Assembly: GCA_963718525.1 (NCBI GenBank)
Contig: OY970355.1
Coordinates: 2,240,001-2,304,000 of the forward strand
Direction: 5' to 3'
DNA: 64,000 nucleotides
Source: Candidatus Dormiibacterota bacterium
GTDB taxonomy: Bacteria > Chloroflexota > Dormibacteria > Aeolococcales > Aeolococcaceae
Shown: positions 1 through 64,000 of the stretch, piece after piece
Numbering within the stretch: the first letter of the stretch is position 1
Layout of the letters: each line of letters begins with the position of its first letter
Position numbers and translations under genes: made by a program
The notes under the pieces: model-generated
The model's database searches: none
What the model was told of the DNA's origin: nothing
The model's input: only the letters and a program-made list of their open reading frames with translations

Positions 1-701
1 ATGGTCCAGGAACTCTGGAGGATTGCCTTGATATTGGTCGCTCCTACGCGGGTGGTGTCCACTTGGGAAGGAAGCAACCCGAGCCGGTCGCGAGCGAGAT
101 GCCAAAGTGGGTTGAAGTCGGCATTTGCGGGCGCAGGGAAATCCATCTCCTGAAGAACGAATTTAGCGACCGCCTCGAGCAAGTCCTTCGCCGACCCGAG
201 TAACTGACCCGGATCATCCGCGGCCCGGCGCAAGCGGTCGAGCTGCTCGTCGAGCGCGTCCCTGCGGCCCGGCGCAAGCGGTCGAGCTGCTCGTCGAGCG
301 CGTCCCTGCCTCCGGTCGCGAGGTCGATGGGCCGATCCGCGTCAAAACGCCGTCGTCGGACAGGATCAGCCAGCGCGACGGAACGCCTGCTGAGCGATCC
401 GGACGGCAGCCGGGTCATGGGTTTCGCTCGCCTTGTCGAAGCAACCGCATACCCGAAGTTCGACCAGGATTGCCTCAACTAAGCTTCGCGCGCGACGTGG
501 CCGTCGGATAGCTGCAGTCAGGACCGTGTGGACACGTGTTTGTTTGTTCGGTGTTTGCGTTGCCCGTGAGTAGGGATCGGCGTCGCCATATCCCGCCCCG
601 GCCACAAAACGGCTGATGGTGGGGTGTGAAGGGCCCGCGCCGCCATAGAAGAAGCGCGCCAATGCAACCGCAACTCCGTCACTCACAGGAGCTTCGCCCA
701 T
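1..701 (-). pseudogene. Abortive-infection family (Abi_C-like) protein, disrupted; runs off the left window edge
   Basis: ATG at 701 gives MGEAPVSDGVAVALARFFYGGAGPSH..QQAFRRAG, stop at 366-368. Other frames continue LSDDGVLTRIG, IDLATGGRDALDEQLDRLRRA and ADDPGQLLGSAKDLLEAVAKFVLQ..LWHLARDRLG..ILQSSWT, which I recall as an actinobacterial abortive-infection family. Broken by about two 1-bp shifts (~367, ~330) and a 44-bp duplication. Confidence 0.65.
220..307. repeat. Perfect 44-bp tandem duplication
   Basis: gcggcccggcgcaagcggtcgagctgctcgtcgagcgcgtccct at 220-263 and 264-307. Confidence 0.95.
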
Positions 702-1143
702 GGCTTCATTCTCCCTCGTGGTTGGCCGCTGGCATCGAGCCGAGCGATCGTCCCAAAAGTAGTTGCGGCGAATCACGACCGGTCGAGCCGACTTGCGGGG
801 AAGGCGGGTTTCGATGGTGGAGCAGGGCGCCATGTCAACTCCCTTGAGAAGCGAGCTTGGTCTCGCTACGGCCAGGGTCGGAATACGAACCAGCATTGAC
901 CTGGGGACCAGGTTTCGGGGCTCTGCACGAGGCGCGATACGACGTTTGTTCGTTGAAAGTCGGCTGGCGTCCAGGCGGGATTCGGACTTAGACGCTACCG
1001 AACGGCGGCCCATGGGTCCTGTCACCGGACCCGCAGCGGCCAAGAGTTTGACGGCGCCGACGGTCACTTCGGCGCGCGGGATGCCCGCGGACGAACGATC
1101 AGCCCGGAAGAGGCGATCAGTTCGGGGGGCGCTGGCTGTCGAA

Positions 1144-1292
1144 GCGAATCCACCGGATTCCAACAAGCACGATCTAGCCGTCATTCCAACCATTTCCCGA
1201 CGAAAGCCCTCCAACTCGAACTCAATCCGCATCGGGAAATAAGGACTAGTCTGGGGGACCAGGAGTAGCAGGTTCGAGTCCTGTCTCCCCGA
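1144..1292 (+). repeat. att-like junction copy 1 (~150-bp imperfect direct repeat of 7567-7714)
   Basis: gcgaatc..ggattccaa..cacgatctagccgtcattccaacc..cgaaagccct..tcgaactca..gaaataaggact followed by a tRNA 3' half, colinear with 7567-7714. Confidence 0.9.
1246..1292 (+). pseudogene. 3' half of tRNA-Pro(GGG), att core, slightly degenerate
   Basis: ctagt-ctGGGgg-accag anticodon arm (one mismatch), gcagg-ttcgagt-cctgt T arm, ctccccga. No D arm or intact 5' acceptor strand. Confidence 0.85.
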
Positions 1293-2538
1293 TTCGCAGC
1301 CCTTTGCAGGGCAGTGCAGCCTTGTCCAGCCAATTCCACCCCCAGTGATGTCCCGTAGTGTGGTGTAAATCCGGGGTGACCCCAGCGCTGCCGACGAGGT
1401 AGACAAAGAAGGCCACCGCGGAGTTCTCTTGGAAGCTCTTACCCAAACCAGGAGACCCACGATGGCCCAGAACAGGATGATGCCCCCGGCACTGCTCGAG
1501 CAACTCCAGGGCGCAGACACGGACGTGTTGCGGCGCGTCCTCGAACACGCTATGCAGCGCTTGATCGAAGCCGAGGCGTCCACCCAGATCGGCGCCGGCC
1601 CGCACGAGCGAGCTTCAACGCGCACCACGTACCGCAACGGCTATCGGGAGCGGATCCTCGACACCGGCTCGGGACGCCTCGAGCTGCAGATCCCCAAGCT
1701 GCGCACGGGGAGCTTCTTCCCGACCTTGCTCGAGCCGCGACGGCGTATTGATCGGGCCCTGCTGGCGGCGGTCCAGGAGGCCTACGTGCTCGGCATCAGC
1801 ACTCGCAAGGTCGACGATCTCATGGCTGCGCTGGGCGGCTGCAGCATCAGTCGCAGCGAGGTGAGCAGGATCTGCGCCCTGCTCGACGAGGAGCTCGCCG
1901 AGTTCCGGGAGCGCCCCCTCGATGAGCCGTACCCGTACGTGTGGTTCGACGCCACGTACGAGAAGGTGCGTCAGGGCGCCCGCATCGTCAGCCAGGCGGC
2001 GGTGGTGGCGGTGGGCGTGCGCGACACCGGCGAGAAGAGCGTGCTCGGCCTCGCCATTGGTGCCAGCGAGACCGAGGCCTTCTGGCTGGAGTTCTGCCGC
2101 AGCCTGGCCCGGCGCGGGCTGAGCGGCGTACAGCTGGTCATCTCCGACGCCCACGAAGGGCTGCGCAGTGCCTTGTCCCAGGTGTTCGCCGGCGCGACCT
2201 GGCAGCGCTGCAAGGTGCACTTCCTCCGCAACGTGGCCAGCGCGGTCCCCAAGCTGCACGCGCCGGCGGTGCTCGCGGTGGTGAAGTCGATCTTCCTGCA
2301 GCCCACTCGCGAGACTTCCCGTGACGCCGTGAACCACGCGCTCAGCGTCTTGGAGCCACGCTTCCCAACTGTGGCTGCCAAGCTCCGCGCCGCTGAGGCC
2401 GATGTGCTCGCCTATCTGGACTTCCCGGTCGACCACTGGCGCTCGATCTCTTCGACCAATGCCATCGAGCGCGTCAACGCCGAGCTCGATCGTCGCGCCA
2501 AGGTGGTGGGCATCTTCCTGCGTCTGTACGCTCTCCCG

Positions 2539-2722
2539 TGGCAGTGGCGGAAGCACCGCTGTTGCTGCGAGGCTCCCGTGGGGCCGAGGGTGACCCGGCA
2601 TTTTTCTGTCGAGCCCTCGGGCTCTGACCTGGTTAGGGCCAGTCCCCTCGGTCTTCGCGGGTGGCCGAGTGACCTCATAGCGGCGTGAATACTGAACGGC
2701 AGGAATGTCCGAGGCCATCCAC
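2539..2722 (+). ncRNA. Predicted IS110 bridge RNA (5' hairpin, target-binding loop, donor-binding loop); ends approximate
   Basis: Hairpin 2541-2565. Stem ccgaggg(2584-2590)/ccctcgg(2645-2651) encloses GGCATTTTTC(2597-2606), inner hairpin 2611-2624 and GTTAGGG(2632-2638). Stem gggtggcc(2659-2666)/ggccatcc(2713-2720) encloses CATAGCGGCG(2676-2685) and GCAGG(2699-2703). Confidence 0.85.
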
Positions 2723-2746
2723 CCATCAACACCACGGAGGGTCGGC

Positions 2747-3802
2747 ATGGTCATCATCGGCATCGATTGCCACACAAGGGTTCATGTGGCTGCAGCCATT
2801 GACGGATCGGGGCAGGTCTGTGCGCGCTTCACAGCGGGTGCCAAGGCTGAGGAGCTCGAAGCGCTCACAAGGTGGGCGTGCCAACAAGCAGCCGGCCTGA
2901 TCGCCGTCGAGGGCGCACGAGGCTTTGGCCTCGCGCTCACTCGATGCCTCCTCGCCGCTGGCTTGGAGGTCGTCGATGTCCCAACGCACATGACCGCTGA
3001 CGGGCGCCGTCAGAGCCGCCGTCCGGGAAAGGACGATGAGAGCGATGCGGTGGTCATCGCGCGAGTTGCACTACGTGAACACGACCTGCCGCGGTTGCGT
3101 CCGGCGCATCTTGACTCGGATCTCAAACTGCTGGTGGACGCACGCGATCAGGTTGTTGCAGAAGGCACTCGTGTACGCAACCGGCTGCATGCGCTGCTGC
3201 TCACCGTGTCGCCCGGCTACCGCGATCACACCGGCGCTCTGTCGAGCAAGCGCGCACTCATCGTCGCTCGTCGCTTGGTGCTCCGAGCACGAGCGGCAGA
3301 TCCGGTTCGCTGCCGCCTGGCCCTTGCAGCCATTCGCCAACTCCACGCCATCGATGCTGAAGCAGCCGGGCTGGAGGGCGAGATCAAACAAGCCGTGAGC
3401 GCAAGGCACCCGAAGCAGCTGCTCGCCATTTGCGGTGTGAGCACGCTGGTGGCCGGCAAGCTCCTCGGTGAGGCCCACGACATCACACGCTTCCCGACGG
3501 CGGCGTCGTTCGCAGCCCACGCTGGCGCCGCCCCGCTTCCGGCATCGAGCGGCGTCACGCGGCGACACCGTCTCAACCGAGGCGGCAACCGTCAACTCAA
3601 CCGAGCCCTCTTCACGATCGCCATGGTGCAGGCACGCTGGCACCCTGGAGCGGTCGCCTATCTGGAGCGAAAACGTGGCGAAGGCAAGCGACCCGCCGAA
3701 GCGCGACGCTGCCTCATGCGCCACCTTGCGGGTGTCGTCCACCGCGCCATGTTCCTCGACGCGACCGCGGTCAGCGCGAGTTCGGCCATGCCTGCCGCTT
3801 GA
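2747..3802 (+). CDS. IS110 DEDD recombinase/transposase
   Basis: MVIIGIDCH, AVEG, GKDDESDA (RuvC-like DEDD), PLPASSG (catalytic Ser region), RLNRGGNRQLNRAL; RBS ggagg at 2736-2740. Confidence 0.93.
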   Translation: MVIIGIDCHTRVHVAAAIDGSGQVCARFTAGAKAEELEALTRWACQQAAGLIAVEGARGFGLALTRCLLAAGLEVVDVPTHMTADGRRQSRRPGKDDESDAVVIARVALREHDLPRLRPAHLDSDLKLLVDARDQVVAEGTRVRNRLHALLLTVSPGYRDHTGALSSKRALIVARRLVLRARAADPVRCRLALAAIRQLHAIDAEAAGLEGEIKQAVSARHPKQLLAICGVSTLVAGKLLGEAHDITRFPTAASFAAHAGAAPLPASSGVTRRHRLNRGGNRQLNRALFTIAMVQARWHPGAVAYLERKRGEGKRPAEARRCLMRHLAGVVHRAMFLDATAVSASSAMPAA

Positions 3803-3804
3803 CA
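3799..3804 (+). promoter_or_regulatory. -35 box (TTGACA) of the IS110 circle-junction promoter; -10 TACGCT at 2527-2532
   Basis: On circularisation the junction reads TTGACA-tagcggcg-CC-tgcgtctg-TACGCT, an 18-bp spacer. Confidence 0.75.
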
Positions 3805-4342
3805 TAGCGGCGCCCCAACAGCGCCTCACTGCTGCGGCTGTTCACCGCGGTGCTCCAGGACCAGCACGACGAGTGGCAGGACGGCCGCCGTCACTTCAGT
3901 CAGCAGTCGATGGCTCGCGTTTTGCACCCCGACGGTCCGCCCTTGCTCACCAACCCACTCACGGAGGGACTGGTCGCGTAGTTCACCGACGTTGTGAGAA
4001 CTCCACCGAATTCACACCACTACCGGGGACTTGACCCCACCCCCTTCCAACTTTCGGGGATCAGTCACTGTGCAGGGACTAGTCCTTATTCGCTAATTGA
4101 TGGCCTTTCCTGCAAAACCACTCTAATGTCGTGCGGCCAAACGGCGATGTCCCGAGCGGGGCGCGACGCTCGCTTCGGGCCATTGCTTGGCGCGCCGCGG
4201 TCGGAAATGCGGCTGCGACTGAACATCCGTTCACCCGGATTGAACGCCTTGATGAGTGACGCCAAGGCGACCGGAGTGATGCTCTAGCAACCGGCCCTAC
4301 CGTACTCGGCCTTAATCGGCGGCGAGAGCAAAGGAGGTAATC

Positions 4343-6037
4343 ATGGAACCTCACGATTGCCACCGGATCTGGAGGGGCAGGTCGCGTAAGTTCGCGGCTC
4401 TGGCCGCGGTAATGTTGGGGTCGGCGGTGGTGGGCGCAAGACCTGCCTCGGCGACGACATTCACTGTGTGCGGCAGTGGATGTGCTTACAGTCAGATTGG
4501 TGCTGCGGTCGCAGCTGCGAGCAGGGGCGACACAGTGAGCATCGGCCCTGGCAAATACGTCGGCGGTTTCACGATCGACCAAAGCGTGAGCCTCGTCGGC
4601 GCTGGCGCCCATGAGACGACGATCAGCGGCGGGGGGCCGGTGATCACGGTCGGGAAGTTCGGGGCCAAGACTGAGCCCACAGTCGCGCTCCGCGACCTAA
4701 CGATCACCGGTGGCGTGACGGCGTCGAGCCCGGTGTCGATTGCGTATGTCGCCAAAGCAGGAGTGCTTGCCCTAGGAGGGGGTATCTTCGTCCCGCCCGC
4801 CGCAAAGTTCGCCGCGGGCGCGACTTTCACGGTCAGCGACAGCGTCATCACGGGCAATATCGCCGCAGCGACCGCGTCCGTCGACGCCGGCTTCTCATGT
4901 GGGACGCACGACTGCCGATTCGCCATAGCCGGCGGTGGCGGGATCGACAACTGGGGCCTTCTGACGGTCGAGAACACGATCGTCAGCAACAACGAGTTGG
5001 CAGGAGCGGTCACGAGTGACGCCGACGGAGCCGGTATTTACACGCAGCAAGGCGCAATCACCCTGAAGAACAGCGTCGTGACCGGCAACCGTGCGATGGC
5101 GATCGCTCCGGACGGCCGCTTTGCCGAGGGCGCGGGCATCATGGTCGACACGACCTTCTCGGCCGGAGCTTGCACGCCCTGCACCCTGTCTGTTCAAAAC
5201 AGCATCGTGCGCGACAACAACTCAAGTCTCGTCAACAACACTCTGCCTTCCTCCGTGGGAGCGCAGTCTGGGATGAATGCCAACGCCGGCGGCATACATG
5301 TGGGTGACGGCATTCCCACGACGGTCAAGAACACGGCGATCGATGACAACTCAGCGACTGCAATCGATCGACGAGGCGAGGCGCTCGGCATCGACGCCGG
5401 CATGATCGTCGGGTACAGTCCGCTCATCATGCAGAACACTCAGATCGACGACAACCGGTCGACGACGACAGTGCTGACTTCGACCGATGTGGGGCCAGCA
5501 GGCAGCGCTCTCGAACTCGATGGGGGCGGCACGATCAGCGGCACGAGCATCGATGACAACCTCGCGATCTCAACAAGTTCGGGTGGCTTAGCCGACACGA
5601 ACGGTGGCTTGGCCATTTTCTACTTTGGCAATCTCGGCGGGGCGCAGCTAGTGACCGTGCGAGACAGTGATATCAGCGGCAATGTCACCGAGTCGTTCAG
5701 CAAGACAGGCTCAGCCCAGATCGAGGGCGGTGCGGTCTTCAACAACAGCTTGCTCGTGATGCGCAACGATCGCGTGAGCGACAACGTCGGGCGAGCGGAG
5801 GCGCCGACCGGTGTGGCCCAAGGGGGAGGCACCTGGAACGGGGTCGACGCGAGCACGGGCGCCAGCCCTCCGGCTCAGCTGACCCTCGAGAACACGAGCG
5901 TCACCCACAACGCCCTCGAAGGAGGCGCAGGCGTGACTCTTCAAGGCGGTGGCATCTTCACGGAGTCTCCGGCAACGCTCACGCTCACCAACACGCAAAT
6001 CGCGTTCAACCGCCCGGACCAGTGCTTCGGGTGCTGA
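4343..6037 (+). CDS. Secreted right-handed beta-helix (pectin-lyase-like fold) protein
   Basis: RBS aaggaggt; signal peptide ending ASA; YSQIGAAVAAASRGDTVSIGPGKY start motif; repeated GGGI..N..LT...S.V..N units. Confidence 0.75.
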   Translation: MEPHDCHRIWRGRSRKFAALAAVMLGSAVVGARPASATTFTVCGSGCAYSQIGAAVAAASRGDTVSIGPGKYVGGFTIDQSVSLVGAGAHETTISGGGPVITVGKFGAKTEPTVALRDLTITGGVTASSPVSIAYVAKAGVLALGGGIFVPPAAKFAAGATFTVSDSVITGNIAAATASVDAGFSCGTHDCRFAIAGGGGIDNWGLLTVENTIVSNNELAGAVTSDADGAGIYTQQGAITLKNSVVTGNRAMAIAPDGRFAEGAGIMVDTTFSAGACTPCTLSVQNSIVRDNNSSLVNNTLPSSVGAQSGMNANAGGIHVGDGIPTTVKNTAIDDNSATAIDRRGEALGIDAGMIVGYSPLIMQNTQIDDNRSTTTVLTSTDVGPAGSALELDGGGTISGTSIDDNLAISTSSGGLADTNGGLAIFYFGNLGGAQLVTVRDSDISGNVTESFSKTGSAQIEGGAVFNNSLLVMRNDRVSDNVGRAEAPTGVAQGGGTWNGVDASTGASPPAQLTLENTSVTHNALEGGAGVTLQGGGIFTESPATLTLTNTQIAFNRPDQCFGC

Positions 6038-6212
6038 CGGGCGGCCGGCCAACCGCGTGAGCCAGTCCGACTCGCGCGCACCGCGGCGATGGGCAGCGCT
6101 CGCCGGAATTTGCCGCGACATGTTCATGCGGAGCTGGGCCTCGGTGCGACCACAGGAGGACCGTAGTTGTCGGCGCAAATCCGGAAGTGACGGTTCAAGA
6201 GGGGAACTTGCT

Positions 6213-7058
6213 TTGAAAGCGGCTGGGGCTACCGCGGTCGCGGTGCTGCTCGCGCTAGTGACGTCTGCGTGCGGTGGCACAGCCTCAAGCGAGTCATCGT
6301 CGAGCCACGCTCAGCCGGACACGTTGCAGAGGGTGACGTCCACCCTGGACGGCGAGACGACCATTCCTCTCCGGACCCGGTGGATCGCGACACCCCAGCC
6401 GGCTGGCGCCCCAGTGACCGGGGTGGACTTCCTGATCGATGGGAAGCTGATCTGGACCGAACAGTCTGCTCCATATGTCTTTGGGGGCGACGACAATGGC
6501 ACCAATCTCGGCTTCCTGATCACCACTTGGCTTTCGCCCGGCGTGCACACTTTCACCGCTCGTGCCACGGGTGTTGCCGGTAAGACCGTCTCCGATGATG
6601 TGACTGCTAGCGTTGCCGCAGCGCCCGCGCCACCCGCCGCGCTCAAAGGAACCTGGACGCGAACCGTGACCCAGCCAGACATCGAACATGCGGGTGTCAC
6701 CGAAGGGCCGCCGCCGACCGGCCAGTGGCACCTCGTCTTCGATCAGATCGGCGCTTGGGAACTCGACCCCCTCGGTTCCGGCGTCGGGAGCCAGTATGAG
6801 GCTCAGGGCGACACGCTCAACGTCTACGCACCCATTCAGGAAGCGCCGTTCAGTAACGGAATCGGGGGGATCAGCATGTACGGTCACCGCGATCTTGGTG
6901 GGACGGACTGCAACGCGTCGGGGCCGTTCGGTTCCTATCGCTGGTCGGTCGCGGGCAACAAGCTGACCTTGTCTGTGATCAATGAAGGGTGCCCCAACCG
7001 GCAAGCAATCTGGGAAGGTGTCTGGAGCCTTGAGAGCCCGACGACACCTCCGACCTGA
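6213..7058 (+). CDS. Lipoprotein with an Ig-like domain
   Basis: TTG start after gagggg; lipobox VTSAC; VDFLIDGKLIWTEQSAPY..LSPGVHTFTARAT Ig-like motif. Confidence 0.7.
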   Translation: MKAAGATAVAVLLALVTSACGGTASSESSSSHAQPDTLQRVTSTLDGETTIPLRTRWIATPQPAGAPVTGVDFLIDGKLIWTEQSAPYVFGGDDNGTNLGFLITTWLSPGVHTFTARATGVAGKTVSDDVTASVAAAPAPPAALKGTWTRTVTQPDIEHAGVTEGPPPTGQWHLVFDQIGAWELDPLGSGVGSQYEAQGDTLNVYAPIQEAPFSNGIGGISMYGHRDLGGTDCNASGPFGSYRWSVAGNKLTLSVINEGCPNRQAIWEGVWSLESPTTPPT

Positions 7059-7212
7059 ACCACGTAGACCGGCGGAGGAGGGCGCGGTTGGCGAGAGAAC
7101 TCGAGCAGCCCGTGAGCAGCCCATTGGCGGCGATGGTAGCCACCCGGCGAGTCTCTGCACACTGGACAACGCGCCTCGGCAATTGCGGTTACCGCGTGTC
7201 GCTTCCTCAACC

Positions 7213-7288
7213 GAGTGCAAGTTCGGAGCCGTCAGCGCCTGACGCGAACGGAGTGCAAGTTCGGAGCCGTCAGCGCCTGACGCGAACG
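7213..7288. repeat. Perfect 38-bp tandem duplication
   Basis: gagtgcaagttcggagccgtcagcgcctgacgcgaacg at 7213-7250 and 7251-7288. Confidence 0.95.
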
Positions 7289-7566
7289 GGCGTCTCCGTG
7301 AGTTCTGTGGCGCTTCGTTTACCGACTGCTAGCCACGGACGGGATCATGGCCGAGGGTGGCTTGACCGATCCCCCGGCTCACGTCTGCCGTCACGAAGAC
7401 CGGCGAGAGCAGCAATCCCCACAGGAGCTTCCTGTCACCAGCCTCATGGCGAACTGAGGGCTGACGCCGGCGGTTGACTCGCCGAGCACGATGCTCATGC
7501 TCAAGAGTGTGGAGCGGGAGAGGAGCGCTATCGGCTTCGGCCTTAAGCGTGCCTGTTGATTTCTTC

Positions 7567-7714
7567 GCGAATCAAATGGATTCCAATAGCCACGGTCTAG
7601 TCGTCATTCCAACCAATTCGCTACGAAAGCCCTCTAAGTCGAACTCACCCTGAATCAGGAAATAAGGACTGGTCTGGGGGACCAGGGGTCGCAGGTTCGA
7701 GTCCTGTCTCCCCG
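7567..7714 (+). repeat. att-like junction copy 2
   Basis: Colinear with 1144-1292. Confidence 0.9.
7669..7714 (+). pseudogene. 3' half of tRNA-Pro(GGG), att core
   Basis: ctggt-ctGGGgg-accag, gggtc, gcagg-ttcgagt-cctgt, ctccccga; 5' half absent. Confidence 0.88.
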
Positions 7715-8030
7715 ACGGACGCGCAAGTTGAATTCACAGCGAGCGGTTGCGCGGCGCGTCAGGCGCCCGTTCGGTTAGCGGGGTATACTGGTCTAGTCAG
7801 GAACAATGCCTTTCCCTGCAAAAGGCCTTATTACCGACGACCGGGTCCGGATTCCGCTGCTGATAGAGCGGGATTGTGGCACCCCAGCGCATACACATCG
7901 CTTACAGTTTCTGGCGATTGCCGTTTGGCTTGGAGGAGTTAGGTCCGAAAGGGTGAATTCGCCGGCTTCGTCGACGAAGCCGTGCATGCGGCCCTTGCTT
8001 TCGCTGTAATAGCCGACCAAGACTCAGGCG

Positions 8031-8441
8031 TTAGGCCTGTGTTCGCCGAATCCGTTCCCGCAGGCTCACGCGTGGGTCGCGCCTGAGAGCCCCAGCCCCT
8101 GCAGCGGCCAGGTGGTGCAGAGTCGACCCGGCCCACAACAGCACAAGCAGTGCCATGAACACGGCGAGCACCACGTCGCTGTTGGTGATCACGGTGACGA
8201 TGCCGGCTCCCACGAGAAGGGCCACCAGAAGACCCGCGATGGCCCGCCACACCCCTGGCTTCGACACAGTGACCGACTCACCTGCAGTGGCGCACGCGAC
8301 CAAGCCGAGCACCAGCCCCGTCGACGCCACGCCACGCGCGTCAGCGATGAATCCCACACCGGAGCCGCCGACCACATCGATGTACAAGACGGCAATCGCC
8401 GCAACGATTAGCGTTGCGATGACATCTCTCACGATTCTCAT
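8031..8441 (-). CDS. Small 4-TM membrane protein
   Basis: RBS ggagg before ATG 8441 (MRIVRDVIATL); four hydrophobic segments. Confidence 0.7.
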   Translation of the reverse strand: MRIVRDVIATLIVAAIAVLYIDVVGGSGVGFIADARGVASTGLVLGLVACATAGESVTVSKPGVWRAIAGLLVALLVGAGIVTVITNSDVVLAVFMALLVLLWAGSTLHHLAAAGAGALRRDPRVSLRERIRRTQA

Positions 8442-8527
8442 CGTCACACCTCCGTAAGGACCGAGCCCGAGTTCGATCATCAGTCTCATCGTTGCTCAGG
8501 GTGTCCCAGTCTGACCAGGGCCGAACG

Positions 8528-9304
8528 TCACATTCGGCGGGGTCGAGGGTCGGTTGAGTCGGGCGACCGCAACGATCCAGCCAACAGGGCGGCCGAGGTA
8601 TCCGAAAGCCAATGAGCCGCAGCCAACGGCGCGAGTCGACGCCCGCGAGTCGTGTATACGGCGATGAACGCCGCCGAAACGGGCAGCATCGTCATCGCTC
8701 GCATTACGGCGTAGCGACGCCCTGGGAGAGCGGGTATTACCGTGTGCTGAAGTGCCCAGGCGATCGCTGTGAGCGTTGCTGCCGGGAGCCGCCCGATCCG
8801 GTCCTCGAGTCGCGGGAGTGCATAGCCGAGGTATGTTGCTTGTTCGCTGATACCCCACACAACCGGCCATATCGTGATGCTGTATGCCTTGGTCCATCCG
8901 TGCAGGTGCGCAACGCGGATCTGGGGTGGATACGGATCACCGTCGCTGAGGGGCCGCGACAGAAGTTGACTCGCAAATGTCGCCGGTACGACAAGCGCGA
9001 CGTCAGCCAGCGCCGAACGAAGCGGACGAGGCGGGCGCTCCTCAAAGCCCATCGCCGTCCGCAGCGGGGTGCTCTCCCGGCGAGCCTGTTGGGCCAGGAT
9101 GGCGATACACCCCAGATCCACCAGGGACGTATACGCCATCCAGTACTGCGCCGCGGCTCTCCACGATTGCCGGGACACCTTCCTCTGCAGGATCAAAGCC
9201 GTGATGCCTTGGGCAGCCAAGGACAGCACCGGTCGGCAGACCAGCATCACTAGCGGAACCGCAACAGCGGGGTCGGTGCGATGCGGTGCTTGCGCCGATC
9301 TCAC
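8528..9304 (-). CDS. CPBP (CAAX-protease-like) intramembrane protein
   Basis: SEQATYLGYALPRL, WALQH and AAAHWLSD motif spacing; start uncertain. Confidence 0.6.
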   Translation of the reverse strand: MRSAQAPHRTDPAVAVPLVMLVCRPVLSLAAQGITALILQRKVSRQSWRAAAQYWMAYTSLVDLGCIAILAQQARRESTPLRTAMGFEERPPRPLRSALADVALVVPATFASQLLSRPLSDGDPYPPQIRVAHLHGWTKAYSITIWPVVWGISEQATYLGYALPRLEDRIGRLPAATLTAIAWALQHTVIPALPGRRYAVMRAMTMLPVSAAFIAVYTTRGRRLAPLAAAHWLSDTSAALLAGSLRSPDSTDPRPRRM

Positions 9305-9365
9305 TGGCGCGATCTGAGGTCATGAATGCTCACGGCTACGAGGAGTCTCGCTTTCATGCGGCTCT

Positions 9366-10901
9366 TCATATGCCCCGTGGCCGCGGCTGGCCGAGGGGAC
9401 TGGGCGGCGCCGGCGCCACAACGCTCGCGGAGCCGGTTGTTTCATCACCACCCACATCGAGCCGGAATGGCGGGTACTCGTCCCGAAGCAGAAGCACGTA
9501 TGCAAGGACGCGGAAGACCCACCGGTTCAGCCCCATGACGAGATCGAAGATGCCGCGCGGGTAGTGCCCGGTGAACAGCATGGCCACCGCGGCGACGAGC
9601 ACGAGGATGGTGATCAGCCCCGTGTACGGTGCGGCGTACGACGACGCCCCGTGCACCGCGAGCGCGGTACCACCGACCAGCACCGCCACAACGAGATAGT
9701 GCGGGATAGCGAGGAGCCACCACTTGACGAGCACGAGCCCTCGAGACAGGCGTGCAGGGTAGGAAATCTCCAGGGTCGCCGGATACTCCGCTGCTGAATT
9801 GAGGGTGAACGGCGGATAGTGATCCGTGCCGAGTGCGCTGTAGCCGTAGAAGCTGACCCGCCACCACCAGCGGAGAACCCCAACATTGAAATCGAAGATC
9901 GAACGCGGATACCGCCCTGTGAAAAGGATCGCGAAGAATGCGATCACGGTGAGCACGAACGCCGCGATGAACAGAACCGCCAGGACGATGTAATGTGGAA
10001 TCAGGAGGATCCACTTCACCAACCAGAGCCACCGACTGGGCATCGCATCAGGGTGTCCCTCGATGCGGAGTGGGTAGCTCGCGCCAGTCGGAGCGACTGG
10101 TGGCGGTGGCCCCGCGCCGAAGACGGGCGACGGGAGGATTGGCGGAGATGGGGGTGGAGCCACCCAGGTTTGCGACCTGCCGGGTTCCCGAGACCGCGAC
10201 ATGGCGATGCCTCCGAAGAGGAGAGCGCCCGCCACCAGCAGAGCCACGCCGCCGCCTATCAACAACCCGAGCGCCAGGGCGAAGAGGAATGGCGCCGTTG
10301 CTCCAACCGACACATCGGCGGCGACGGTCTGCGAGCCGTCCGCATTCATGAGCACGATCGCCCAATGGCCGTTTGCGGGGCTCCACGTCAGTGACTGCGT
10401 GCCGCTACCAGAGACATGCGCCTTCCAGAATGTCTGCGAAGCCGGCGACGCAGGGGCGCCGCCACTGTGCGGTAGGTAGTCGGGCCCTCCCGACGTCCCA
10501 AGGAATCCCTGCAGCTGGTCATATGCGACCCCGGCGAGGTATTGCTGCACATCAGCGCTTGGCGCAATACCGATGAACAGTGGGCTCGCTGTGCCCGCGT
10601 TTGCCACGACGCGCACCGAGCCGAGCGCACCGGTGGGGACATGCCATCCAGGCGCATCAGTGGCGACGTTGAGATCGGTTGCCGCAATCGCGTATGAGGC
10701 GGTCGTCAGACGGGTGCTCGGAGACGACAAGTAGCCGGCCGTATCCCGCTGCGTTCGGTCTGCCCACATCAGCACTCCGCCGCCGGCGAGCAGGCCGAGT
10801 GCAACCAGCGCGACGATGCTGCCGAGGATGACGAGCGCGATACCGCCAGCGCGCGAGCCGCCCGCGGGCGTGGCCGTTGCTCCATCTGGTTGGGCACTCA
10901 T
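9366..10901 (-). CDS. DUF4389-domain membrane protein
   Basis: Two LSR.L.LVKW.L.IPHY...FTG.YPR.IFD...G..RW..RV..Y.....D.YPPF repeats. Confidence 0.85.
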   Translation of the reverse strand: MSAQPDGATATPAGGSRAGGIALVILGSIVALVALGLLAGGGVLMWADRTQRDTAGYLSSPSTRLTTASYAIAATDLNVATDAPGWHVPTGALGSVRVVANAGTASPLFIGIAPSADVQQYLAGVAYDQLQGFLGTSGGPDYLPHSGGAPASPASQTFWKAHVSGSGTQSLTWSPANGHWAIVLMNADGSQTVAADVSVGATAPFLFALALGLLIGGGVALLVAGALLFGGIAMSRSREPGRSQTWVAPPPSPPILPSPVFGAGPPPPVAPTGASYPLRIEGHPDAMPSRWLWLVKWILLIPHYIVLAVLFIAAFVLTVIAFFAILFTGRYPRSIFDFNVGVLRWWWRVSFYGYSALGTDHYPPFTLNSAAEYPATLEISYPARLSRGLVLVKWWLLAIPHYLVVAVLVGGTALAVHGASSYAAPYTGLITILVLVAAVAMLFTGHYPRGIFDLVMGLNRWVFRVLAYVLLLRDEYPPFRLDVGGDETTGSASVVAPAPPSPLGQPRPRGI

Positions 10902-11001
10902 GGCTGCTCTCCCTGGTTCTCGAAGTTCTACCCCAGAGAGTGGATCTTCAGCGCGGCCGGCGGCCAGGGTCGAAAGTCATGAGCGCGTCAGGCCACTTGG
11001 A

Positions 11002-11493
11002 CTACGTCAGTTGCATTGCGGATGCGCCGAGGGAGGCGGCTATGGAGCCGGCCCATTCGTCGATGCGATCCCACTTGCGGTAGTCGTCATGCGGGGCTCG
11101 CACCGCTTTGACCATCAGCCGCTCCGAAAGCGAGAGCTTCTGTGCGTCGATGGCGCCATCAAACGTGACATCGTCCCTGACGTTGAGCAGTGTGCGAAAG
11201 TCCGCGAGGTCGGCGGCCTCGGGTAAGGACTTTGGCCCCACAGGCCCGCTGCTGAAGAGCCACAGCGGTATGCGCACCAGCTGCGCTTGACGTTGGCGAA
11301 CAAACGACGTTGCCTCCTTCATCCAGCGTCCCATATAGACCGCGCTACCGATGATGGCTGCGTCATAGTGCTGAAGGTCTGAAATGGACATGACGCATGC
11401 CTCCAGACCGCGCAGACGCTGGACTGCGCCGATGCGCTCGGCGATCCCAGCTGTGGCGCCATGCTTACTCGCGTATGCAATGAGGATGCTCAT
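11002..11493 (-). CDS. Flavodoxin-domain protein (HemG-like)
   Basis: MSILIAYASKHGATAGIAERI, IIGSAVYMGRW, WLFSSGP, DYRKWDRIDEWA. Confidence 0.85.
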   Translation of the reverse strand: MSILIAYASKHGATAGIAERIGAVQRLRGLEACVMSISDLQHYDAAIIGSAVYMGRWMKEATSFVRQRQAQLVRIPLWLFSSGPVGPKSLPEAADLADFRTLLNVRDDVTFDGAIDAQKLSLSERLMVKAVRAPHDDYRKWDRIDEWAGSIAASLGASAMQLT

Positions 11494-12060
11494 GCCGACG
11501 CGCCCGCGCCGTCCAGAGGCGAGCTCTGTGGAAGGAGTGCGACGAGTCCGGCGCCCTCGACGGATGTGAGAGCAGCGAGCGCCGCCCACGCGGCGCGCTT
11601 CACACGGGTGGCAGGGCGGACGGAGCGTCTGATGGCGTAGAGGCTGGTCGCGAACGCTGCAGCCGCGCACGTCAAGCGGAGCGTCGGATGTGTGACCAAG
11701 TACCCAATGGGGCCGCGCAGATCGCGGCCAGTCACGGTCGCATTGGAGCCGAAGAGCTTACAGACATGGCACTACTCCTCACGGTTATAGGCTTCATGTC
11801 AGCATGTTGAAAGCTCCGCTGCGGCGGCGACAGAGGCGTTGGTCACAAGTGCACCTATCGACAAAGAATCGGTTGACCATATGCGTCACTCCATCGCGCT
11901 GGTTGAGCGTGCGCAGGTCCGAAGGAGCGCCTCTTGTCTGCCGTCTCGCGCAGCGCGAGGATGAGAGCAAGCATCGCCAGCGGCAGCTTGAGCCGCCATC
12001 CGCGGCACCGACCGTTACCTGTACGCTGCCACCCGTATCCCGGATGCCATCGCAGCCGAC

Positions 12061-12645
12061 TTGATATTTGATGAATCCGACAGCGGCGGCGCGAGCCTGG
12101 CGGAGACCAACCGTCTCACCCAGGCGGTAGAGGCCGCGCAGCGTGGCGAGGCACACGGGTGGAACGCTCTGTTCGAGCGCTTTTACCCCGATGTGCATGC
12201 ATATGCGCTCGCGCGCCTCGGCGACCTCGCGGCGGCTGAAGATGTGACACAGGAAGTGTTTGTGGCGGCAGTGACTTCGATCAAGACGCTCCGGGACAGG
12301 CGGGAGCCGGCTGTGCAGGCATGGTTCCTGCACATCTGCCGCTATAAGGTTGTCGATCACATCCGTCGGGGCGGTCGCCAGCGTGGGCTCGCACTCGACA
12401 CCGGCCCCCCGAGCGACGATCCGAGCGCTGTCACTGAGACGAACATTGAGGCGGACCGAGTGCGCACTGCCATGGTCCACCTCACCGAGGACCAGCGCGA
12501 CGTCCTGATCCGCCGGTTTGTTCTCGATCAATCGCTTGAGGATGTTGCCTCGACGACGAAACGGACCGTCGGCGCGGTGAAGTCGCTGCAACACCGGGCG
12601 CTCGAGTCGCTGCGCCGGGCGCTCAGTCCGAAGAGGGCGGCATGA
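12061..12645 (+). CDS. ECF sigma-70 factor
   Basis: AEDVTQEVF, AWFLHICRYKVVDHIRR, LTEDQRDVLIRRF..GAVKSLQHRALESLRR. Confidence 0.9.
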   Translation: MIFDESDSGGASLAETNRLTQAVEAAQRGEAHGWNALFERFYPDVHAYALARLGDLAAAEDVTQEVFVAAVTSIKTLRDRREPAVQAWFLHICRYKVVDHIRRGGRQRGLALDTGPPSDDPSAVTETNIEADRVRTAMVHLTEDQRDVLIRRFVLDQSLEDVASTTKRTVGAVKSLQHRALESLRRALSPKRAA

Positions 12646-13379
12646 CCGACTGGATCGATCCGCAGCTCTCCGCCTCGCTCGACGCCTGGCGCCTGAGCAG
12701 CCGCCGCGCGCCCCGCCGCCACGCTCGCGAACGCGCGCACGACGCAATGCTCGACGCGATGATCGTCGCGTCCCGGAGACCTCGGGCGCGAAGCTTCTTC
12801 GGCCTGCGCCCTCGTTTCGGCCGCGCGGGCTTGATCGCCTCGACGGTAACGATCGTGGCCGCTACGAGCGTTGCCGCGGCCGGGTGGAACGCACCACCAG
12901 GATCTGCGCTCTTCATGGTGCGCGAGGCACGCCAGGGCGTGATGCTCAAGCTTCCTGGCGCGGATGACGTGACGCTCCACCTCCAGTTCGCAGAGTCAAG
13001 CCTTGCGGATGCGAGACAAGGAATCAATCCAGCCCAGAGCCTCGCGGACGCCGGCACGGAACTCAAGGCGGCGTTCACGGCACTTTCCAGCGAGCCGTCG
13101 TCGCCTTTCTGGTCCCGGTACCAACTCGACGAGGCAACCCTGCTCAGCGAGGAATCCGGGACCGAGTCGGAGGGCCCTTTGCCACTGCCCGCCGGCACCG
13201 CGCGCCCGACTGAGGATGACACTCCCCGTTTGGGGGCGAATCCTGCGGAGGCGGACGGGAGCGAGAGTCCGTCCTCGTCGGGTGGTCACGGTGGCCCCGC
13301 ATCGACCGGAGTCAGTGGGAGTGATGGAGGTGGCCGTGACCCCTCACCGAGCCCAGGGCAGACCCCGCCGGACGACTGA
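12642..13379 (+). CDS. Putative membrane anti-sigma partner (DUF5667-like)
   Basis: ATGA overlap with the sigma gene; one TM, then APPGSALFMVREARQ; low-complexity tail. Confidence 0.6.
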   Translation: MTDWIDPQLSASLDAWRLSSRRAPRRHARERAHDAMLDAMIVASRRPRARSFFGLRPRFGRAGLIASTVTIVAATSVAAAGWNAPPGSALFMVREARQGVMLKLPGADDVTLHLQFAESSLADARQGINPAQSLADAGTELKAAFTALSSEPSSPFWSRYQLDEATLLSEESGTESEGPLPLPAGTARPTEDDTPRLGANPAEADGSESPSSSGGHGGPASTGVSGSDGGGRDPSPSPGQTPPDD

Positions 13380-13381
13380 GG

Positions 13382-13609
13382 TCAACGCTCGCGGGCGCGG
13401 AGCCGCGCGAGCTGGAGCGCGACCCGCGGGCACTCGTTGACCGCGCGCTCCGCCAGGCGTAGCAGGCGCGTGTCCTCGATCGGAATCGAGGACACGATCG
13501 GGTAGCCCCATTCATCGAGCTCCACGAGTTCCGGCACGATCTCGGCGCAATACCGGGCTCCGTCACATCGAATTGGGTTGACCCGGAGACGCGGTCCAGA
13601 GCCGCTCAT
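13382..13609 (-). CDS. Ferredoxin (single cluster), module A
   Basis: VNPIRCDGARYCAEIVPE..LDEWGYP..AVNECPRVAL; ATGA overlap with the upstream gene. Confidence 0.88.
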   Translation of the reverse strand: MSGSGPRLRVNPIRCDGARYCAEIVPELVELDEWGYPIVSSIPIEDTRLLRLAERAVNECPRVALQLARLRARER

Positions 13610-14922
13610 CGCCATCCGAACGGAGAGCGAGGAGGCACAGGCAACGGCGTTGCACCCAACCCCGGGCAGGCATGCCCGCTGATATGGCGCTCGACATCGG
13701 CTGCGAAAGTATCGAGAGCAGTGCGGAGGTTGTTGACCGCGCCGTCGGGATGGTTGCAGGCTCCGCGACCCACGATCTGATCCGACCAGCGATGGATTCG
13801 GGTCAGATCGCCGCGATCGGCGTCGCCCGCGGCCAGCCGCGCCATCGCCTCTGCGACGGCGCGAAGCCCGAAGATACACGGCCCGCATTGGCCGGCGCTC
13901 TCGCGGGCGAGGTAGCTCACGATCCTCGCCAACTCGCCGACGCCACACCCGTCATTTCCGAGCATCCCGATGATGCCGCATCCAAGGGAGACGTGCTCCG
14001 GGCAGAGCGTTGCTGCAGCCCCGCGCTCCGACCCGAGCCACGTACCGAAGTACCCACCGATCAGCAGTCCCGCCGGCGCCGAGAGCACACCTCCGGCGGC
14101 GGCGACCACGCTCAGCAGCGACGATCCGAGGTCAACCTCGTACACACCCGGCCGCGCTATGTTGCCGGTCAGCGTCACCAACCCCGTACCAGGGGCAGCC
14201 GCGGTACCTCGCTCGCGAAACCAGGCATCGCCGTACCGCGCGATCAGCGCGACGTGGGCGATCGTCTCGGCGTTCTGTACGAGAGTGGGGCGTCCAAGCA
14301 CACCGTGCTCCGACGGATGCGGTGGACTGAACGACGGCTTCGCCGGTCCTCCGTTCACACGACGCACCACGGCCGAAGACTCACCGGCGACGTATCGATG
14401 CTGCGTGTGGACGATCCGGATATGCGGCTCCTTGACCCCGTCGCGCCTGCGCTCGCCAATGGCTTGCCGCAGCGCCCGCGTCGCGCGCCGAGCCGGACGC
14501 GAGACATAGATGACAACATCATCGGCGCCCACCGCCTCGGCGGCGATCAGCGCGCCGTCGATGAGGAGGTGAGGCCGCTTCTCCGCCAGGAGTTTGTCCT
14601 TCGCCGAGAGCGGTTCTCCTTCGGATGCATTCACGACGACCACCGACGGCTCCCCCCGCTCGAGCGCGAGCCGGCTCACACCGCGCCACTTGCGGTGTGT
14701 CGGGAACCATGCGCCACCATGACCGCGCAGACCGCTGCGCTCGATGACATCCAGGAGCCAATCTGCGCCGATCGGGCGCCGGCCAAGTCGCCGCCGGTGC
14801 TCGACCAGCGTCTCGGCGCCGGAGTTGAGTCGTGGTCCGGCGAGCAGCCGTGGAGTGCCACCGGCACCTTCGGTATAGAGCGGCGGTGCATCCAGCGGAG
14901 TGCGAACCGCGGTCACGGTCAT
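13606..14922 (-). CDS. NuoF-like FMN/NADH-binding 4Fe-4S protein, module A
   Basis: SGLRGHGGAWFP, VNASEGEP..KD, YVAGESSA, ESAGQCGPC..G, GRGACNHPDG. Confidence 0.88.
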   Translation of the reverse strand: MTVTAVRTPLDAPPLYTEGAGGTPRLLAGPRLNSGAETLVEHRRRLGRRPIGADWLLDVIERSGLRGHGGAWFPTHRKWRGVSRLALERGEPSVVVVNASEGEPLSAKDKLLAEKRPHLLIDGALIAAEAVGADDVVIYVSRPARRATRALRQAIGERRRDGVKEPHIRIVHTQHRYVAGESSAVVRRVNGGPAKPSFSPPHPSEHGVLGRPTLVQNAETIAHVALIARYGDAWFRERGTAAAPGTGLVTLTGNIARPGVYEVDLGSSLLSVVAAAGGVLSAPAGLLIGGYFGTWLGSERGAAATLCPEHVSLGCGIIGMLGNDGCGVGELARIVSYLARESAGQCGPCIFGLRAVAEAMARLAAGDADRGDLTRIHRWSDQIVGRGACNHPDGAVNNLRTALDTFAADVERHISGHACPGLGATPLPVPPRSPFGWR

Positions 14923-15950
14923 CGCAGGGGTCCCGAGGTGACCAGACGTCCCGTGATCGACGGTCCAGTCCCGAACATAGTGATGACCAGGCGCGTGCCC
15001 TTGCAGACGGCATAGACCGAAACTCCCACTCGGGCCGGCACATTTGCGCAGACGGTCACGCCATTTCGAGCAACGGTCAGCTGTGGCAACGTTTCGGTGG
15101 GTCCGGCGGGCGTGATCACCACCGTCAACGCCGTGTCCACGATGTCGCGCAAACCGATGTCGACGCCGACCGGTGTCTTCGTCACTGTGCCGATCAGGGC
15201 GTCGGAGAACCCGTGCGTGGCGGAACGGATCGGTGGCGAGCTGGGCTTCGAGGTGAGGATTGACGCCGGCGTACCGGCAGTGACGGCCCAGCCCGGGCGG
15301 AGCGGGCCGGCCACGCTCCAGGCGCAGATCGCGTACGTCGCCATCACCACGACCACGCCGCTTGAGAGGCGCACTGGCAGGGTGCGCAGGCGACCGACCA
15401 GCAGGCGCTGCGCCAGGCTGACGAGCACTGCTGCCATGCACGCAGCGGTGAGGCCGAGCATCCACGGTTCCTGGGAGTCCGAGCCGGTTCCGAGCCCATG
15501 CACCACCGCCAGAGGCCACGACGCATACGCGGCCCAGTGGATGATCCGCCAGACGCGGGGACCTATCCGGCCGCGCAGGAGGCTGGTCACCGTGACCGCC
15601 AGCAGCACCTCGGCGGCGAGGACGCCGAGCCCGAGCCAGAACGTCCGGTACGCGCCCGCGAACGGAACGACCGCATCGACAGGTCGAATCCCCGCGAACG
15701 GGTCGAGAACCGAAGTCGCGATGTGCACCGCCAGGAGCAGGATCGTGAAGAGCGCGAAGTTGCGATGCAGCGCCGCAATGACGAAGCGCGGGGAGCGCTG
15801 ACCCGTCACCCGGAGCGACGTTGAGATCCCCAGGATCACGACCCCGGTCAGACAGACGAGCGTCATGACGCCGGCACCGCGCGTGGCAAACCACAGCGGA
15901 CTAGGCCCGGCCGAGAACGCCGCGAGCATCAAACCGGGCTTCGGTGTCAA
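14919..15950 (-). CDS. Ferric-reductase-like (MsrQ-like) membrane cytochrome with a C-terminal extracytoplasmic domain, module A
   Basis: LWFATRGAG, ALHRN, AVHIA, WRIIHWAAY, VVHGLGTGSD (four His); start 15950 (TTG) or 15929. Confidence 0.85.
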   Translation of the reverse strand: MTPKPGLMLAAFSAGPSPLWFATRGAGVMTLVCLTGVVILGISTSLRVTGQRSPRFVIAALHRNFALFTILLLAVHIATSVLDPFAGIRPVDAVVPFAGAYRTFWLGLGVLAAEVLLAVTVTSLLRGRIGPRVWRIIHWAAYASWPLAVVHGLGTGSDSQEPWMLGLTAACMAAVLVSLAQRLLVGRLRTLPVRLSSGVVVVMATYAICAWSVAGPLRPGWAVTAGTPASILTSKPSSPPIRSATHGFSDALIGTVTKTPVGVDIGLRDIVDTALTVVITPAGPTETLPQLTVARNGVTVCANVPARVGVSVYAVCKGTRLVITMFGTGPSITGRLVTSGPLR

Positions 15951-16873
15951 GCCGGCCACCGCCCTGCCCTCACGATGGAGCCGTCAAGCCTGACAAGGCG
16001 TGCCGGCACGCCAAGGCTGTCGAGCCACGAGGGCGCGCCTTCTCCCAGCACGATCGAGGCGGTCGCGGCAGCGTTGGCCTGAGCACACGACGCGGCAGCG
16101 ACGCTGGCCATCACCCACGGAGAGTCCGACGGGAGCCCCGTTGCGGGATCGAGGATGTGGTGAAGGACCTCTCCGCCACGGCGCCAAGTCCTGCTGCCGG
16201 TGCCAGAGGTGGCGACACCGCCGTCGAACACGTGGATGTCCTGCCAGTCCGCCGAGTCGATCGCTTCGGCGACCCTGACGCACCACCCGTCCTTGGGACC
16301 CGGTCCGGACACCGCCACATCGCCGCCACACGACACCAGCACCCCGGTGCCGGCTCGCCGCGACGCGGCGAGGGCAGCGCGGTCGGCGGCCCACGCCTTG
16401 CCGATCGCGCCGAGGTCGATCGACGCGCCCTCCGGGAGGGTCACGGTACGGTGGACCCGATCGTGCTCGATGCTCGCCCATCCCGGCGCTGAGCGGATCT
16501 GGAGATCGATCGCGGGACCGTCCGCGGGCAGGTCGACAAAGGTCACCGTGTAGCCGATCCGCTCCATGAGCCCACCGATGGTGGGATCGACCAGCCCTTC
16601 CGTGGCCGCGGCGGCCCAAAGAGCGTTGCCGATGACGTCGTCGAGCAGTTCTGAGACTCGAACCGGCCCGTACCCGGCCGACCTGTTGAGCATCGAGATC
16701 TCCGAATCCGGTCGAAATCGAGAGCACGCCTCGTCGACCGCGTGGATCACCTCGCGTGCGGCTGCGGTCGCAGGCGCCAGTGCGTCGGGGTCGTCAACCG
16801 CCACGACGTTCAGCGTGCCCATGGCACGGAATGTGCGAGAGGTCAACACGGATGCGTTGGCGTCGAGTGACAT
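15947..16873 (-). CDS. apbE: FAD:protein FMN transferase (ApbE family), module A
   Basis: FRAMGT, CSRFRPDSEI, DLGAIGKAWAAD, VATSG, HHILDPATG, ANAAATA. Confidence 0.92.
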   Translation of the reverse strand: MSLDANASVLTSRTFRAMGTLNVVAVDDPDALAPATAAAREVIHAVDEACSRFRPDSEISMLNRSAGYGPVRVSELLDDVIGNALWAAAATEGLVDPTIGGLMERIGYTVTFVDLPADGPAIDLQIRSAPGWASIEHDRVHRTVTLPEGASIDLGAIGKAWAADRAALAASRRAGTGVLVSCGGDVAVSGPGPKDGWCVRVAEAIDSADWQDIHVFDGGVATSGTGSRTWRRGGEVLHHILDPATGLPSDSPWVMASVAAASCAQANAAATASIVLGEGAPSWLDSLGVPARLVRLDGSIVRAGRWPA

Positions 16874-17271
16874 GCCGGTGGCGGCGGGGGCGGAGGAGGT
16901 GGTGGCGAGGAACCCTTCGCAGAGCCGCCGGGCGCTGATCGAGGCGGGGAGATCCCACCCGACGCCCGGTATGAGGCTCCTGCCGAAGCCGGAACGTGGA
17001 CAACTCTGATGATCACGGCCGGCGACGCTGGTGCCGATTGGACCGGTGCTGTCTCGGGAGGGATCGGCGGCACGCGCTCGACCGGCGCGCTCGTCGCGGC
17101 CGCAAAACCGGCTGCGCTGACCGCCGACAACGCTCCGGTGACCGCGACGACGCCGGAAACCCCGCCGATCGTCCATGACCCGACTCGCCTGAAAGCTTTG
17201 TCGCGGTCCTCGGGTCGATAGTGCGCCACCTCAGTTGTCTCCGCCGCCGCCACCACCACCGCAGCTGTCAT
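16843..17271 (-). CDS. Small single-TM Pro-rich protein
   Basis: RDKAFRRVGSWTIGG, TM, Pro-rich tail ending CHSTPTHPC; in operon with apbE; start uncertain. Confidence 0.6.
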   Translation of the reverse strand: MTAAVVVAAAETTEVAHYRPEDRDKAFRRVGSWTIGGVSGVVAVTGALSAVSAAGFAAATSAPVERVPPIPPETAPVQSAPASPAVIIRVVHVPASAGASYRASGGISPPRSAPGGSAKGSSPPPPPPPPPPACHSTPTHPC

Positions 17272-17608
17272 CGCACCACGGTGTCGGGGAAGGTGTGGCG
17301 GTCGGCGAGGGTGTCGCCGTCGCCGTCTCGCTCGGGCGTCCCGAGTAACCAGACGTGGGCCGCGCCGTTGGCGCGGGGTCGGTGATCACGATGGTTTCAT
17401 GAACGGTCGGAGGCTTCGTTGGAGCCGGATAGAGGCTGTCGGCCCGAAGCGGCGCACGTGGGAGTTGGACGGCGACGGTGTGCTGAACAGCGGCGCCGAG
17501 CGCCGCGAAGGGGCCGACGTGGCCTGCGGCGCCAACGCCGGTGATGACGCCGGTCAGCCCGACGAGTACGGCCGTCGAGACGAAGTGAGAGCGAGCATGA
17601 GGGCGCAA
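17231..17608 (-). CDS. Small secreted or anchored Pro/Thr-rich protein
   Basis: N-terminal hydrophobic segment, PT-rich linker, WCDDSCGGGGGGGDN end; ggagga upstream. Confidence 0.55.
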   Translation of the reverse strand: MRPHARSHFVSTAVLVGLTGVITGVGAAGHVGPFAALGAAVQHTVAVQLPRAPLRADSLYPAPTKPPTVHETIVITDPAPTARPTSGYSGRPSETATATPSPTATPSPTPWCDDSCGGGGGGGDN

Positions 17609-17864
17609 GGAAATCCTCCAGGTTGCGAGCGCCGCTACAGCGCCTGATCCATGCCACTAAGTCGCGCGAGATCCCAGGTTGGATACGGCCTGTGGGTCCC
17701 TTCTTAGGTTTCTCCACAGTGGAGCCGTGTGACGGCACGCGCTCCCTGCCGGCCGTCGCGGCGCTCGACTGATATCTCAGCGAACTCCGAGCATTCATCA
17801 AGTTTGTCGCCAGCGATCGATGGGACGCTGATGTCACTCATAACGCAACTTCCGGAGAACCGAT

Positions 17865-18191
17865 ATGTCACCCCTCCCACCACATCAGGAACGAGTCGAA
17901 CGACGAGATCGCGCCCTGGCTCTGCGCCGCAAGATCAAGGCATTGGCCGGCGCCGGAGGTGTCGCAGGGGTCGGCCTTGTCGGCTATCTTGTGGCTGTCG
18001 GCTCTCCGACAAAGACGGCGATCCCAGCAGTGTCGGCCGTGCGAACGGTGACCACCGTCATCACGGTCGGTGACGATGGTGTCATCTCGAAGACGACGAC
18101 CACCACGCTTTCGCCGGGAACAGCGACCGCCGGCGCCGCAGCCAGCGCTGTCACAGTTACGGGTGGCTCGACAGTTGTCAAGAAGCCTTAA
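17865..18191 (+). CDS. Small single-TM protein with a near-terminal TGGS motif
   Basis: RBS ggag; RRDRALALRRK, TM, Thr-rich linker, VTVTGGS; divergent from module A. Confidence 0.7.
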   Translation: MSPLPPHQERVERRDRALALRRKIKALAGAGGVAGVGLVGYLVAVGSPTKTAIPAVSAVRTVTTVITVGDDGVISKTTTTTLSPGTATAGAAASAVTVTGGSTVVKKP

Positions 18192-18289
18192 CGAGCGTGC
18201 TGAGGGCACACCGTGCGGCCTTCCCTGAATGACTCCCCCCGGCTCGAACCTTCGCGAGGGACGAGCTCCAACGCGAACGATGTCGTTGC

Positions 18290-18838
18290 CTAGTGCAGAC
18301 GCCGGATGAGCAGGGCCAAGCCGAGAACAACAAGAGCAACCGGCCAAACGTATCGTGCGCTCGCCCAGTCGAGCACTCCGAGATTGGCGAGAAGAAGCCA
18401 CAGTCCCAGGACGATCAAAGCGAGCCCAAGCAGCGGGACACTGCGCTCGTGCCGATATCCAGCTCGTTGCGCGGCCCGCGAGGTTGACGCTTGGTCAACG
18501 CCGCCCGACGGGTTGGTCGGGGGTGGCGGTGGAGGCGGCCATGCGCCCGCGATCGAGCTGCCGAACTCGCGGCCGACGTCCTTCAATTCGGTCGCCAGGT
18601 TGCGGACTCCCTCACCGATGCCTGCACCGCCGGTCGCGACGGTGGATCCAGCTGCCGGCATCAGGATCCAAAGCATCAGATACGCAAGCACTCCTGCGCC
18701 ACCGGCTGCGGTAAGGATCACGAACAGGATTCGCACCACGACGGGATCGATGTCGAAGTAATTGCCGAGGCCGTGACACACGCCCGCGATGACTCGGTCT
18801 TCGGGCCGTTCCAGGCGGCGTTGCGTTTGAGCGGACAT
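18290..18838 (-). CDS. PspC-domain envelope-stress protein with a LiaI/LiaF-like C-terminus
   Basis: RLERPEDRVIAGVCHGLGNYFDIDPVVVRILFV..YLMLWILMP; GLALIVLGLWLLL..WPVALVVLG. Confidence 0.88.
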   Translation of the reverse strand: MSAQTQRRLERPEDRVIAGVCHGLGNYFDIDPVVVRILFVILTAAGGAGVLAYLMLWILMPAAGSTVATGGAGIGEGVRNLATELKDVGREFGSSIAGAWPPPPPPPTNPSGGVDQASTSRAAQRAGYRHERSVPLLGLALIVLGLWLLLANLGVLDWASARYVWPVALVVLGLALLIRRLH

Positions 18839-19237
18839 GATCTTCCTCGATGGCGACAACGAGATCACTGGATTCAGTATCTCCGCACAGACGCTCTGTT
18901 CTCCAGTGCTCAAGGGCATCCAAGTCCGGGGTCGAAGTCATCGGCTCGACCTGCGACGTGAGCAAGACGCACCCAAGTGGCGAGGCTGATGGTGAGAACA
19001 CCAATCGGTTCAGGTCGAGGAGCGCGGGTGCCGCTCGACACGTGGCCGCGGTTAATGGCCTGGACCTGCCGGACCAGTGCGGGCGTGATGAGCTACTGGC
19101 GCAAGCCAGTAAGTCATGTGCCCTAGGACCTTTACGGCGTGGGACCTCTTCCTCTTGTCGCCATCGCTACAAGCGGCGAAGGTGGTGTGAGCAGGCTGGA
19201 CTGCCAGCTCGGCCACACTGGATCGTGAGAAGTTGGA

Positions 19238-20332
19238 ATGACAAGGGTCGCCACGGCCGCACTGGCGGGGCGCCCGATGTTCAGACCTCGGACGCTGAAA
19301 CTCGTTGCGGGCTTGGGCGCGATGCTCATCGCCATCGTGTTCACCGGGTGCAGCAGCCAGCCGGCAAACGCGCCGCCCAGCTCGCCGACACCAACGACGT
19401 CCGCCGGGACTGACCCCGGCTCCGCGGCCAACGACCTGCAGAACGCATTTGTCGCGGTCGTCGAGCGTGTGCGTCCTTCGATCGTGCAGATTCAGACCGA
19501 CCTCGGTCTCGGCTCTGGGGTCGTTTACAACGACAACGGCGATGTCGTGACCAATAACCATGTCGTCTCCGGGGCGTCGACCATCGAGGTCACCACGGCG
19601 GAGGGCAAGACGCAGGCCGCGTCGCTCGTGGGTACGTTCGCCGCCGGCGACCTCGCAGTCATCCATGTCGCGGGTCACCTCGATCCGGCCGCGTTCGCGG
19701 ACTCCGCCACTCTGAAGGTCGGCATGATCGTGCTCGCCATCGGTAACCCGCTCGGGCTTCAGAGCAGCGTGACCGAGGGAATCGTCAGCGCAGTCGACCG
19801 GACGGTCTCCGAACCCGGTGGTATCACGCTTCCCGACACCATCCAGACGAGTGCGGCCATCAACCCGGGCAACAGCGGAGGTGCGTTGGTCAACCTCGCG
19901 GGCCAGGTGGTCGGGATCCCAACACTTACCGCCGGCGATCCGACCCTGGGCGCCGCTGCAAACGGCATCGGATTCGCCATACCGGCGAACACCGTCAAGG
20001 ACATCACGAGCCAGATCATTACCAATGGCCGTGTCGTGAATTCGCATCGCGCAGATCTCGGACTCCGCACGAGCACGGTCGTCGACAATACGAACACTCC
20101 TGTCGGTGTGTTGATAGTCGCGGTGACGGCCGGCGGCTCTGCCGCAACCGCTGGGCTGACCACCGGCGAGGTCATCGTCCAGTTTGCGAGCGTGCGGATT
20201 CGGACAACGACAGACCTTTCGCTTGCACTCGCTGACAGCCAACCGGGTCAAATGATCTCGCTCACCGTGATCACGTCCACCGGAACCCAGCGAGTTGTAT
20301 CCGCGACCGTGGGTGAGCTCCCGGCTGGCTAG
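19238..20332 (+). CDS. HtrA/DegP-like serine protease with PDZ domain, lipoprotein
   Basis: FTGC lipobox, TNNHVV, GDLAVI, IQTSAAINPGNSGG, PDZ-like tail. Confidence 0.92.
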   Translation: MTRVATAALAGRPMFRPRTLKLVAGLGAMLIAIVFTGCSSQPANAPPSSPTPTTSAGTDPGSAANDLQNAFVAVVERVRPSIVQIQTDLGLGSGVVYNDNGDVVTNNHVVSGASTIEVTTAEGKTQAASLVGTFAAGDLAVIHVAGHLDPAAFADSATLKVGMIVLAIGNPLGLQSSVTEGIVSAVDRTVSEPGGITLPDTIQTSAAINPGNSGGALVNLAGQVVGIPTLTAGDPTLGAAANGIGFAIPANTVKDITSQIITNGRVVNSHRADLGLRTSTVVDNTNTPVGVLIVAVTAGGSAATAGLTTGEVIVQFASVRIRTTTDLSLALADSQPGQMISLTVITSTGTQRVVSATVGELPAG

Positions 20333-22755
20333 GGACGGGCACCCTTCACGGTCGCAGGCCTCGAACCGCGTGCGCGCCGTTGCAGCACAACTGAGAGGCG
20401 GGCGCTGATCCGCAAGACAAGCGCTAACAGGACGATGGCCAGGGCCGTGATCGCGGCGGCCTCGAGCCACTCAGCGGGGTCGAGCAGCGCCAGTCCATAG
20501 ACGAAGCGACCGACCTCGAGCGTGAACGCGAGCACCGCTCCTGCTGTCATCGCCGCCAGGAGACCGAGCCGCCACCAGCCGATGGGTTGGGCCACGCGTC
20601 CGACAATCCAGAGGCCGATCCCGAGCAGCACGACCGTGGCGACGGTTCTCGAGTCATCGATGCTGTTCCCAGCCGCCATCGCGATCTCGAATGCCGCGTA
20701 GGACGCAACGCCGGCGACGACACCGGCCGGAATCGCGAAGAACAGCGTTCGCGAGACGAACCCTGCTCGAGCTCGCTCCGCACTCGGGGCGAACGACAGA
20801 GCGAAGGCTGGGACGCCGATGGCCAAAAGGCCGACAAGCGAGAGTTGTCGCGGGAGGAGTGGGAACGGCATCGCGCGCAGTGCGACGGCGGCCGCAAGCA
20901 CCATCGCGTAGACCGACTTGGTGAGGAAGAAGGTCGCAACTCGCTCAAGGTTCGCAATCACGCGTCGGCCTTCGCCGATGGCGAACGGAACGCTGACAAA
21001 TGAATCATGGACGAGGGTAAGACGTGCAACAGCTCGCGCGGCCGCGCTCCCGGACCCCATCGCGACGCTGACGTCCGCCGCTTTGAGTGCCAGAACATCA
21101 TTCACCCCGTCGCCGGCCATGGCGACGACATGCCCGCGCGCCTGGAGGGCTCGCACAAGATCGCGTTTCTGCTGGGGACTCAGACGGCCGAAAATGGCTG
21201 TCCCCTCGGCGATCCGCTGCAACTCAGCAGCATCACTTGGAAGGTCGGGGCCGGAAAGCGGGTGATCCGCTCCCTGCATGCCAGCCGCCGCAGCCAGCGC
21301 GGCGACGGTGGCGGGATGATCGCCGGAGAGCACCTTGACCGCGACGCCCTGATCCCGATAGTAGGCAAGGATCCGGGAGGCATCCGGACGGAGCCGCTCG
21401 CGGAGGACGACCAAAGCGAGCGGCTCCACGGCCGTCATGGCTTCATCGATCGCGGGCAGCGAACTGAGCTGCCCGATCAGCATGACCCGGTGTCCTGCCT
21501 GCGCGAGTTCCTCCGCTCTCGCACGTGCACCCGCTGCGCCGGGCGAGAGCGTGAGCACCTCCGGCGCTCCGAGGATCCACGAGCCTCGACCTTCGAAGCT
21601 CGCACCACTCCACTTACGCCCGGAAGAGAAAGGCACGACGCTCGTCGGCTTCCAATCCCCCGGGTTCGGAAATGCCAGCGCCAGCGCAGCCAGCGTCGAG
21701 TTGGGATGAGGATCCACCGCTGCGAGCGCGCCGAGCGCAGCGACGACGCTGCTGTCGTCGCCTCCGAGTGGCACTACGGTTTCAATGCTGAGTTGACCGT
21801 CGGTGAGTGTGCCGGTCTTGTCAAGACACATCACATCAGCCCGGGCGAGCATCTCGACGCTGCCCAATTCCTGCGCGATCAGGCCACGTTGTGCGAACCG
21901 GACCGCGGCGATGGCGAAGACAACGCTGGTGAGCAGCACGAGTCCCTCGGGGATCATGGTCACGAGCCCGGCAACGGAAGAACGGACTGCCTCGACAAGA
22001 GTGTCATTGGCCTCGACCTGGCTCACGATCAATGCCGCGCCGAAGGGGACGATGAGGATCGCGATGATGAGGAGCATCCGGTCGATGCCGCGACGCACCT
22101 CGGATCGCACGGGAGCGAAACGGCGCGCTTCAGCGGCGAGAGCGTTCCCATACGCCGCCAGTCCCACCTTGGTACTCCGAACCAAGCCGCTGCCCCCGAC
22201 GACAAAACTTCCAGACAGCACGTCGTCACCGTCGCGCTTCTCAGCCGGAGCCGATTCCCCTGTGACGAGCAACTCGTCGATCTCGAGCCCGGTGCCATGG
22301 ATAACGCTGCCGTCCACCGGCACCTGATCACCGGCATGCAGATCGAGGACATCCCCAACCACAACAGCCGATGCGGGGATGTCCTGCTCGGCACTATCAC
22401 GAATGACGCGCACCGTTGGGGATGTGAGCACCGCCAGCCGGTCGAGTGTCCGCTTGGCGCGGAGCTCCTGAGCGATGCCAATCGGGGTGTTCACGAGTAA
22501 CACGAGACCGAAGAGGGCGTCCTGCAGCGGTCCGATGACAAGAATCGCCACCAGCAGAACGCCGAGCAACACGTTGAACCGGGTGAAGAGGTTGCTAGCG
22601 AGAATCGAGATCACCGTACGGCTCGTTCCAGTTGGAACCGAGTTGACCTCACCCCGAACCCGCCGCTGAACCACCTCGTCTGAGCTGAGGCCCTGCTCCC
22701 GCGCCACGTCGGCAGCGCTGTCGGCGGCGACGGGCGTCAAGGCCTGCGGGGTCAT
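20329..22755 (-). CDS. Cation-translocating P-type ATPase (CtpE-like)
   Basis: TGES, IPEGL, DKTGTLT, SGDHP, GDGVND. Confidence 0.92.
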   Translation of the reverse strand: MTPQALTPVAADSAADVAREQGLSSDEVVQRRVRGEVNSVPTGTSRTVISILASNLFTRFNVLLGVLLVAILVIGPLQDALFGLVLLVNTPIGIAQELRAKRTLDRLAVLTSPTVRVIRDSAEQDIPASAVVVGDVLDLHAGDQVPVDGSVIHGTGLEIDELLVTGESAPAEKRDGDDVLSGSFVVGGSGLVRSTKVGLAAYGNALAAEARRFAPVRSEVRRGIDRMLLIIAILIVPFGAALIVSQVEANDTLVEAVRSSVAGLVTMIPEGLVLLTSVVFAIAAVRFAQRGLIAQELGSVEMLARADVMCLDKTGTLTDGQLSIETVVPLGGDDSSVVAALGALAAVDPHPNSTLAALALAFPNPGDWKPTSVVPFSSGRKWSGASFEGRGSWILGAPEVLTLSPGAAGARARAEELAQAGHRVMLIGQLSSLPAIDEAMTAVEPLALVVLRERLRPDASRILAYYRDQGVAVKVLSGDHPATVAALAAAAGMQGADHPLSGPDLPSDAAELQRIAEGTAIFGRLSPQQKRDLVRALQARGHVVAMAGDGVNDVLALKAADVSVAMGSGSAAARAVARLTLVHDSFVSVPFAIGEGRRVIANLERVATFFLTKSVYAMVLAAAVALRAMPFPLLPRQLSLVGLLAIGVPAFALSFAPSAERARAGFVSRTLFFAIPAGVVAGVASYAAFEIAMAAGNSIDDSRTVATVVLLGIGLWIVGRVAQPIGWWRLGLLAAMTAGAVLAFTLEVGRFVYGLALLDPAEWLEAAAITALAIVLLALVLRISARLSVVLQRRARGSRPATVKGARP

Positions 22756-25088
22756 CCGGTTCGTCGAATCGGCGCTTCGTCGTGCTCACCCAGCACGGCG
22801 ATGAGGCGCGCCTCCTCCCCAGATCGGTGCAGGCTCAGGACCGCCGACAAGCTGTAGAGAACGCGGCGCAGCCCTATCAACTCCTCGTCGTCAGGTCCGG
22901 TCGGATCCAGTGCGTCGATCATGCCGCTGAGCACGCGAGACAGATGTGCGACCTCGGCGTGCTCGCGACGTGCCACCGCCACGCTCTCCGGGCCCCCGAT
23001 GTAACTGGAGACCACAGGGTATAGATGCTGCTCTTCCTCCTGTTCGTGCGGCAGGAGTTCGTCGTGCAAGAAGCGCATCACCTCCTCGAGGCGCGTGCGG
23101 GCAACAGCGCTCGGAAGACGCCCGAGCGCATCGGCGAGGTTTCTGAGCTCCGCTGTTTCGTGTTCCATCGCCGCGTGCTCGAGGAGCACCTGACGTCCGG
23201 CACCCAGCACGACTTCGGAAGGTCGGGGCTCCTCACGGCCACCGCGGGCGCGCAGGGCATTCAGGATCACTGCAACATCGATCGCTTCCTGCACGACGGC
23301 GCCGACAACGGGCACGAGCCCGCCGAATGACGCGATGGCCATCGCGACAAGCGAGAGCCCCATCCCGACGGCGATGCTCTGCAACGCGATGTGGTGGGAA
23401 CGACGGGCAATCTGGACGGCTTCGGCGAGTCGATCGATGCGATCAACCATGAGCACCACGTCCGCCGCCTCGGATGACGCTGTTGCCCCGCGAACTCCCA
23501 TAGCGACGCCGACATCAGCAAAGGCCAACGCCGGTGCGTCATTGATGCCGTCGCCAACCATGACAACGATGCCTCGCTCGCGCTCCTCGCGTACGACCTC
23601 GACCTTCTCGGCCGGTGTGCGCTCGGCATAGACGGCGTCGACGCCGATCGCCGAGGCGACCGCTTGAGCCACGTCCGGATGGTCCCCTGTGACCATCACC
23701 ACGCGGCGCATGCCGGCCTTCCGAAGACGTGCGACGGCATGCGCGCTGTCAGGGCGCAGCGGGTCCTCCAGCACCATCGCACCGACCAGAACGCCGTCGA
23801 CGCCAACGAACACGTTGGCGAGGCCCTCGTAGGCAGTGCGTCTGCGCACGCGCGCGGCCCAAGCCGGCACTGCGCCCCCGTCCGCCACATACGTGGCGCG
23901 GCCGACCATCACGCGGCGTCCGGCCACGCCTCCACGTACGCCGCTGCCCGGGTCCTCGTGAACGTCGTCGGGAAGCGTGAGGTGGAGGCCCTGGGCGCGA
24001 GCTGCCTGGACGATCGGCCGGGCGAGAGCATGTGTCGAAACCTGATCCAGCGAAGCGCCGAGTCGCAGCACCTCATCCGCACAGAGACTCCCGTCGGTTT
24101 CGATGTTGGCAACTCGTGCACGACCTTCTGTCAGCGTGCCGGTCTTGTCGAAGAGGAGGACATCCGCACGTCCGAGCGTTTCGAGTGCCGCGCCGCCTTT
24201 GACGACGATGCCCCGACGCGCAGCTCGCGACATGCCCCCAACGAGCGCAATCGGCGCCGCGAGGATGAGGGGGCAAGGCGTGGCCACCACCAGAACAGCG
24301 ACAGCCCTGATGGGGTCGCGGGCGAGGATTCCCGACAGTCCGGCCATCGCGATGGTCAGGGGTACGAACCACAGAGCAAATCGGTCGGCTACGCGCACCA
24401 GGGGTGCGCGCGACTCCTGCGCCTGGCGAACCAGCCGCACGATACCGGCATAGGTGCTTTCCTCGGCGGTTGCGGTGCTACGGAGGCGAAAGGCGCCACC
24501 CGCATTGACACCCCCGCTCCGGACCGGATCACCTCTTACCCGCTCGACAAGCGCGGTTTCGCCGGTGAGTGCGGATTCATCGAATACGGCAGTGCCAGTC
24601 TCCAATTGGCCGTCGACAGGAACCACCTCACCGGGAGCAACGATGAGCATGTCACCAGGACGGACGGTGTCGATCGCCTGGGGGATCAGCGTGTCACCTT
24701 CAACGCGGTGCACCACGGTCGGCGCCCGCGACAGTAGCGCGGACAGCTCTCGGCGAGCCCGAGCCGATGCCCTCGCCTCGAGCTCGCGACCTGTAGCGAG
24801 CATGAAGGCGATGACGGCACCGGCAAGGTATTCGCCGACAGCGAGGGTGCCACCCAGAGCCAGCACCGCGACGATGTCGACGCCGGCGCGATGACGCAGC
24901 AGGTCACGCGCGACGCCGAAGGTCGTCGGAAGCAGGGCGACCGAGGCTGTGGTACCCCAGAGAACGTTCGCTGCCGCGATCGGCCCGAGGATGCGCAGAA
25001 CCCCGCCTGAGGTCAGGCCTGTCAGGGCAACGACCAGCTGCAGTGTTTGCGCGCTCGGAAGCCGGGGGCCTCGGATGCTCACGCTCAA
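22752..25088 (-). CDS. P1B-5-type heavy-metal P-type ATPase with a C-terminal hemerythrin domain
   Basis: ATPCP, DKTGTLT, QEAID, GDGINDAP; tail EH..LPHEQEEEQHLYP..REH..LHRSGEE. Confidence 0.88.
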   Translation of the reverse strand: MSVSIRGPRLPSAQTLQLVVALTGLTSGGVLRILGPIAAANVLWGTTASVALLPTTFGVARDLLRHRAGVDIVAVLALGGTLAVGEYLAGAVIAFMLATGRELEARASARARRELSALLSRAPTVVHRVEGDTLIPQAIDTVRPGDMLIVAPGEVVPVDGQLETGTAVFDESALTGETALVERVRGDPVRSGGVNAGGAFRLRSTATAEESTYAGIVRLVRQAQESRAPLVRVADRFALWFVPLTIAMAGLSGILARDPIRAVAVLVVATPCPLILAAPIALVGGMSRAARRGIVVKGGAALETLGRADVLLFDKTGTLTEGRARVANIETDGSLCADEVLRLGASLDQVSTHALARPIVQAARAQGLHLTLPDDVHEDPGSGVRGGVAGRRVMVGRATYVADGGAVPAWAARVRRRTAYEGLANVFVGVDGVLVGAMVLEDPLRPDSAHAVARLRKAGMRRVVMVTGDHPDVAQAVASAIGVDAVYAERTPAEKVEVVREERERGIVVMVGDGINDAPALAFADVGVAMGVRGATASSEAADVVLMVDRIDRLAEAVQIARRSHHIALQSIAVGMGLSLVAMAIASFGGLVPVVGAVVQEAIDVAVILNALRARGGREEPRPSEVVLGAGRQVLLEHAAMEHETAELRNLADALGRLPSAVARTRLEEVMRFLHDELLPHEQEEEQHLYPVVSSYIGGPESVAVARREHAEVAHLSRVLSGMIDALDPTGPDDEELIGLRRVLYSLSAVLSLHRSGEEARLIAVLGEHDEAPIRRTG

Positions 25089-25864
25089 GCCGCGCTGCGG
25101 GTCTGCCCGGCGACTGCCGCGCGGACGCTTGCAATGGTTCCGTCCGGGTCCGCCACGTCAATCTCCAGGCGCGAGTAGTCCTCCTGTTGGAGTTGCACCA
25201 CGAGGGCGTTCGCGGGATCACTCACGTTCCAGAACACGCGCGCGCCGCCGTGATGGAATCTCGGCGCACCAAAGACACCGGGGACCCAGCTTCCGAGTCC
25301 GAGGAAGCCGCGCAACTGCTCGTCCGGTCCATGCGTCGTTCGATCCACCCGACAGATATGTGCAAGAGGAATCTCGAGCGGCCGTCTAAACGCCAGGAGA
25401 GCCGAAGCGCCGGGAAACCGTACCATCACCCGATCGGCCAGCACTTCCACCTGAGCCGCTTGCATGGGGCCGGCCAGTCGTAACGACATTGCGATGAGGA
25501 CGAGGCCGGCAAGGACGATCAGCGATTGCTGGGGGCTGAAGCCGATGAGGGCTTGCTCAACGCCTTCGAATAACACCAGCATCGCACCGCTGGCCAGCAC
25601 CATTTCCGCGGCATTGCGCGTGCGCAGGCCAACGGCAACGGCTGCGATGAGGGTCCCGCCGCCGACCATAACCACGAGCAGGATGCCCGGCACGAGGTAG
25701 TCACTGAATCCTGCTTGGGAGAGGGTGCCCTTGGTCATCCCAAGCAGAGAGCCATCAGTTCGCGCGATGAAAAGGAGCCCAGCGACCAATGCGGCGATTC
25801 CGACAAGGCCTTCGATGACCATGATGGTCACGCGGGTCCCTTTCTGTGAATTTCCTCTGCTCAT
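25085..25864 (-). CDS. Membrane protein (4 TM plus a soluble C-terminal domain)
   Basis: RBS aaggagg; FSDYLVPGILL TM block; overlaps the ATPase start. Confidence 0.7.
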   Translation of the reverse strand: MSRGNSQKGTRVTIMVIEGLVGIAALVAGLLFIARTDGSLLGMTKGTLSQAGFSDYLVPGILLVVMVGGGTLIAAVAVGLRTRNAAEMVLASGAMLVLFEGVEQALIGFSPQQSLIVLAGLVLIAMSLRLAGPMQAAQVEVLADRVMVRFPGASALLAFRRPLEIPLAHICRVDRTTHGPDEQLRGFLGLGSWVPGVFGAPRFHHGGARVFWNVSDPANALVVQLQQEDYSRLEIDVADPDGTIASVRAAVAGQTRSAA

Positions 25865-27038
25865 GGACGTGCCTCCTTGGCGAACCGACGAGTCGTCCGA
25901 TTCAACAGGTTCAACTAGACGCTCTTGGCGGCTCGTTGACGAGGGGAGGACGTAACAAGTCTCTCGGGCCTTTCGGCACGGTGGACCCGGACGGCGGGTG
26001 ACGCGTCGCCAGCGTGGTGCTGGGTCCACCGATGAACGCCAACCCGCCGCATTCCACCAAGCCGGTTACGCGCAGGCGGCAGTACCGCGCACCCGACCTT
26101 CCCTCAGGCTCGGCGTCGTGAGTTCGCGACGCTGCTGATCACCACGCTGGTGGCGAAGAGCGCCACGATCAGCCAAAAAACACTAGCCGTAGCGAGGTAC
26201 ACGACAGCACCGACAATCGCGGCGACGATCACTCGTAGGGCGACGGCCCATACGAACTGGATGGGGGTCAATCCGAGCCATCGATGGTTCGCACTCTCGG
26301 CGATCCTGCCCACGTTGCGCCTCCTTCCCGGCTGCCCCTGAACTCGACGAGGGCTGCTGGAAGTTACGATCGTAGGCGAAGCTTCGGACGCGGATAAGTG
26401 CCGCTTGTCACAAGTAAAGCGGCCGCACGACCCCAGCTTCGTGGCCCGGCGCCGCCGGTTCTGCGTCCGGACAACCATCCGGTTCGGCGTCACGCCTGCG
26501 CAACTCGATGCCGGACGCAAGAGCCCGGCAACGGCTGTGACTTGCATCCCGCTTGCCTGCTCGACTGCGGCAAGCGGGAACCATTCCGTCAGGGCCGACG
26601 GCAAGAAGAAGCGCATCCACCGCCATGGAGCCACTTCGAACTCCTGATGCCTCTCTCGTGGATCTTTAGGGCGTCCCGCCCGGCGTGTCCAGATCCGCGT
26701 TACGCTGTGTGAGAAGAGAGAGTCGCCGCCTCCAAAGGTTGGGGGACCGACTGGCGGCGACTCTCGAAGAGGGGGGATCTCTAGCCTGCGCTCCAATCCT
26801 TTCGTAACGCTGGCGTTTGGCGCTGTGAAGCAACACCCACAAAACGGGTGCTGCGTATCGCCGCAATCACCGTGACGGCTCCGCGCTCGTTGCCATACTC
26901 TGACTCGTCGTGACGCCCTCTGTACCAGGGCGATTCGAGTTGGCGATCGACTGGGCGGCCCCGGGGGGTGGCTTGGGGCCCACGACTGCTCGACGCGGTG
27001 CAATCAGACTTTGTCTGCGTCATCCGCAGACGGACTGA

Positions 27039-27434
27039 CTAGCTTTCGAGGAGTGTCGCCGCTCCTGCGCCCTCGCCGGCGGCCGCGACTTGGAGCGCCA
27101 CGCGATCGGCGACGCCATAGATCAGTTCGGCCAGCTCCGCAGCGTCCTCGGTGGCGTGTGGCATGCGGAACACGTTTCGCGCGCCGCCTTTGCCAGGAAG
27201 CCAGAAGCTCACTACCACGCGGGGGGGACCCTGCCGACCCTCCACCTCGATGTAGGGGAGCGGCTTGTCTGCTCGTTCGGAGAGATCTCCGATTCCTGCA
27301 TCGGCTCCCTCATCCCGCAGAGCGCGGGCGGTATTCACGATGGTCTCGGCCAGCTCTCTGGCATCCAGGGTTGTGTAGGCGACCCTCATGGCGTCACGCA
27401 GCTCGCCCTTCGCATCAGGAATGCGGGCGATCAA
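27039..27434 (-). CDS. Hypothetical protein
   Basis: 131-aa ORF with normal composition; no motif recognised. Confidence 0.4.
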   Translation of the reverse strand: MIARIPDAKGELRDAMRVAYTTLDARELAETIVNTARALRDEGADAGIGDLSERADKPLPYIEVEGRQGPPRVVVSFWLPGKGGARNVFRMPHATEDAAELAELIYGVADRVALQVAAAGEGAGAATLLES

Positions 27435-27783
27435 GCGCCACCCCTGCGCACGGCTCGATCTGGCCCTCCACGTCTATCCATCCCAGGGGGTTACCTGAGC
27501 GATCGGTCGCTTCGGCGAATCGGCACGTCATCGAGCAGAAGACGGCATCACCCCGATTGGGGTAGAACGGGCGACGGCAGTTCGGATTCGCACATGGGAT
27601 CGGACGTGATCCCGCCCCGGGCGACATCATGTCTGCACCCTAACGCGTGTGCTGTCACAGTTGGTGCCGGGCAGATCGAACCTGCTGTTGCAGGCGCTGT
27701 GGCCGCGGAATCAGACGTGAGCCCGGTTGCGTCGACTTAACTCAACACGTGTTCACACCAAGGTGACCGATGCGGGTTGACGT

Positions 27784-28569
27784 TCAGACCGACGCCGCTT
27801 CGCCTCGTACCAGCAGAGCCTCCAGACCAGGCGTCCACACGGTGCGCCGCTGGCTTGTGATCGCCAGGGCGCCGTACCCGTCGATGCCGGCCACCCAGGC
27901 TGCGCCACGCTCCCCCATAACGAACGCCGCCGTGGAGTACGCATCGGCAAATGTGAGGCTGGGCCCCACGACCGTCATGCTCAGGAGCCCGAAAGGGGGC
28001 GACCCAGTGCCTGGGTCGACGATGTGCGCGCCACGTTCGTAGGTGCCGCTGGTGGCGACGGCGATATCGCGAATGGCGAGCACAGCGGCGACGCGATCCG
28101 CCTGCTCGGGATGACGGATTCCCACACGCCACGTTCGGCCTGGTTCCGGCCGCCCTCGCACGACAACATCACCACCCGCATCGATGAAGAAGTTGCGGGC
28201 CCCGGCTGTGGCAAGCATGGTCGCCGCCCGCTCCACCGACCAGCCCTTGACCAGTCCGAGGGGGTCGATAGCGCCACCCCGTTTGATGTCGAAGCTGCCA
28301 TTGCTGCGGAGTTGGACCTCCTCGCAGAGGGCGAGGACCTCCCGTATGTCGGGTGAGCACTCATCCTCATGAAGTTCACCTCGCGACAGGCGACTGATCT
28401 CGCTGTCGGAGCGGAAGGTGCTGAAGAGTGCGTCGACGTCATGGAACCATGCGAAGACCGCATCCATCGCCCACCCGGGCAGGTCGGCATCGCGCACGTC
28501 GACTGTGATCACGGTGCCCATGACGGGCTCGGCGCGTACGGTGTTCGGCGGAGATGCGAGGGAGGGCAT
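27784..28569 (-). CDS. apbE: FAD:protein FMN transferase (ApbE family), module B
   Basis: VMGT, FSTFRSDSEI, DPLGLVKGWSVE, DAGGD, VATSGTYERG.HIVDP, ADAYSTA. Confidence 0.92.
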   Translation of the reverse strand: MPSLASPPNTVRAEPVMGTVITVDVRDADLPGWAMDAVFAWFHDVDALFSTFRSDSEISRLSRGELHEDECSPDIREVLALCEEVQLRSNGSFDIKRGGAIDPLGLVKGWSVERAATMLATAGARNFFIDAGGDVVVRGRPEPGRTWRVGIRHPEQADRVAAVLAIRDIAVATSGTYERGAHIVDPGTGSPPFGLLSMTVVGPSLTFADAYSTAAFVMGERGAAWVAGIDGYGALAITSQRRTVWTPGLEALLVRGEAASV

Positions 28570-28577
28570 CGTGGAAC

Positions 28578-29075
28578 TCAGGCCAGGGCCAGCGCTGACT
28601 GAACGGACTGCGCGTAGCTGTCGCTGGTGAACGTGGCGCCGCTGATGATGTCGATTTGAGCGCTCTGAGCCTTGAGCACCTCGTCGTGGAGGTAGGGGAT
28701 CGCCACGGAGCTGATGTACGCGGATTGCGGTCGGTCGGTTGGATACTGCAGCGCCTTGACGTCAGTGATCTTGCCTCCAGCAACGATGACCTGCACCTGG
28801 ACATCGCCGTAAAAGTTGGGGAAGTCCTTGCCAGTGAAGGAACCGTCCTTCAGACCGGTGGCGCTGGGAGACGCGGTCGCTGCGGGCGTCCGGCCGCCGG
28901 ACGGCGGAGCCCCTGACGGCGTCACGGACGGCGGCGTACTCGATGCCGAGGGCTGCGACCGTGCAGGGAGCAGCGCCACGCCAGGGCCGGTGTTGGGCGG
29001 CGGCGTGCGGAAGCTCACCAATAGGAACACCCCGACGACGGTGGCGGCGAGGATGACGAGGGCGCGAGTAGGCAT
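28578..29075 (-). CDS. Membrane-anchored FMN-binding domain protein, module B
   Basis: N-terminal TM; DGSFTG..YGDVQVQV; IDIISGATFTS with the canonical SGAT flavinylation motif. Confidence 0.92.
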   Translation of the reverse strand: MPTRALVILAATVVGVFLLVSFRTPPPNTGPGVALLPARSQPSASSTPPSVTPSGAPPSGGRTPAATASPSATGLKDGSFTGKDFPNFYGDVQVQVIVAGGKITDVKALQYPTDRPQSAYISSVAIPYLHDEVLKAQSAQIDIISGATFTSDSYAQSVQSALALA

Positions 29076-29089
29076 ATTGGGACCTCAGT

Positions 29090-30520
29090 TCAAAGAAATG
29101 CGAACCGTTCGCGATGGATCTGCGCGGCAGGAACACCAAGGTCCGCCAGGCTCTCTTCAACACCCTCGATCATCTCCCGAGGACCGCAGACGAACACGTC
29201 CCGTTCGCGTAGGTCTGGTGCCACGGTGCGCAGGTACTTGGGCGCGAGCGGATAGAGATGGATCTCAGATCCCCGACGGCCGATGATGTAGTGGACCTCC
29301 CCGCCGCGCGCCCGGATCAGGCCGTCGAGCTCGGCCTTGAAGACGACGTCGCGCCAGGACCTGGCGCGATAGAGCAGGATGATGCCGTTCTTGCGCTGCG
29401 GCATTTCTTCGAGCAGAGCCCGCAGCGGGGTGATGCCGATGCCCCCCGCGATGAGCAACGCCCGCGGACGCCGGCGACGCAGCGTGGTGAAGATCCCGTA
29501 TGGCCCCTCGACGATCACCGGGGTGCCCGGTTGCAGGCCGCGCACCGCCTTGGTGAAGTCGCCGAGCTGCTTCACGGTGATGCGCAGATACTCGCCATTG
29601 GGTGCGGCAGACAGCGAGAACGGGTGGACCCGCCACCAGATTCCCCGGGCCAGGAAGCGGAACTTGAAGAACTGACCGGCGCGCATTGGCAGCTCCGCGA
29701 GGTTGCGCCCGGTGATGTAGATCGAGATGACCCCTGGCGCCTCCTCAACCACGGCGTGAACCCGAAGCCGGTGGCGCACAGTCATGCGGACGGGGATCAG
29801 CACCCTGAAGGTGAGGACAAGCAGTGCGGCGACCACGTACAGAGCCACCCAGTACGTGATCGCAGCGGGGTCACGCTCGAAGTCGGTGCCGACGGCGAGC
29901 TGGTGACCAAAGCTGAGCGCAATCGCAAGGTAGACGAAGAGATGGATGAAGTGCCAGCTGTCGTACGAGAGCCGACGCCGGGCTGCCCGGACCGAAGCCA
30001 CCGCGATGACGATGAACAGTGCGGTGGCGACATACGCCATGAGCATGTAGGGGTAGGTGGTGAGGAAGGTCCACGTCTCGGACAGAAAGGAGTGGCCATT
30101 GCTGACGGCGTAGCCGGCCGTCGTGAAGAGAACGTGTCCACAGATCAGGAAGACGGTCGCGAATCCCAGCCAGCGATGCCATCCGGCGATGCGGTCGATG
30201 CCGAAGAGCTGGTCCAGCCAGGGGCTCCGAGACATCAGCACCACTTGGACGATCGCCGAATACGTGCCAAGCAGGGCAGTGAGTTGACCAGCAGCAGACA
30301 GCAGCGCGCCAGCGTTGCCCAGGTTGGGCAGCTGCCCATGACGCACCCACATGGCGACGATCAGCGCGGCGTTGGCGAACACAATCAACGTGACGTCGGT
30401 GGGTCGGAGTCCCCAGGAACGAGGGACGCGGAGCGAGCGCCGGACGGCGGAGGTCGCTTGCCCTCCCAGACGAATGGGAGGGATCGCCACGACTATGCCG
30501 GCACCGTCGGCTGCCGCCAT
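29090..30520 (-). CDS. Ferric-reductase TM plus FAD/NAD-binding (FNR-like) fusion, module B
   Basis: GWHRWLG, ICGH, WHFIHLFVY, FGHQ; HPFSLS, GDFT, EGPYG, IAGGIGITP, VCGP, HRERF. Confidence 0.9.
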   Translation of the reverse strand: MAAADGAGIVVAIPPIRLGGQATSAVRRSLRVPRSWGLRPTDVTLIVFANAALIVAMWVRHGQLPNLGNAGALLSAAGQLTALLGTYSAIVQVVLMSRSPWLDQLFGIDRIAGWHRWLGFATVFLICGHVLFTTAGYAVSNGHSFLSETWTFLTTYPYMLMAYVATALFIVIAVASVRAARRRLSYDSWHFIHLFVYLAIALSFGHQLAVGTDFERDPAAITYWVALYVVAALLVLTFRVLIPVRMTVRHRLRVHAVVEEAPGVISIYITGRNLAELPMRAGQFFKFRFLARGIWWRVHPFSLSAAPNGEYLRITVKQLGDFTKAVRGLQPGTPVIVEGPYGIFTTLRRRRPRALLIAGGIGITPLRALLEEMPQRKNGIILLYRARSWRDVVFKAELDGLIRARGGEVHYIIGRRGSEIHLYPLAPKYLRTVAPDLRERDVFVCGPREMIEGVEESLADLGVPAAQIHRERFAFL

Positions 30521-30794
30521 AACGGGTGCGATGTTGTGGCTGGTCGGCGGCTCGGTAGGTGCACCGCGCGGACTGGTCGTTTCGTCGCGCGAGCCAGGCG
30601 CCGCACGGGTGGAGGAGCTTCTGCGCCGAGATCGCGACCGTTTGCCGGCGCCGCGGCCCTGCCCTAGTCCCATTGCACGGATGGTATGCGGCGATTCTGA
30701 CGGCGGAGTGACGATGGCCCGAGCTGAGGGTCGCCGAGCGTGCTGCTGGCCGGCCCGGGACGTTGTCCCACAGGCGCCATATCAGGCGGCTGCG

Positions 30795-31240
30795 CTACGG
30801 ACATGCCGAGATGCTCTGTCTATTAATCCAGCGTCGTAGCGCTGGGGCGAGATCTTCTGCAGGACCTCGAAAGTCCAGCCACCCAACTCCGGCCTTGTCG
30901 CGGTCGTGGTACAGATGTCCGACGGTGAGGTGCGCGCGTTGTTTCGTTGCCTCGAGATTGGCCAGATGTTGCGGCCGTGAGCACCGCGTCGGCAAGGATG
31001 GCGATCGTCCCGTCCCAGAGCGTGCCCGCCGCATAGAGAATTGTCGGGCCGTACCACCCGAGATCCGCGTACGAGTACGTATGCCGCAGATCACCGATGG
31101 CTGCCACTGCGATACCCCGCTTCTTAAGAGCTGACATTAGTCCAACCGCACCCGGGGCGAAGCACCCCTCGACGAGTGTATGTGGGCCAGGCGGCACCAC
31201 GACATCGATGCCGTCGGGCCATGGTTCAGGCGGTCCGGGA
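30795..31240 (-). pseudogene. Hypothetical protein, apparently frameshifted near 30930
   Basis: PGPPEPWPDG..GNETTRA continues in another frame as HLTVGHLYHD..WLDFRGPAEDL. Confidence 0.3.
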
Positions 31241-31241
31241 T

Positions 31242-31275
31242 GCTTCACGGTTTGGACCGCTTCACGGTTTGGACC
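31242..31275. repeat. 17-bp tandem duplication
   Basis: gcttcacggtttggacc twice. Confidence 0.9.
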
Positions 31276-32047
31276 GCATCGCACCTGCGCTTAACGAAGT
31301 GTTCAAGCACCGAGCCCACGAACACGACTCTGCCGGGGGATGGAGGGATCCAGACGCAAGGTCAGAGGCGCGATGCGCTGCAGTCGAGCGTTCGGACACT
31401 GAGCGCGTCGAGCGACTTGGAAAGGGGGATCGGGCGCCGCCGGCAACGCCAACGATAAGCCCAATCGCGAGTGCCATGCCGACCAGGGCAATGCGGATGC
31501 GCGAGCCGTTGTGCCGCAGCGCTGCGACTCCGTCTCGGGCGACTGTTTGCAGTGAGATCGGTGTGCGAAGCAGCAGGTGGAGACCAACACAGGCGCCCAT
31601 TGCCAGCACAGAAAGCACGTGCAGCTTCGCCCAGGGCTGCGCCTCACTGTGCTGCGACCACATCCATATGCCTGTTGCCATAGCGATGATCGTGCTCACA
31701 ATCAAGGCGGGAGCCAGGAGCCGTCCGACCCATTCCGGCGGACCCGCTGCGCGATACACGGCACGCCGCGCGTAGTAAGAAAGAGCGCGGTAGGTTGTGG
31801 AGCCAAGCTTCACAAGCAGGAGCGGTATGAGTGACAGCCCGGCGATGTAGTGGAGCTGCCAGTAGTTGCCGAAGACAAGGCCGCTGAGGGCAACCACCGC
31901 CAACCCCGGGAGAAGCAGCAGCCCAGCCCACGACGTCAGAGCGCGGTTTCCGAAGACTTGCATGGCGGCAGCGCCATTGCGCCGCCCCGTCTCCCACCAG
32001 ATCTGTAACGGCGACGGCAGATCGGTGTCGAGCATGGGCTCCGGCAT
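31262..32047 (-). CDS. Membrane protein, possibly cytochrome-b-like
   Basis: GNRALTSWAGLLLL; TM His in QLHYIAG, KLHVLS and GLHLLL. Confidence 0.65.
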   Translation of the reverse strand: MPEPMLDTDLPSPLQIWWETGRRNGAAAMQVFGNRALTSWAGLLLLPGLAVVALSGLVFGNYWQLHYIAGLSLIPLLLVKLGSTTYRALSYYARRAVYRAAGPPEWVGRLLAPALIVSTIIAMATGIWMWSQHSEAQPWAKLHVLSVLAMGACVGLHLLLRTPISLQTVARDGVAALRHNGSRIRIALVGMALAIGLIVGVAGGARSPFPSRSTRSVSERSTAAHRASDLASGSLHPPAESCSWARCLNTSLSAGAMRSKP

Positions 32048-32179
32048 GACCGTTCTACTTGTAGCTGGGCACCCTTACGAAATGGTGAAGGGCAATCGAC
32101 GGGCTGCTGAGACACGCTGTGCCACGGCCGCGCGACTTCATCGCAGCCCTCAGGGTGGCTGGTTGCCACCAATCGTGGC

Positions 32180-33019
32180 TCACGAGCCGTTCGGCGCTCT
32201 CGGTACGATGAGTGCCAGGGGAGACCGCGCGATGGTAGTCGCCTGCGCTGCCGTCAGGCGACCGTCGCTCACCAGACGCTGCAACACGTAGCCCATCCGC
32301 TGCACGGCAGCAGTGAGATGGCCAAACGGATCAAGCGCGCTCGGCGCCTGTACCAATCCGGCCAGCAGCGCCGCCTGGGTCCAGCTCAGCTGCAGGGGAG
32401 GAGTACCAAAGTAACCCAGGCTCGCGGCGCGAATCCCGTAGAAGCCGTGGCCGAAGTATGCGGCCCCGAGGTACATCGACAGAATCGCCGCTTTCGTGTA
32501 ATGGGTATCGAACTGCAGGGCGAGTGACACCCGGTGCATGCGGCCCCACAACCCGTCTGTCTCCGACGGGTACAAGAGGTGAGCGAGCTGAATTTCGATC
32601 GTGCTGCCACCGGCGTCGGTGCCAGTCAGATACCCCAAGAAACCACGAACGAGGTCAGGCACGTCGACGCCGTCATTAGAGTAAAAGGTGCCGTCCTCGG
32701 CTGCCACCATGGCGATTGCGATTCGCTCGGTCGGGGCGATCATTTCGGGGAGCGATCCGTGGGCGCCGTCGATCACCTCCACCACAGCGGGCGCATTGCT
32801 CACGCTTGGACCCGTAGCCAGGTTGATGGCGAAGGCAGTCGCACCAGCGATCAACACCAGGAGCACGATCCGGGCCGCGATCCACCGGCGTCGACTTTTC
32901 CGGCGCTGTGGCGCATGAGAGACGCTGGCGTCATCAGCAGCCTGTCGATCAGTCCCCGAAGTGGAAGCCAGCGGATCAGCTGGAGGAGCGTGAGTTTCTG
33001 AGGTTGTGACTATCGGCAC
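32180..33019 (-). CDS. Monofunctional peptidoglycan transglycosylase (GT51)
   Basis: AAEDGTFYSNDGVD, GGSTIEIQL, ILSMYL..YFG.G.YGI.AAS..YFG, LLAGLVQAPS. Confidence 0.88.
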   Translation of the reverse strand: MPIVTTSETHAPPADPLASTSGTDRQAADDASVSHAPQRRKSRRRWIAARIVLLVLIAGATAFAINLATGPSVSNAPAVVEVIDGAHGSLPEMIAPTERIAIAMVAAEDGTFYSNDGVDVPDLVRGFLGYLTGTDAGGSTIEIQLAHLLYPSETDGLWGRMHRVSLALQFDTHYTKAAILSMYLGAAYFGHGFYGIRAASLGYFGTPPLQLSWTQAALLAGLVQAPSALDPFGHLTAAVQRMGYVLQRLVSDGRLTAAQATTIARSPLALIVPRAPNGS

Positions 33020-33149
33020 AAGAGGATCGCCACGTCGCCGCGTCCTTTATAGCTCGGATGCGGGAGTCCGGTCGCGACATGATTTGCACGGTCCGCTCGC
33101 TGCCGAGCCCCGTCGGCGCCTTGACGTGTCCAATCCACTTCGCGGTGAC

Positions 33150-34361
33150 CTACTGTGTCTTCGCAGCGTGCGCCCACGCCACCTCGAAGCGCGCGCCGCC
33201 CCCGGGAAGATTCTCAACGTGCCAGGCGCCGTGGGTGCCCCGAACGACCGAATCGGCGATGGCGAGGCCGAGCCCCGCTCCCTCACCCCGGGAAGTGGCC
33301 CGATGGAAGCGCTCAAAGATCGTCGTCAGTTCGCCCGGGGGCACCCCTTCGCCGTCATTTGACACGGCGAGTCGCACTCCCTGGCGGTCAGTCTGGCGAA
33401 CCTGCACGTGCACACACCCACCGACGCGAGCATGGCGGCACGCGTTATCGATGAGGACAGCCGCCAACCGATGCACCCACTCGGGTGGCGCCGCTATGAG
33501 CACAGGCGTCGAAGGTACGTCCACGTCGATCTGCACCATGCGCTGCTTCGCGATCGCCGTAAAGCGATCCGCAGCGACGGTGGCCAGCGTCGCCAGGTCG
33601 AGTGTTTCCGACTCAGGACGCGATGGTTCCGCGTCCGAGCGCGCCAACCACAGCAGGTCCTCGATGATGCTCCGCATCCGCACGCCCTCGGTGGCGACAC
33701 GACCGAGTGCCGAGCGCAGATCGTTGTCATCTCCTGAAAGACCGAGGCTGGACTCGGCTTGGATCACGCTCAGCGGGGTCCTCAATTCATGCGAGGCGTC
33801 AGCGGTGAAGGCCAGTTGGCGCTGTCGCATACGTTCAATGGGACCGGCGACGCGCCGACCAACCAGCAAGGCACCAATGAAAACAAGGAGGAGCAGCAGC
33901 GGTCCGATGATCAGTTCCGAGACCACGAGGTTACTCATTGCGCGCGACGTCTCGGACAGGCTGGCCGCTACCACCACGCGTTCACCGTGAGGGACCGTCA
34001 TTCCCTCCAGCCGGAAGTTCGTGCCATTGACACGGCCCTCGGTGAACGCCCTTGTGGTGCGCAGATTAGTCGGTAGAGCAGGTGTGCCGACCGTCGAGGT
34101 CGTGGTGCCATTGGATCGAATCACCCACGCCAGGATTGGCTCATCGAAGTCGTGGTCGGTCGATGTCGCTAGGGCGGGGGCTACCAGACTGCCACCGAAG
34201 GTGGCGAGGCGTCCCTCGAGGCGCTGATCGACACCATCGATGAGGCTGTGCTCCACGAGGAGATCCGTCGCGGTCAGGACGGCGGCAAGCATAGCGGCCA
34301 TGAGACATGTGGCAATCGCAGCTGTGCGGATGGCGCGACTGCGCAGGGGTGCGGTGCTCAT
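33150..34361 (-). CDS. Sensor histidine kinase
   Basis: Two TM; ADASHELRTPL, LIDNACRH, IFERFHR, GAGLGLAI. Confidence 0.93.
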   Translation of the reverse strand: MSTAPLRSRAIRTAAIATCLMAAMLAAVLTATDLLVEHSLIDGVDQRLEGRLATFGGSLVAPALATSTDHDFDEPILAWVIRSNGTTTSTVGTPALPTNLRTTRAFTEGRVNGTNFRLEGMTVPHGERVVVAASLSETSRAMSNLVVSELIIGPLLLLLVFIGALLVGRRVAGPIERMRQRQLAFTADASHELRTPLSVIQAESSLGLSGDDNDLRSALGRVATEGVRMRSIIEDLLWLARSDAEPSRPESETLDLATLATVAADRFTAIAKQRMVQIDVDVPSTPVLIAAPPEWVHRLAAVLIDNACRHARVGGCVHVQVRQTDRQGVRLAVSNDGEGVPPGELTTIFERFHRATSRGEGAGLGLAIADSVVRGTHGAWHVENLPGGGARFEVAWAHAAKTQ

Positions 34362-35023
34362 GACTCAACGAGCCGATACCCGGCTCCACGTACCGCCAGG
34401 ATGTGCACCGTCGATCCCCCCGCCATCTTGGCGCGGAGGCGAGCGACGTGGACGTCAATGGCGTTCCAGGTTGGGTCGCCCTCAGGCCACACCTGGTCAA
34501 TGATTCCCTGCCGCGAGACGACGGTGCCGGCCCTGCGCAGCAACAGTTCGAGAATCCCATACTCCCGCGGCGTCAGGCCCAGATCGCGATCGCCAATCCG
34601 CACGTTGCGAGTCGCTGGGTCCAGCGCCAGGTTGCCGAGGCGTAGCACCGCCGAACCGCCCTCGCTACCACGGCGAAGCAGCGCCCGCAGGCGAGCGAGC
34701 AGCTCGCTGAAGTCGAAGGGCTTGACGACGTAGTCGTCGGCACCTGCATCCAGACCGCGAACGCGATCCGCTGGGGCGTCATGGGCGGTGAGCAAGAGAA
34801 TGGGTAGCGTTGGCCGCCGCTGACGGACGGCTGCGATCACCTCGATACCATTGAGGCCCGGCATGCGCCAATCGAGCACGGCAGCCGCATATTCGTTGAC
34901 CATGAGCAGATGCAGCGCGTCGTCGCCGCGCGCGGCGGTGTCGACAACGTACCCGTTTTGACGGAGCCCACGAGTCAGCACTGACAGCAGCGGCGCATCG
35001 TCCTCAGCGATCAATACGCGCAT
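34358..35023 (-). CDS. OmpR-family response regulator
   Basis: MRVLIAEDD, LDWRMP, GADDYVVKPF, IDVHVARLRAK, VRGAGY. Confidence 0.95.
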   Translation of the reverse strand: MRVLIAEDDAPLLSVLTRGLRQNGYVVDTAARGDDALHLLMVNEYAAAVLDWRMPGLNGIEVIAAVRQRRPTLPILLLTAHDAPADRVRGLDAGADDYVVKPFDFSELLARLRALLRRGSEGGSAVLRLGNLALDPATRNVRIGDRDLGLTPREYGILELLLRRAGTVVSRQGIIDQVWPEGDPTWNAIDVHVARLRAKMAGGSTVHILAVRGAGYRLVES

Positions 35024-35401
35024 GGACGTTTGGCTCCCGTCGAGCCGAGTGGGCCGGCCATCGTCCCCAGTCCGGGGGCGACGAACGCCGCCTCTACCAA
35101 GATGCGGATTCGTAGGAGGGCTCGGGCGACAATAGGGGAGGCGGTGAGCGACCGGGGGGGTGGGAGAGCGCCGTGTGACGATGACCGGCGCCCAGAGAGA
35201 CGAGGCCTCTGGCGCTTGGCGGGACCTGGCATCGTTGCTGGATCCTACGAGACCCGCATTAAGGAATCCTGACGACGAGGCTTGTGGCTCCAACTCGAAC
35301 CTCAGTTGCGATGGCGCGCACTCGAGTATGTCCTCGCAACGTTCAGGGTTTCCACACGAGATTCGGTAGCCATGCATGACGCATCGCATCAAGCGTCCCG
35401 T

Positions 35402-36532
35402 TCACGATGGTCGGTAGTCGAGACCGTCGGGACGGACGAGGTGGTAGGCGGCGTTGCCGCTCCATTCCCAGACGACGCGCGAGGTAGTGGGGTCGACAAT
35501 GATGATGCGGTTGCCGAAGTCGTCGCAGATCGCGATCCGGTTGCTCGCCAGCGGGATGGCGATCGAGGGGTGGTTCAGCTGACCGGCCCCGCTCGGGGCG
35601 TAGCGCCAGAGCACCGTACCGTCGGCGGCGACCCGCAGGACGGCGCCGAACGACGAGTAGTCGGTGAGCAGCACCGAACCGTCCGGCAGTGCCATGGCAT
35701 CTGACGGATACGCTGCCGGCACACGGTGGCTCCAGCGCACGCTGCCGCTGGGGTTGAGCCAGGTGACCCAACTGCCGCTGATCTCGGTGACGACCAGCGA
35801 TCCATTGGTCGTAGGGAACGCCCCATTCGGCTCTGAGAACTGCCATGGGGGGTTATGCGAGCAGCCATGTCCGCCGAGCATTCCGATCAGCGCACCGGTC
35901 GCCCCGTTGAGATGGAGAAGGCGGCAGTTATTGATGTCGGCCATCCACACGGTTCCATCGGCCGCGGGCACCGCATCATCGGGGTTGTTGAAGTGCGTGA
36001 GGTTGTCGCCGCGACGCAGGTAGCTCCCGATCTGCCACAGGACCGCGCTTGTGAGCCGATCCACCGCCAGTGCACCCTGGCCATACTCGGAGTTGGCGAC
36101 GATGGCCGTGCATCCAGTCGTGTAGAACGCGTCGTCGGGCGCACCGAGTGGGTGCGCCAGCGGCGGTGAGCCTGTCGATAGGGTCCAGGTGACGGTGCCA
36201 CTCGGGGTGATCTCGAGGATCCGGCTCTTGCCGCTGCTCTCGGCAATGAGCAGGTGGCCGGTGAAGGGAACGTCCGGGGGCAACGCGGGCAAGGCCGCGC
36301 CCTGCCCCGGGAGCAGGCATACGAGAGGAGCCGGAATTGGCGCGGTCTTCACCGCCGGAGCGGTAGTCACCGGCACGGTAGCCACCGGCACGAGTAGCGG
36401 CGCCGACGAGCATGCCGCGACCAACATCGCCACGGTGACCGACAGGTAGCTTATTCGCGCGCGGACGGTGCTCACTGCCGACAACGGCGCCAGACAAGGC
36501 CTGCCCCTCGCAACGAGCAGAAGCCGTCGCAA
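35402..36532 (-). CDS. Beta-propeller lipoprotein (NHL/PQQ-like repeats), module C
   Basis: LVAAC lipobox; PDDA, PDDA, PNGA, PSDA, HPSIA and RPDG repeats; start uncertain. Confidence 0.75.
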   Translation of the reverse strand: MRRLLLVARGRPCLAPLSAVSTVRARISYLSVTVAMLVAACSSAPLLVPVATVPVTTAPAVKTAPIPAPLVCLLPGQGAALPALPPDVPFTGHLLIAESSGKSRILEITPSGTVTWTLSTGSPPLAHPLGAPDDAFYTTGCTAIVANSEYGQGALAVDRLTSAVLWQIGSYLRRGDNLTHFNNPDDAVPAADGTVWMADINNCRLLHLNGATGALIGMLGGHGCSHNPPWQFSEPNGAFPTTNGSLVVTEISGSWVTWLNPSGSVRWSHRVPAAYPSDAMALPDGSVLLTDYSSFGAVLRVAADGTVLWRYAPSGAGQLNHPSIAIPLASNRIAICDDFGNRIIIVDPTTSRVVWEWSGNAAYHLVRPDGLDYRPS

Positions 36533-36547
36533 GCGCGGACCGTCAGC

Positions 36548-36757
36548 TCAACGCTCGTCAGTGTCATCCACCAGCCGCAACGCCATGGTTGGACACTCCG
36601 CAACGGCGCGCCGAGCGTGTTCGAGAAGTCCGACGCCCAGCGGTCGGTGGTCCATGATCGGATACCCCCACTCGTCAAGGCGCACGTTCTCCGGCAACAG
36701 CTCGGCGCACACGCCGAAGCCCCGACAGGCGATGGGGTTGATCGCCAGCCGGGTCAT
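36548..36757 (-). CDS. Ferredoxin, module C
   Basis: INPIACRGFGVCAELLPE..LDEWGYP..AVAECPTMAL. Confidence 0.88.
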   Translation of the reverse strand: MTRLAINPIACRGFGVCAELLPENVRLDEWGYPIMDHRPLGVGLLEHARRAVAECPTMALRLVDDTDER

Positions 36758-37986
36758 CGCCACCCTCCGCGTGATGATGGGATGGGCAGCAGCGCTGGCG
36801 CTGGGCAGGTCCTGCATGGGCCGTTGTGCACGTGCGCCCCAACCTCAGGTTCGAACACCGTCAGTAAACTCTGGACGAGCAGCGCAGCGCCGTCGGGATG
36901 GCGGCAGGCGCCCCGACCCATGAGCTCCCGGCTGCGGCGTTGCAGCAGATCAATGCGAGGGCGCGCACGGCGACGCGATGTCAGGGCGGTGAGGGCTTCC
37001 GCAATCGCTGGAAGGGCATTGACGCAGGGACCACATTGTTTTGCGCTCTCACCAGCCAGATACGTAACGATGCGGGCGGTTTCGGCAATCGGGCAGTGCT
37101 CGCTGTCGACCACGGCAAAGACACCTGCTCCCATGGGTACGTCCGTGCCGAAACCCAAGTTCCAGCATGTCTCAGCTCGAAGCCAGCGTCCGAAATAGCC
37201 CCCGGCCAGGACGGCAACCGGTGTACCAGTGACCCCATCTGCTGCTTGGACGAGCGCGCCCAAAGGAGTACCTATCACGACTTCGGTGACGCCGCCCACG
37301 ACAACGGCCCCGCTGATGGTGACTAGGGCCAGGCTGGCGCTGTCGAGATCGCGGGCGATCAGCCCAATCCGGGCCAGCGTTTCCACGTTGTGGACGAGGG
37401 TCGGCCTGCCCCATGCGCCCCTGGCGAAGGGGAACGGCGGCGCATAGGTGGGGCGGGCCGGCTTGCCTTCAATGCGCGCGATCACAGCTGTCTCCTGACC
37501 AGCTACGTACCGCGGGGGGGCGGCCACCAACGTTGGTCTCATTTCGCCCTCGAGCTGCTGGACCCGCTCGTTGAGCGCGTCGGTGATCACACGAAGGGTG
37601 TCCCGATCGCCATGCGGAACATAGACAAACGTGTCGGTTGCGCCCACCGCCTCGGCGGCGAGTCGAAGCCCATCGAGTACGAGGTGTGGTCGTATCCGGA
37701 GCAGCAGGCGATCCTTGCTGGAGCAGGGTTCGCCCTCCGAGCCGTTGGCGATCACCACCGCTGGCAGGCCCTTCGCGGCGTGACCGGCGACAGCCCTCCA
37801 CTTGCGCGCTGTGGGGAAGCCGGCGCCGCCACGCCCTCGCAAGTCGGCTCGTTCGAGTGCGCTAATCGTCCGCCACCGATCAGCCGGTGGGCGGCCAAAC
37901 CGTCGGAGATGGCTCTGCAGGGTCTCAGTATCGTCAGTCACCGGCCCAGCGAGCAGCGCACCGATCGGTGGCGCAGCGGTGATCAC
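36754..37986 (-). CDS. NuoF-like protein, module C
   Basis: LRGRGGAGFP, NGSEGEP, YVAGQETA, ESAKQCGPC, GRGACRHPDG. Confidence 0.88.
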   Translation of the reverse strand: MITAAPPIGALLAGPVTDDTETLQSHLRRFGRPPADRWRTISALERADLRGRGGAGFPTARKWRAVAGHAAKGLPAVVIANGSEGEPCSSKDRLLLRIRPHLVLDGLRLAAEAVGATDTFVYVPHGDRDTLRVITDALNERVQQLEGEMRPTLVAAPPRYVAGQETAVIARIEGKPARPTYAPPFPFARGAWGRPTLVHNVETLARIGLIARDLDSASLALVTISGAVVVGGVTEVVIGTPLGALVQAADGVTGTPVAVLAGGYFGRWLRAETCWNLGFGTDVPMGAGVFAVVDSEHCPIAETARIVTYLAGESAKQCGPCVNALPAIAEALTALTSRRRARPRIDLLQRRSRELMGRGACRHPDGAALLVQSLLTVFEPEVGAHVHNGPCRTCPAPALLPIPSSRGGWR

Positions 37987-39017
37987 GAGGTTACGGCTGC
38001 GGTGGTCAGTGTGCCCCGAATGCCGCCATCGTCAGAAGAACCCAACTCAAGATTTACCTGGGTCGCCCCACAGACGGCGGCCACCGCCTGACCATTGAAC
38101 GTTGCGGCTGTTGAACAGACGATGGAGGTGCCCTGCATAACTCTGAGTTGGATCGGGCTGCCCACCTCGGCGGAGACGTTGAGGGTGATCTGCAGGTTCT
38201 GGGTGCCCTCTTCGACCAATGTGATCGTGCCTGACCCATCACTGTTCTGGACACCCGTCCCTCGGAGGCGAATCGCTAGTCCGACGGGCAACGAGGCCAA
38301 GCTCGATCCTGAGCCGGTTGACGGCGGCGCAGAGGACGATGCGCCCTGGCCCGCCAGGAGGCCCGTCGGCGTGCCAGCTGCGCGTGCCCAGCCCGACTGC
38401 ATCGGACCCGTGACGGTCCAGATTCCCAGCGCGGTTGATCCCACGGCGGTCAGGATGCCGGCCAGCGCTCGGACGGCGACCCACCGCAGCGGACCAGCCG
38501 CCAGCCGCATCGCGATGGCGATGACAACGGCACCAAGGCAGCCCGCGTCGAAGAAGAGTGCCCACCAAACTCGGGCGTCAGTCCCGGTTCCGAGTCCATG
38601 CACAATCGCGATCGGCCAACTGGCGTAGGCGAGCCAATGAATGGCCCGCCAGGTACGGAAGCCGAGCTTCGCGCGCAACAGGCTGGTGAGCACCAGAGCT
38701 GCGATCAACTCCGAGGCCACGACGCCCAATCCAAGCCACAACGTTCGGTACGCGGAGGTGAACGGGATGAGGGCATCGCTGAGGCCCAGATGGGCAAAGG
38801 GATCCAGAACGGCAGTCGCCACGTGGAGGACGATGAACACCACTGCGGTCAGGGACAGAAATCTGTGCATGGCCTGGGAGAGGAACACCGGCCAGTCCGG
38901 CGATGCCCAGCGCGCGCTGAGAAGGACCCCGAGAACCACGACGGCGGTCAAGAGCAGCAGGGACACCATGCCGGAGCCCCGGGTCACGTACCAGAGCACA
39001 CTTGGATTCGAAGCCAT
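37983..39017 (-). CDS. Ferric-reductase-like membrane cytochrome with a C-terminal extracytoplasmic domain, module C
   Basis: LWYVTRGSG, MHRF, VLHVA, WRAIHWLAY, IVHGLGTGTD. Confidence 0.87.
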   Translation of the reverse strand: MASNPSVLWYVTRGSGMVSLLLLTAVVVLGVLLSARWASPDWPVFLSQAMHRFLSLTAVVFIVLHVATAVLDPFAHLGLSDALIPFTSAYRTLWLGLGVVASELIAALVLTSLLRAKLGFRTWRAIHWLAYASWPIAIVHGLGTGTDARVWWALFFDAGCLGAVVIAIAMRLAAGPLRWVAVRALAGILTAVGSTALGIWTVTGPMQSGWARAAGTPTGLLAGQGASSSAPPSTGSGSSLASLPVGLAIRLRGTGVQNSDGSGTITLVEEGTQNLQITLNVSAEVGSPIQLRVMQGTSIVCSTAATFNGQAVAAVCGATQVNLELGSSDDGGIRGTLTTAAVTS

Positions 39018-39030
39018 CAGACGGTCGGCA

Positions 39031-39315
39031 TCACGAGCCGCCGGAGACGACGATCGGCGCCGAACCGTTCTGGCCGCCGAGGCCGCCTTGATCAGGGGGC
39101 TGGAGTGGCTGCAAGCCTGACTGTGACGCCACGCCGACGCCAGACCCCGGACCGGTGGCGCTCGACCCAGTCGCTCGACCAGGGATGCTGCTGGCGGCGA
39201 ACAGAGCGAGCACCGCTGTGGCGACGGCGGCGCCAAATGCACACCACGTGCGCAGTTCTTTCGCTCGGGCCAGACCGCGGTCGCGCTGTGCGCGGCGCGC
39301 GTGCTGCTCGGACAT
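39031..39315 (-). CDS. Small single-TM protein ending in SGGS, module C
   Basis: RRAQRDRGLARAK, TM, linker, APIVVSGGS-stop; 13 bp upstream of the cytochrome gene. Confidence 0.75.
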   Translation of the reverse strand: MSEQHARRAQRDRGLARAKELRTWCAFGAAVATAVLALFAASSIPGRATGSSATGPGSGVGVASQSGLQPLQPPDQGGLGGQNGSAPIVVSGGS

Positions 39316-39901
39316 ACGCCCAGGGTATGAACCGTCCCTGTCGGTTTTCTGACGTTCCGCGGGCGGGTGTGATTCGGAGCCGGAATCTTCACAGTGGGCG
39401 AGCCGCACACAATCGACTGCGTCGACGCCGATTCCTAAAGTGCGGCCCTGGGGTCGCGGTTCAGGTCAAGTGGCCAGGGCGGCCAGCCCCTCGACGGCAC
39501 GGTCTCAGTCGCTCGTGTACCGCGCTGCCACGGCTCGACGGCTTCGCGCGCCAGTAACCCACTGTGGCGCTCACGGCTGCAGCGCGGCAGGAGTGCATCG
39601 CGACTTTGATCGAGCCACAAGGCACGGCGTCCGTTTGCGTTGATTGCTTCGGCGAGTCACGTCGGGGCCATCGACGCCATGGGGCGGGACCAACGTACCG
39701 CGACTATGCCGAGGCAGACTGGTTCGCATCGGATCGGCGATCACATCGATGAGGTCGCAGCGGGAGCGCTCGAACTGTTTGCACAACGTTTGGAGTCACC
39801 CGTTTGCGTTCCAAGACGATGGGGCGGGTGGACCGTATCCGATTATCTGTGAAGGCTGCTCTTGCAGTGCGATCGAGATATACCCCAACCTGAGGGCGAT
39901 T

Positions 39902-40357
39902 TCATTCATGTGGATGGAGCATGGGCGTAATGAACAGGATGGTCGCGTAGCAGAGAACGGCAACTCCGGTCGCAAGAGCCATGACGAGAGAAGCTCCGTT
40001 GCCCATGTCGCCGACAAACCGACCGCCGGAAACCCATGCCAGGAGGATTGCGCTCAGGGCGATCGTTGCGATCGCTACTAAGGTCAGCTGACGGGCAAGC
40101 GATGCTCGGACGACCACAGAGACCCCGGTGACGATAAGCAGTGTGCCGAGGAGGGCGTGCAGGATGAGCACCAGGGGGCCACCTGTCACGGACGCGCCGA
40201 ACGCTGCGACGAGCCCTTTGCCGTGATCTGATGCAGGCACCTCGGCGTAGAGGTTGACACCTACGCCGAGACCAAACTCGATGAGCAGCATGACGGTGGC
40301 GGCGAATGAATTCGCACGCAAGCCCGTGATCCTCTTGACGCCGGCGGAGCCGGTCAT
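39902..40357 (-). CDS. 4-TM membrane protein
   Basis: EFGLGVGVNLY, LHALLG; ATGA overlap with the SDR gene. Confidence 0.7.
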   Translation of the reverse strand: MTGSAGVKRITGLRANSFAATVMLLIEFGLGVGVNLYAEVPASDHGKGLVAAFGASVTGGPLVLILHALLGTLLIVTGVSVVVRASLARQLTLVAIATIALSAILLAWVSGGRFVGDMGNGASLVMALATGVAVLCYATILFITPMLHPHE

Positions 40358-41437
40358 CGAGTTATCTGAGCAGACTTGGCAGCAGCCCGCAGCTCGTTCC
40401 CGACGCACTCGACGCGCTCTGGAAACCTTGAATCAGCGAAACGCCGGGGTAGTTCTCGTCGCTCGTTCCCATCGAAATATCGTCCTACCACATCGGCCGG
40501 CTCGGCGAAAACAAGCGCCTCACAGTGCCGAGCGGCTCGCACAGGGTCTGCGCGACGTTGGAAGAACCGGACGATTGGGAAGATATAGCGCCAAGCAGGT
40601 ACGGCTTCGGGGGTAAGAGACTGAGTCATCGGAGTCCAGGCCATGCCGGGGTTCACTGTGGTCGCGATTAGTTCGCCTGGGGACACCCGACGAGCGACTC
40701 CCATGGTCCATAGCAGCGTAAACAGCTTTGCCCGTCCGTGGACATAGATGCCGACGTAGTTCTTCTCTGCTTGAACGTCGTCGAACGGATCCCCCTTGGT
40801 CATCTTGAACGAGCTCGACACAACGTTCACGCAGCGAACCTGACCAGAGCGAGTGGCCAGCAGGGGTATGAGAGCCTCCGTCAAGACAAAAGGCGCGAGG
40901 AAGTTCACCGCCAGCGTCATCTCATAGCCGTCTTCGGTGAGCAGCCGCTTCGGAAAGATGCCGCCGACGTTGTTAACGAGCACGTCGAGGTGATCGAACC
41001 GAGATGCAATCAGCCGCGCGAGACTTCTCGTTTGCGGCAATCGTCGAATGATCAACGGGCACAAACTCCACCTGACCGTGCCCTGCCAGTTCGCGAATCG
41101 CGCGGACGGCGTCCGCTCCTCGCGCAGGATCGCGCCCGGTGATCAACACTGTCGCTCCGCGGAGAGCGAGGAGACGCGCGGTCTGGAATCCGATCCCTGC
41201 TGTCGCGCCGGTGACCACGGCCGACTTGCCAGTAGGCTCGGCATGAAGCGAGAACGTCGGCTTGGCGAGGTCGAAGCGGCTTCCGGGGACTTCTGGAACG
41301 CGGTCCTCTCCGGGCGCCCCGGAGGACAGTCCGATTGGCCCGAGGTTCTGTCGTCCTGCCGTATCGGTGTCCACGCCGTCAAGGGAGACGACCTTCCCGT
41401 CTGCTGTGCCCGCGGCAGTACCTTCGATCGGGGGCAT
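40354..41437 (-). pseudogene. SDR-family oxidoreductase with a frameshift near 41025
   Basis: VVTGATAGIG in one frame; LDVLVNNVGG, VNFLAPF, NVVSS, HGRAK and VNPG in the next. Confidence 0.8.
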
Positions 41438-41518
41438 GATCAACTAGCGTCCCTTTTTAGGATTCTCTCAGACTGCCTGTATGATTAAAGCAATACGACT
41501 AGGAACTTGTCAACCCGG

Positions 41519-42121
41519 ATGAGCCCACGCCCTTACCAACTTGGCAAACGCCAGGACCAGATCGACCAAAGCCGCCAGCGCATCGTTGACGCTGCGCGGT
41601 CCCTACTCGCCGAAGCGACCACCTACACCGACTTCACCATGGATTCTGTGGCCCGAAGGGCCGACGTCGCCCGGGCAACCGTCTACTACCAGTTCGAATC
41701 GAAAACCGGTCTGCTCGAAGCGCTCTGTGACGACCTGGCTGAGGAGGCCCAGATGTCCGGGCTGGCGGAGGCGTTCGCAGCCCCCGACCCGATCGAGGCC
41801 CTGCGCCTCTTCATCGCTTCATTTGGTCGCTTCTGGGCCATCGACCGTCCGGTCATGCGCCGCTTACGAGCCCTCGCGGCGCTAGACCCAGAGGTAGAAG
41901 CAGTCATCGCGGCGAGGGATGCGCGGCGGCGTACGGGCTTGGTGGTGCTTCTCGGCAAGCGGCCCAACGACGCTGTCGCCCGTCCAGAAAGGGACCGAGC
42001 CGCTGAGATGCTCTATACCATCACGAGCTTCGAAACCTTCGACACACTGGCAGGACCTGATCAGGAACTCACGGCTGTCGTTGGCGATGTCGTCTACATC
42101 GCAGAACGCCTGCTGGCGTGA
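41519..42121 (+). CDS. TetR-family regulator
   Basis: FTMDSVARRADVARATVYYQFESKTGLL; divergent from the SDR gene. Confidence 0.92.
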   Translation: MSPRPYQLGKRQDQIDQSRQRIVDAARSLLAEATTYTDFTMDSVARRADVARATVYYQFESKTGLLEALCDDLAEEAQMSGLAEAFAAPDPIEALRLFIASFGRFWAIDRPVMRRLRALAALDPEVEAVIAARDARRRTGLVVLLGKRPNDAVARPERDRAAEMLYTITSFETFDTLAGPDQELTAVVGDVVYIAERLLA

Positions 42122-42275
42122 GCCAGCGCTGGCACGACTGAATGGCTGACGGACTCGGCCGAGGAAGACGCTGCTGTCTCACCTGGGGTGCAACCGAAAC
42201 ACTCGGCGAATGGGCATCCCGCGTCACGCCCCGCGGGTCGGGGTTTCGTGCCGCTGCCGGCATAGCTGCCGTCAC

Positions 42276-43223
42276 CTAGTTGTAATGCCCAGACACGTTG
42301 TTGAGGCGTGAGATGGGTGGGAGCTGACCGAGACCGGTGTGGGCACGGTGATGGTTGTAGATGTGCAGCCAGGTCGTCAAGGCCTGGGCGCGTCGCTGAT
42401 TTGAGGCATAGGGTCGAACGTATGCCCATTCTTCAAGCAAGGTCCGGTTGAAGCGCTCGACCTTGCCGTTGGTCTGAGGCCGGCGCGGCTGCGTGAAGCG
42501 CTGCACCGCGCCACTTTGGAGCACCGCGGCTCGGAAGATGACGGAGTTCCGGTAGGCGAAGGCGTTGTCGGTGAGCACACGTTGCACCGCGATGCCGTGG
42601 GCCGCGAAGAACCCCGTGGCACGAACCCAGAATGCAGCGGCAGTCGGACCTTTTTCGTCGCTGCAGATCTCCGAGTAGGCAAGCCGTGAGTGATCGTCCA
42701 CCGCGGAGTGGATGTAGTCGTAGCCGACACCGGTGGAGGGATGTCCGAGGCGCCCGTGCACACGCCAGCCACCGCCGGGCGGGATCCGCCCCAGCTTCTT
42801 GACATCGACGTGGACCAGGTCGCCCGGGTGTTCGTGCTCGTAGCGACGAATCACGCGTCCCGTGGGTCGATCCATCCAACTCAGCCGATTCAACTGCCGG
42901 CGCACCAACACGCGATGGACGGTCGAGGCCGGCATCTGCAGGCGGACGGCGATCCGGACTGGACCGAGCTTGGTGCGGCGTCGCAAAGCCTCGATCCGGC
43001 GCTCCACCCGCGCCGATGTCCGCCGTGGGCTGCGCAGCGGCCGGGAGCTCCGATCGAGCAGACCCGCCTCGCCCTCTCGGACGTACCGATGCCACCACTT
43101 GTACGCCGTCGCCCGGGACACGCCCATCTCGCCGGCGACGTGCGCCGCGGGACGTCCTTGGGCAATTCGCTGAACCAGAATCAGCCTGCCTACTGGGGTG
43201 AGTACCGCCTTAGGATGGGACAC
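42276..43223 (-). CDS. IS481 transposase
   Basis: MSHPKAVLT, PGDLVHVDVKKLG, VDDHSRLAY, LTDNA, PQTNGKVERFNRTL. Confidence 0.95.
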   Translation of the reverse strand: MSHPKAVLTPVGRLILVQRIAQGRPAAHVAGEMGVSRATAYKWWHRYVREGEAGLLDRSSRPLRSPRRTSARVERRIEALRRRTKLGPVRIAVRLQMPASTVHRVLVRRQLNRLSWMDRPTGRVIRRYEHEHPGDLVHVDVKKLGRIPPGGGWRVHGRLGHPSTGVGYDYIHSAVDDHSRLAYSEICSDEKGPTAAAFWVRATGFFAAHGIAVQRVLTDNAFAYRNSVIFRAAVLQSGAVQRFTQPRRPQTNGKVERFNRTLLEEWAYVRPYASNQRRAQALTTWLHIYNHHRAHTGLGQLPPISRLNNVSGHYN

Positions 43224-43309
43224 CGGAGAGCCTCCGTCTGGGTGGATTTCAACAACCCAAACTCAGCCGCGGGGCTCTCTCTTTGTCAACAACCTCTATG
43301 GGCACTACA
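42281..43309 (-). mobile_element. IS481-family element
   Basis: TGT...ACA ends; IRs TGTAATGCCCAGACACGTTGTTGA / TGTAGTGCCCATAGAGGTTGTTGA; 6-bp TSD CCTAGT at 42275-42280 and 43310-43315. Confidence 0.93.
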
Positions 43310-43772
43310 CCTAGTGCCGTGAAGGAACGCCGGCCGCGGCGATGGGAGCCGCAGTTCTTCAAGGTGTCGCGACAGATCCTCGCCCGAAGGAGCGACACAC
43401 GATGCCCATAGAGGTCCATTACTGGGTGGCTACTGGTAATGGCTGGCAGCGCGTCCGTAGGGATGCGATAGAGCGACATCCCTTTCGACGTTCGAGGGAG
43501 TCGAGCTTCACTCAGTCGTGGCTGATCGCACTCGATGCGCTCCGAGGGGATGTATTGACGATGTGCGAGGTTGCTGAGATTGGTGCGGGCTGGCACAACT
43601 TGCTGCTCCCATGCGGGCCGGGTATTACGGAATCGCTACCATCGTGCCGAACGCGCCACCATCTTGCTAGGCAGCGCTGTCAGCGGCCAGCGCACCTCAC
43701 GACCGTTGAGCACGCTGCGACGGCGAGCGAGCCAGCCCCAGTCCGCGGGGATCACTCGTTGTATGAACGTCC

Positions 43773-45068
43773 TCACGTGATCGAGAAATAGCCGGAGATG
43801 CCAAAGATGGAGGACTTGGTTGTCGACAGGATCTTGATCTGGCAGGTGGTCGCGCTGGCGAGCGTGGCTCCAATATTCCACGTGTAGGTACCGGCGGAAG
43901 TCAGCACTGTTTTCGCGATCGTTTTTACAAGCTTTCCGGCCTTGAAGAGTTGGATATTCACGTGGGCTCCGAAACTGCCCACGGATGACCAAGTGATTGA
44001 GTGCGAGCTACCTCGCGCCCAGGAGGTGCCGACGGTGGGCGCGGTGACGCTGATGCTCGTGATCGGCACCAACACGCCCTGGTTCGAGGAGTTTTTGCCC
44101 ACCGCCTCGCAGGTGGTGGCGGTGGGGCAGGCCACACCACTGAGCTGTCCGGCCGAGATCACCTGGGCGCTACCCAGGGTGCCGTCGGTGACGGTCGCCA
44201 CCACACCCTGTTTCGAGGAGTTCCAGCCCACCACCTCGCACGTGGCGGCACTGGGGCAGGCCACGCCTCCGCCGTAACGGGTGTGCGAGACCACCTGGGC
44301 GCTCCCCGGGGTGCCGTCGGTGATGGGCACCACCAGCCCCTGTCCGGTCGCGAGCGGCTCGGTAGTGCCTACCGCCTCGCAGCTGGTGGCGCTGGTGCAG
44401 GCCACATCGTTGAGTTCGGTGCCCGAGCCCACCTCCTGGGCGATGCCCGGGATGCCGCTGGTGATCGTCACCACTTCACCCCCCGACGGGCCGCCGCCCA
44501 CCGTCTCGCAGGTGGTGGCGCTGAGACAGGTCACACCAGAGAGCCAACCCGTGCTCGAGACCACCTGGGCGGTGCCCGGGGTGCCGCTGGTGATCGTCAC
44601 CACCACACCCTGGGGTGACACCGCGGAGTTGGTGCCCGCGGCCTCGCAGGTGGTGGCGCTGGAGCAGGCCACACCAAAGAGGACAATGGTGCCCGAGACC
44701 ACCTGGGCGGTGCCCGGGGTGCCATTGGTGATCGTCACCACCACGCCCTGGTTCGAGGAGTTGGTGCCCACCGCCTCGCAGGTGGTGGCGCTGGAGCAGC
44801 CCACGCCTTCGAGGATCTCGGCGCCCGAGACCACATGGGCGGTGCCCGGGGTGCCATTGGTGATCGTCACCACCACGCCCTGGTTCGAGGAGTTGGCGCC
44901 CACCGCCTCGCAGGTGGTGGCGCCGGAGCAGGCCACCCGGTAGAGGTTACTGGTGCCCGAGACCACCTGGGTGGTGGTGCTGGCCTTGGCAATGACGCCA
45001 AGAGCACTGGCCCCCGCCATGGCGGCGACGAAAACTGGAAGCATGAGCCAACGGATTCTCGTGGGCAC
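43773..45068 (-). CDS. Secreted protein with seven Cys-pair repeats and a C-terminal Ig-like domain
   Basis: Signal peptide; 7 x (A/G/T)C..A..CE..G units about 45 aa apart; ISVTAPTVGTSW..ITW..GTYTWNI tail. Confidence 0.8.
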   Translation of the reverse strand: MPTRIRWLMLPVFVAAMAGASALGVIAKASTTTQVVSGTSNLYRVACSGATTCEAVGANSSNQGVVVTITNGTPGTAHVVSGAEILEGVGCSSATTCEAVGTNSSNQGVVVTITNGTPGTAQVVSGTIVLFGVACSSATTCEAAGTNSAVSPQGVVVTITSGTPGTAQVVSSTGWLSGVTCLSATTCETVGGGPSGGEVVTITSGIPGIAQEVGSGTELNDVACTSATSCEAVGTTEPLATGQGLVVPITDGTPGSAQVVSHTRYGGGVACPSAATCEVVGWNSSKQGVVATVTDGTLGSAQVISAGQLSGVACPTATTCEAVGKNSSNQGVLVPITSISVTAPTVGTSWARGSSHSITWSSVGSFGAHVNIQLFKAGKLVKTIAKTVLTSAGTYTWNIGATLASATTCQIKILSTTKSSIFGISGYFSIT

Positions 45069-45294
45069 GGATAAATCTCCAGGTTCCTTTCGCCAGCTTG
45101 GCCAGGATGCTACTCCTGAAGATCTTGGTCCGGTTGACGGGTTCCGTCATGGCGCCAGCGCTGTCTGACCCAGGACGCGGATGTGGGTCGCTCTGGGAGT
45201 GACCTCGCCGAGCGGAATGGCAAGCACCTACCCAGATCACAAGTCGCGCGGTTGTCGGGGCCAGCGACCGTTGCCCGTCGATGGCAGGTTCAAC

Positions 45295-46572
45295 TCAGCG
45301 GACACCCTTCACGCGCAGGATGGCGATCGCGCCGACGATGGCGCAGACCCCGGCGGCGGCGTAGAGCACACCGTAGCTGCCGCCAGCGATTGCCAGGATG
45401 GCAGGCGCCAATGCCGGAGCGAGGGAGAAGGGAAGGGCGCCCGCAATGTTGAAGACGCCGAGATCCTTGCCGTTGTGGCCAGGATTCGGGAGAACGTCAG
45501 CGACGAGCGCGAGGTCGACCGCCGCGAACACTCCGAATCCCAGCCCGCTGATCGCCATGCCGACCAGAAATCCGTTGAAGTTGCTGGCCATCGCGACGGC
45601 GATCATTGCGAGGCCGTACACGACCGCAGCGGTACACACGAAGATCTTCCGCCGCCCTGTCCGGTCGGAGAGGTGGCCACCGATCAGGGAAGCCGCCACG
45701 ATGACAATCCCCTGCACGAGCGTGCCAAGAAAAATCTGCTGCGGCACGTCAGCGACGGAGCTGCCGATCTTCTGAATCAGGTAGTACGCCTCATAGGTGG
45801 CGAGCACGGCGTAGGCCATCAGAAACATGAAGCGACTGACGAAAGCCCATGCAAAGTCAGGGCTTGTTCGCGGTTTCACATAGAAGGTGCTGGCGAACTC
45901 CCGTATGGACCACGCCGGCCTGTCCACCTTGGCAAGGTGCCGATCCTTCAGTACAACCGCGAAGAGCAGGATGAAAAATCCTCCTGTCGCGCACGGGACC
46001 AGGAATGTGGCGACCTGCTGTCCCGCGAAGAGTTTCACGATATACGTGCCGCTGACAGCAGCGATCGGCAGGCAGATGCCCAGCACCCCGGATACGGTCC
46101 CGCGTTGAGCGACTGGGATCTGGTCGGGAAGCACCGCCGCGAGCGAAGCCAGCATGGCGTTGAAGAACAGCTGGGCGACGCACCAGCCGAGAAGCACCAC
46201 CGGGATGCTGGGAGCGAACGAAACGATCGCGACGCCGAGGGTGCCGCCGACCACGCCGATCACCATCCATGGCCGGCGCATGCCCAGTCGTGAGGAGGTG
46301 CGGTCGCTCATCCGTCCGAAGAACGGATTGCCGAACATCGCCACGAAAGCACCGACGCTGGCGACCAGCGCCAGGCTGCCGGGCGCTTGTTTGATGCCAA
46401 CCAGCGAGCTGATCTTCAGGGGAAGGGTCACCAGTATTGGCGCCTGGAAGACAAGGTTGGCGCTCATGTACGCCAAGGTGAAGAGGGAGATGAACCCCCA
46501 TCCAACTCTTGCTGTAGGCACCTTCCGGCGCAGCGCAGCCTCGGCCGCCAGTTCGTAGGTGACGTCGGCCAT
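45295..46572 (-). CDS. MFS transporter
   Basis: GRMSDRT..GMRRPW, GHLSDRTGRRK, about 12 TM. Confidence 0.92.
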   Translation of the reverse strand: MADVTYELAAEAALRRKVPTARVGWGFISLFTLAYMSANLVFQAPILVTLPLKISSLVGIKQAPGSLALVASVGAFVAMFGNPFFGRMSDRTSSRLGMRRPWMVIGVVGGTLGVAIVSFAPSIPVVLLGWCVAQLFFNAMLASLAAVLPDQIPVAQRGTVSGVLGICLPIAAVSGTYIVKLFAGQQVATFLVPCATGGFFILLFAVVLKDRHLAKVDRPAWSIREFASTFYVKPRTSPDFAWAFVSRFMFLMAYAVLATYEAYYLIQKIGSSVADVPQQIFLGTLVQGIVIVAASLIGGHLSDRTGRRKIFVCTAAVVYGLAMIAVAMASNFNGFLVGMAISGLGFGVFAAVDLALVADVLPNPGHNGKDLGVFNIAGALPFSLAPALAPAILAIAGGSYGVLYAAAGVCAIVGAIAILRVKGVR

Positions 46573-46634
46573 CGCGCCCGCAGTGTGGCCCTTTTGGAGG
46601 GACTACGTATCGCCAGAAGGCATCCTGACGTCCG

Positions 46635-48935
46635 TCAGGGGCGCGGCAAGACCATCAACACCGCGATCTGGGAGCGTGAGTTGACTCCGAGCTTGTTCAG
46701 GATGTGACCAATATGCGAATCCACAGTCCGCTCGGAGATGAACAGTCGGGCGGCGATCTGCTTGTTGCTCAAACCGTCCGCAACCAACGCCGCCACCTCC
46801 GCCTCCCGCTTCGCGAGAGGGCTGGCGTCGGCGCCAAACGAAGCAGCGACCGGGCTCGGATCAGATTCACCGAGAGCCAGCCGCACCGCTGCGTCGCAAC
46901 TCAAGCGTTTGCCCGCCTCAAACTCGGTCTCGAACTGCGCTGTCCCGAGGGATTTTGTCGCCAACTCTCTGGCATGGGTCTGGAATGGCGCGTGCGGTCC
47001 AATGATCGTTGCGCCGGCACCAGCACCGATGGTTTGCGCTGCCCCAAGCAACCGAGCCGCGAGGCGCGCCTGCCCGGCGCTCGCGGCGAGCGAACTCATG
47101 GCCGCCAGAATGTAAAACTCGGCTATCCGGTCGTCGATCTGCCGTGCCACCCGCAAGGCCTCGCCGGCTCCCGCATTTGCGTCTGCAAGATCGCCATTCG
47201 TCATGGCGATTGCAGCGACGTTGCGAAGCATCGATGCGAGGTAAAAGAGGTCGCCGGCGTCGCGACTCAGACGCAGGCCCTCAGAGGTGGACGCCGCGGC
47301 GGCGTCGATGTCGTTTGCGAAGAACGCATGGACAGCGCGCGCCTGCACGAGCTCGATGGTCGCAGCATAGTCGGTGAGCGCCGCAGTGATTGCTTCGGCC
47401 TCATCCAGAAAGCCGCTTGCACCTGTGGGATTGCCGATCTGGTTCTCGGCGTTGGCTGCGATCGAGAGTGCCTGCGCCAGCTCCGATGGCTGTTGTGTTT
47501 CCCGAGCCGTTGCGATGGCTCGAGCGAGCCACGGCCTCGCCGCCGCAGGGTCCGCCTGCAACACGCTCAGCCATCCGCGAAGGCAGAGAGCGCGCACCTG
47601 CGTGCGCGGGGACGCCTCGCCGGCAGCGACGAGTTGGTCCAGCCAGCGCATGCTCTCGGTGGTCCCATGCGTGATCCAGTAGTAACGGAGGCAGGCGGCG
47701 ATATCCAGGCCGCGCGCGGCGTCCCCGTGTACCACGCAACGCTGGAGTACCGCCCGGATGTTGTCAATCTCCAGCTCGACCCACGACAGCCACTCGGGGA
47801 GCTGGTACCGGCCCTCGGCCTCCATTGACAGGCAACGGGTCCGGTAATAGTCGATGCAACGCGTTGAGAGAGGTTCGTCCTCATCCTGCTCACGCAGCTT
47901 CAGCGTAGCGTACTCGCGCATCGTTTCGTGCATTCGATAACAGGAATGTCCGCTGTAGTCCTCCCGCATGAGCAGCGACTTGTCGACGAGCGATGAAAGA
48001 AGGTCCAGGGTGTCTGCGGCCGACAGGTCCGCGGATGCGCACACCAACTCGGCATCCTCAAGAGTGAATCGCGACGCGAAGACAGAGAGTCGACGCAGCA
48101 GGCTCTGCTCGCGCCCGGGCAGCAGGTCGTGGCTCCAGTCGATGGTCATTCGCAATGTTTGATGACGGGGGAGTGCGGCGCGGCTTCCACCGGTGAGGAG
48201 GCCGAAGCGGTCACGTAGCCGCTCGAGCACCTGCTCCACATCGAGGACGCGGGTTCTGACCGCCGCGAGCTCGATCGCCAGCGGAAGGCCGTCGAGACGC
48301 CGGCACAACCCCACCACCGCCGCCTGGTTCGACGCGCTGAGGACGAAGGCTCCGGATGCCGCAGCTGCCCGCTCCGTGAACAGCGCGACCGCTTCGTTCT
48401 GGCGAAGTTGGGCGAGCGGTTCTGTTTCATGTTCGCCAGGCACCTGCAGCGGCGTGACCGGGACCACGTGCTCGCCGGCCAGCTGCAGCGGCTCGCGGCT
48501 GGTGGCGATCACGCGGACGTTCGGAGCGGAGCGAAGCACGCCGGACACGAGTTGAGCTGCCGCATCGAGAACGTGCTCGCAGTTGTCGAGCACCAGCAGC
48601 AGTTCCTTCTGGTGCCAGTAGGAGACCAGGATCTGCAGGGGGGTCATCCCGGCCTGGTCGCGGAGGTCGAGGCCGGCTAGCACGGCGCTGGCCACGAGCG
48701 ACTCATCGCGAACCTCGGCCAGTTCCACGAGCCAGGCGCCATCGTGGAAGCCTCGCGACAGATCGGCCGCGGCTCTCAACGCGAGCCTGGTCTTCCCGAC
48801 ACCGCCCGGGCCGACGAGGCTCACCAGGCGAGCGGTCGCGAGCTTCTGCCTGATCTCGGCCTGCTCGCGCCGGCGGCCGACGAAGCTCGTGGTTTCGGCG
48901 GGCAGGTTCCCCAAGGTCGTGCGTGGCCTGGCCAT
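46635..48935 (-). CDS. ATPase(NB-ARC-like)-TPR-LuxR transcriptional regulator
   Basis: GNLPAETTSFVGR, GPGGVGKT, LVLDNCEH, LDGLPLAIELAA, GLSNKQIAARLFISERTVDSH. Confidence 0.92.
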   Translation of the reverse strand: MARPRTTLGNLPAETTSFVGRRREQAEIRQKLATARLVSLVGPGGVGKTRLALRAAADLSRGFHDGAWLVELAEVRDESLVASAVLAGLDLRDQAGMTPLQILVSYWHQKELLLVLDNCEHVLDAAAQLVSGVLRSAPNVRVIATSREPLQLAGEHVVPVTPLQVPGEHETEPLAQLRQNEAVALFTERAAAASGAFVLSASNQAAVVGLCRRLDGLPLAIELAAVRTRVLDVEQVLERLRDRFGLLTGGSRAALPRHQTLRMTIDWSHDLLPGREQSLLRRLSVFASRFTLEDAELVCASADLSAADTLDLLSSLVDKSLLMREDYSGHSCYRMHETMREYATLKLREQDEDEPLSTRCIDYYRTRCLSMEAEGRYQLPEWLSWVELEIDNIRAVLQRCVVHGDAARGLDIAACLRYYWITHGTTESMRWLDQLVAAGEASPRTQVRALCLRGWLSVLQADPAAARPWLARAIATARETQQPSELAQALSIAANAENQIGNPTGASGFLDEAEAITAALTDYAATIELVQARAVHAFFANDIDAAAASTSEGLRLSRDAGDLFYLASMLRNVAAIAMTNGDLADANAGAGEALRVARQIDDRIAEFYILAAMSSLAASAGQARLAARLLGAAQTIGAGAGATIIGPHAPFQTHARELATKSLGTAQFETEFEAGKRLSCDAAVRLALGESDPSPVAASFGADASPLAKREAEVAALVADGLSNKQIAARLFISERTVDSHIGHILNKLGVNSRSQIAVLMVLPRP

Positions 48936-49044
48936 GGCGGAGCCAACGGTACTCCGACAACTCAGTGCTGACCCGCGGGAGTAGGTATCGAATCCGTAAT
49001 CCTGCCGATTCGGCCGGTGCGGCTCGTGGCCCAGCCTGACGGGC

Positions 49045-49263
49045 ATGACTGATGAGCTCACGACCCAGCGTGTCGAAGCGACCTTCGTCGGCCGGCCTCC
49101 GGTGCGGCAGATTGCCCGAGCGTCGGGTGTGACCGACGTGGAAGTCGACGGCTGCGTGCTGCGCTGCACGGTGCACGGCAGCTTTCAACCCCTCCTTGAG
49201 GCGTTGCGCGGCTACGAGGTCATCGGCCTCACGTCCATTCCGACTTCGGACGGGGGTGGCTGA
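49045..49263 (+). CDS. Small protein resembling the C-terminal accessory domain of ABC ATPases
   Basis: GVTDVEVDG..LRCTVHGSFQPLLEAL..V..LTS. Confidence 0.5.
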   Translation: MTDELTTQRVEATFVGRPPVRQIARASGVTDVEVDGCVLRCTVHGSFQPLLEALRGYEVIGLTSIPTSDGGG

Positions 49264-49360
49264 TGGCCGCTAGGCGCACCACATCTCGCGACCCCGACCA
49301 GCTTGACGTACCCAGATCGCACCTCAATCGGTGCTCATTCATCAATCAAAGGAGAACGAC

Positions 49361-50044
49361 ATGACCGTCACACCGAACACCCTCTTCCGTGCAACCGGCG
49401 TTGCCGCCGCGGTGGCAGGACTGATCTTCATCGGCGTACAGATCGGCAGTCCGCATTTCGACGGCACCAACATCACCACGACCAATGCGGTCGTCCGCGA
49501 AAGCCTGAAGGTGCTGATGGCCGCTCTGGCCCTCGCCGGGATCAGCGGTATGTACCTGCTCCAGGTGAAGAAGATCGGCGTGCTCGGCCTGGTCGGGTAC
49601 CTCGCCTTCGCCACCGGGTATCTGACGATGTTCGGCATTGAATTCGTCGGTGCCTTTGTCCTTCCCTCGATCGCGCACAGTTCGCCCGCCTACGTCAGCA
49701 ACGCCATCGCCGCTGCCACAAACGGTACCGTCACCGGCAGCGTCGGGCTGATCAAGGTCGCCATCCTCGTCAACGGGATCACCTACCTCGCCGGCGGCTT
49801 CCTCTTCGGCATCGCACTCTTCCGCGCCAGCGTCCTCGCCCGGTGGGCCTCGGTGCTCCTTGCTTGCGGCAGCGTGGCAACGATCTTGACCGGCGTCATG
49901 CCGCAGTACGAGAGGCTGTTCGCGTTTCCCACCGGCGTCGCCCTGATCGGCCTCGGGTACTCCCTGTGGCATGTGCAGCACGCAGCAGCCGCACGGTCCG
50001 TCACCAGCGGTGTGACGCAGCTCGAGCCCGCCGCAGCCAAGTGA
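49361..50044 (+). CDS. Membrane protein
   Basis: RBS aaggag; about 6 TM; GFLFGIALFRASVLARWA. Confidence 0.8.
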   Translation: MTVTPNTLFRATGVAAAVAGLIFIGVQIGSPHFDGTNITTTNAVVRESLKVLMAALALAGISGMYLLQVKKIGVLGLVGYLAFATGYLTMFGIEFVGAFVLPSIAHSSPAYVSNAIAAATNGTVTGSVGLIKVAILVNGITYLAGGFLFGIALFRASVLARWASVLLACGSVATILTGVMPQYERLFAFPTGVALIGLGYSLWHVQHAAAARSVTSGVTQLEPAAAK

Positions 50045-50088
50045 CATCCAAGTCTCAAACATCAGCCGACTCAAAGGGAGACATCCAC

Positions 50089-50841
50089 ATGACCGCCTCG
50101 CGAAAGACCGCGCTCGTCGTGGGCGTGCTGTTCATCCTCACCTTTGTCACTTCGATCGTCGGAGAGCTCGCGTACGGACCTGTCCTGAGCGATCCCCACT
50201 ACATCACCGGTGCCGGTGCTGACCCCCGCGTGTTCGTAGGTGCGTTCTTCGAGCTGTTCCTCATCATCAGCAACATCGGATGCGCAGTGGTGCTCTTCCC
50301 GCTGCTGAAGCGACAGAACGAAGCCGTCGCACTCGGATACGTCACCGCTCGCATCGTCGAATGCACCTTCATCCTGATCGGCATCCTCAGCGTTCTCGCG
50401 GTCGTCACGTTGCGTCAGGGGGCGACTGGCGCGGATGCAGGCTCGCTCGTCACGGTCGGCAAGTCGCTCATCGCCATCAAGAATTGGTCGTTCCTGCTCG
50501 GGCCTGGCTTCATCGACGGCATCGGGACTGGGCTGATGCTCGGCTGGCTGATGTATCGGTCCGGCCTGGTACCACGCCGCGTGGCGCTGTTTGGCGTCAT
50601 CGGAGGGCCGATGCTCGCCGCGTCAGGCGCCGCCGTCCTGTTCGGCCTCTTCAAGGCAGGCTCGCCGATGCAGGGCATCGCGACAATCCCGGAGGTCATC
50701 TGGGAGGCCTACCTGGCCATCTGGCTCACCTTCAAAGGATTCAGTCCTTCTGCATTCGGAGCCGGCGAGACCGCGTACGCCCGGGCCGATGCAGTCCATC
50801 CCGCGCGCACGACCCTGACCAGAACAACACCAGTTAATTAG
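50089..50841 (+). CDS. DUF4386-like membrane protein
   Basis: RKTALVVGVLFILTF, AVVLFPLLKRQNE, YRSGLVPR, WEAYLAIWL..KGF. Confidence 0.8.
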   Translation: MTASRKTALVVGVLFILTFVTSIVGELAYGPVLSDPHYITGAGADPRVFVGAFFELFLIISNIGCAVVLFPLLKRQNEAVALGYVTARIVECTFILIGILSVLAVVTLRQGATGADAGSLVTVGKSLIAIKNWSFLLGPGFIDGIGTGLMLGWLMYRSGLVPRRVALFGVIGGPMLAASGAAVLFGLFKAGSPMQGIATIPEVIWEAYLAIWLTFKGFSPSAFGAGETAYARADAVHPARTTLTRTTPVN

Positions 50842-50851
50842 GAAAGAAGAC

Positions 50852-51350
50852 ATGTTTGGCAGAACTCGCATACCTCATGACCCACAGGCCCAACGACGTT
50901 CACGAAAGGAGCATGCCATCAGCGGTCGAACACGCGAACGGCGGAGGGGCTTCACTGCTGCGCGCATCATCGCTCTCGTCGTCATCGCATCTGGGGGGTG
51001 CTCGGTCTCGTGTACGTCCAATTGACGGGCGGCTCCAGCGCGATGTCTGTCCCCGCCGGAGCGCATGCCGGCGAATTGAAGCTCACGGCCTGCACCTATA
51101 CGACCGAGAAGGGGATCTCCGGCGCCGACTGCGGCACGCTGGTCGTGCCCGAGAATCGGACGAACCCGCACTCGCGACTGATCGCGTTGCCCGTCATTGT
51201 CATTCGAGCCACATCCGCCCACCCGTCCGTGCCCATTTTCCGTCTGAACAGCGGTCCCGGCGTCACGAACATGGTGTTCCCGGACGCCAGCCGCTTTACA
51301 GCTAACCATGACGTCGTCCTGGTCGGTTACCGGGGCGTCGACGGCTCGTC
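50852..51350 (+). pseudogene. Truncated alpha/beta-hydrolase (tripeptidyl-aminopeptidase-like N-terminus)
   Basis: ADCGTLVVPENR..IALPV..NSGPG..DVVLVGYRGVDGS, then homology ends; frameshift at a G7 run near 50995. Confidence 0.7.
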
Positions 51351-51399
51351 CGACCGTCGGCGCAAACCTGATCCTCCTCGCGCTCGACATCTCGTGGGA

Positions 51400-51700
51400 T
51401 CGGCAGACACGCCATCGGGTGGATGAAACCAACGCAGCGGAGGCGAAGGCGCTTGTTGGGCGACGGGTAGCTGCCGAACTCGTTCGGTGAAGACGAGATC
51501 GTGGTGGGTCCAAATTGAATCGGCGCGCAATCGCTCATCGACCTGCGCAGTCGGGGTTCACGGAGGGCAGACACAGCCTGCGGGGGCCGAGTGCGACGGC
51601 CCCGGACCCTCCGCACGAGCGCACATGGCCAGCTTCGGAGGACATGAACCGATCGAAGCGCTCGCTGCAGTTGCTCTGTTTCTCTATACTGTGACGAGCC
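51400..51700 (-). pseudogene. Degenerate tyrosine-integrase fragment
   Basis: Joining frames gives PQAVSALREPRL/QVDERLRADSIWTHHDLVFT/NEFGSYPSPN, like the L..HR.RQ..ERL....W...DLVF....G motif of integrases. Confidence 0.5.
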
Positions 51701-51759
51701 CACGTCGGCGAGCGACGCGGTGGAAGCCTGGCAGAGAATTGAGGGGACAAGGGAAAATC

Positions 51760-54700
51760 GTGTCTGGGGGCATCCATCCGAAAAGCCGCACGTCCGGATT
51801 CCGGCGGGTCGCTGTCGTCCTGGCCGGACTCGGCTCGTTTGCGGGCCTGTGGTCCGCTAGCGGAGCCACCGCCGCGCTTGCCGCGTCCAAGGCTGCGACC
51901 GCGACCCACGCGGCCACGACTATCAAGGCCGGCGCGGCCACCACGCAGGACTGGCCGACGTACCTGCACGATGTCGCGCGAACGAGCGACAGCGGCGACG
52001 CGACCATGAGTTCGGCGAACGTTCAGTTCCTGCAGAAGAAGTTCACCGTGGTCACGGGCGGCGTCATCGCCGCCGAACCGGCGATCGTCAATGGCATTGC
52101 CTACGTCGGCTCGTGGGACGGCTACGAGTACGCGATCAATGCGAACACGGGCACGGTCATTTGGAAGACCTTCCTCGGGACGATCACCGATCCCCCCTGC
52201 GCGCCTCCGAATGCGGGCATCACCTCGTCCGCGACCGTTTACAACGGCGTCGTCTACGTCGGTGGCGGGAACGACGCGCACGGCGAGGAGCAGTGGTACG
52301 CATTGTCCTCAGCGACCGGCGCGATGCTCTGGAACGTCCCCACCGGCCTCGGCCCAGTGGCCGGTGCGTACTACAACTGGTCGAGTCCGCTCATCATCAC
52401 CGATCCAGCGGACGGGCTCGCGTACGCGTACATCGGCACGGCCAGCGTTTGCGACGCGCCCCTCGTTCCGGGCCAGCTGCTGAAGGTCTCGCTGACGACG
52501 CACCAGGTGGTCGCCATCACACCGATGGTCCCGACCGGGCAGGTGGGCGGCGGCATCTGGACCTCACCCACGTACGACGCCACGACCAACAGGATCTTCG
52601 TCTCCACAGGGACGCTCAACCTCTACTCACAAACGCTGTCCCAGGCGGTTGTGGCCATCAATGCCACGACGATGGCTGTCGTCGATCACTGGCAGCTGCC
52701 GTTCGAGGCGGCGGTGAGCGACTCGGACTGGGGGACGACGCCGACGCTCACGACGGACGCGAATGGCGACCAGCTCGTGAGTCTGGCGAACAAGAACGGC
52801 ATTCTCTACACGCTCAACCGCAACAACATGGCGGCAGGGCCCGTGTGGCAGAGCCAGATCGCCTACGGGGGTGATTGCCCGACATGCGGTGACGGCTCGA
52901 TCGCCTCGGGCGCTTTTGCCAACGGCGTCCTGTACTACGCCGGCGGAAGCAACAGCGACGCCAACGGCATCGGTCATGGGGGCTCGGTCACCGCCTTCAA
53001 CGCAGGCACCGGCGCGGTGCTCTGGAAGCACGAGACGAACTCTCCTGTTCTCGGCTCCATCATCTACGACAACGGTCTGATCTTCGACGGCCAGGGCTCC
53101 ATCATCGAGGCGCTGAGCGCGGCCACGGGGGCGTCCCTCTGGACGTACAACCTCGGAGCGGGCACGTACGGCGCGCCTGCCGACGCCAACGGCATGCTGT
53201 ACCTGGGCGTGGTCAACGGTGACTTCTTCGGATTCGGCCTGCCCGCGACACTCCCGGGCTCGCCGCCCCCCGATCCCAACTGCCCAACGGGCTTCACGTG
53301 TCAGGACATCGGCAGTCCGCGGATTCCCGGCAGCGAGGTACTCAACGGCGATGGGAGCGTCACGGTCACGGCGTCGGGAAACGGCCGTACCCAGGGCGAT
53401 CAGATGCGCATCATCACCGAGCCCGCGAGTGGTGACTTCCAGATCTCCGTTGAGGACATGTCGGAAACGGTCGGCAATCTCACCGGGTTCAGTCAGCCGC
53501 AGCTGGGGATAGTCATCCGTCAGAGCGCAGCGCTCGGCGCCCCGTTCTACACGGCGCTGCAGGATCCGACGTACCCGGGCGAGGGCGAGACCGTCGCCAA
53601 CGTGATCATGTACTACCGCGACACCTGGGGCGGTCCCGTCGTGGAGCTGACGCAGAATTACCCTCTCGCCTTCCCGCGGTACCTCATGGTTCAGCGCCAC
53701 GGCGACAGCTTCCAGACGCTGTTCAGCTCCAACGGAACGAACTACACACTCATCAGCGCAACGGTGCACACGCTGGTGATGCCCACGACGGTTTTGGCTG
53801 GCGTCGGGGTTGCTTCGGGGACACCCACGGCGACGACCACAGCCGTGTACCAGAAGCTCGTCATCGGGCCCCCAACGCAGACCTACGTCGAGCAAAATGA
53901 GGCTCACGCGTGCCCGCCGGGATGGTCCTGCACGGACGTCGGGGCCGGCTCGCCCATCGGCGACGAGACCTTGGTGAATGGCGTCTGGACCATCTCCGGA
54001 GGTGGCGAGGGAATCAACCTCGCTGCGGACGGCATCGGTAATAACCGGATCGCCGACCAGTTCCACTATGTGTACAAGCCGATGACCGGCGACGCAACCG
54101 TCACCGCACGGCTCACGTCGATCGCAAATGGCAGCGCGACCGCGCAGGCAACGCTGATGATGCGCGCCGACACATCCATCGGCTCGCCCTTCTACGGTGT
54201 GGTGGTGACGCCCAACCTCGCGGCGACCATCGAGTGGCGGACCAACAACCTCATCCAGCAGCGGGTGACGATTCCCGTCGGCACGCTGACGCTACCGGCG
54301 TGGTTCCAGATCAACCGCTACACCGACACAACCCAGTCACCCGCAGTGACGTATTACAGCCTGCTCACCTCGACCAACGGGACGACCTGGGCCGAGGTCA
54401 ACGGTTCCACCGTCGCTCTCAATCTCGGTGCGCACCCACTTGCCGGCATCGGCGGCTCGCAGGCCACCCCGCGTGCGCTCAACAGGTCGACGTGGGACAA
54501 CGTCAGCATCTCCACCGTCAGCACGAAGCCGCCGGGCGTGTGCCCGCAGGGCTACACGTGTCAGGACGTCGGCGACGGCTACCAGTCGGGAAGCCAGGAG
54601 TTCAGCGGTAGCGGCACGTGGACCTTCTCCGCTGGTGGCCCGGACATCTGGGACGTGTACGACTTCTTCCACTTCGTCTCCCAGACGCTCACCGGCGACG

Positions 54701-56901
54701 GCACAGTGAGTGCACAGGTCACGTCTGCGGGTCCGGTGAATTACGACGCCGAGTGGCAGAAATCCGGTGTGATGCTGCGAGGATCCAGCGACCCTCAGTC
54801 ACCCTATTACGGCGTGTTCGTCACGCCGCAGCACGGGTTGGCGGTGCAGTGGCGAACGACCCAGGCAGGCTTGACCAGTCAGGTGCTTGCGCCCGGCCCG
54901 TCACCGGCGTACCCGGTGTACCTGATGATCGGTCGGTGGACGGACCCGCACCCGGGCGGTCAGACGTACTACACGGCCTACTGGTCGACCGACAACCTCA
55001 ACTTCACGGCGATCCCCGGCTCCACAGTGGCGCTGAGCCTGCCTGCAACGGTGCTGGCCGGCATGGCAGCGGATTCGTACAACGAGAAGACAACCTTCCC
55101 GGTTGTCTTCAACGCCTTCGCGATCTTCAGTGATACCGAGCCGGTACCTCCGGGCGCCTGTCCGGCGAGCGTCGCCGGGTGTGCGGACATCGGCGGCGCG
55201 GCGCCGGCCGGCGTGCAGACGCTCGCCAACGGCACGCTCACGATGACCGTCGGCGGCGGTGACATCTGGCTCGGGGCCGATCAGATGCACCTCGTCTGGC
55301 AGAACCTTGCCGGTGACGGCGTGGTCAGCGCGCGAATCGTCTCGCAGCAGAACACCGGTGGCTGGGCCAAGGCAGGGGTGATGATGCGGGCCACCACCGA
55401 CCCAGGCTCGCCCTACTACGCCGTCTTCGTCACACCGAGCAACGGCATCGCCGTCCAGTACCGCTCCACGGCCGGCGCAATCACCGCACAGATCGTGATC
55501 CCGGGCACCACGCCGGCATACCTCGAGGTGGGTCGCTACACCGACAGTGCCGGCACTGCGTGGTACACCGCGTACACCTCTACTGACGGCACCACGTGGA
55601 CAGTGGTTGCGGGGTCCACGGTGGCGCTGGCGATGCCGGGCCCGTTGCTCGCCGGCTGGGGTGGTGACTCGACGAGCCAGACGACGGGCAGCCAGATCGT
55701 CTTCGACACCCTGGCCGTTAGCGCGGGCGCCTCCGCGCCCCCCGGGCTGTGTCCATCCGGCTGGGTCTGCGCGGACCTCGGGGGTGCGACCCCTGCTGGA
55801 GGTCAGAGCCTCTCTGGAGGCGCATGGACCGTCTCCGGCGGCGGCGGCGACATCTGGGGTGCCAGCGACCAATTCCGCTTTATCGATGCACCGGCACGCG
55901 GTGACGGCACCATCAGCGCCGAGGTCATGACCCAGCAGGCGACGAACCCCTGGGCGAAAGCGGGCGTGATGATGCGCAGCACCGTGGATCCCGCTTCCCC
56001 GTACTACGCCGTCCTGGCCACTCCCGCCAATGGAGTCATCGTGCAGTGGCGCACCACGCAGGGCGGTGCGACCAGCCAGCTCGCAGTCCCGGGCACTGTC
56101 CCGGTCTACGTCGAGGTGTCGCGGTGGACCGACACCAGCGGCACGACGCCGGTGACGTACTACTCCGCGCTCACGTCACCGGACGGCGTCACATGGACGA
56201 CCGTTCCGGGCTCCGCCGTGGCCATGACCCTGCAGACGAACTATCTCGATGGCCTCGCGGTGACCTCGCACGACACCAGCCAGCTGAGTAGCGTTGGGCT
56301 CAAAGCGGTGCAGATCGGCACGACGTCGACGGAACCGCCAGGTGTCTGCGGCGCCGCATACACCTGCGCCGACATCGGTTCGGCCACCCCCGCCGGGAAT
56401 CAGACACAGACGCCCACAGGATGGACCATCGAGGGCGGCGGCGGTGACATTGCCGGGACGAGCGACCAGTTCCGGTTCATCGAGCAGCCGCTGCCCGGAG
56501 ATGGCACCGTCAGCGCACGGCTGGTGTCGCTGAGCAATGCCAATGCCTGGACCAAGGCGGGCCTTATGGTGCGCTCCGATGCGACTGCGGGAGCCGCGTA
56601 CTACGCAGTGATGCTGACGCCGGCCAATGGCCTGGTGGTGCAGTACCGCAATGCCGCCGGCGCCGTCACGAACCAGCCGGTCCTGCTCAGTGGGCCGGCG
56701 GCGCCGCTCTACCTCAGCGTGACGCGAACTGGCACGACATTCTCCGCGTCGACGTCGCCCGACGGCGTCACCTGGACACCCGTCGCCGGCTCCTCCGTGC
56801 CGCTGAGCGGTCTCTCGGGAACGCTGCTCGCCGGAATGGCCGTCACGTCGCACGACACCAGCCTGCTTGCCACCGCGATCTTCAACGCAGTCAACATCTG
56901 A
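51760..56901 (+). CDS. Giant secreted protein: PQQ-like beta-propeller plus six Cys-capped lectin-like (DUF1349/ConA-like) modules
   Basis: GTG start, signal peptide, DWPTYLHD, GGGIWTSP, DSDWGTTP; six C....C.D[IVL]G units, mostly followed by GG.DIW...D.F.F......GDG.VSA..WAKAGVM.R. Confidence 0.85.
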   Translation: MSGGIHPKSRTSGFRRVAVVLAGLGSFAGLWSASGATAALAASKAATATHAATTIKAGAATTQDWPTYLHDVARTSDSGDATMSSANVQFLQKKFTVVTGGVIAAEPAIVNGIAYVGSWDGYEYAINANTGTVIWKTFLGTITDPPCAPPNAGITSSATVYNGVVYVGGGNDAHGEEQWYALSSATGAMLWNVPTGLGPVAGAYYNWSSPLIITDPADGLAYAYIGTASVCDAPLVPGQLLKVSLTTHQVVAITPMVPTGQVGGGIWTSPTYDATTNRIFVSTGTLNLYSQTLSQAVVAINATTMAVVDHWQLPFEAAVSDSDWGTTPTLTTDANGDQLVSLANKNGILYTLNRNNMAAGPVWQSQIAYGGDCPTCGDGSIASGAFANGVLYYAGGSNSDANGIGHGGSVTAFNAGTGAVLWKHETNSPVLGSIIYDNGLIFDGQGSIIEALSAATGASLWTYNLGAGTYGAPADANGMLYLGVVNGDFFGFGLPATLPGSPPPDPNCPTGFTCQDIGSPRIPGSEVLNGDGSVTVTASGNGRTQGDQMRIITEPASGDFQISVEDMSETVGNLTGFSQPQLGIVIRQSAALGAPFYTALQDPTYPGEGETVANVIMYYRDTWGGPVVELTQNYPLAFPRYLMVQRHGDSFQTLFSSNGTNYTLISATVHTLVMPTTVLAGVGVASGTPTATTTAVYQKLVIGPPTQTYVEQNEAHACPPGWSCTDVGAGSPIGDETLVNGVWTISGGGEGINLAADGIGNNRIADQFHYVYKPMTGDATVTARLTSIANGSATAQATLMMRADTSIGSPFYGVVVTPNLAATIEWRTNNLIQQRVTIPVGTLTLPAWFQINRYTDTTQSPAVTYYSLLTSTNGTTWAEVNGSTVALNLGAHPLAGIGGSQATPRALNRSTWDNVSISTVSTKPPGVCPQGYTCQDVGDGYQSGSQEFSGSGTWTFSAGGPDIWDVYDFFHFVSQTLTGDGTVSAQVTSAGPVNYDAEWQKSGVMLRGSSDPQSPYYGVFVTPQHGLAVQWRTTQAGLTSQVLAPGPSPAYPVYLMIGRWTDPHPGGQTYYTAYWSTDNLNFTAIPGSTVALSLPATVLAGMAADSYNEKTTFPVVFNAFAIFSDTEPVPPGACPASVAGCADIGGAAPAGVQTLANGTLTMTVGGGDIWLGADQMHLVWQNLAGDGVVSARIVSQQNTGGWAKAGVMMRATTDPGSPYYAVFVTPSNGIAVQYRSTAGAITAQIVIPGTTPAYLEVGRYTDSAGTAWYTAYTSTDGTTWTVVAGSTVALAMPGPLLAGWGGDSTSQTTGSQIVFDTLAVSAGASAPPGLCPSGWVCADLGGATPAGGQSLSGGAWTVSGGGGDIWGASDQFRFIDAPARGDGTISAEVMTQQATNPWAKAGVMMRSTVDPASPYYAVLATPANGVIVQWRTTQGGATSQLAVPGTVPVYVEVSRWTDTSGTTPVTYYSALTSPDGVTWTTVPGSAVAMTLQTNYLDGLAVTSHDTSQLSSVGLKAVQIGTTSTEPPGVCGAAYTCADIGSATPAGNQTQTPTGWTIEGGGGDIAGTSDQFRFIEQPLPGDGTVSARLVSLSNANAWTKAGLMVRSDATAGAAYYAVMLTPANGLVVQYRNAAGAVTNQPVLLSGPAAPLYLSVTRTGTTFSASTSPDGVTWTPVAGSSVPLSGLSGTLLAGMAVTSHDTSLLATAIFNAVNI

Positions 56902-56919
56902 GGACCCTGGCCGAACTCT

Positions 56920-58170
56920 CTACGGACGGCACACTCGCGCTGCGGCGAATGTCGCCGGCGTCGCCGGGCCGATGTCGTAGCTCGTCGGTGCGACCTGGTA
57001 TCCGAGGTTCCAGAAGTTCGCTCCACTCGACCCCTCAGTGAAGATGGTCTGGCACATGTCGCGTAACTCGGTAGCCCGTGCCGTGTCGCCTTCAGACTGC
57101 TGCCACCCGAACTCCTCGTCGATCCATGGTTTGCCGATCGACGCGCAGTACGCGGCAATCGTTCCGGAATACGCAAGCATGCCCCCGTACGTCTTGATAT
57201 CGCAGAGGTCGACCGTCGGCAGCGCGAAGATCGCCTTCCAGTCAATGCCGGACGTGGGTTCGTTGAGATATCCGAGGCCACCCGGATTCACCGCGACGGT
57301 CGCGCCGAGCCGCTTCCACAACCCCGTGGTGCGAGCGTAGAAATCGGTCAGCTCCTGCGTCGTGTAGGAGAGCGTGCAGTCCTGCCCGGTCGCGGGCGCC
57401 ATGAAGGTGTGACTCCCCACCGGGAGCGGTTCGCCGCTGATGCCGAGCGTGGCAATCGTCGGATCGTCCGCGTAGAGCCGGCCCGTGACGGTGTTGCGCC
57501 GCGTGGCGACGAACCTGATGAACGCTGTCCAGTCTGAGGTGTAAGGATTGATGCAACTGTTCCACTGAATATTCCGATAGTCACTGAGGTCCAGGTCGAC
57601 GTGCAGACCAGCCGCTCCTGCGTCAGCGATCATCTGGTCGACCTGCTCCCACGTCGTTTCGGCGTATGGCGTCGAGGACGGGATGCCGTCGTCTGAGAAG
57701 AAGTTGACGATGCGGATGGTGTCCAGCCCGGCCCGTTGCGCGAGCGCCACCGTGCCCATCGGGTTGAGGAACCCGGACTGTTCCGGGCGTAGTCCCGGGT
57801 TGTAGACGCTCGCCCCGTTCATGTACCAGGGCGACCCGTTCTCGCACAGGTGCGTGGCGCACACGGTCACCTCGGCGGGAGCCTGCTCCTTCGCGGGCGT
57901 CGTGGTGGGCGTCCCGGTCGGCGGTGCCGTGACATGCGCGGTGCCGTCCGGGTTTGGCCCAGCTGCGTGATCACGCAGCACGAGCACAGCAGACAGCGCG
58001 GCGACGAGCACCACTGCTGCTGCCCCCGCGAGGCGTCGGCTCCTACCTGGATTGATGGCGCTCCTCCGACGGCTCTCGCTGGCGTTCTCCGCGGCCAGTC
58101 TCGGGTTCCCGAAAGCCTCACCCCGGGTTGTATAGGATGTGCGGGTCTCAGCCGATGACGCCTGGCCCAC
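56920..58170 (-). CDS. GH5-like glycoside hydrolase, membrane anchored
   Basis: GLDTIR, AGLHVDLDL, RRNTVTG..YADDPTI, SGEP, GKPWIDEEFG. Confidence 0.8.
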   Translation of the reverse strand: MGQASSAETRTSYTTRGEAFGNPRLAAENASESRRRSAINPGRSRRLAGAAAVVLVAALSAVLVLRDHAAGPNPDGTAHVTAPPTGTPTTTPAKEQAPAEVTVCATHLCENGSPWYMNGASVYNPGLRPEQSGFLNPMGTVALAQRAGLDTIRIVNFFSDDGIPSSTPYAETTWEQVDQMIADAGAAGLHVDLDLSDYRNIQWNSCINPYTSDWTAFIRFVATRRNTVTGRLYADDPTIATLGISGEPLPVGSHTFMAPATGQDCTLSYTTQELTDFYARTTGLWKRLGATVAVNPGGLGYLNEPTSGIDWKAIFALPTVDLCDIKTYGGMLAYSGTIAAYCASIGKPWIDEEFGWQQSEGDTARATELRDMCQTIFTEGSSGANFWNLGYQVAPTSYDIGPATPATFAAARVCRP

Positions 58171-58395
58171 GGGAGAGTGCCGGATCCGAGCATTCGACGA
58201 CGAAGTTGCAGCGAGCCGTTACGACGGCGTTACAACCGGCGGCCTGAGAGGCGGGCTCCGGCCATCGTCGACCCTATGCTTCGCGAGGCCACGACAAGAG
58301 CAAAACCTCCGTGAGAAGGCGACGCAAAGCCACGGGTCTCAACGTGAGACAGCCGGGTTAGCGAAGGATCGTGGGTCCCGGCAATCGGAGCCCAG

Positions 58396-59637
58396 ATGAT
58401 CAGAGCGCTGTCCGCTACCACCGTTGTCCTGATCGCAACTGCTGCGTGGGGCGCCACCACTGAGTCTTCCCGCCAGCTGACCAGCTCCCCGCAGAGCACG
58501 AGCCCAGGCCCGGCTACGATCTCGCCACCGCGCGTGTCGTCAGGCACGCACCGCGTCAAGCATCCGGTCCCGAAGAGCATCCACACTCCTGAGCCCATGC
58601 CGACGACGGGTCCTACGCCAACTCCTGTCGCGACTTCGACGCCGTCACCTACTCCCATCGCCACACCTCCTCCGAGCCCGAGCTCCTCGCCGCCGACTTC
58701 GTCCTTCGTCACGGTGTGCGGAACGGCGTTGTGCGCGGGTGGCGTGCGGTTCGACGAACGAGGTGCGACGGCCTACGGGCAGTACAGCAACCCGGCGGGC
58801 GTGGTCGCGCTCGCCCGGCGGGCGAATCTCAACACGCTCGAGCTCGTCGAATTCGACACGCGGTACCACACGCTCTCGGACACGGAGTCGAGCGCAACCT
58901 GGGACCGCGTCGACGCCTTCATCGCCGCCGCCCATGCCGGAGGGTTGCACGTCATCCTCAACCTGAGCGAGTACGGCCAGTCACTGCAGGCAGCCGGTCA
59001 TCCGCCGGTCACGACCGACTGGGGTCCGTATCTCAGCTTCATCGCTAACCGTGTCAACACGGTGAGCGGGATCAGGTACGCCGATGATCCGACGATCGCC
59101 ATGGTGGAGTTGTGGGGAGAGATCCCTGCGCCGAACTATCCGAATCCCGTCGGGACCACCCAGCAGATCACCGACTTCTATACCCGGTCGCTCGCCGAAT
59201 GGCACGCGGACGCGCCCAATATCCTCGTCAGCAGCGGCGGCTTCTCGTACATCAACGATCCACACAGCGGGATCGACTGGAAGACGATTATGGCCGATCC
59301 CGGCAACGCCGCCTGCGACGTCGAGGTCAACTCAACCGCCGATCTGAGTGTCAGCGTCCCGAGCGTCTCCTCATACTGCCAATCGCTGGGGAAGCCGTGG
59401 TTCCTCGCAGCGTGGAGCTCGTGCTTCGGGGCGTCTCGGGGCGCATGGGATCTCGATCACTGGTCTTCCGATGCTGCGATGGCCGCGCACGCCAGGGTGA
59501 TGGTCGACGTCGCGGACGGTGTGTCCGAAGCGGCGCCCTTGGGCGACGATTTCTGGAACATCGGCGACACCGCGGCGGTCACGGGAACGTGCGACATCGG
59601 CCCGCAGTTTCCGCTCACCTTCGCCGCGATCGAGTAG
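58396..59637 (+). CDS. GH5-like paralogue lacking the apparent nucleophile Glu
   Basis: NLNTLE, GLHVILNL, RVNTVSG..YADDPTI, WGEI, GKPWFLAAWS; PT-rich linker. Confidence 0.72.
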   Translation: MIRALSATTVVLIATAAWGATTESSRQLTSSPQSTSPGPATISPPRVSSGTHRVKHPVPKSIHTPEPMPTTGPTPTPVATSTPSPTPIATPPPSPSSSPPTSSFVTVCGTALCAGGVRFDERGATAYGQYSNPAGVVALARRANLNTLELVEFDTRYHTLSDTESSATWDRVDAFIAAAHAGGLHVILNLSEYGQSLQAAGHPPVTTDWGPYLSFIANRVNTVSGIRYADDPTIAMVELWGEIPAPNYPNPVGTTQQITDFYTRSLAEWHADAPNILVSSGGFSYINDPHSGIDWKTIMADPGNAACDVEVNSTADLSVSVPSVSSYCQSLGKPWFLAAWSSCFGASRGAWDLDHWSSDAAMAAHARVMVDVADGVSEAAPLGDDFWNIGDTAAVTGTCDIGPQFPLTFAAIE

Positions 59638-59659
59638 CGCCGAGCGGGCGGTCGCGCCG

Positions 59660-61399
59660 TCAGCCCGTCCCGGTCACCCGGTACAACCGCCAGTTGGTCG
59701 CGTCGTCGCTGACGCTGTTGAACTGCTTGACCAGCGTTCCCAGGTCGCCGCCGTTGGCATAGGCGCCTGGGTACGCGCGGTTGATGGCGTCGAGCTTGCC
59801 GAGCGCCTGTTCCGACGGCACCAGGAAGTAGCGCACGCCGTTGCCGGCCGGATCGGCGAGCACCTGCTGGAAGTCGCGGTCCGAAGTGATCACGTACTGC
59901 TGCGTGTTCGACGATGACATCACGATGTCGAATCCGAGGAAGTCGTCGACGAGCACCGTTCCCCGGCCGAGGCGCAGCGAGTCGACGTACTGGCTCACCT
60001 GGTGATCGGTGACGAATCGCAACGACGCCAGGCGTTCGGCCTGGGTGAGCGGTCCGCGCCGGACCAGCGCGTGGAGCTCCGCCGCGTACCCGACATTGAT
60101 CGTCGGATCCATGACAGCACGGTATCCGGCCTGGACCGAGAGCGACATCAGGACAATCCCTGCCACGGCGGCCACGGTTGTGCCACCGGTCCATAGCCAG
60201 GTCAACCACCGATTGCGCGGTTCGGGCTCGGGTCGGTGCGTGGCGAGCTGAGGCGAGCCGGCCGTGCTCCTGCGGGTGAGCGTGATGCCGACCATCAGAA
60301 TCACCAGTGGAATCACGACGATGAAGTATCGGAGCAGCTGGAGCACGCTGCCGCTGACCTGTGCCCAGAACATGAACGCGAGGACCGCGCCGAGCACCGC
60401 CGGTGTCGCTAGGGCAACCCAGTCGCGCCGCCACACAACCACGGCGACGCACGCAACGATGACTATGGGCAGGAACGGTTCGAGGGCGAGCATCCAGTGC
60501 AGCGCCTGACTCGAGGCGGCAACCTCCTGTCCCAGCGTGAGCGACGTCGACAGCCCGCGCGACTGCAACTGCGCGGCGTTGCCGTAGCTGGACGACAACT
60601 GCTGAAACGCCGTGCCGGTGATCAGCCAGCTCGTCAGAGCCCAGAGCACGAACGCAGTCGCAAACGGGGCAACGACGATGAACGAGTTAAGCAGTGCGGC
60701 GCGCACGCGCGGACGCGTCGCGCTCGTGGTGCGCATGAACGTGGCGAAACCGACAATGACCACAACCGCCGCCGCAGCCGCCGTTGCCTCATATCGCGAG
60801 AGATAGAGCATGGCCAGGTAGAACGCCGTGCTGACGAGCGCTGAGATCTCCTGTGTCCGTAACCAGCGCTGCAGATGGCGCGCCACCAGCAGGAGGAAGA
60901 AGATGAACATCGCCTCGCTCATCGAGTTGACGGCATAGAGAACAATCATTGGATGCAACGCGAAGGTCGCAGTCAGCAGCCAGCGCACCCAGCGGCGTAC
61001 CCCAACCTCCTCCAGGAAGCGATAGACCTGATACGCGGCGCCGGCCATGAAGAGCGCGGACACGATGTTGCCGGCGAACGCATCCTGCACCAGGGCAGGC
61101 CATACGGACTTGAGCGCCACCAACGGCACCAGGACGAGCTCCGGAAGCGGACTCCACACGAATCCAACCGCCGCAAGGTGGGGATCGCCGCTGAACAGGA
61201 TGCGATTGGCGATGGCCACGCGCGATACCCCATCCTGACCGAGACCCTGACTATGGACGATCAACGTGACGTAGAAGGCGATAGCCAGGTAGACGGCCAG
61301 GCACGACCAGAACCAGATCAGCGCATCCGACGGCCGGTGCAGCCGGATCAGCCGGCGTGGGATCGCAACGAAACGAGGTCGCAGCGCGATCGCCTGCAT
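59660..61399 (-). CDS. Polytopic membrane glycosyltransferase-like protein (GT-C/PMT-like)
   Basis: QDGVSR, GFVWSPLP, HPM...AVNSMSE, YLSRYE, LRYF. Confidence 0.7.
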   Translation of the reverse strand: MQAIALRPRFVAIPRRLIRLHRPSDALIWFWSCLAVYLAIAFYVTLIVHSQGLGQDGVSRVAIANRILFSGDPHLAAVGFVWSPLPELVLVPLVALKSVWPALVQDAFAGNIVSALFMAGAAYQVYRFLEEVGVRRWVRWLLTATFALHPMIVLYAVNSMSEAMFIFFLLLVARHLQRWLRTQEISALVSTAFYLAMLYLSRYEATAAAAAVVVIVGFATFMRTTSATRPRVRAALLNSFIVVAPFATAFVLWALTSWLITGTAFQQLSSSYGNAAQLQSRGLSTSLTLGQEVAASSQALHWMLALEPFLPIVIVACVAVVVWRRDWVALATPAVLGAVLAFMFWAQVSGSVLQLLRYFIVVIPLVILMVGITLTRRSTAGSPQLATHRPEPEPRNRWLTWLWTGGTTVAAVAGIVLMSLSVQAGYRAVMDPTINVGYAAELHALVRRGPLTQAERLASLRFVTDHQVSQYVDSLRLGRGTVLVDDFLGFDIVMSSSNTQQYVITSDRDFQQVLADPAGNGVRYFLVPSEQALGKLDAINRAYPGAYANGGDLGTLVKQFNSVSDDATNWRLYRVTGTG

Positions 61400-61401
61400 G
61401 G

Positions 61402-62898
61402 TCAGGCCTCCGCCTCGACGACACGCGCGCGGTCGAGGCCGTGCGCGGTCTTCTCCCAGAAGAACGGAGAGATCAGCAGTTGCAGGAACGCCCGCAACGC
61501 ACCGACCGATATGAGTATCCAGTACACCGGGGCGAGCACCGCGGCCTTCATGAGCTCAGGCCGACCGGCGGCGCGGATGACGATGAAATCAACATACATC
61601 GCGAGGAAGTTGCCCGCGATCATGGATGCCAGCCCGGGGAAGTACACCCAGGACGGAAAGATGCTCTGGATGAAGGTCGGGTGAAGGAAGAACCACGCGA
61701 GGGTCAGTGCCCAGAACACTGGGTTGAGCAGAGCGGTGAGCGTCGTTGCGCCAACCAGCATGTTGAACCCGCAGAAGCCGCGGCCACCAAGCTCGCGCCA
61801 GAGACGGCGTGGATCACGCATATGCACCAGCCAGGTCTGCGCGTACCCCTTGTACCAGCGCGAGCGCTGCTTGATCCAGTTGATGGCGTCGCTGTTGGCT
61901 TCCTCGTATGTTGTCGAATCGAGAAACTCGGTCCGGTATCCCATCCGGTACAACCGGACGCCGAGGTCACAGTCCTCGGTGACGTTGAACGGATCCCAGC
62001 CGCCGATCTCCTCAAGCACGGAGCGGCGCATGTGCATGGACGTGCCGCCCAACGGTACAGGCGTGGCGCCACCCGCGATCGCCGGCAGGGAGAATCCGAA
62101 CCAGGCCAGGTACTCAATTGCAAACCACGAGGTGAGTAGGTTCTGATGGGGGTTGTGGTACTCGAGCCGTGCCTGGAGGCATGCCACCGGCGGTGCCGCG
62201 CGCGAGAACGCGACCACTGCCCGGCGCAGCTGCAGGGGTTCGGGGCGATCCTCGGCGTCGTAGATGGTGATCAGCTCGCCGCGAGCGCGGAGCAGGCCGA
62301 AGTTGAGCGCCTTCGGCTTGGTGCGCGGCTGACTCGGGGGCACGAGCACGACCTCGACGTTGACGGCCGGATGCGCCGCGAGCACTGCGGAGCGTGTGGC
62401 GTCGTCGTCGGCCTCGAGCAGGAGCTTGATATCGAGCAGGTGCGCCGGATAGTCCAGCCCTGCGAGCGAGCGAAGTGTCCTGGCAATCACCTCGGGTTCG
62501 TGATATGCGGCGATCATCACCGTGTACACGGGCAGCTGATCGTCCGGTATCGCACGCGCTTCCTCGTCCGTCACCGACACGACGTGAGGCGCGTGGATGA
62601 GCCGGCGAAACACGCCCACGTTGCTCGCGAACACCAGGAGGTACACCGCCGCGATGCATCCGGAGAGGGCGATGCCGGTGCCGATCGGCGCAACCAAGAA
62701 GCCGAGGATGCAGGCAGCTAGGATGCCGAGGATGACGAGACCCTGTCTCTGGTTGAGGACGCGGCTCGCAGAGAGTTCGGGATGGCGAAGACGGAGTCCG
62801 TCGACAGCCACTGCAGTCGCCTCATCGGGACTCAGCGTCCCCACAGGCGCGTCCATCGTGCGGCGTGCACCCTTGCGCGGGCGCTTGGTGACTGGCAT
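61402..62898 (-). CDS. Processive GT2 glycosyltransferase
   Basis: AYHE, TKPKALN, YDAED, LGGTS, VTEDCDLG, QRSRW. Confidence 0.92.
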   Translation of the reverse strand: MPVTKRPRKGARRTMDAPVGTLSPDEATAVAVDGLRLRHPELSASRVLNQRQGLVILGILAACILGFLVAPIGTGIALSGCIAAVYLLVFASNVGVFRRLIHAPHVVSVTDEEARAIPDDQLPVYTVMIAAYHEPEVIARTLRSLAGLDYPAHLLDIKLLLEADDDATRSAVLAAHPAVNVEVVLVPPSQPRTKPKALNFGLLRARGELITIYDAEDRPEPLQLRRAVVAFSRAAPPVACLQARLEYHNPHQNLLTSWFAIEYLAWFGFSLPAIAGGATPVPLGGTSMHMRRSVLEEIGGWDPFNVTEDCDLGVRLYRMGYRTEFLDSTTYEEANSDAINWIKQRSRWYKGYAQTWLVHMRDPRRLWRELGGRGFCGFNMLVGATTLTALLNPVFWALTLAWFFLHPTFIQSIFPSWVYFPGLASMIAGNFLAMYVDFIVIRAAGRPELMKAAVLAPVYWILISVGALRAFLQLLISPFFWEKTAHGLDRARVVEAEA

Positions 62899-64000
62899 CA
62901 GTAGTCCGCCGGTCCGGTGGCGGGTGCTTGATGGGCCGCCTGCTTGACGAGCTCTCGGGCCAGGCTGAGAAGGCGCTGCGCATTGGGCTCGTTTGCCGTG
63001 AGGCTGGAGTCGACGCTGAGCACCACCCGCTGGTAGTGCTCACCGCCAGGCACGCTCACGGGCCACTCCCAGTACAGCCCGAGCCAGTAACCGCCGGTCC
63101 CGGGAATGCTGTAGCGCATCACTTTCCCGTTGAGCCCTCCGCCCAGATCCACCGTGCTCGTGTTCGTCAGCGAGTAGTTGTGAAAGTCGTAACAGGCCTC
63201 CAGCCCGTAGGTCGAGAACGTGCCGAGATCTGACGTGCCGATCACGTCGACGGTGATCGCGGCCGGCGGCGCCGCGTTGGCAGGGGTGAAGGTCTCGATG
63301 TCTGCGTAGCGAGTCCAGGTGGCGCCGGTGCCAAAATAGCGCGGCGCCCAGCTGTACGTGGCCTCGTCGGAGAGAGTCCAGCCGCTGACGGGCGAGCTGA
63401 CAACACTGCTCGGCGACAGCCGAGACGGACCGAGGCCGAAGGCGAGCAACTCGAAGCGTGCCATCCCGGCGTTCGCGAACATGGCGACAACGCTCACGAC
63501 GCCAAGCACCGACAGGGGAATCCGCGCCTTGCGCACGGCGAGCGTCTGCGGTGAGCGCGGCTTGGGGTTTGGTCCACGTCGCCGGCGTGCCGTACCGACG
63601 TCCAGGCTCAGATGAAAGTGCGGGAGCCAGAGGAGCATGACAAGGGTCGCCCCGACGATCATGGCCAAGCCGATGAGCGGATGCAGGATGTCGACAGCGA
63701 AGTGCTCGCCCCAGAGCCCGCCCGCCGCCAGGACCAGCAGGATGCGTCCGACGTTCACGACGAACAGGAAGGCCGTTCCTGACACAAGCCAGAGCAGCTT
63801 CAGCCATAGACGGCCGCGCATCAGGATGGTGGCAGCGGCGCCGACGATCAGGAAGCCGAGGCCGCTGTTGATGCCTGAGCAGGCGGAGCTCACCGACACC
63901 GTGAAGCTCTGACTTCGCGCCGCTGGCATGGGAGACCAGGAAGTCCCCATTGGGAGCCACCGACGCTACCGGAATGAGTTGCAGCACCGTCTTGACAGCC
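62898..64000 (-). CDS. Exosortase/archaeosortase-family protein with a C-terminal extracytoplasmic domain (5' end outside the window; frameshift near 63915)
   Basis: VSSACSGI (Cys), NVGRI (Arg), ILHP (His). Confidence 0.8.

Follow-up and report, generated by a model that had tools for sequence, protein, structure and literature searches.

We consider it very probable that an IS110-family element in the window, by which we mean the whole stretch of 64,000 nucleotides analyzed here, has its recombinase aimed into conserved codons of IS256-family transposase genes by a bridge RNA from its own 5' non-coding region, and, with the same confidence in the two statements taken jointly, that this element is active or was so very recently. 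The observations that carry this reading are the anatomy of the insertion, the covariation within the RNA, the covariation of the guides with the targets and with the element's ends, the recurrence of one site among relatives, independent insertions, and empty alleles. The host element and the two parts of its gene are positioned as follows.

1344-4036, plus strand: host IS256-family element, 2693 bp with the insert and about 1397 bp without it (inverted-repeat alignment, PF00872)
1336-1343, no strand: left target-site duplication of the host IS256, CCACCCCC, 8 bp, with the same octamer at 4037-4044
1345-1374 and 4006-4035: imperfect terminal inverted repeats of the host IS256 element (inverted-repeat alignment)
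1462-2518, plus strand: 5' part of the IS256 transposase gene, codons 1-352 and the first base of a Pro codon
3814-3981, plus strand: 3' part of the IS256 transposase gene, residues 353-407 and the stop codon
4037-4044, no strand: right target-site duplication of the host IS256, directly beyond the end of IS256 similarity

Members of the IS256 family have imperfect terminal inverted repeats and a target duplication of 8-9 bp, and the host element was found to have a Mutator-type transposase, inverted repeats and the 8-bp duplication CCACCCCC, with similarity to three other IS256 copies that starts at 1344 and ends at 4036-4052. The domain search matched the N-terminal part of the transposase to PF00872 with an E value of 2.8e-115, and tblastn placed residues 1-352 before the insert and residues 353-407 after it (3814-3978, 100%). 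The last bases of the 5' part are GTG GTG GGC ATC TTC C, and the insertion interrupts the transposase reading frame at a point 1173 bp from the left and 222 bp from the right end of the IS256 element. The function of the transposase has probably been lost through the removal of its last 55 residues. Annotation pipelines record only "IS110 family transposase" next to unexplained IS256 fragments.

The inserted element and the sequences at its junctions were delimited as listed here.

2519-3812, plus strand: IS110-family element proper, 1294 bp (identical second copy, empty-site contigs and intact IS256 twin)
2509-2518, plus strand: left target GGCATCTT including the core CC (2517-2518), from the sequence GGC ATC TTC C
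2747-3802, plus strand: IS110-family recombinase gene, 351 aa, alignment with relatives beginning at the ATG
3813-3819, plus strand: second copy of the core CC (3813-3814) and right target CCAAC (sequence and flank comparison)

The left end of the element starts with TGCG from 2519, and its right end, ...CATAGCGGCG, finishes at 3812, with CC next to it at 3813-3814 and then CCAAC at 3815-3819. Once rebuilt, the empty site reads GGC ATC TTC CCC AAC, corresponding to VVGIF/PN of the IS256-family transposase (the slash marks the insertion), and 1296 bp have been added to it when one copy of the core is counted. The CC core, single in the empty site, now flanks the insert on either side (2517-2518, 3813-3814). 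The recombinase gene, with GGAGGG at 2736-2741 upstream of its ATG, encodes the domains PF01548 (residues 4-156, E 5.8e-25) and PF02371 (residues 224-305, E 2.8e-19), and the candidate catalytic residues D7, E55, D96/D97/D100 and S267/S268 were invariant in an alignment with 6 relatives. Bridge-RNA elements of the IS110 group have a circular intermediate in which the joined ends form a promoter for the RNA. In a hypothetical circle of this kind, the hexamers TTGACA (3799-3804) and TACGCT (2527-2532) would have a spacing of 18 nt, and the -10-like hexamer is not kept in relatives; no back-joined contig with the circle junction of right end (RE) and left end (LE) was seen among the soil-metagenome contigs compared, a kind of material which cannot prove absence.

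The genome carries two IS110 copies, identical over 1297 of 1298 bases, and the second one, of the kind that the initial annotation had thought worth looking for, likewise lies in the GIFPN codons of an IS256 gene. The two occupied IS256 copies are 89.3% alike and represent two subfamilies, and each of them is paired in the same genome with a near-identical intact twin, which represents the empty site. The two halves of the window IS256 were 99.91% (over 1175 nt) and 100% (over 222 nt) identical to the intact twin L004, in which they abut without a gap, and the halves of the second occupied IS256, also abutting, were 99.57% and 97.75% identical to its own twin. In addition, in 3 of the 4 soil runs compared, metagenome contigs join 2516 to 3813 and skip exactly 1296 bp, with a 2-base ambiguity. 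The exact coordinates, the intact twin and the empty-site contigs, together with the relatives described below, confirmed the first reading of the window as an IS110 insert in the GIFPN codons of an IS256 gene and show that it is no chance match. The genome has three target sites, identical or nearly so, that remain unoccupied, suggesting low activity or recent arrival of the element.

The 5' non-coding region of the element was found to encode a predicted RNA with two hairpins, the parts of which are given below.

2519-2746, plus strand: 5' non-coding region encoding the predicted bridge RNA, 228 nt (covariation, 22 sequences)
2581-2654, plus strand: target-binding stem-loop, outer stem 2581-2594 with 2642-2654 and inner stem 2608-2615 with 2620-2628
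2597-2606, plus strand: left target guide (LTG) GGCAUUUUUC, in DNA GGCATTTTTC, of top-strand sense, last two bases facing the core
2632-2638, plus strand: right target guide (RTG) GUUAGGG, reverse complement of CC-CTAAC
2660-2719, plus strand: donor-binding stem-loop, stem 2660-2673 with 2707-2719
2676-2685, plus strand: left donor guide (LDG) CAUAGCGGCG, the same as the element's RE (3803-3812)
2698-2703, plus strand: right donor guide (RDG) GGCAGG, complementary to core plus LE, CCTGCG

The results from RNAalifold and pair counts over the 22 sequences showed 32 pairs with 98.9% of cells paired, 11 of the pairs having compensatory changes, while slid controls gave at most 3 and the observed pairing was reached by 0 of 500 shuffles. 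An Rfam scan of positions 1200-4300 at E values up to 1 left the non-coding region unmatched and returned two sub-threshold hits at chance level, both elsewhere. The LTG and RTG are located on the 5' side and the 3' side, respectively, of one internal loop, at the positions initially proposed for them, and they match the occupied target at 8 of 10 and 6 of 7 positions. According to the account of the IS621 bridge RNA in PMC11208160, the loop carries the left target in the same sense on its 5' side and the complement of the right target on its 3' side, the core included in each case, and the positions and strand orientation of the window guides agree with this rule. The LDG is the same as the RE in 23 of 24 distinct elements, and the RDG is complementary to core plus LE in all 23 distinct elements, as GGCAGG with CCTGCG in 16 and as GACAGG with CCTGTG in 7.

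Relatives of the element were fetched by the recombinase alone (recombinases 58-95% identical), and they were found in the same IS256 codons, in line with the recurrence that the initial annotation had expected among close homologues. The right junction continues as CCCN(A/G)A(C/T), the same codons, in 42 of the 46 readable cases (37 distinct flanks), and the left junction ends in GGN ATY TTY C, again the same codons, in 25 of 29 (21 distinct flanks), the metagenome loci among these possibly being in part redundant populations. The relatives at this site are spread over many soil actinobacteria of many genera, a named example being the plasmid NZ_CP060403.1 of Microbacterium sp. YJN-G; recombinases only 59-67% identical to that of the window use the same site, and the host IS256 families are only 40-57% identical in protein. 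Among 23 sampled IS256 genes, the GIFPN 15-mer ranked 1 of 1300 windows for nucleotide conservation, a near tie in a small sample (1.214 vs 1.206 and 1.200 bits, with L099 unaligned at the motif), and 12 of the 23 genes were compatible with the guides under the mismatch tolerance found in nature.

One alternative is that a single ancient insertion took place and the composite was then spread by IS256 transposition in trans, for which the host IS256 retains both terminal repeats and the 8-bp duplication and for which intact copies could supply transposase. Between the loci L050 and L077, identity is 99.0% for the IS110 and 100% for the IS256, as such spread would produce, although they may be one locus sampled twice. 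However, IS110 copies that are 96-100% identical occur in IS256 genes that are only 60-89% identical (e.g., 99.6% vs 64.1% for L060 and L072), and in this genome each occupied IS256 is nearest to a different intact copy. Because near-identical IS110 copies occupy diverged IS256 hosts, we favor repeated homing and regard hitch-hiking on IS256 as highly improbable.

The apparent specificity could also be a filter, with the element inserting widely and only the insertions in dispensable genes such as transposase genes persisting. IS256 insertions should indeed be neutral for the host, and among the four right junctions outside IS256 codons (L052, L087, L089 and L094), the last three lie there without a known guide change. 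This explanation has to be set against the finding that all IS256 insertions are at one nucleotide position, in one orientation, at a site matching the guides, and that the guides change along with the site in L052 and, in another lineage, in L128. Moreover, the outgroup IS110 elements (36-40% identity) had no IS256 alongside in 21 of 24 loci, and those with multiple copies insert elsewhere at their own short motifs in varied contexts. There is therefore only a slim chance that the pattern reflects survivorship, and guided insertion at the GIFPN codons is the reading we retain.

Among the exceptions, the locus L052 is nested in the clade (SH-aLRT 96), with a recombinase 66% identical to that of the window, and has the flanks GGGGTGTTCC on the left and CCTAAAC on the right and the guides GGGGUGUUUC and GUUUAGG, both of which have changed to match the other target. 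Its target was at one point labeled a tRNA-like site, a label that rested only on a downstream GGTTCGAATCC motif and was rejected when ARAGORN gave no tRNA on the rebuilt empty site; it should be read as a non-IS256 site. ARAGORN also gave no tRNA in positions 1-6000 of the window. If the recombinase protein itself read the IS256 sequence, the complementarity in the non-coding region being a by-product, full pairing would not be required, as the guide mismatches show it is not, and nothing more specific speaks for this. On the other hand, recombinases of 59-67% identity share the site while the nested L052, at 66%, uses another site with changed guides, and the structure and guide positions fit the IS621 model, which makes protein-directed recognition very hard to credit. 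The earlier proposal of RNA-guided homing to IS256 is thus supported by the site recurrence, the diverged hosts and the covariation of guides and target in L052, whereas nothing was found that speaks for IS256 as a vehicle, a role it had mentioned as possible.

The guides of the window differ from the occupied target at three places, with U for C at the third base of the Ile codon (Ile3), U for C at Phe3, with which the CC core begins, and A of the RTG facing C at Pro3, which is an A.C mismatch and not a wobble. All three differences fall on third codon positions, as first noted, and no observed occupied target is matched perfectly by its guides. Of the 18 distinct left flanks, 15 were scored with a mismatch at LTG position 3 (13 of the 16 aligning without indel), and 15 of 21 distinct right flanks had one at RTG position 4. 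The window lineage would need more mismatch tolerance than IS621, since IS621 showed poor tolerance of mismatches in the screen described in PMC11208160.

These differences could be adaptive, in that guide bases at synonymous positions were selected to be promiscuous (U reading A or G, and G reading C or U), so that the RNA would in effect read a peptide motif. Outside the two fixed positions, the non-matches in indel-free flanks are U.G wobbles, the one exception being L065 (guide C vs target T at Ile3), and such wobbles occur at Phe3 in 16 of 18 left flanks, at Ile3 in the window sub-lineage, and at the first Asn/Asp base in 3 of 21 right flanks. The sister lineage that targets IS481 (LTG GGACUAAUGG vs AGACCAACGG, RTG CUUUGC vs GCAAGG) also has three U.G pairs, all at third codon positions, and the occupied alleles include both TTC and TTT and both AAC and GAC. 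However, differences confined to synonymous sites are expected for any guide, because the target is held constant at the protein level. At four-fold sites the guide has A, a base that pairs with hardly any of the GC-rich alleles found there, and at Pro3, where G could read both C and T, A is nevertheless the commoner state. The initial annotation was right in placing the guide U's at third positions, while the idea that they are an adaptation to ATY and TTY codons is doubtful, for the U opposite Phe3 occupies the first core position and L052 retains it despite the non-IS256 target, and the Ile3 U is derived and present only in the window sub-lineage, all three hosts of which have ATC, whereas relatives have C, a perfect match to ATC. 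We therefore think adaptive degeneracy of the guides unlikely, with perhaps some room for it.

In the mechanism we propose, the bridge RNA would be transcribed from the 5' non-coding region of the element and would direct the recombinase. [quoted passage not shown] By the same analogy, the element would recombine as a circle RE-CC-LE with a 15-bp site GGN ATY TTY CCN RAY, which encodes G-I-F-P-N/D in IS256-family transposase genes. Variation of the site, almost all of it at third positions, may be tolerated as U.G wobbles or as mismatches at the two fixed guide positions, and owing to this tolerance a single guide pair could give access to many diverged IS256 families across numerous genera of actinobacteria. 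The IS256 would serve as a harmless, multicopy, horizontally travelling landing pad, with the end of its transposase cut off, and the IS110 element looks like a parasite of a parasite.

Other IS110 lineages were found with targets in IS256 at HWR/QI and NKEI/KRR and in IS481 at PQTNG/KAER, and a lineage C (L022) has an 8-nt LTG match, as a single instance on a long branch in which a convincing RTG was looked for and not found. It is conceivable, and we put it forward tentatively as something short of probable, that there has been a radiation of actinobacterial IS110 elements specialized as RNA-guided parasites of insertion sequences, in which each lineage settled on its own block of conserved codons, close to the part of a DDE transposase gene that encodes the catalytic region (IS256 HWR/QI, NKEI/KRR and GIF/PN; IS481 PQTNG/KAER) and the guides kept reading through synonymous variation.

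Homing endonuclease genes, inteins, and group I and group II introns occupy conserved codons of essential or conserved genes. The window element resembles them as a selfish element at the most conserved coding part of its host gene, where third-position tolerance allows spread between diverged hosts; it differs in that it uses a guide RNA and a recombinase, with no splicing to restore the host gene, and that the host gene is itself selfish. Within the IS110/IS1111 family, IS4321 and IS5075 reportedly occupy terminal repeats of Tn21-family transposons, as IS1383 does the inverted repeats of IS1384, so that a specific target inside another mobile element is shared with these, but each of them has its target in non-coding terminal repeats that belong to a single element family, while the target here is a set of conserved transposase codons in many IS256 families.

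Similar to the bridge-RNA elements of the IS621/IS110 group, as these are presented in Durrant et al. 2024 (PMC11208160), the window element has a DEDD/RuvC-like plus Tnp recombinase and a 5' non-coding RNA with two internal loops, and putatively has no terminal inverted repeats. It differs from IS621 in having the core CC instead of CT and in targeting a protein-coding motif of another insertion sequence instead of a REP element (PMC11208160), and its lineage's occupied natural targets regularly have one to three non-matches at fixed positions. For the IS1111/IS110 seekRNA elements, Siddiquee et al. 2024 (PMC11187229) name attC sites, REP sequences and a short linear site as targets, in contrast to the IS256 codons targeted here. 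No published description of an IS110 element homing into IS256 codons was found, the term 'IS256' being absent from the main texts of PMC11208160, PMC11187229 and 10.64898/2026.08.14.744561, and the supplementary target motifs or logos of the first two could hold such a case.

Bridge-RNA recombinases are under development as genome editors, and what is understood of how they choose targets in nature comes mainly from REP sequences, attC sites and transposon ends. The elements described here provide a clear case of one insertion sequence parasitizing another across many genera, and a natural data set on the mismatches and wobbles accepted in vivo, including the fixed positions, the U.G pairs, and a first core base that can differ between donor and target. 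If the proposed radiation is true, the elements would spread wherever the IS256 and IS481 families go, and IS110 elements could be natural, drive-like suppressors of IS256 and IS481 expansions, a possible brake that would be relevant to the plasticity of actinobacterial genomes.

The IS110 element lies inside the transposase gene of a complete IS256-family element (PF00872, E 2.8e-115), and the coordinates assigned in the initial annotation all proved correct when they were checked against the sequence. The features are as follows.

Features of the nested elements and of the bridge RNA (window positions)
1336-1343 and 4037-4044: 8-bp target duplication of the IS256 element, CCACCCCC
1344-4036: complete IS256-family element, whose terminal inverted repeats (1345-1374, 4006-4035) are imperfect
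1462-2518: IS256 transposase, first part, residues 1-352 (tblastn), ending GTG GTG GGC ATC TTC C
2519-3812: IS110 element, 1294 bp, with CC on either side (2517-2518 and 3813-3814)
2597-2606: left target guide (LTG), first loop, 5' side, GGCAUUUUUC
2632-2638: right target guide (RTG), first loop, 3' side, GUUAGGG
2676-2685: left donor guide (LDG), second loop, CAUAGCGGCG, the same as the IS110 right end at 3803-3812
2698-2703: right donor guide (RDG), second loop, GGCAGG, complementary to core plus left end, CCTGCG
2747-3802: IS110 recombinase, 351 aa, with the two IS110 domains PF01548 (E 5.8e-25) and PF02371 (E 2.8e-19)
From 3814/3815: rest of the IS256 transposase, CC AAC AGC GCC onward, residues 353-407 (tblastn), stop at 3979-3981

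Around these elements, a perfect 14-nt inverted repeat (AATAAGGACTAGTC at 1238-1251 and GACTAGTCCTTATT at 4077-4090) brackets the whole IS256 about 90 and 40 bp beyond its ends, a sub-threshold tRNA-like Rfam match lies at 1233-1292, and at about 223-310 reading of the sequence showed some 44 bp repeated in tandem, with GGCCCGGCGCAAGCGGTCGAGCTGCTCGTCGAGCGCGTCCCTGC present twice.

The 228 nt preceding the recombinase gene were aligned with 21 distinct relatives and gave two stem-loops with an internal loop in each. In a 32-pair version of the structure 98.9% of cells were paired and compensatory changes occurred in 11 pairs, in comparison to 33-50% pairing and compensatory changes in at most 3 pairs when the partners were slid by 1-3 columns, and none of 500 shuffles equalled the observed pairing or covariation score. 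No Rfam match was obtained for the region. Its two-loop guide arrangement is the same as that published for IS621, and mechanistically the element is one of the IS110-group bridge-RNA elements, every testable feature of the family being present. The donor guides follow the ends of the IS110 element itself: the RDG fits the left end in all 23 distinct elements (GGCAGG with CCTGCG, n=16; GACAGG with CCTGTG, n=7), and of 24 LDGs 23 equal the right end, while one, that of the frameshifted copy L017, departs from it.

Relatives were gathered through the recombinase alone and came from species-representative genomes (9 loci), 401 genomes of the phylum (one 67%-identical match), metagenomes (52 loci) and one plasmid record, for a total of 65 loci including the two of the source genome. 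Over these loci the right junction read CCCN(A/G)A(C/T), coding for Pro-Asn/Asp with the IS256 C-terminus next, in 42 of 46 readable cases (37 distinct flanks), and the left junction ended GGN ATY TTY C in 25 of 29 (21 distinct flanks). The exceptions were L087, L089 and L094, with other right flanks, the retargeted L052, L051 and L084, with one-base indels at the junction, and L055, whose contig begins 7 bases before it; the 13 loci without a readable junction are fragments or more distant lineages. Wherever the flank suffices, tblastn with an intact IS256 protein placed the break at residues 352/353. Hosts named in the records of the relatives were Marmoricola, Marihabitans, Arsenicicoccus, Pseudonocardia, Microbacterium, a Nocardioidaceae MAG and a Mycobacteriales MAG. 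The same arrangement was found on a plasmid of Microbacterium sp. YJN-G (NZ_CP060403.1:70700-73200), the gene table of which gives only 'IS110 family transposase' and has no entry for either half of the IS256. In Table 1 for Mycolicibacterium hassiacum, four IS110 starts lie at a fixed 842 or 1463 bp from IS256 entries (PMC10832570); these spacings, of start positions only, would fit nested IS110-in-IS256 copies, which go unremarked by the authors. At one locus (L048:2353-3170) an IS256 C-terminal piece ending DEWAVARR is followed by another IS110 gene, 38-48% identical, with nothing but a donor-loop-like stretch ahead of it; this gene belongs to a truncated element or else marks a further site in the IS256 gene.

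The source genome, a single 3.34-Mb contig, contains four long IS256 genes, two IS256 fragments and two IS110 copies identical over 1297 of 1298 bases, with no PF01548 match besides these two. Both copies lie in GIFPN codons, the two occupied IS256 copies being only 89.3% identical to each other, and for each of them the genome contains, at another place, an intact and nearly identical twin in which the halves abut with no gap (window host, 99.91% for 1175 nt and 100% for 222 nt; second host, 99.57% and 97.75%). The genome also has three empty GIFPN sites, two with GGCATCTTCCCCAAC and one with GGCATCTTTCCCAAC, in comparison to 0 matches for a control pattern. Soil metagenome contigs (two in run X1, one each in X2 and X5) join 2516 to 3813 and thus skip 1296 bp, with two bases fitting either side, indicating a conservative insertion that adds the element and one copy of the 2-nt core; a second empty-site form with T at the first core position was found in one contig each of X1 and X5. 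Where target and donor differ at the first core base, the base of the target is kept at the left junction (T of TTT, or G in the lineage that targets IS481) and that of the donor at the right junction (C and T, respectively), as seen in the second genomic copy (L002:1499-1500 versus 2795-2796), in L046 and L050, and at the L071 junctions. This asymmetry may be of relevance to models of strand exchange or copy-out.

Identity of IS110 and of its IS256 host in pairs of loci
Window / L002: IS110 100%, IS256 host 89.3%
L060 / L062: IS110 100%, IS256 host 84.7%
L060 / L061: IS110 99.6%, IS256 host 81.3%
L060 / L072: IS110 99.6%, IS256 host 64.1%
L011 / L072: IS110 99.1%, IS256 host 61.1%

Near-identical IS110 copies in such far-apart hosts, together with the intact twins, show repeated and independent entry of the IS110 into diverged IS256 genes. 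The only pair alike in both parts was L050/L077 (IS110 99.0%, IS256 100%), which may be one locus sampled twice, and no evidence was found of a composite IS256+IS110 moving as a unit, the vehicle role that had also been raised.

The relation between guides and site can be read in L052 (255-1555), which is nested in the GIFPN clade as sister of L050 (SH-aLRT 96; clade SH-aLRT 100; quick IQ-TREE run, LG+G4, 39 rows). Its flanks are GGGGTGTTCC on the left and CCTAAAC on the right, and its guides are GGGGUGUUUC and GUUUAGG, so that both arms are altered in agreement with the new site; a GGTTCGAATCC motif lies downstream of the insertion, and ARAGORN found no tRNA at the site. In L128, a 53%-identical relative from a second IS110 lineage, the flank is different and the 3' seven bases of the changed LTG match it. 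This covariation suggests that the guides determine the insertion site.

The guides were then compared with 18 distinct left flanks (two with indels) and 21 distinct right flanks. LTG position 3 (Gly3) was mismatched in 13 of the 16 indel-free flanks (15 of 18 when the indel rows are scored too), mostly guide A versus C or G, while the window sub-lineage has a matching C. At position 6 (Ile3) the indel-free flanks gave 13 matches, two U-versus-C wobbles confined to the window sub-lineage, and one C-versus-T mismatch (L065). Position 9 (Phe3, core position 1) was U versus C in 16 of 18 and matched T in two. RTG position 4 (Pro3) was mismatched in 15 of 21, with guide A versus C in the 13 flanks reading CCCCAAC, and 3 of 21 right flanks had a U.G wobble at position 5 (Asn/Asp first base); all remaining positions matched in flanks aligned without indel. 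The pattern described for the window, in which guide and target differ only synonymously, thus generalises: non-matches fall at third codon positions, save for the wobble at the Asn/Asp first base. Whether the guide bases, including the U's, were selected to read through codon degeneracy is a different matter, and we consider it doubtful, since the target varies only where the protein permits and any guide would differ there. In addition, L052 keeps the Phe3 U, opposite C, at a site outside IS256; the Ile3 U is derived, a former match having become a wobble; and at Pro3 guide A is commoner (IS256 alleles fitting it, with CCT, occur in L098, L100 and L101), although G could read C as well as T. 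The guide/target data show instead a tolerance profile, with two fixed mismatch-tolerant positions plus U.G pairs.

Less securely, other IS110 lineages were also found in transposase genes. In the metagenome loci L053, L054 and L056 (L056:125-1475) the IS256 gene holds a second IS110, 31-33% identical to the window recombinase, at LNKEI|KRR, 30 nt 5' of the GIFPN insert, and the RNA of this second IS110 carries AAGGAGAUC and CGCUUGA, exact matches to AAGGAGA-TC-AAGCG; an 87%-identical copy (L127, G365:C4) occupies the same codons of another IS256, in which GIFPT is intact. A 43%-identical IS110 (L022:880-2130, G158:C277) splits an IS256 gene at HWR|QIWSNN, a single case in which the LTG, AUUGGCGG, has an 8-nt match to the flank and no clear RTG was found; on that contig another IS110 follows, some 350 bp downstream. 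The loci L070, L071, L076 and L088 (48-53% identical) make up a sister lineage, which includes L071 (1590-2870), where LZ_Tnp_IS481 and rve in the left flank and rve_3 in the right mark an IS481-family transposase split at PQTNG|KAER; L088 has the same right flank, and L070 and L076 are degraded. In this IS481-targeting lineage there are three guide/target differences, all U.G pairs at third codon positions. The HWR|QIWSNN and IS481 lineages group with the GIFPN clade (SH-aLRT 96), at a join where long branches meet and of the kind against which the IQ-TREE run warned. Among more distant relatives, at 36-40% identity, 21 of 24 loci had no adjoining IS256, and insertion is at short motifs whose surroundings vary.

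IS110/IS1111 elements aimed at other mobile DNA are known: judging from titles, IS4321/IS5075 reportedly insert in the terminal repeats of Tn21 and IS1383 in the inverted repeats of IS1384; these targets are non-coding repeats, whereas the target here consists of conserved transposase codons, common to IS256 families whose proteins are only 40-57% identical. A homing endonuclease or intron placed in conserved codons offers the nearest analogy. No mention of such an IS110 target was found in the literature searched, and 'IS256' is absent from the main texts of PMC11208160, PMC11187229 and 10.64898/2026.08.14.744561; we provisionally regard a conserved-codon target in another element's transposase, shared across IS256 families, as undescribed.

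Conservation of the site was measured in 23 open IS256-family genes, taken from 31 loci across the phylum, two being from the source genome. Of 1300 windows, the 15-nt GIFPN one ranked first in mean nucleotide information (1.214 bits), a near tie with STNAIE (1.206) and WQRC (1.200); one gene (L099) fails to align there. Under natural tolerance the guides fit 12 of the 23 genes, and a strong PF00872 match was present in 43 of 151 genomes searched, a tally that counts an unpublished genome (G038) not otherwise used. Removal of the last 55 residues would probably abolish IS256 function. The central observation of the initial annotation, an IS110 in the GIFPN codons of IS256, is confirmed, and the core of its interpretation as RNA-guided homing is supported. 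Being conserved, multicopy, dispensable to the cell and itself mobile, the site agrees with the reading of IS256 as a safe harbour for the IS110.

Follow-up and report, generated by a model that had tools for sequence, protein, structure and literature searches.

A probable bridge-RNA insertion sequence of the IS110 group lodged in an IS256-family transposase gene

The window, that is, the whole stretch of 64,000 nucleotides analysed here, carries at positions 2519-3812 of the plus strand an IS110-group insertion sequence of 1294 bp that lies inside an IS256/Mutator transposase gene and comprises a left end of 228 nt (2519-2746), a recombinase gene (2747-3802) and a right end of 10 nt (3803-3812). 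The long non-coding left end 5' of the gene, the short right end and the lack of terminal inverted repeats are traits of the IS110 group, and so is a short core that is common to donor and target and is found on both sides of the inserted element, here CC at 2517-2518 and at 3813-3814. The features of the host gene, the recombinase gene and the right end are as follows; in this list and the next, entries without a basis in brackets are read from the sequence itself.

1429-2518, + strand: host IS256/Mutator transposase gene, 5' part, cut after the Phe codon of ...VGIF (Pfam Transposase_mut, 2.7e-116; intact paralogues elsewhere in this genome run across the site)
2509-2518, + strand: left target and left copy of the core, GGCATCTT plus CC (sequence, empty site L039 and the metagenome joint of 2516 to 3813)
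2736-2741, + strand: ribosome-binding site GGAGGG, 5 nt before the ATG
2747-3802, + strand: IS110-family DEDD/Tnp recombinase gene, 351 aa (Pfam, NCBIfam, profile alignment to IS621)
3799-3812, + strand: right end, with the 10-nt left donor sequence and TTGACA (-35-like, 3799-3804, which overlaps the TGA stop)
3813-3980, + strand: right-hand core copy (3813-3814) and 3' remainder of the interrupted IS256 transposase gene (flank comparison, empty site)

Judged by its sequence, the gene product is an IS110-family recombinase, DEDD RuvC-like in its N-terminal domain and Tnp in its C-terminal one: it matches DEDD_Tnp_IS110 (PF01548, 6.4e-25) and Transposase_20 (PF02371, 3.1e-19) in Pfam, both above the cut-offs, as well as the NCBIfam equivalog NF033542, 'IS110 family RNA-guided transposase', with 164.5 bits against a cut-off of 140. 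In the alignment of a profile of six relatives to IS621 (chain 8wt6), which is weak over the RuvC part (domain i-E 0.097) and strong over the Tnp part (8e-13), residues D7, E55, D97, D100, S268 and G269 fall on D11, E60, D102, D105, S241 and G242 of IS621, assuming an offset of 2 residues between the 8wt6 chain and the native numbering. All six residues are invariant in the protein alignment of the relatives (A7).

The boundaries of the element can be fixed to the base. A second copy in the same genome is 100% identical over a span of exactly 1294 bp, the IS256 paralogues that hold the two copies are 96% and 92% identical in their aligned flanks, and in a comparison of both copies with an empty site the flank identity stops at the end bases of the element. 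The uninterrupted IS256 copy L039, which matches the left flank of the window element at 100% over 319 bases, reads straight through the site with a single CC, which shows a clean 2-bp duplication of CC on insertion; the three empty sites (L039, L040 and L042) all read through with one YC each, and two of the five IS256 targets in this genome are occupied. The CC core proposed in the first-pass annotation is thus borne out by the empty site L039, yet the second genomic copy has TC at its left junction and CC at its right. The same joint is present in soil metagenome contigs (four runs of one study, of a kind that was guessed and is probably DNA), in which 2516 is joined to 3813 and 1296 bases are skipped, and contigs that hold such empty sites also hold a variant of the element, different at ~3% of positions, at the same site. 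The open frame, the catalytic residues, the two identical copies and the coexistence of filled and empty sites, both in one genome and in metagenome contigs, suggest that the element is intact, as the same annotation had claimed.

The left end contains several strings that recur in the DNA around it. The 10-mer CATAGCGGCG at 2676-2685 occurs again at 3803-3812, directly after the TGA stop of the recombinase gene, and GCAGG (2699-2703) is the reverse complement of CCTGC (2517-2521), that is, of the core CC and the first three bases of the element. The 10-mer is present three times in the 64-kb window against 0.17 occurrences expected on both strands, a number that none of 100 shuffles reached. 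Both strings are enclosed by GGGTGGCC (2659-2666) and GGCCATCC (2713-2720), which can form 8 bp including one G-U, whereas a GAGCC/GGCTC hairpin at 2611-2615/2620-2624 lies inside the other internal loop, closed by 2580-2590/2645-2655. Every string and coordinate that had been claimed for the left end, the right end, GCAGG and the closing stems was found in its place, and so were the target guides around the GAGCC-ctcg-GGCTC hairpin. Jointly with the overall interpretation given below, we consider it very likely that the left end encodes a bridge (seek) RNA of ~185 nt, which would be transcribed from about 2539 to 2722, with the following features.

2527-2532, + strand: candidate -10 hexamer TACGCT, which would be usable only after circle formation (18 nt from TTGACA if the ends abut with one CC)
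2537-2569, + strand: 5' stem-loop of the predicted bridge RNA, 14 bp with a 5-nt loop (MFE folds; 5 other relatives have a hairpin here too, with another sequence)
2580-2655, + strand: predicted target-binding module, with an outer stem 2580-2590/2645-2655, closing pairs GAC/GUC 2592-2594/2642-2644 and an inner hairpin 2608-2628 (RNAalifold, pair counts)
2597-2606, + strand: left target guide (LTG) GGCAUUUUUC, same sense as 2509-2518, 8/10 identical with two U-for-C (sequence; the same columns carry flank-matching strings in distant relatives)
2632-2640, + strand: right target guide (RTG) GUUAGGG, 6/7 complementary to CCCCAAC at 3813-3819, followed by candidate handshake CC
2659-2720, + strand: predicted donor-binding module, with a stem 2659-2666/2713-2720, the pair G2669-C2710 and GAC/GUC 2671-2673/2707-2709 (RNAalifold, pair counts)
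2676-2685, + strand: left donor guide (LDG) (C)AUAGCGGCG, 10/10 identical to the right end 3803-3812 (sequence, chance check)
2696-2705, + strand: right donor guide (RDG) ACGGCAGG with candidate handshake AA (complement of CC+TGC contiguously, of CC+TGCGT with one bulged base)

Relatives of the element come from several sources. A scan of genome contigs gave nine loci, from which L004 (a duplicate of L003), L008 (fragmentary, on a contig of 1.1 kb), L010 and L011 (C-terminal fragments of ~60 aa) were left unused, and L009, a decayed copy in which the frame is broken and the target loop has lost its 5' half, served as a counter-example only. Of the 401 sampled genomes of one phylum, one (G293) holds a close relative and 13 others hold relatives of 36-43% identity, and a plasmid collection contributed one record with a relative.

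Among six close relatives, 97.2% of the 214 cells of the predicted stems pair, with compensatory change in 9 of 36 pairs; none of 500 shuffles reached this value, and pairing in slid controls was 33-51%. From seven sequences a covariance model was built that finds one full-length match directly 5' of the recombinase gene in each of 12 more elements, of 36-43% identity (E from 5e-10 to 2e-3). When these distant relatives are included, 94.3% of 682 cells pair over 19 sequences in an alignment that was fitted to the model's own structure and so favours pairing (slid controls, 31-47%). Compensatory changes in 33 of the 37 pairs imply selection on the RNA fold. The fold drawn in the first-pass annotation is therefore supported by covariation among close relatives and in the wider set alike, and its 5' stem-loop ahead of two internal loops corresponds to the 14-bp hairpin that precedes the target module. 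The donor stem is absent from the single-sequence MFE structure of the left end. An Rfam scan of 2300-4000 with E up to 10 returned five weak, unrelated matches and no bridge-RNA family, of which Rfam may hold none.

The arrangement of the putative guides follows a simple rule that is also a trait of the IS110 group: the first loop matches the target and the second the donor, with each loop's 5' side in top-strand sense and its 3' side complementary to that strand. The IS621-like bridge-RNA architecture that had been proposed holds up in this respect, as guide strand, side and order follow the rules described for IS621 (PMC11208160). In the LTG, both U-for-C positions correspond to rU-dG wobble, and position 3 (A) mismatches the targets in relatives. 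The RTG carries one A-C mismatch to its target; in relatives L003, L005 and L013 the same segment reads GUUGGGG, a perfect complement of CCCCAAC. The RDG match extends over 5 contiguous positions, or 7 with one bulge. The YC core can pair with the LTG (UC), the RTG (GG) and the RDG (GG), the LDG being the exception: its next bases, UG, would give U-G and then G-G against the bottom strand of CC, and the same lack of core pairing is seen in relatives. The donor loop matches right-end position -10 in only 5 of 7 relatives, so the secure LDG is 9 nt long. The earlier figure of ~10 nt for the left guides is accordingly correct for the LDG of the window element, which is identical at 10 of 10 positions, and too generous for the LTG, with 8 of 10 and two U-for-C, and for the LDG across the relatives. 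In the IS621 handshake scheme, once strands have been exchanged, positions 6-7 of donor and target are paired by the bases that follow the RTG and RDG on the 3' side (PMC11208158). Candidates for such pairs can be read here, as C2639 can pair with G3812, and A2704 and A2705 with T2516 and T2515; this corresponds to the trait of the IS621-like subgroup in which the base after the RTG faces donor position 7 and the two bases after the RDG face target positions 7 and 6. The first handshake base of each right guide is kept in 7 of 7 close relatives.

The guides also change together with the DNA that they match. Element position 3 (C or T) tracks G or A in the RDG in 7 of 7 relatives, and position -8 of the right end tracks the LDG, likewise in 7 of 7, such that a T-to-G change at -8 in L005 is mirrored in its loop. 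In the more distant relatives, the first-loop columns hold different strings, and 6 of the 10 examined (L014, L015, L016, L018, L022 and L031) match their own left flank exactly over 8-9 nt, against 7 at most for cross-matches between unrelated groups; in 3 of the 10 (L017, L025 and L026) the match is poor. Covariation of the loop sequences with donor and target sites among homologues, the absence of which had been named beforehand as one of two refuting results, is thus present at 7/7 for the donor and at 6/10 for the distant targets. Wobble-tolerant matching of guides to flanks was abandoned as too permissive, with off-diagonal matches of up to 12 and 30 of 2000 shuffles reaching 10 or more. 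The cores of the distant groups G349, G253 and G366 were left undefined, given that the left and right junction bases in their multi-copy flanks disagree.

The choice of insertion site is equally consistent. All seven distinct relatives, with recombinases 58-67% identical to that of the window, occupy the same Gly-Ile-Phe|Pro-Asn codons of IS256-family genes, which are 39-81% identical to one another and, in 7 of 7 cases, free of stops in the last 200 codons. Occupation of the same codons in host genes of such limited identity argues for independent, sequence-directed insertions, each of which inactivates its IS256 host. L014, a relative of 43% identity, has likewise inserted into a gene of the IS256 family, some 20 codons upstream and at another motif; this location suggests that insertion into IS256 genes predates the clade of the window element. 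A broader proposal, for and against which the sequences seem to us to weigh about evenly, is that certain actinobacterial insertion sequences with bridge RNAs form a clade specialised in parasitising IS256, with a target loop tuned to the Gly-Ile-Phe-Pro-Asn motif, in which U at the third-codon positions of the LTG would tolerate TTC/TTT and ATC/ATT through rU-dG wobble, and with a YC core class that would be distinct from the CT of characterised systems and possibly orthogonal to it. The element itself provides a probable case of an RNA-guided insertion sequence that finds a safe place to land in a coding motif conserved in another IS family, and it does so across hosts as unlike one another as Microbacterium, Marmoricola and Mycobacteriales. 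Among the publications listed in a literature search, none appeared, by title and abstract, to deal with an IS110 element that targets IS256 genes, although the supplementary target tables of the 2024 papers may already list one.

With regard to expression, CTTGAC at the right end is invariant in seven sequences (six distinct) and kept in relatives of 36-43% identity, and the candidate -10 hexamer TACGCT is absent from close relatives. A scan of the linear element predicted no promoters (none sigma-70-like) and no terminators, and no circle junction was seen in the metagenome contigs, which come from the only runs found to contain the sequence, none of them listed as RNA.

Could these observations be explained without a guide RNA, or without RNA-directed insertion? 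The internal copies of end and target sequences could act as DNA, either as sub-terminal repeats bound by the recombinase or as part of a promoter or 5' UTR. The MFE of the left end is indeed ordinary for its composition (z = -1.3, uninformative in sequence so rich in G+C), and TGAC precedes the right-end donor sequence and the loop guides alike. Against this reading stand the compensatory changes in 33 of 37 pairs over 19 sequences and the strand rule, one sense on the 5' side and the other on the 3' side, which is the IS621 guide rule for two DNA strands; moreover, bridge and seek RNAs have been demonstrated experimentally in this family (PMC11208160, PMC11187229), so that we consider a purely DNA-level role highly improbable. 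It is also very unlikely, in our opinion, that the shared site was inherited from a single old insertion into an IS256 ancestor, with co-divergence or composite movement afterwards and no RNA-directed targeting. That a composite can be duplicated as a unit is illustrated by the two pYJNG plasmid copies, both in identical IS256 copies, and the right flank of the second copy in the window's genome equals that of the window for 31 nt, which gene conversion would fit as well. The identities are, however, incongruent, with recombinases 83% identical in hosts that are just 45-46% identical (L003/L006 and L006/L049); furthermore, the host frames are free of stops as noted above, empty and filled sites occur together in one genome and in metagenome contigs, and the loop sequence matches the site.

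A different doubt concerns the window copy itself, for which the bridge-RNA interpretation could be right while the copy is no longer mobile. The RTG A-C mismatch, the absence of LDG-core pairing, the lack of a detected promoter in the linear element and the occupation of just two of the five genomic IS256 targets could all be read in this way. Loss of mobility nonetheless appears unlikely to us, if appreciably less so than either of the preceding alternatives, because the 4-11% by which the host genes differ contrasts with 100% identity of the two copies, the frame is open with its catalytic residues present, and among the metagenome contigs, which include empty sites, the ~3% variant is found at the same site.

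Thus, the boundaries, the CC duplication, the recombinase family with its catalytic residues, the conserved RNA structure, the four complementarities, the guide/DNA co-variation and the repeated independent insertion are, with high probability, best explained if 2519-3812 is a mobile IS110-group element with a bridge RNA in its left end that pairs with target and donor. By analogy with IS621, from which we infer transcription, RNP formation, chemistry and a junction promoter, the element would leave as a circle in which the right end, one CC and the left end abut, and the RNA would be made from the promoter formed at this junction or by read-through from the host IS256 gene. Recombinase dimers would bind both loops of the RNA; the first loop would pair with both strands of the target GGCATCTT-YC-CCAAC, that is, the Gly-Ile-Phe-Pro-Asn codons of IS256/Mutator transposase genes, and the second with both strands of the circle junction ATAGCGGCG-CC-TGCGT, whereupon Ser268 and the DEDD site would exchange strands at the CC core. 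The four guides, the candidate handshake bases, the core, the donor and the target can all be read by eye in this one natural system from high-G+C Actinomycetota. If the element is active, its CC/TC core could widen the range of addressable sites, and it might run beside existing bridge recombinases without cross-talk.

The closest points of comparison are IS621 and ISCro4 (IS622), the bridge recombinase systems of E. coli and Citrobacter (Durrant 2024, PMC11208160; Hiraizumi 2024, PMC11208158; bioRxiv 10.1101/2025.05.14.653916). As described in these sources, they share with the window element a DEDD RuvC-like domain joined to a Tnp domain with a catalytic Ser; a long left end 5' of the gene and a short right end that includes a -35-like hexamer; an RNA in which a 5' stem-loop is followed by the target loop and this by the donor loop; loops that pair with the bottom strand through their 5' side and with the top strand through their 3' side; an RDG that is discontiguous and, after the right guides, bases able to form handshake pairs; and a 2-bp core on both sides of the element. 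The differences are no less specific. Sequence similarity is remote, such that with a single sequence the Tnp domain alone aligns (E 1e-7 and 4e-6). The core is CC in the window element, with TC tolerated at the target, instead of CT; as its second base is C, the element departs from the IS621-like subgroup, in which T at the second core position is almost invariant (Hiraizumi et al., PMC11208158). In IS621 the core is described as paired by all four guides, whereas here the LDG, of 9-10 nt, abuts the core without pairing it. The LTG is 8+2 nt against 7+2 in IS621 and ISCro4, the right end is unlike theirs in extending just 10 nt past the stop codon, and in nature the element targets a protein-coding motif belonging to another IS instead of a REP-type repeat.

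The IS110-type element ISEc21 encodes its seekRNA in non-coding DNA that lies upstream of its gene, and this RNA is required both for forming the circle and for targeted insertion (Siddiquee et al. 2024, PMC11187229). The window element, known from sequence alone, has its predicted RNA-encoding region in the same position; target and ends differ, a distinction that follows from the published description of ISEc21 (PMC11187229) as opposed to sequence comparison. Finally, an IS1111-group element that lands on another mobile element has in common with the present one the wider IS110/IS1111 family and the kind of landing site, but its RNA lies downstream of the gene and its target is a non-coding terminal repeat, whereas here the predicted RNA lies upstream and the target is a conserved coding motif of a transposase. 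We regard the window element, therefore, as a well-supported example of a known RNA-guided recombination system and not as a new mechanism.

The interpretation of positions 2519-2746, in the first-pass annotation, as the complete, readable predicted bridge RNA of an IS110-group element is supported by the element's ends, relatives and target. The ORF at 2705-3802 carries DEDD_Tnp_IS110 (6.4e-25) and Transposase_20 (3.1e-19) matches in a domain search, and the recombinase read from the ATG at 2747 scores 164.5 bits against NCBIfam NF033542, 'IS110 family RNA-guided transposase' (cut-off 140 bits). The surrounding IS256/Mutator transposase gene is broken after ...VGIF and picks up again beyond 3812. 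The window's genome (one contig, 3.34 Mb) contains a second copy of the element (L001, G000:C1:2470513-2471806), 100% identical over exactly 2519-3812, which occupies the same codon of a paralogous IS256 gene; the aligned parts of its flanks are 96% and 92% identical to those in the window, with 89% for the 319 bases that end at the junction on its left side. An uninterrupted IS256 copy, L039, is 100% identical to the same 319 bases of the window, and its empty site, GGCATCTT-CC-CCAACAGC, runs on into the window's right-flank sequence; the site is the same in uninterrupted L042, and in a third such copy, L040, TC replaces the first CC. From the exact second copy and the uninterrupted IS256 copies it therefore follows that the element spans 1294 bp between duplicated CC, with a left end of 228 nt and a right end of 10 nt past the stop codon; the CC core proposed earlier is thus borne out by the single CC of L039 and its duplication around the element. 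Five IS256-family copies with the target motif are found in this genome (L038-L042), two holding the IS110 element and three empty, so the targets fall short of saturation. In four coded soil-metagenome runs, all belonging to one study and of a kind guessed to be probably DNA, contigs include the empty site (2516 joined to 3813, 1296 bases skipped), a TC-type empty site, and a filled-site variant that differs at ~3% of positions (44 of 1396) and has T at 2517.

Features of the element and its left flank (window coordinates, forward strand):
1429-2518: left part of the IS256/Mutator transposase gene (Transposase_mut, 2.7e-116)
2537-2569: 5' hairpin of 14 bp, ahead of both stem/loop modules
2580-2590 with 2645-2655: second, upstream stem, around an internal loop
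2597-2606: predicted left target guide (LTG), GGCAUUUUUC, against GGCATCTTCC at 2509-2518; 8 identical, U opposite C twice
2611-2615/2620-2624: small hairpin GAGCC/GGCTC within the internal loop of the upstream stem
2632-2638: predicted right target guide (RTG), GUUAGGG, against CCCCAAC at 3813-3819; 6 of 7
2659-2666 and 2713-2720: closing strands GGGTGGCC and GGCCATCC of the donor loop, enclosing the 10-mer and GCAGG
2676-2685: predicted left donor guide (LDG), CATAGCGGCG, against the right end, 3803-3812; 10 of 10
2696-2703: predicted right donor guide (RDG), ACGGCAGG, against CC plus TGCGT; 5 contiguous, or 7 if a single base is bulged
2736-2741: GGAGGG, upstream of the recombinase ATG

The sequence matches reported in the first-pass annotation were all recovered: both copies of the 10-mer read as described, GCAGG (2699-2703) is the reverse complement of CCTGC (2517-2521), and the two loops, the inner hairpin and the 5' stem-loop are present. 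Both loops are closed by a common motif, a stem, an unpaired U and then GAC:GUC pairs (2591-2594/2642-2644; 2667-2673/2707-2712), which in the donor module is followed by tandem G-A/A-G, and UGACC stands before three of the four guide strands; together, the shared motif and UGACC may serve in protein recognition within this clade.

Close relatives, with recombinases 58-67% identical to that of the window, came from a single scan across 185,579 species genomes (L003, with L004 its duplicate, L005, L006, L007 and the decayed L009), from 401 sampled genomes of the phylum (L013) and from plasmid pYJNG of Microbacterium sp. YJN-G (NZ_CP060403.1), which carries two identical copies. L009 (CAVQFJ010000010.1, 1-3233) is missing the target loop's 5' half and has a broken recombinase frame. 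RNAalifold applied to six left ends recovered both modules and the inner hairpin; when the resulting 36 pairs were fixed, 97.2% of 214 cells were paired, with both-side changes at 9 pairs, none of 500 shuffles did as well, and with the partner slid by 1-3 columns 33-51% were paired. The 5' hairpin is found in each left end with unrelated sequence. Built on 7 sequences, a covariance model for both modules has exactly one match in the window (2575-2726) and one full-length match in each of 12 further elements (E 5e-10 to 2e-3), on the coding strand directly upstream of recombinase genes whose products are 36-43% identical. Across these 19 sequences, in an alignment fitted to the model and hence biased towards pairing, 94.3% of 682 cells are paired, compared with 31-47% in slid versions, and compensatory change occurs at 33 of 37 pairs. 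Given the effect size and the independent MAFFT result on the six left ends (36 pairs), we accept the predicted fold.

The assignment of guides follows IS621, in which, according to PMC11208160, the target is bound by the first loop and the donor by the second, each loop's 3' side pairs with the top strand over 4-7 nt, and pairing of the right donor guide is discontiguous. The two U-opposite-C positions of the LTG would form rU-dG with the bottom strand, and a perfect RTG complement, GUUGGGG, is present in L003, L005 and L013. Candidate handshake bases after the right guides fit the scheme outlined in PMC11208158: C2639 can pair with G3812, the last base of the right end (donor position 7), and at target positions 7 and 6, respectively, A2704 can pair with T2516 and A2705 with T2515; ahead of exchange, none of the three is paired to its own substrate. 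Three copies of the 10-mer lie in the window, with 0.17 expected (0 of 100 shuffles reach three). The third copy (33487-33500, minus strand) extends to 14 nt, combining the two bases before the loop copy with the CC after the right end, and lies inside two long overlapping ORFs (33058-33990, plus; 33150-34361, minus); it may be a pseudo-donor site or, with ~0.17 copies expected in each window, have arisen by chance.

Covariation between loops and donor or target sites among homologues, to which the first-pass annotation had looked, is present. At element position 3 the window and L005 have C, whereas L003, L006, L007, L013 and the plasmid copy L049 have T, and the RDG partner of this position is G or A to match in 7/7; right-end position -8 is G in L005 only and is mirrored in its LDG (agreement 7/7), and in decayed L009 loop and right end disagree there. 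Since position -10 agrees with the LDG in only 5/7, the secure LDG is 9 nt. Few positions vary within the close clade and its target is invariant, so the target side was examined in distant relatives, in which the LTG columns hold quite different strings. In six of the ten examined (L014, L015, L016, L018, L022, L031), the LTG has an exact 8-9 nt match in its own flank, within the 14 nt that immediately precede the left end's conserved TGNGTG start, compared with 7 at most in cross-comparisons between unrelated groups; for L021 the match is 7 at its own copy, rising to 9 at a sister copy, and L017, L025 and L026 match their flanks poorly. Donor loops and right ends of distant relatives read ATAGGAG where the window has ATAGCGG. 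Multi-copy relatives with 38-40% identity in three genomes, G349 (L018, L029, L032, L035, L037), G253 (L021, L030, L033, L036) and G366 (L024, L031, L034), have in common the right-end motif CTTGACATAGGAG, with a donor loop that matches it, and target other repeats, in G349 a palindromic GGTCGCC/GGCGACC repeat and in G253 sites just upstream of ATG start codons; their left- and right-junction dinucleotides often differ, so that simple duplication does not suffice to define a core for them.

So how did the close relatives come to share a target? The same Phe codon of an IS256-family gene precedes all seven distinct close relatives, and tblastn with the window's IS256 N-part stops in each at residue 363, no more than 2 nt from the junction. 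A single old insertion followed by co-divergence would place them all at one codon; this reading is rejected because the hosts are only 39-81% mutually identical over their last 200 codons (0/7 stop there), and because L003/L006 and L006/L049 have recombinases 83% identical in hosts 45-46% identical. The LTG bases that deviate from the targets fall on third-codon positions of Gly, Ile and Phe, and the deviating RTG base is opposite the third position of Pro; U at such guide positions would tolerate target C or T, and a wobble-tolerant guide/flank test proved too permissive to lend this codon-wobble reading statistical support. The distant relative L014 (G158:C277, ~880-2130; 43% identical) also lies in an IS256-family gene, ~20 codons upstream at an ...EHW... 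motif, with an 8-nt match of its first-loop guide to the flank; a different IS110 element, L028 (41% identical), is found ~580 bp downstream on the same contig. The plasmid copies L049 and L050 (NZ_CP060403.1, 30674-35856 and 70524-74534), listed in its gene table as 'IS110 family transposase' only, are identical IS256::IS110 composites down to the host-gene flanks, so that the nested pair was duplicated as a unit. In the titles and abstracts searched, we met no description of IS256 transposase genes as a target class.

As to the source of the predicted RNA, a promoter scan of the linear element found no sigma-70-like promoter. In a circle, TTGACA (3799-3804) would stand 18 nt from TACGCT (2527-2532), a candidate promoter; CTTGAC is invariant in all close relatives and kept in distant ones, and the candidate -10 is not conserved among the close relatives. 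Because the element is always in host-gene orientation, the RNA could alternatively arise by transcription that reads through from the IS256 promoter.

PMC11208158 describes the core's second base as an almost invariant T, with backbone readout at G63, for IS621 and its relatives, in contrast to the C of the present element. At the core positions the LTG reads UC and the RTG GG, so both would accept TC or CC. L001 and the metagenome filled-site variant carry TC on the left side and CC on the right, as would result if a CC donor recombined with a TC target and the top-strand product were kept; mutation or gene conversion at a later time is also compatible with these junctions, given the 31 nt of right flank identical between L001 and the window copy. 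The element further differs from IS621 in that UG follows the LDG, with no LDG-core pairing, and in the length of the LTG, 8+2 nt. The protein is remote from both IS621 and ISCro4, single-sequence alignment covering the Tnp domain only, and in a profile alignment to IS621 the catalytic residues align. Thus, the bridge RNA system predicted here has three variant features, namely a YC core, its guide lengths and the lack of LDG-core pairing.
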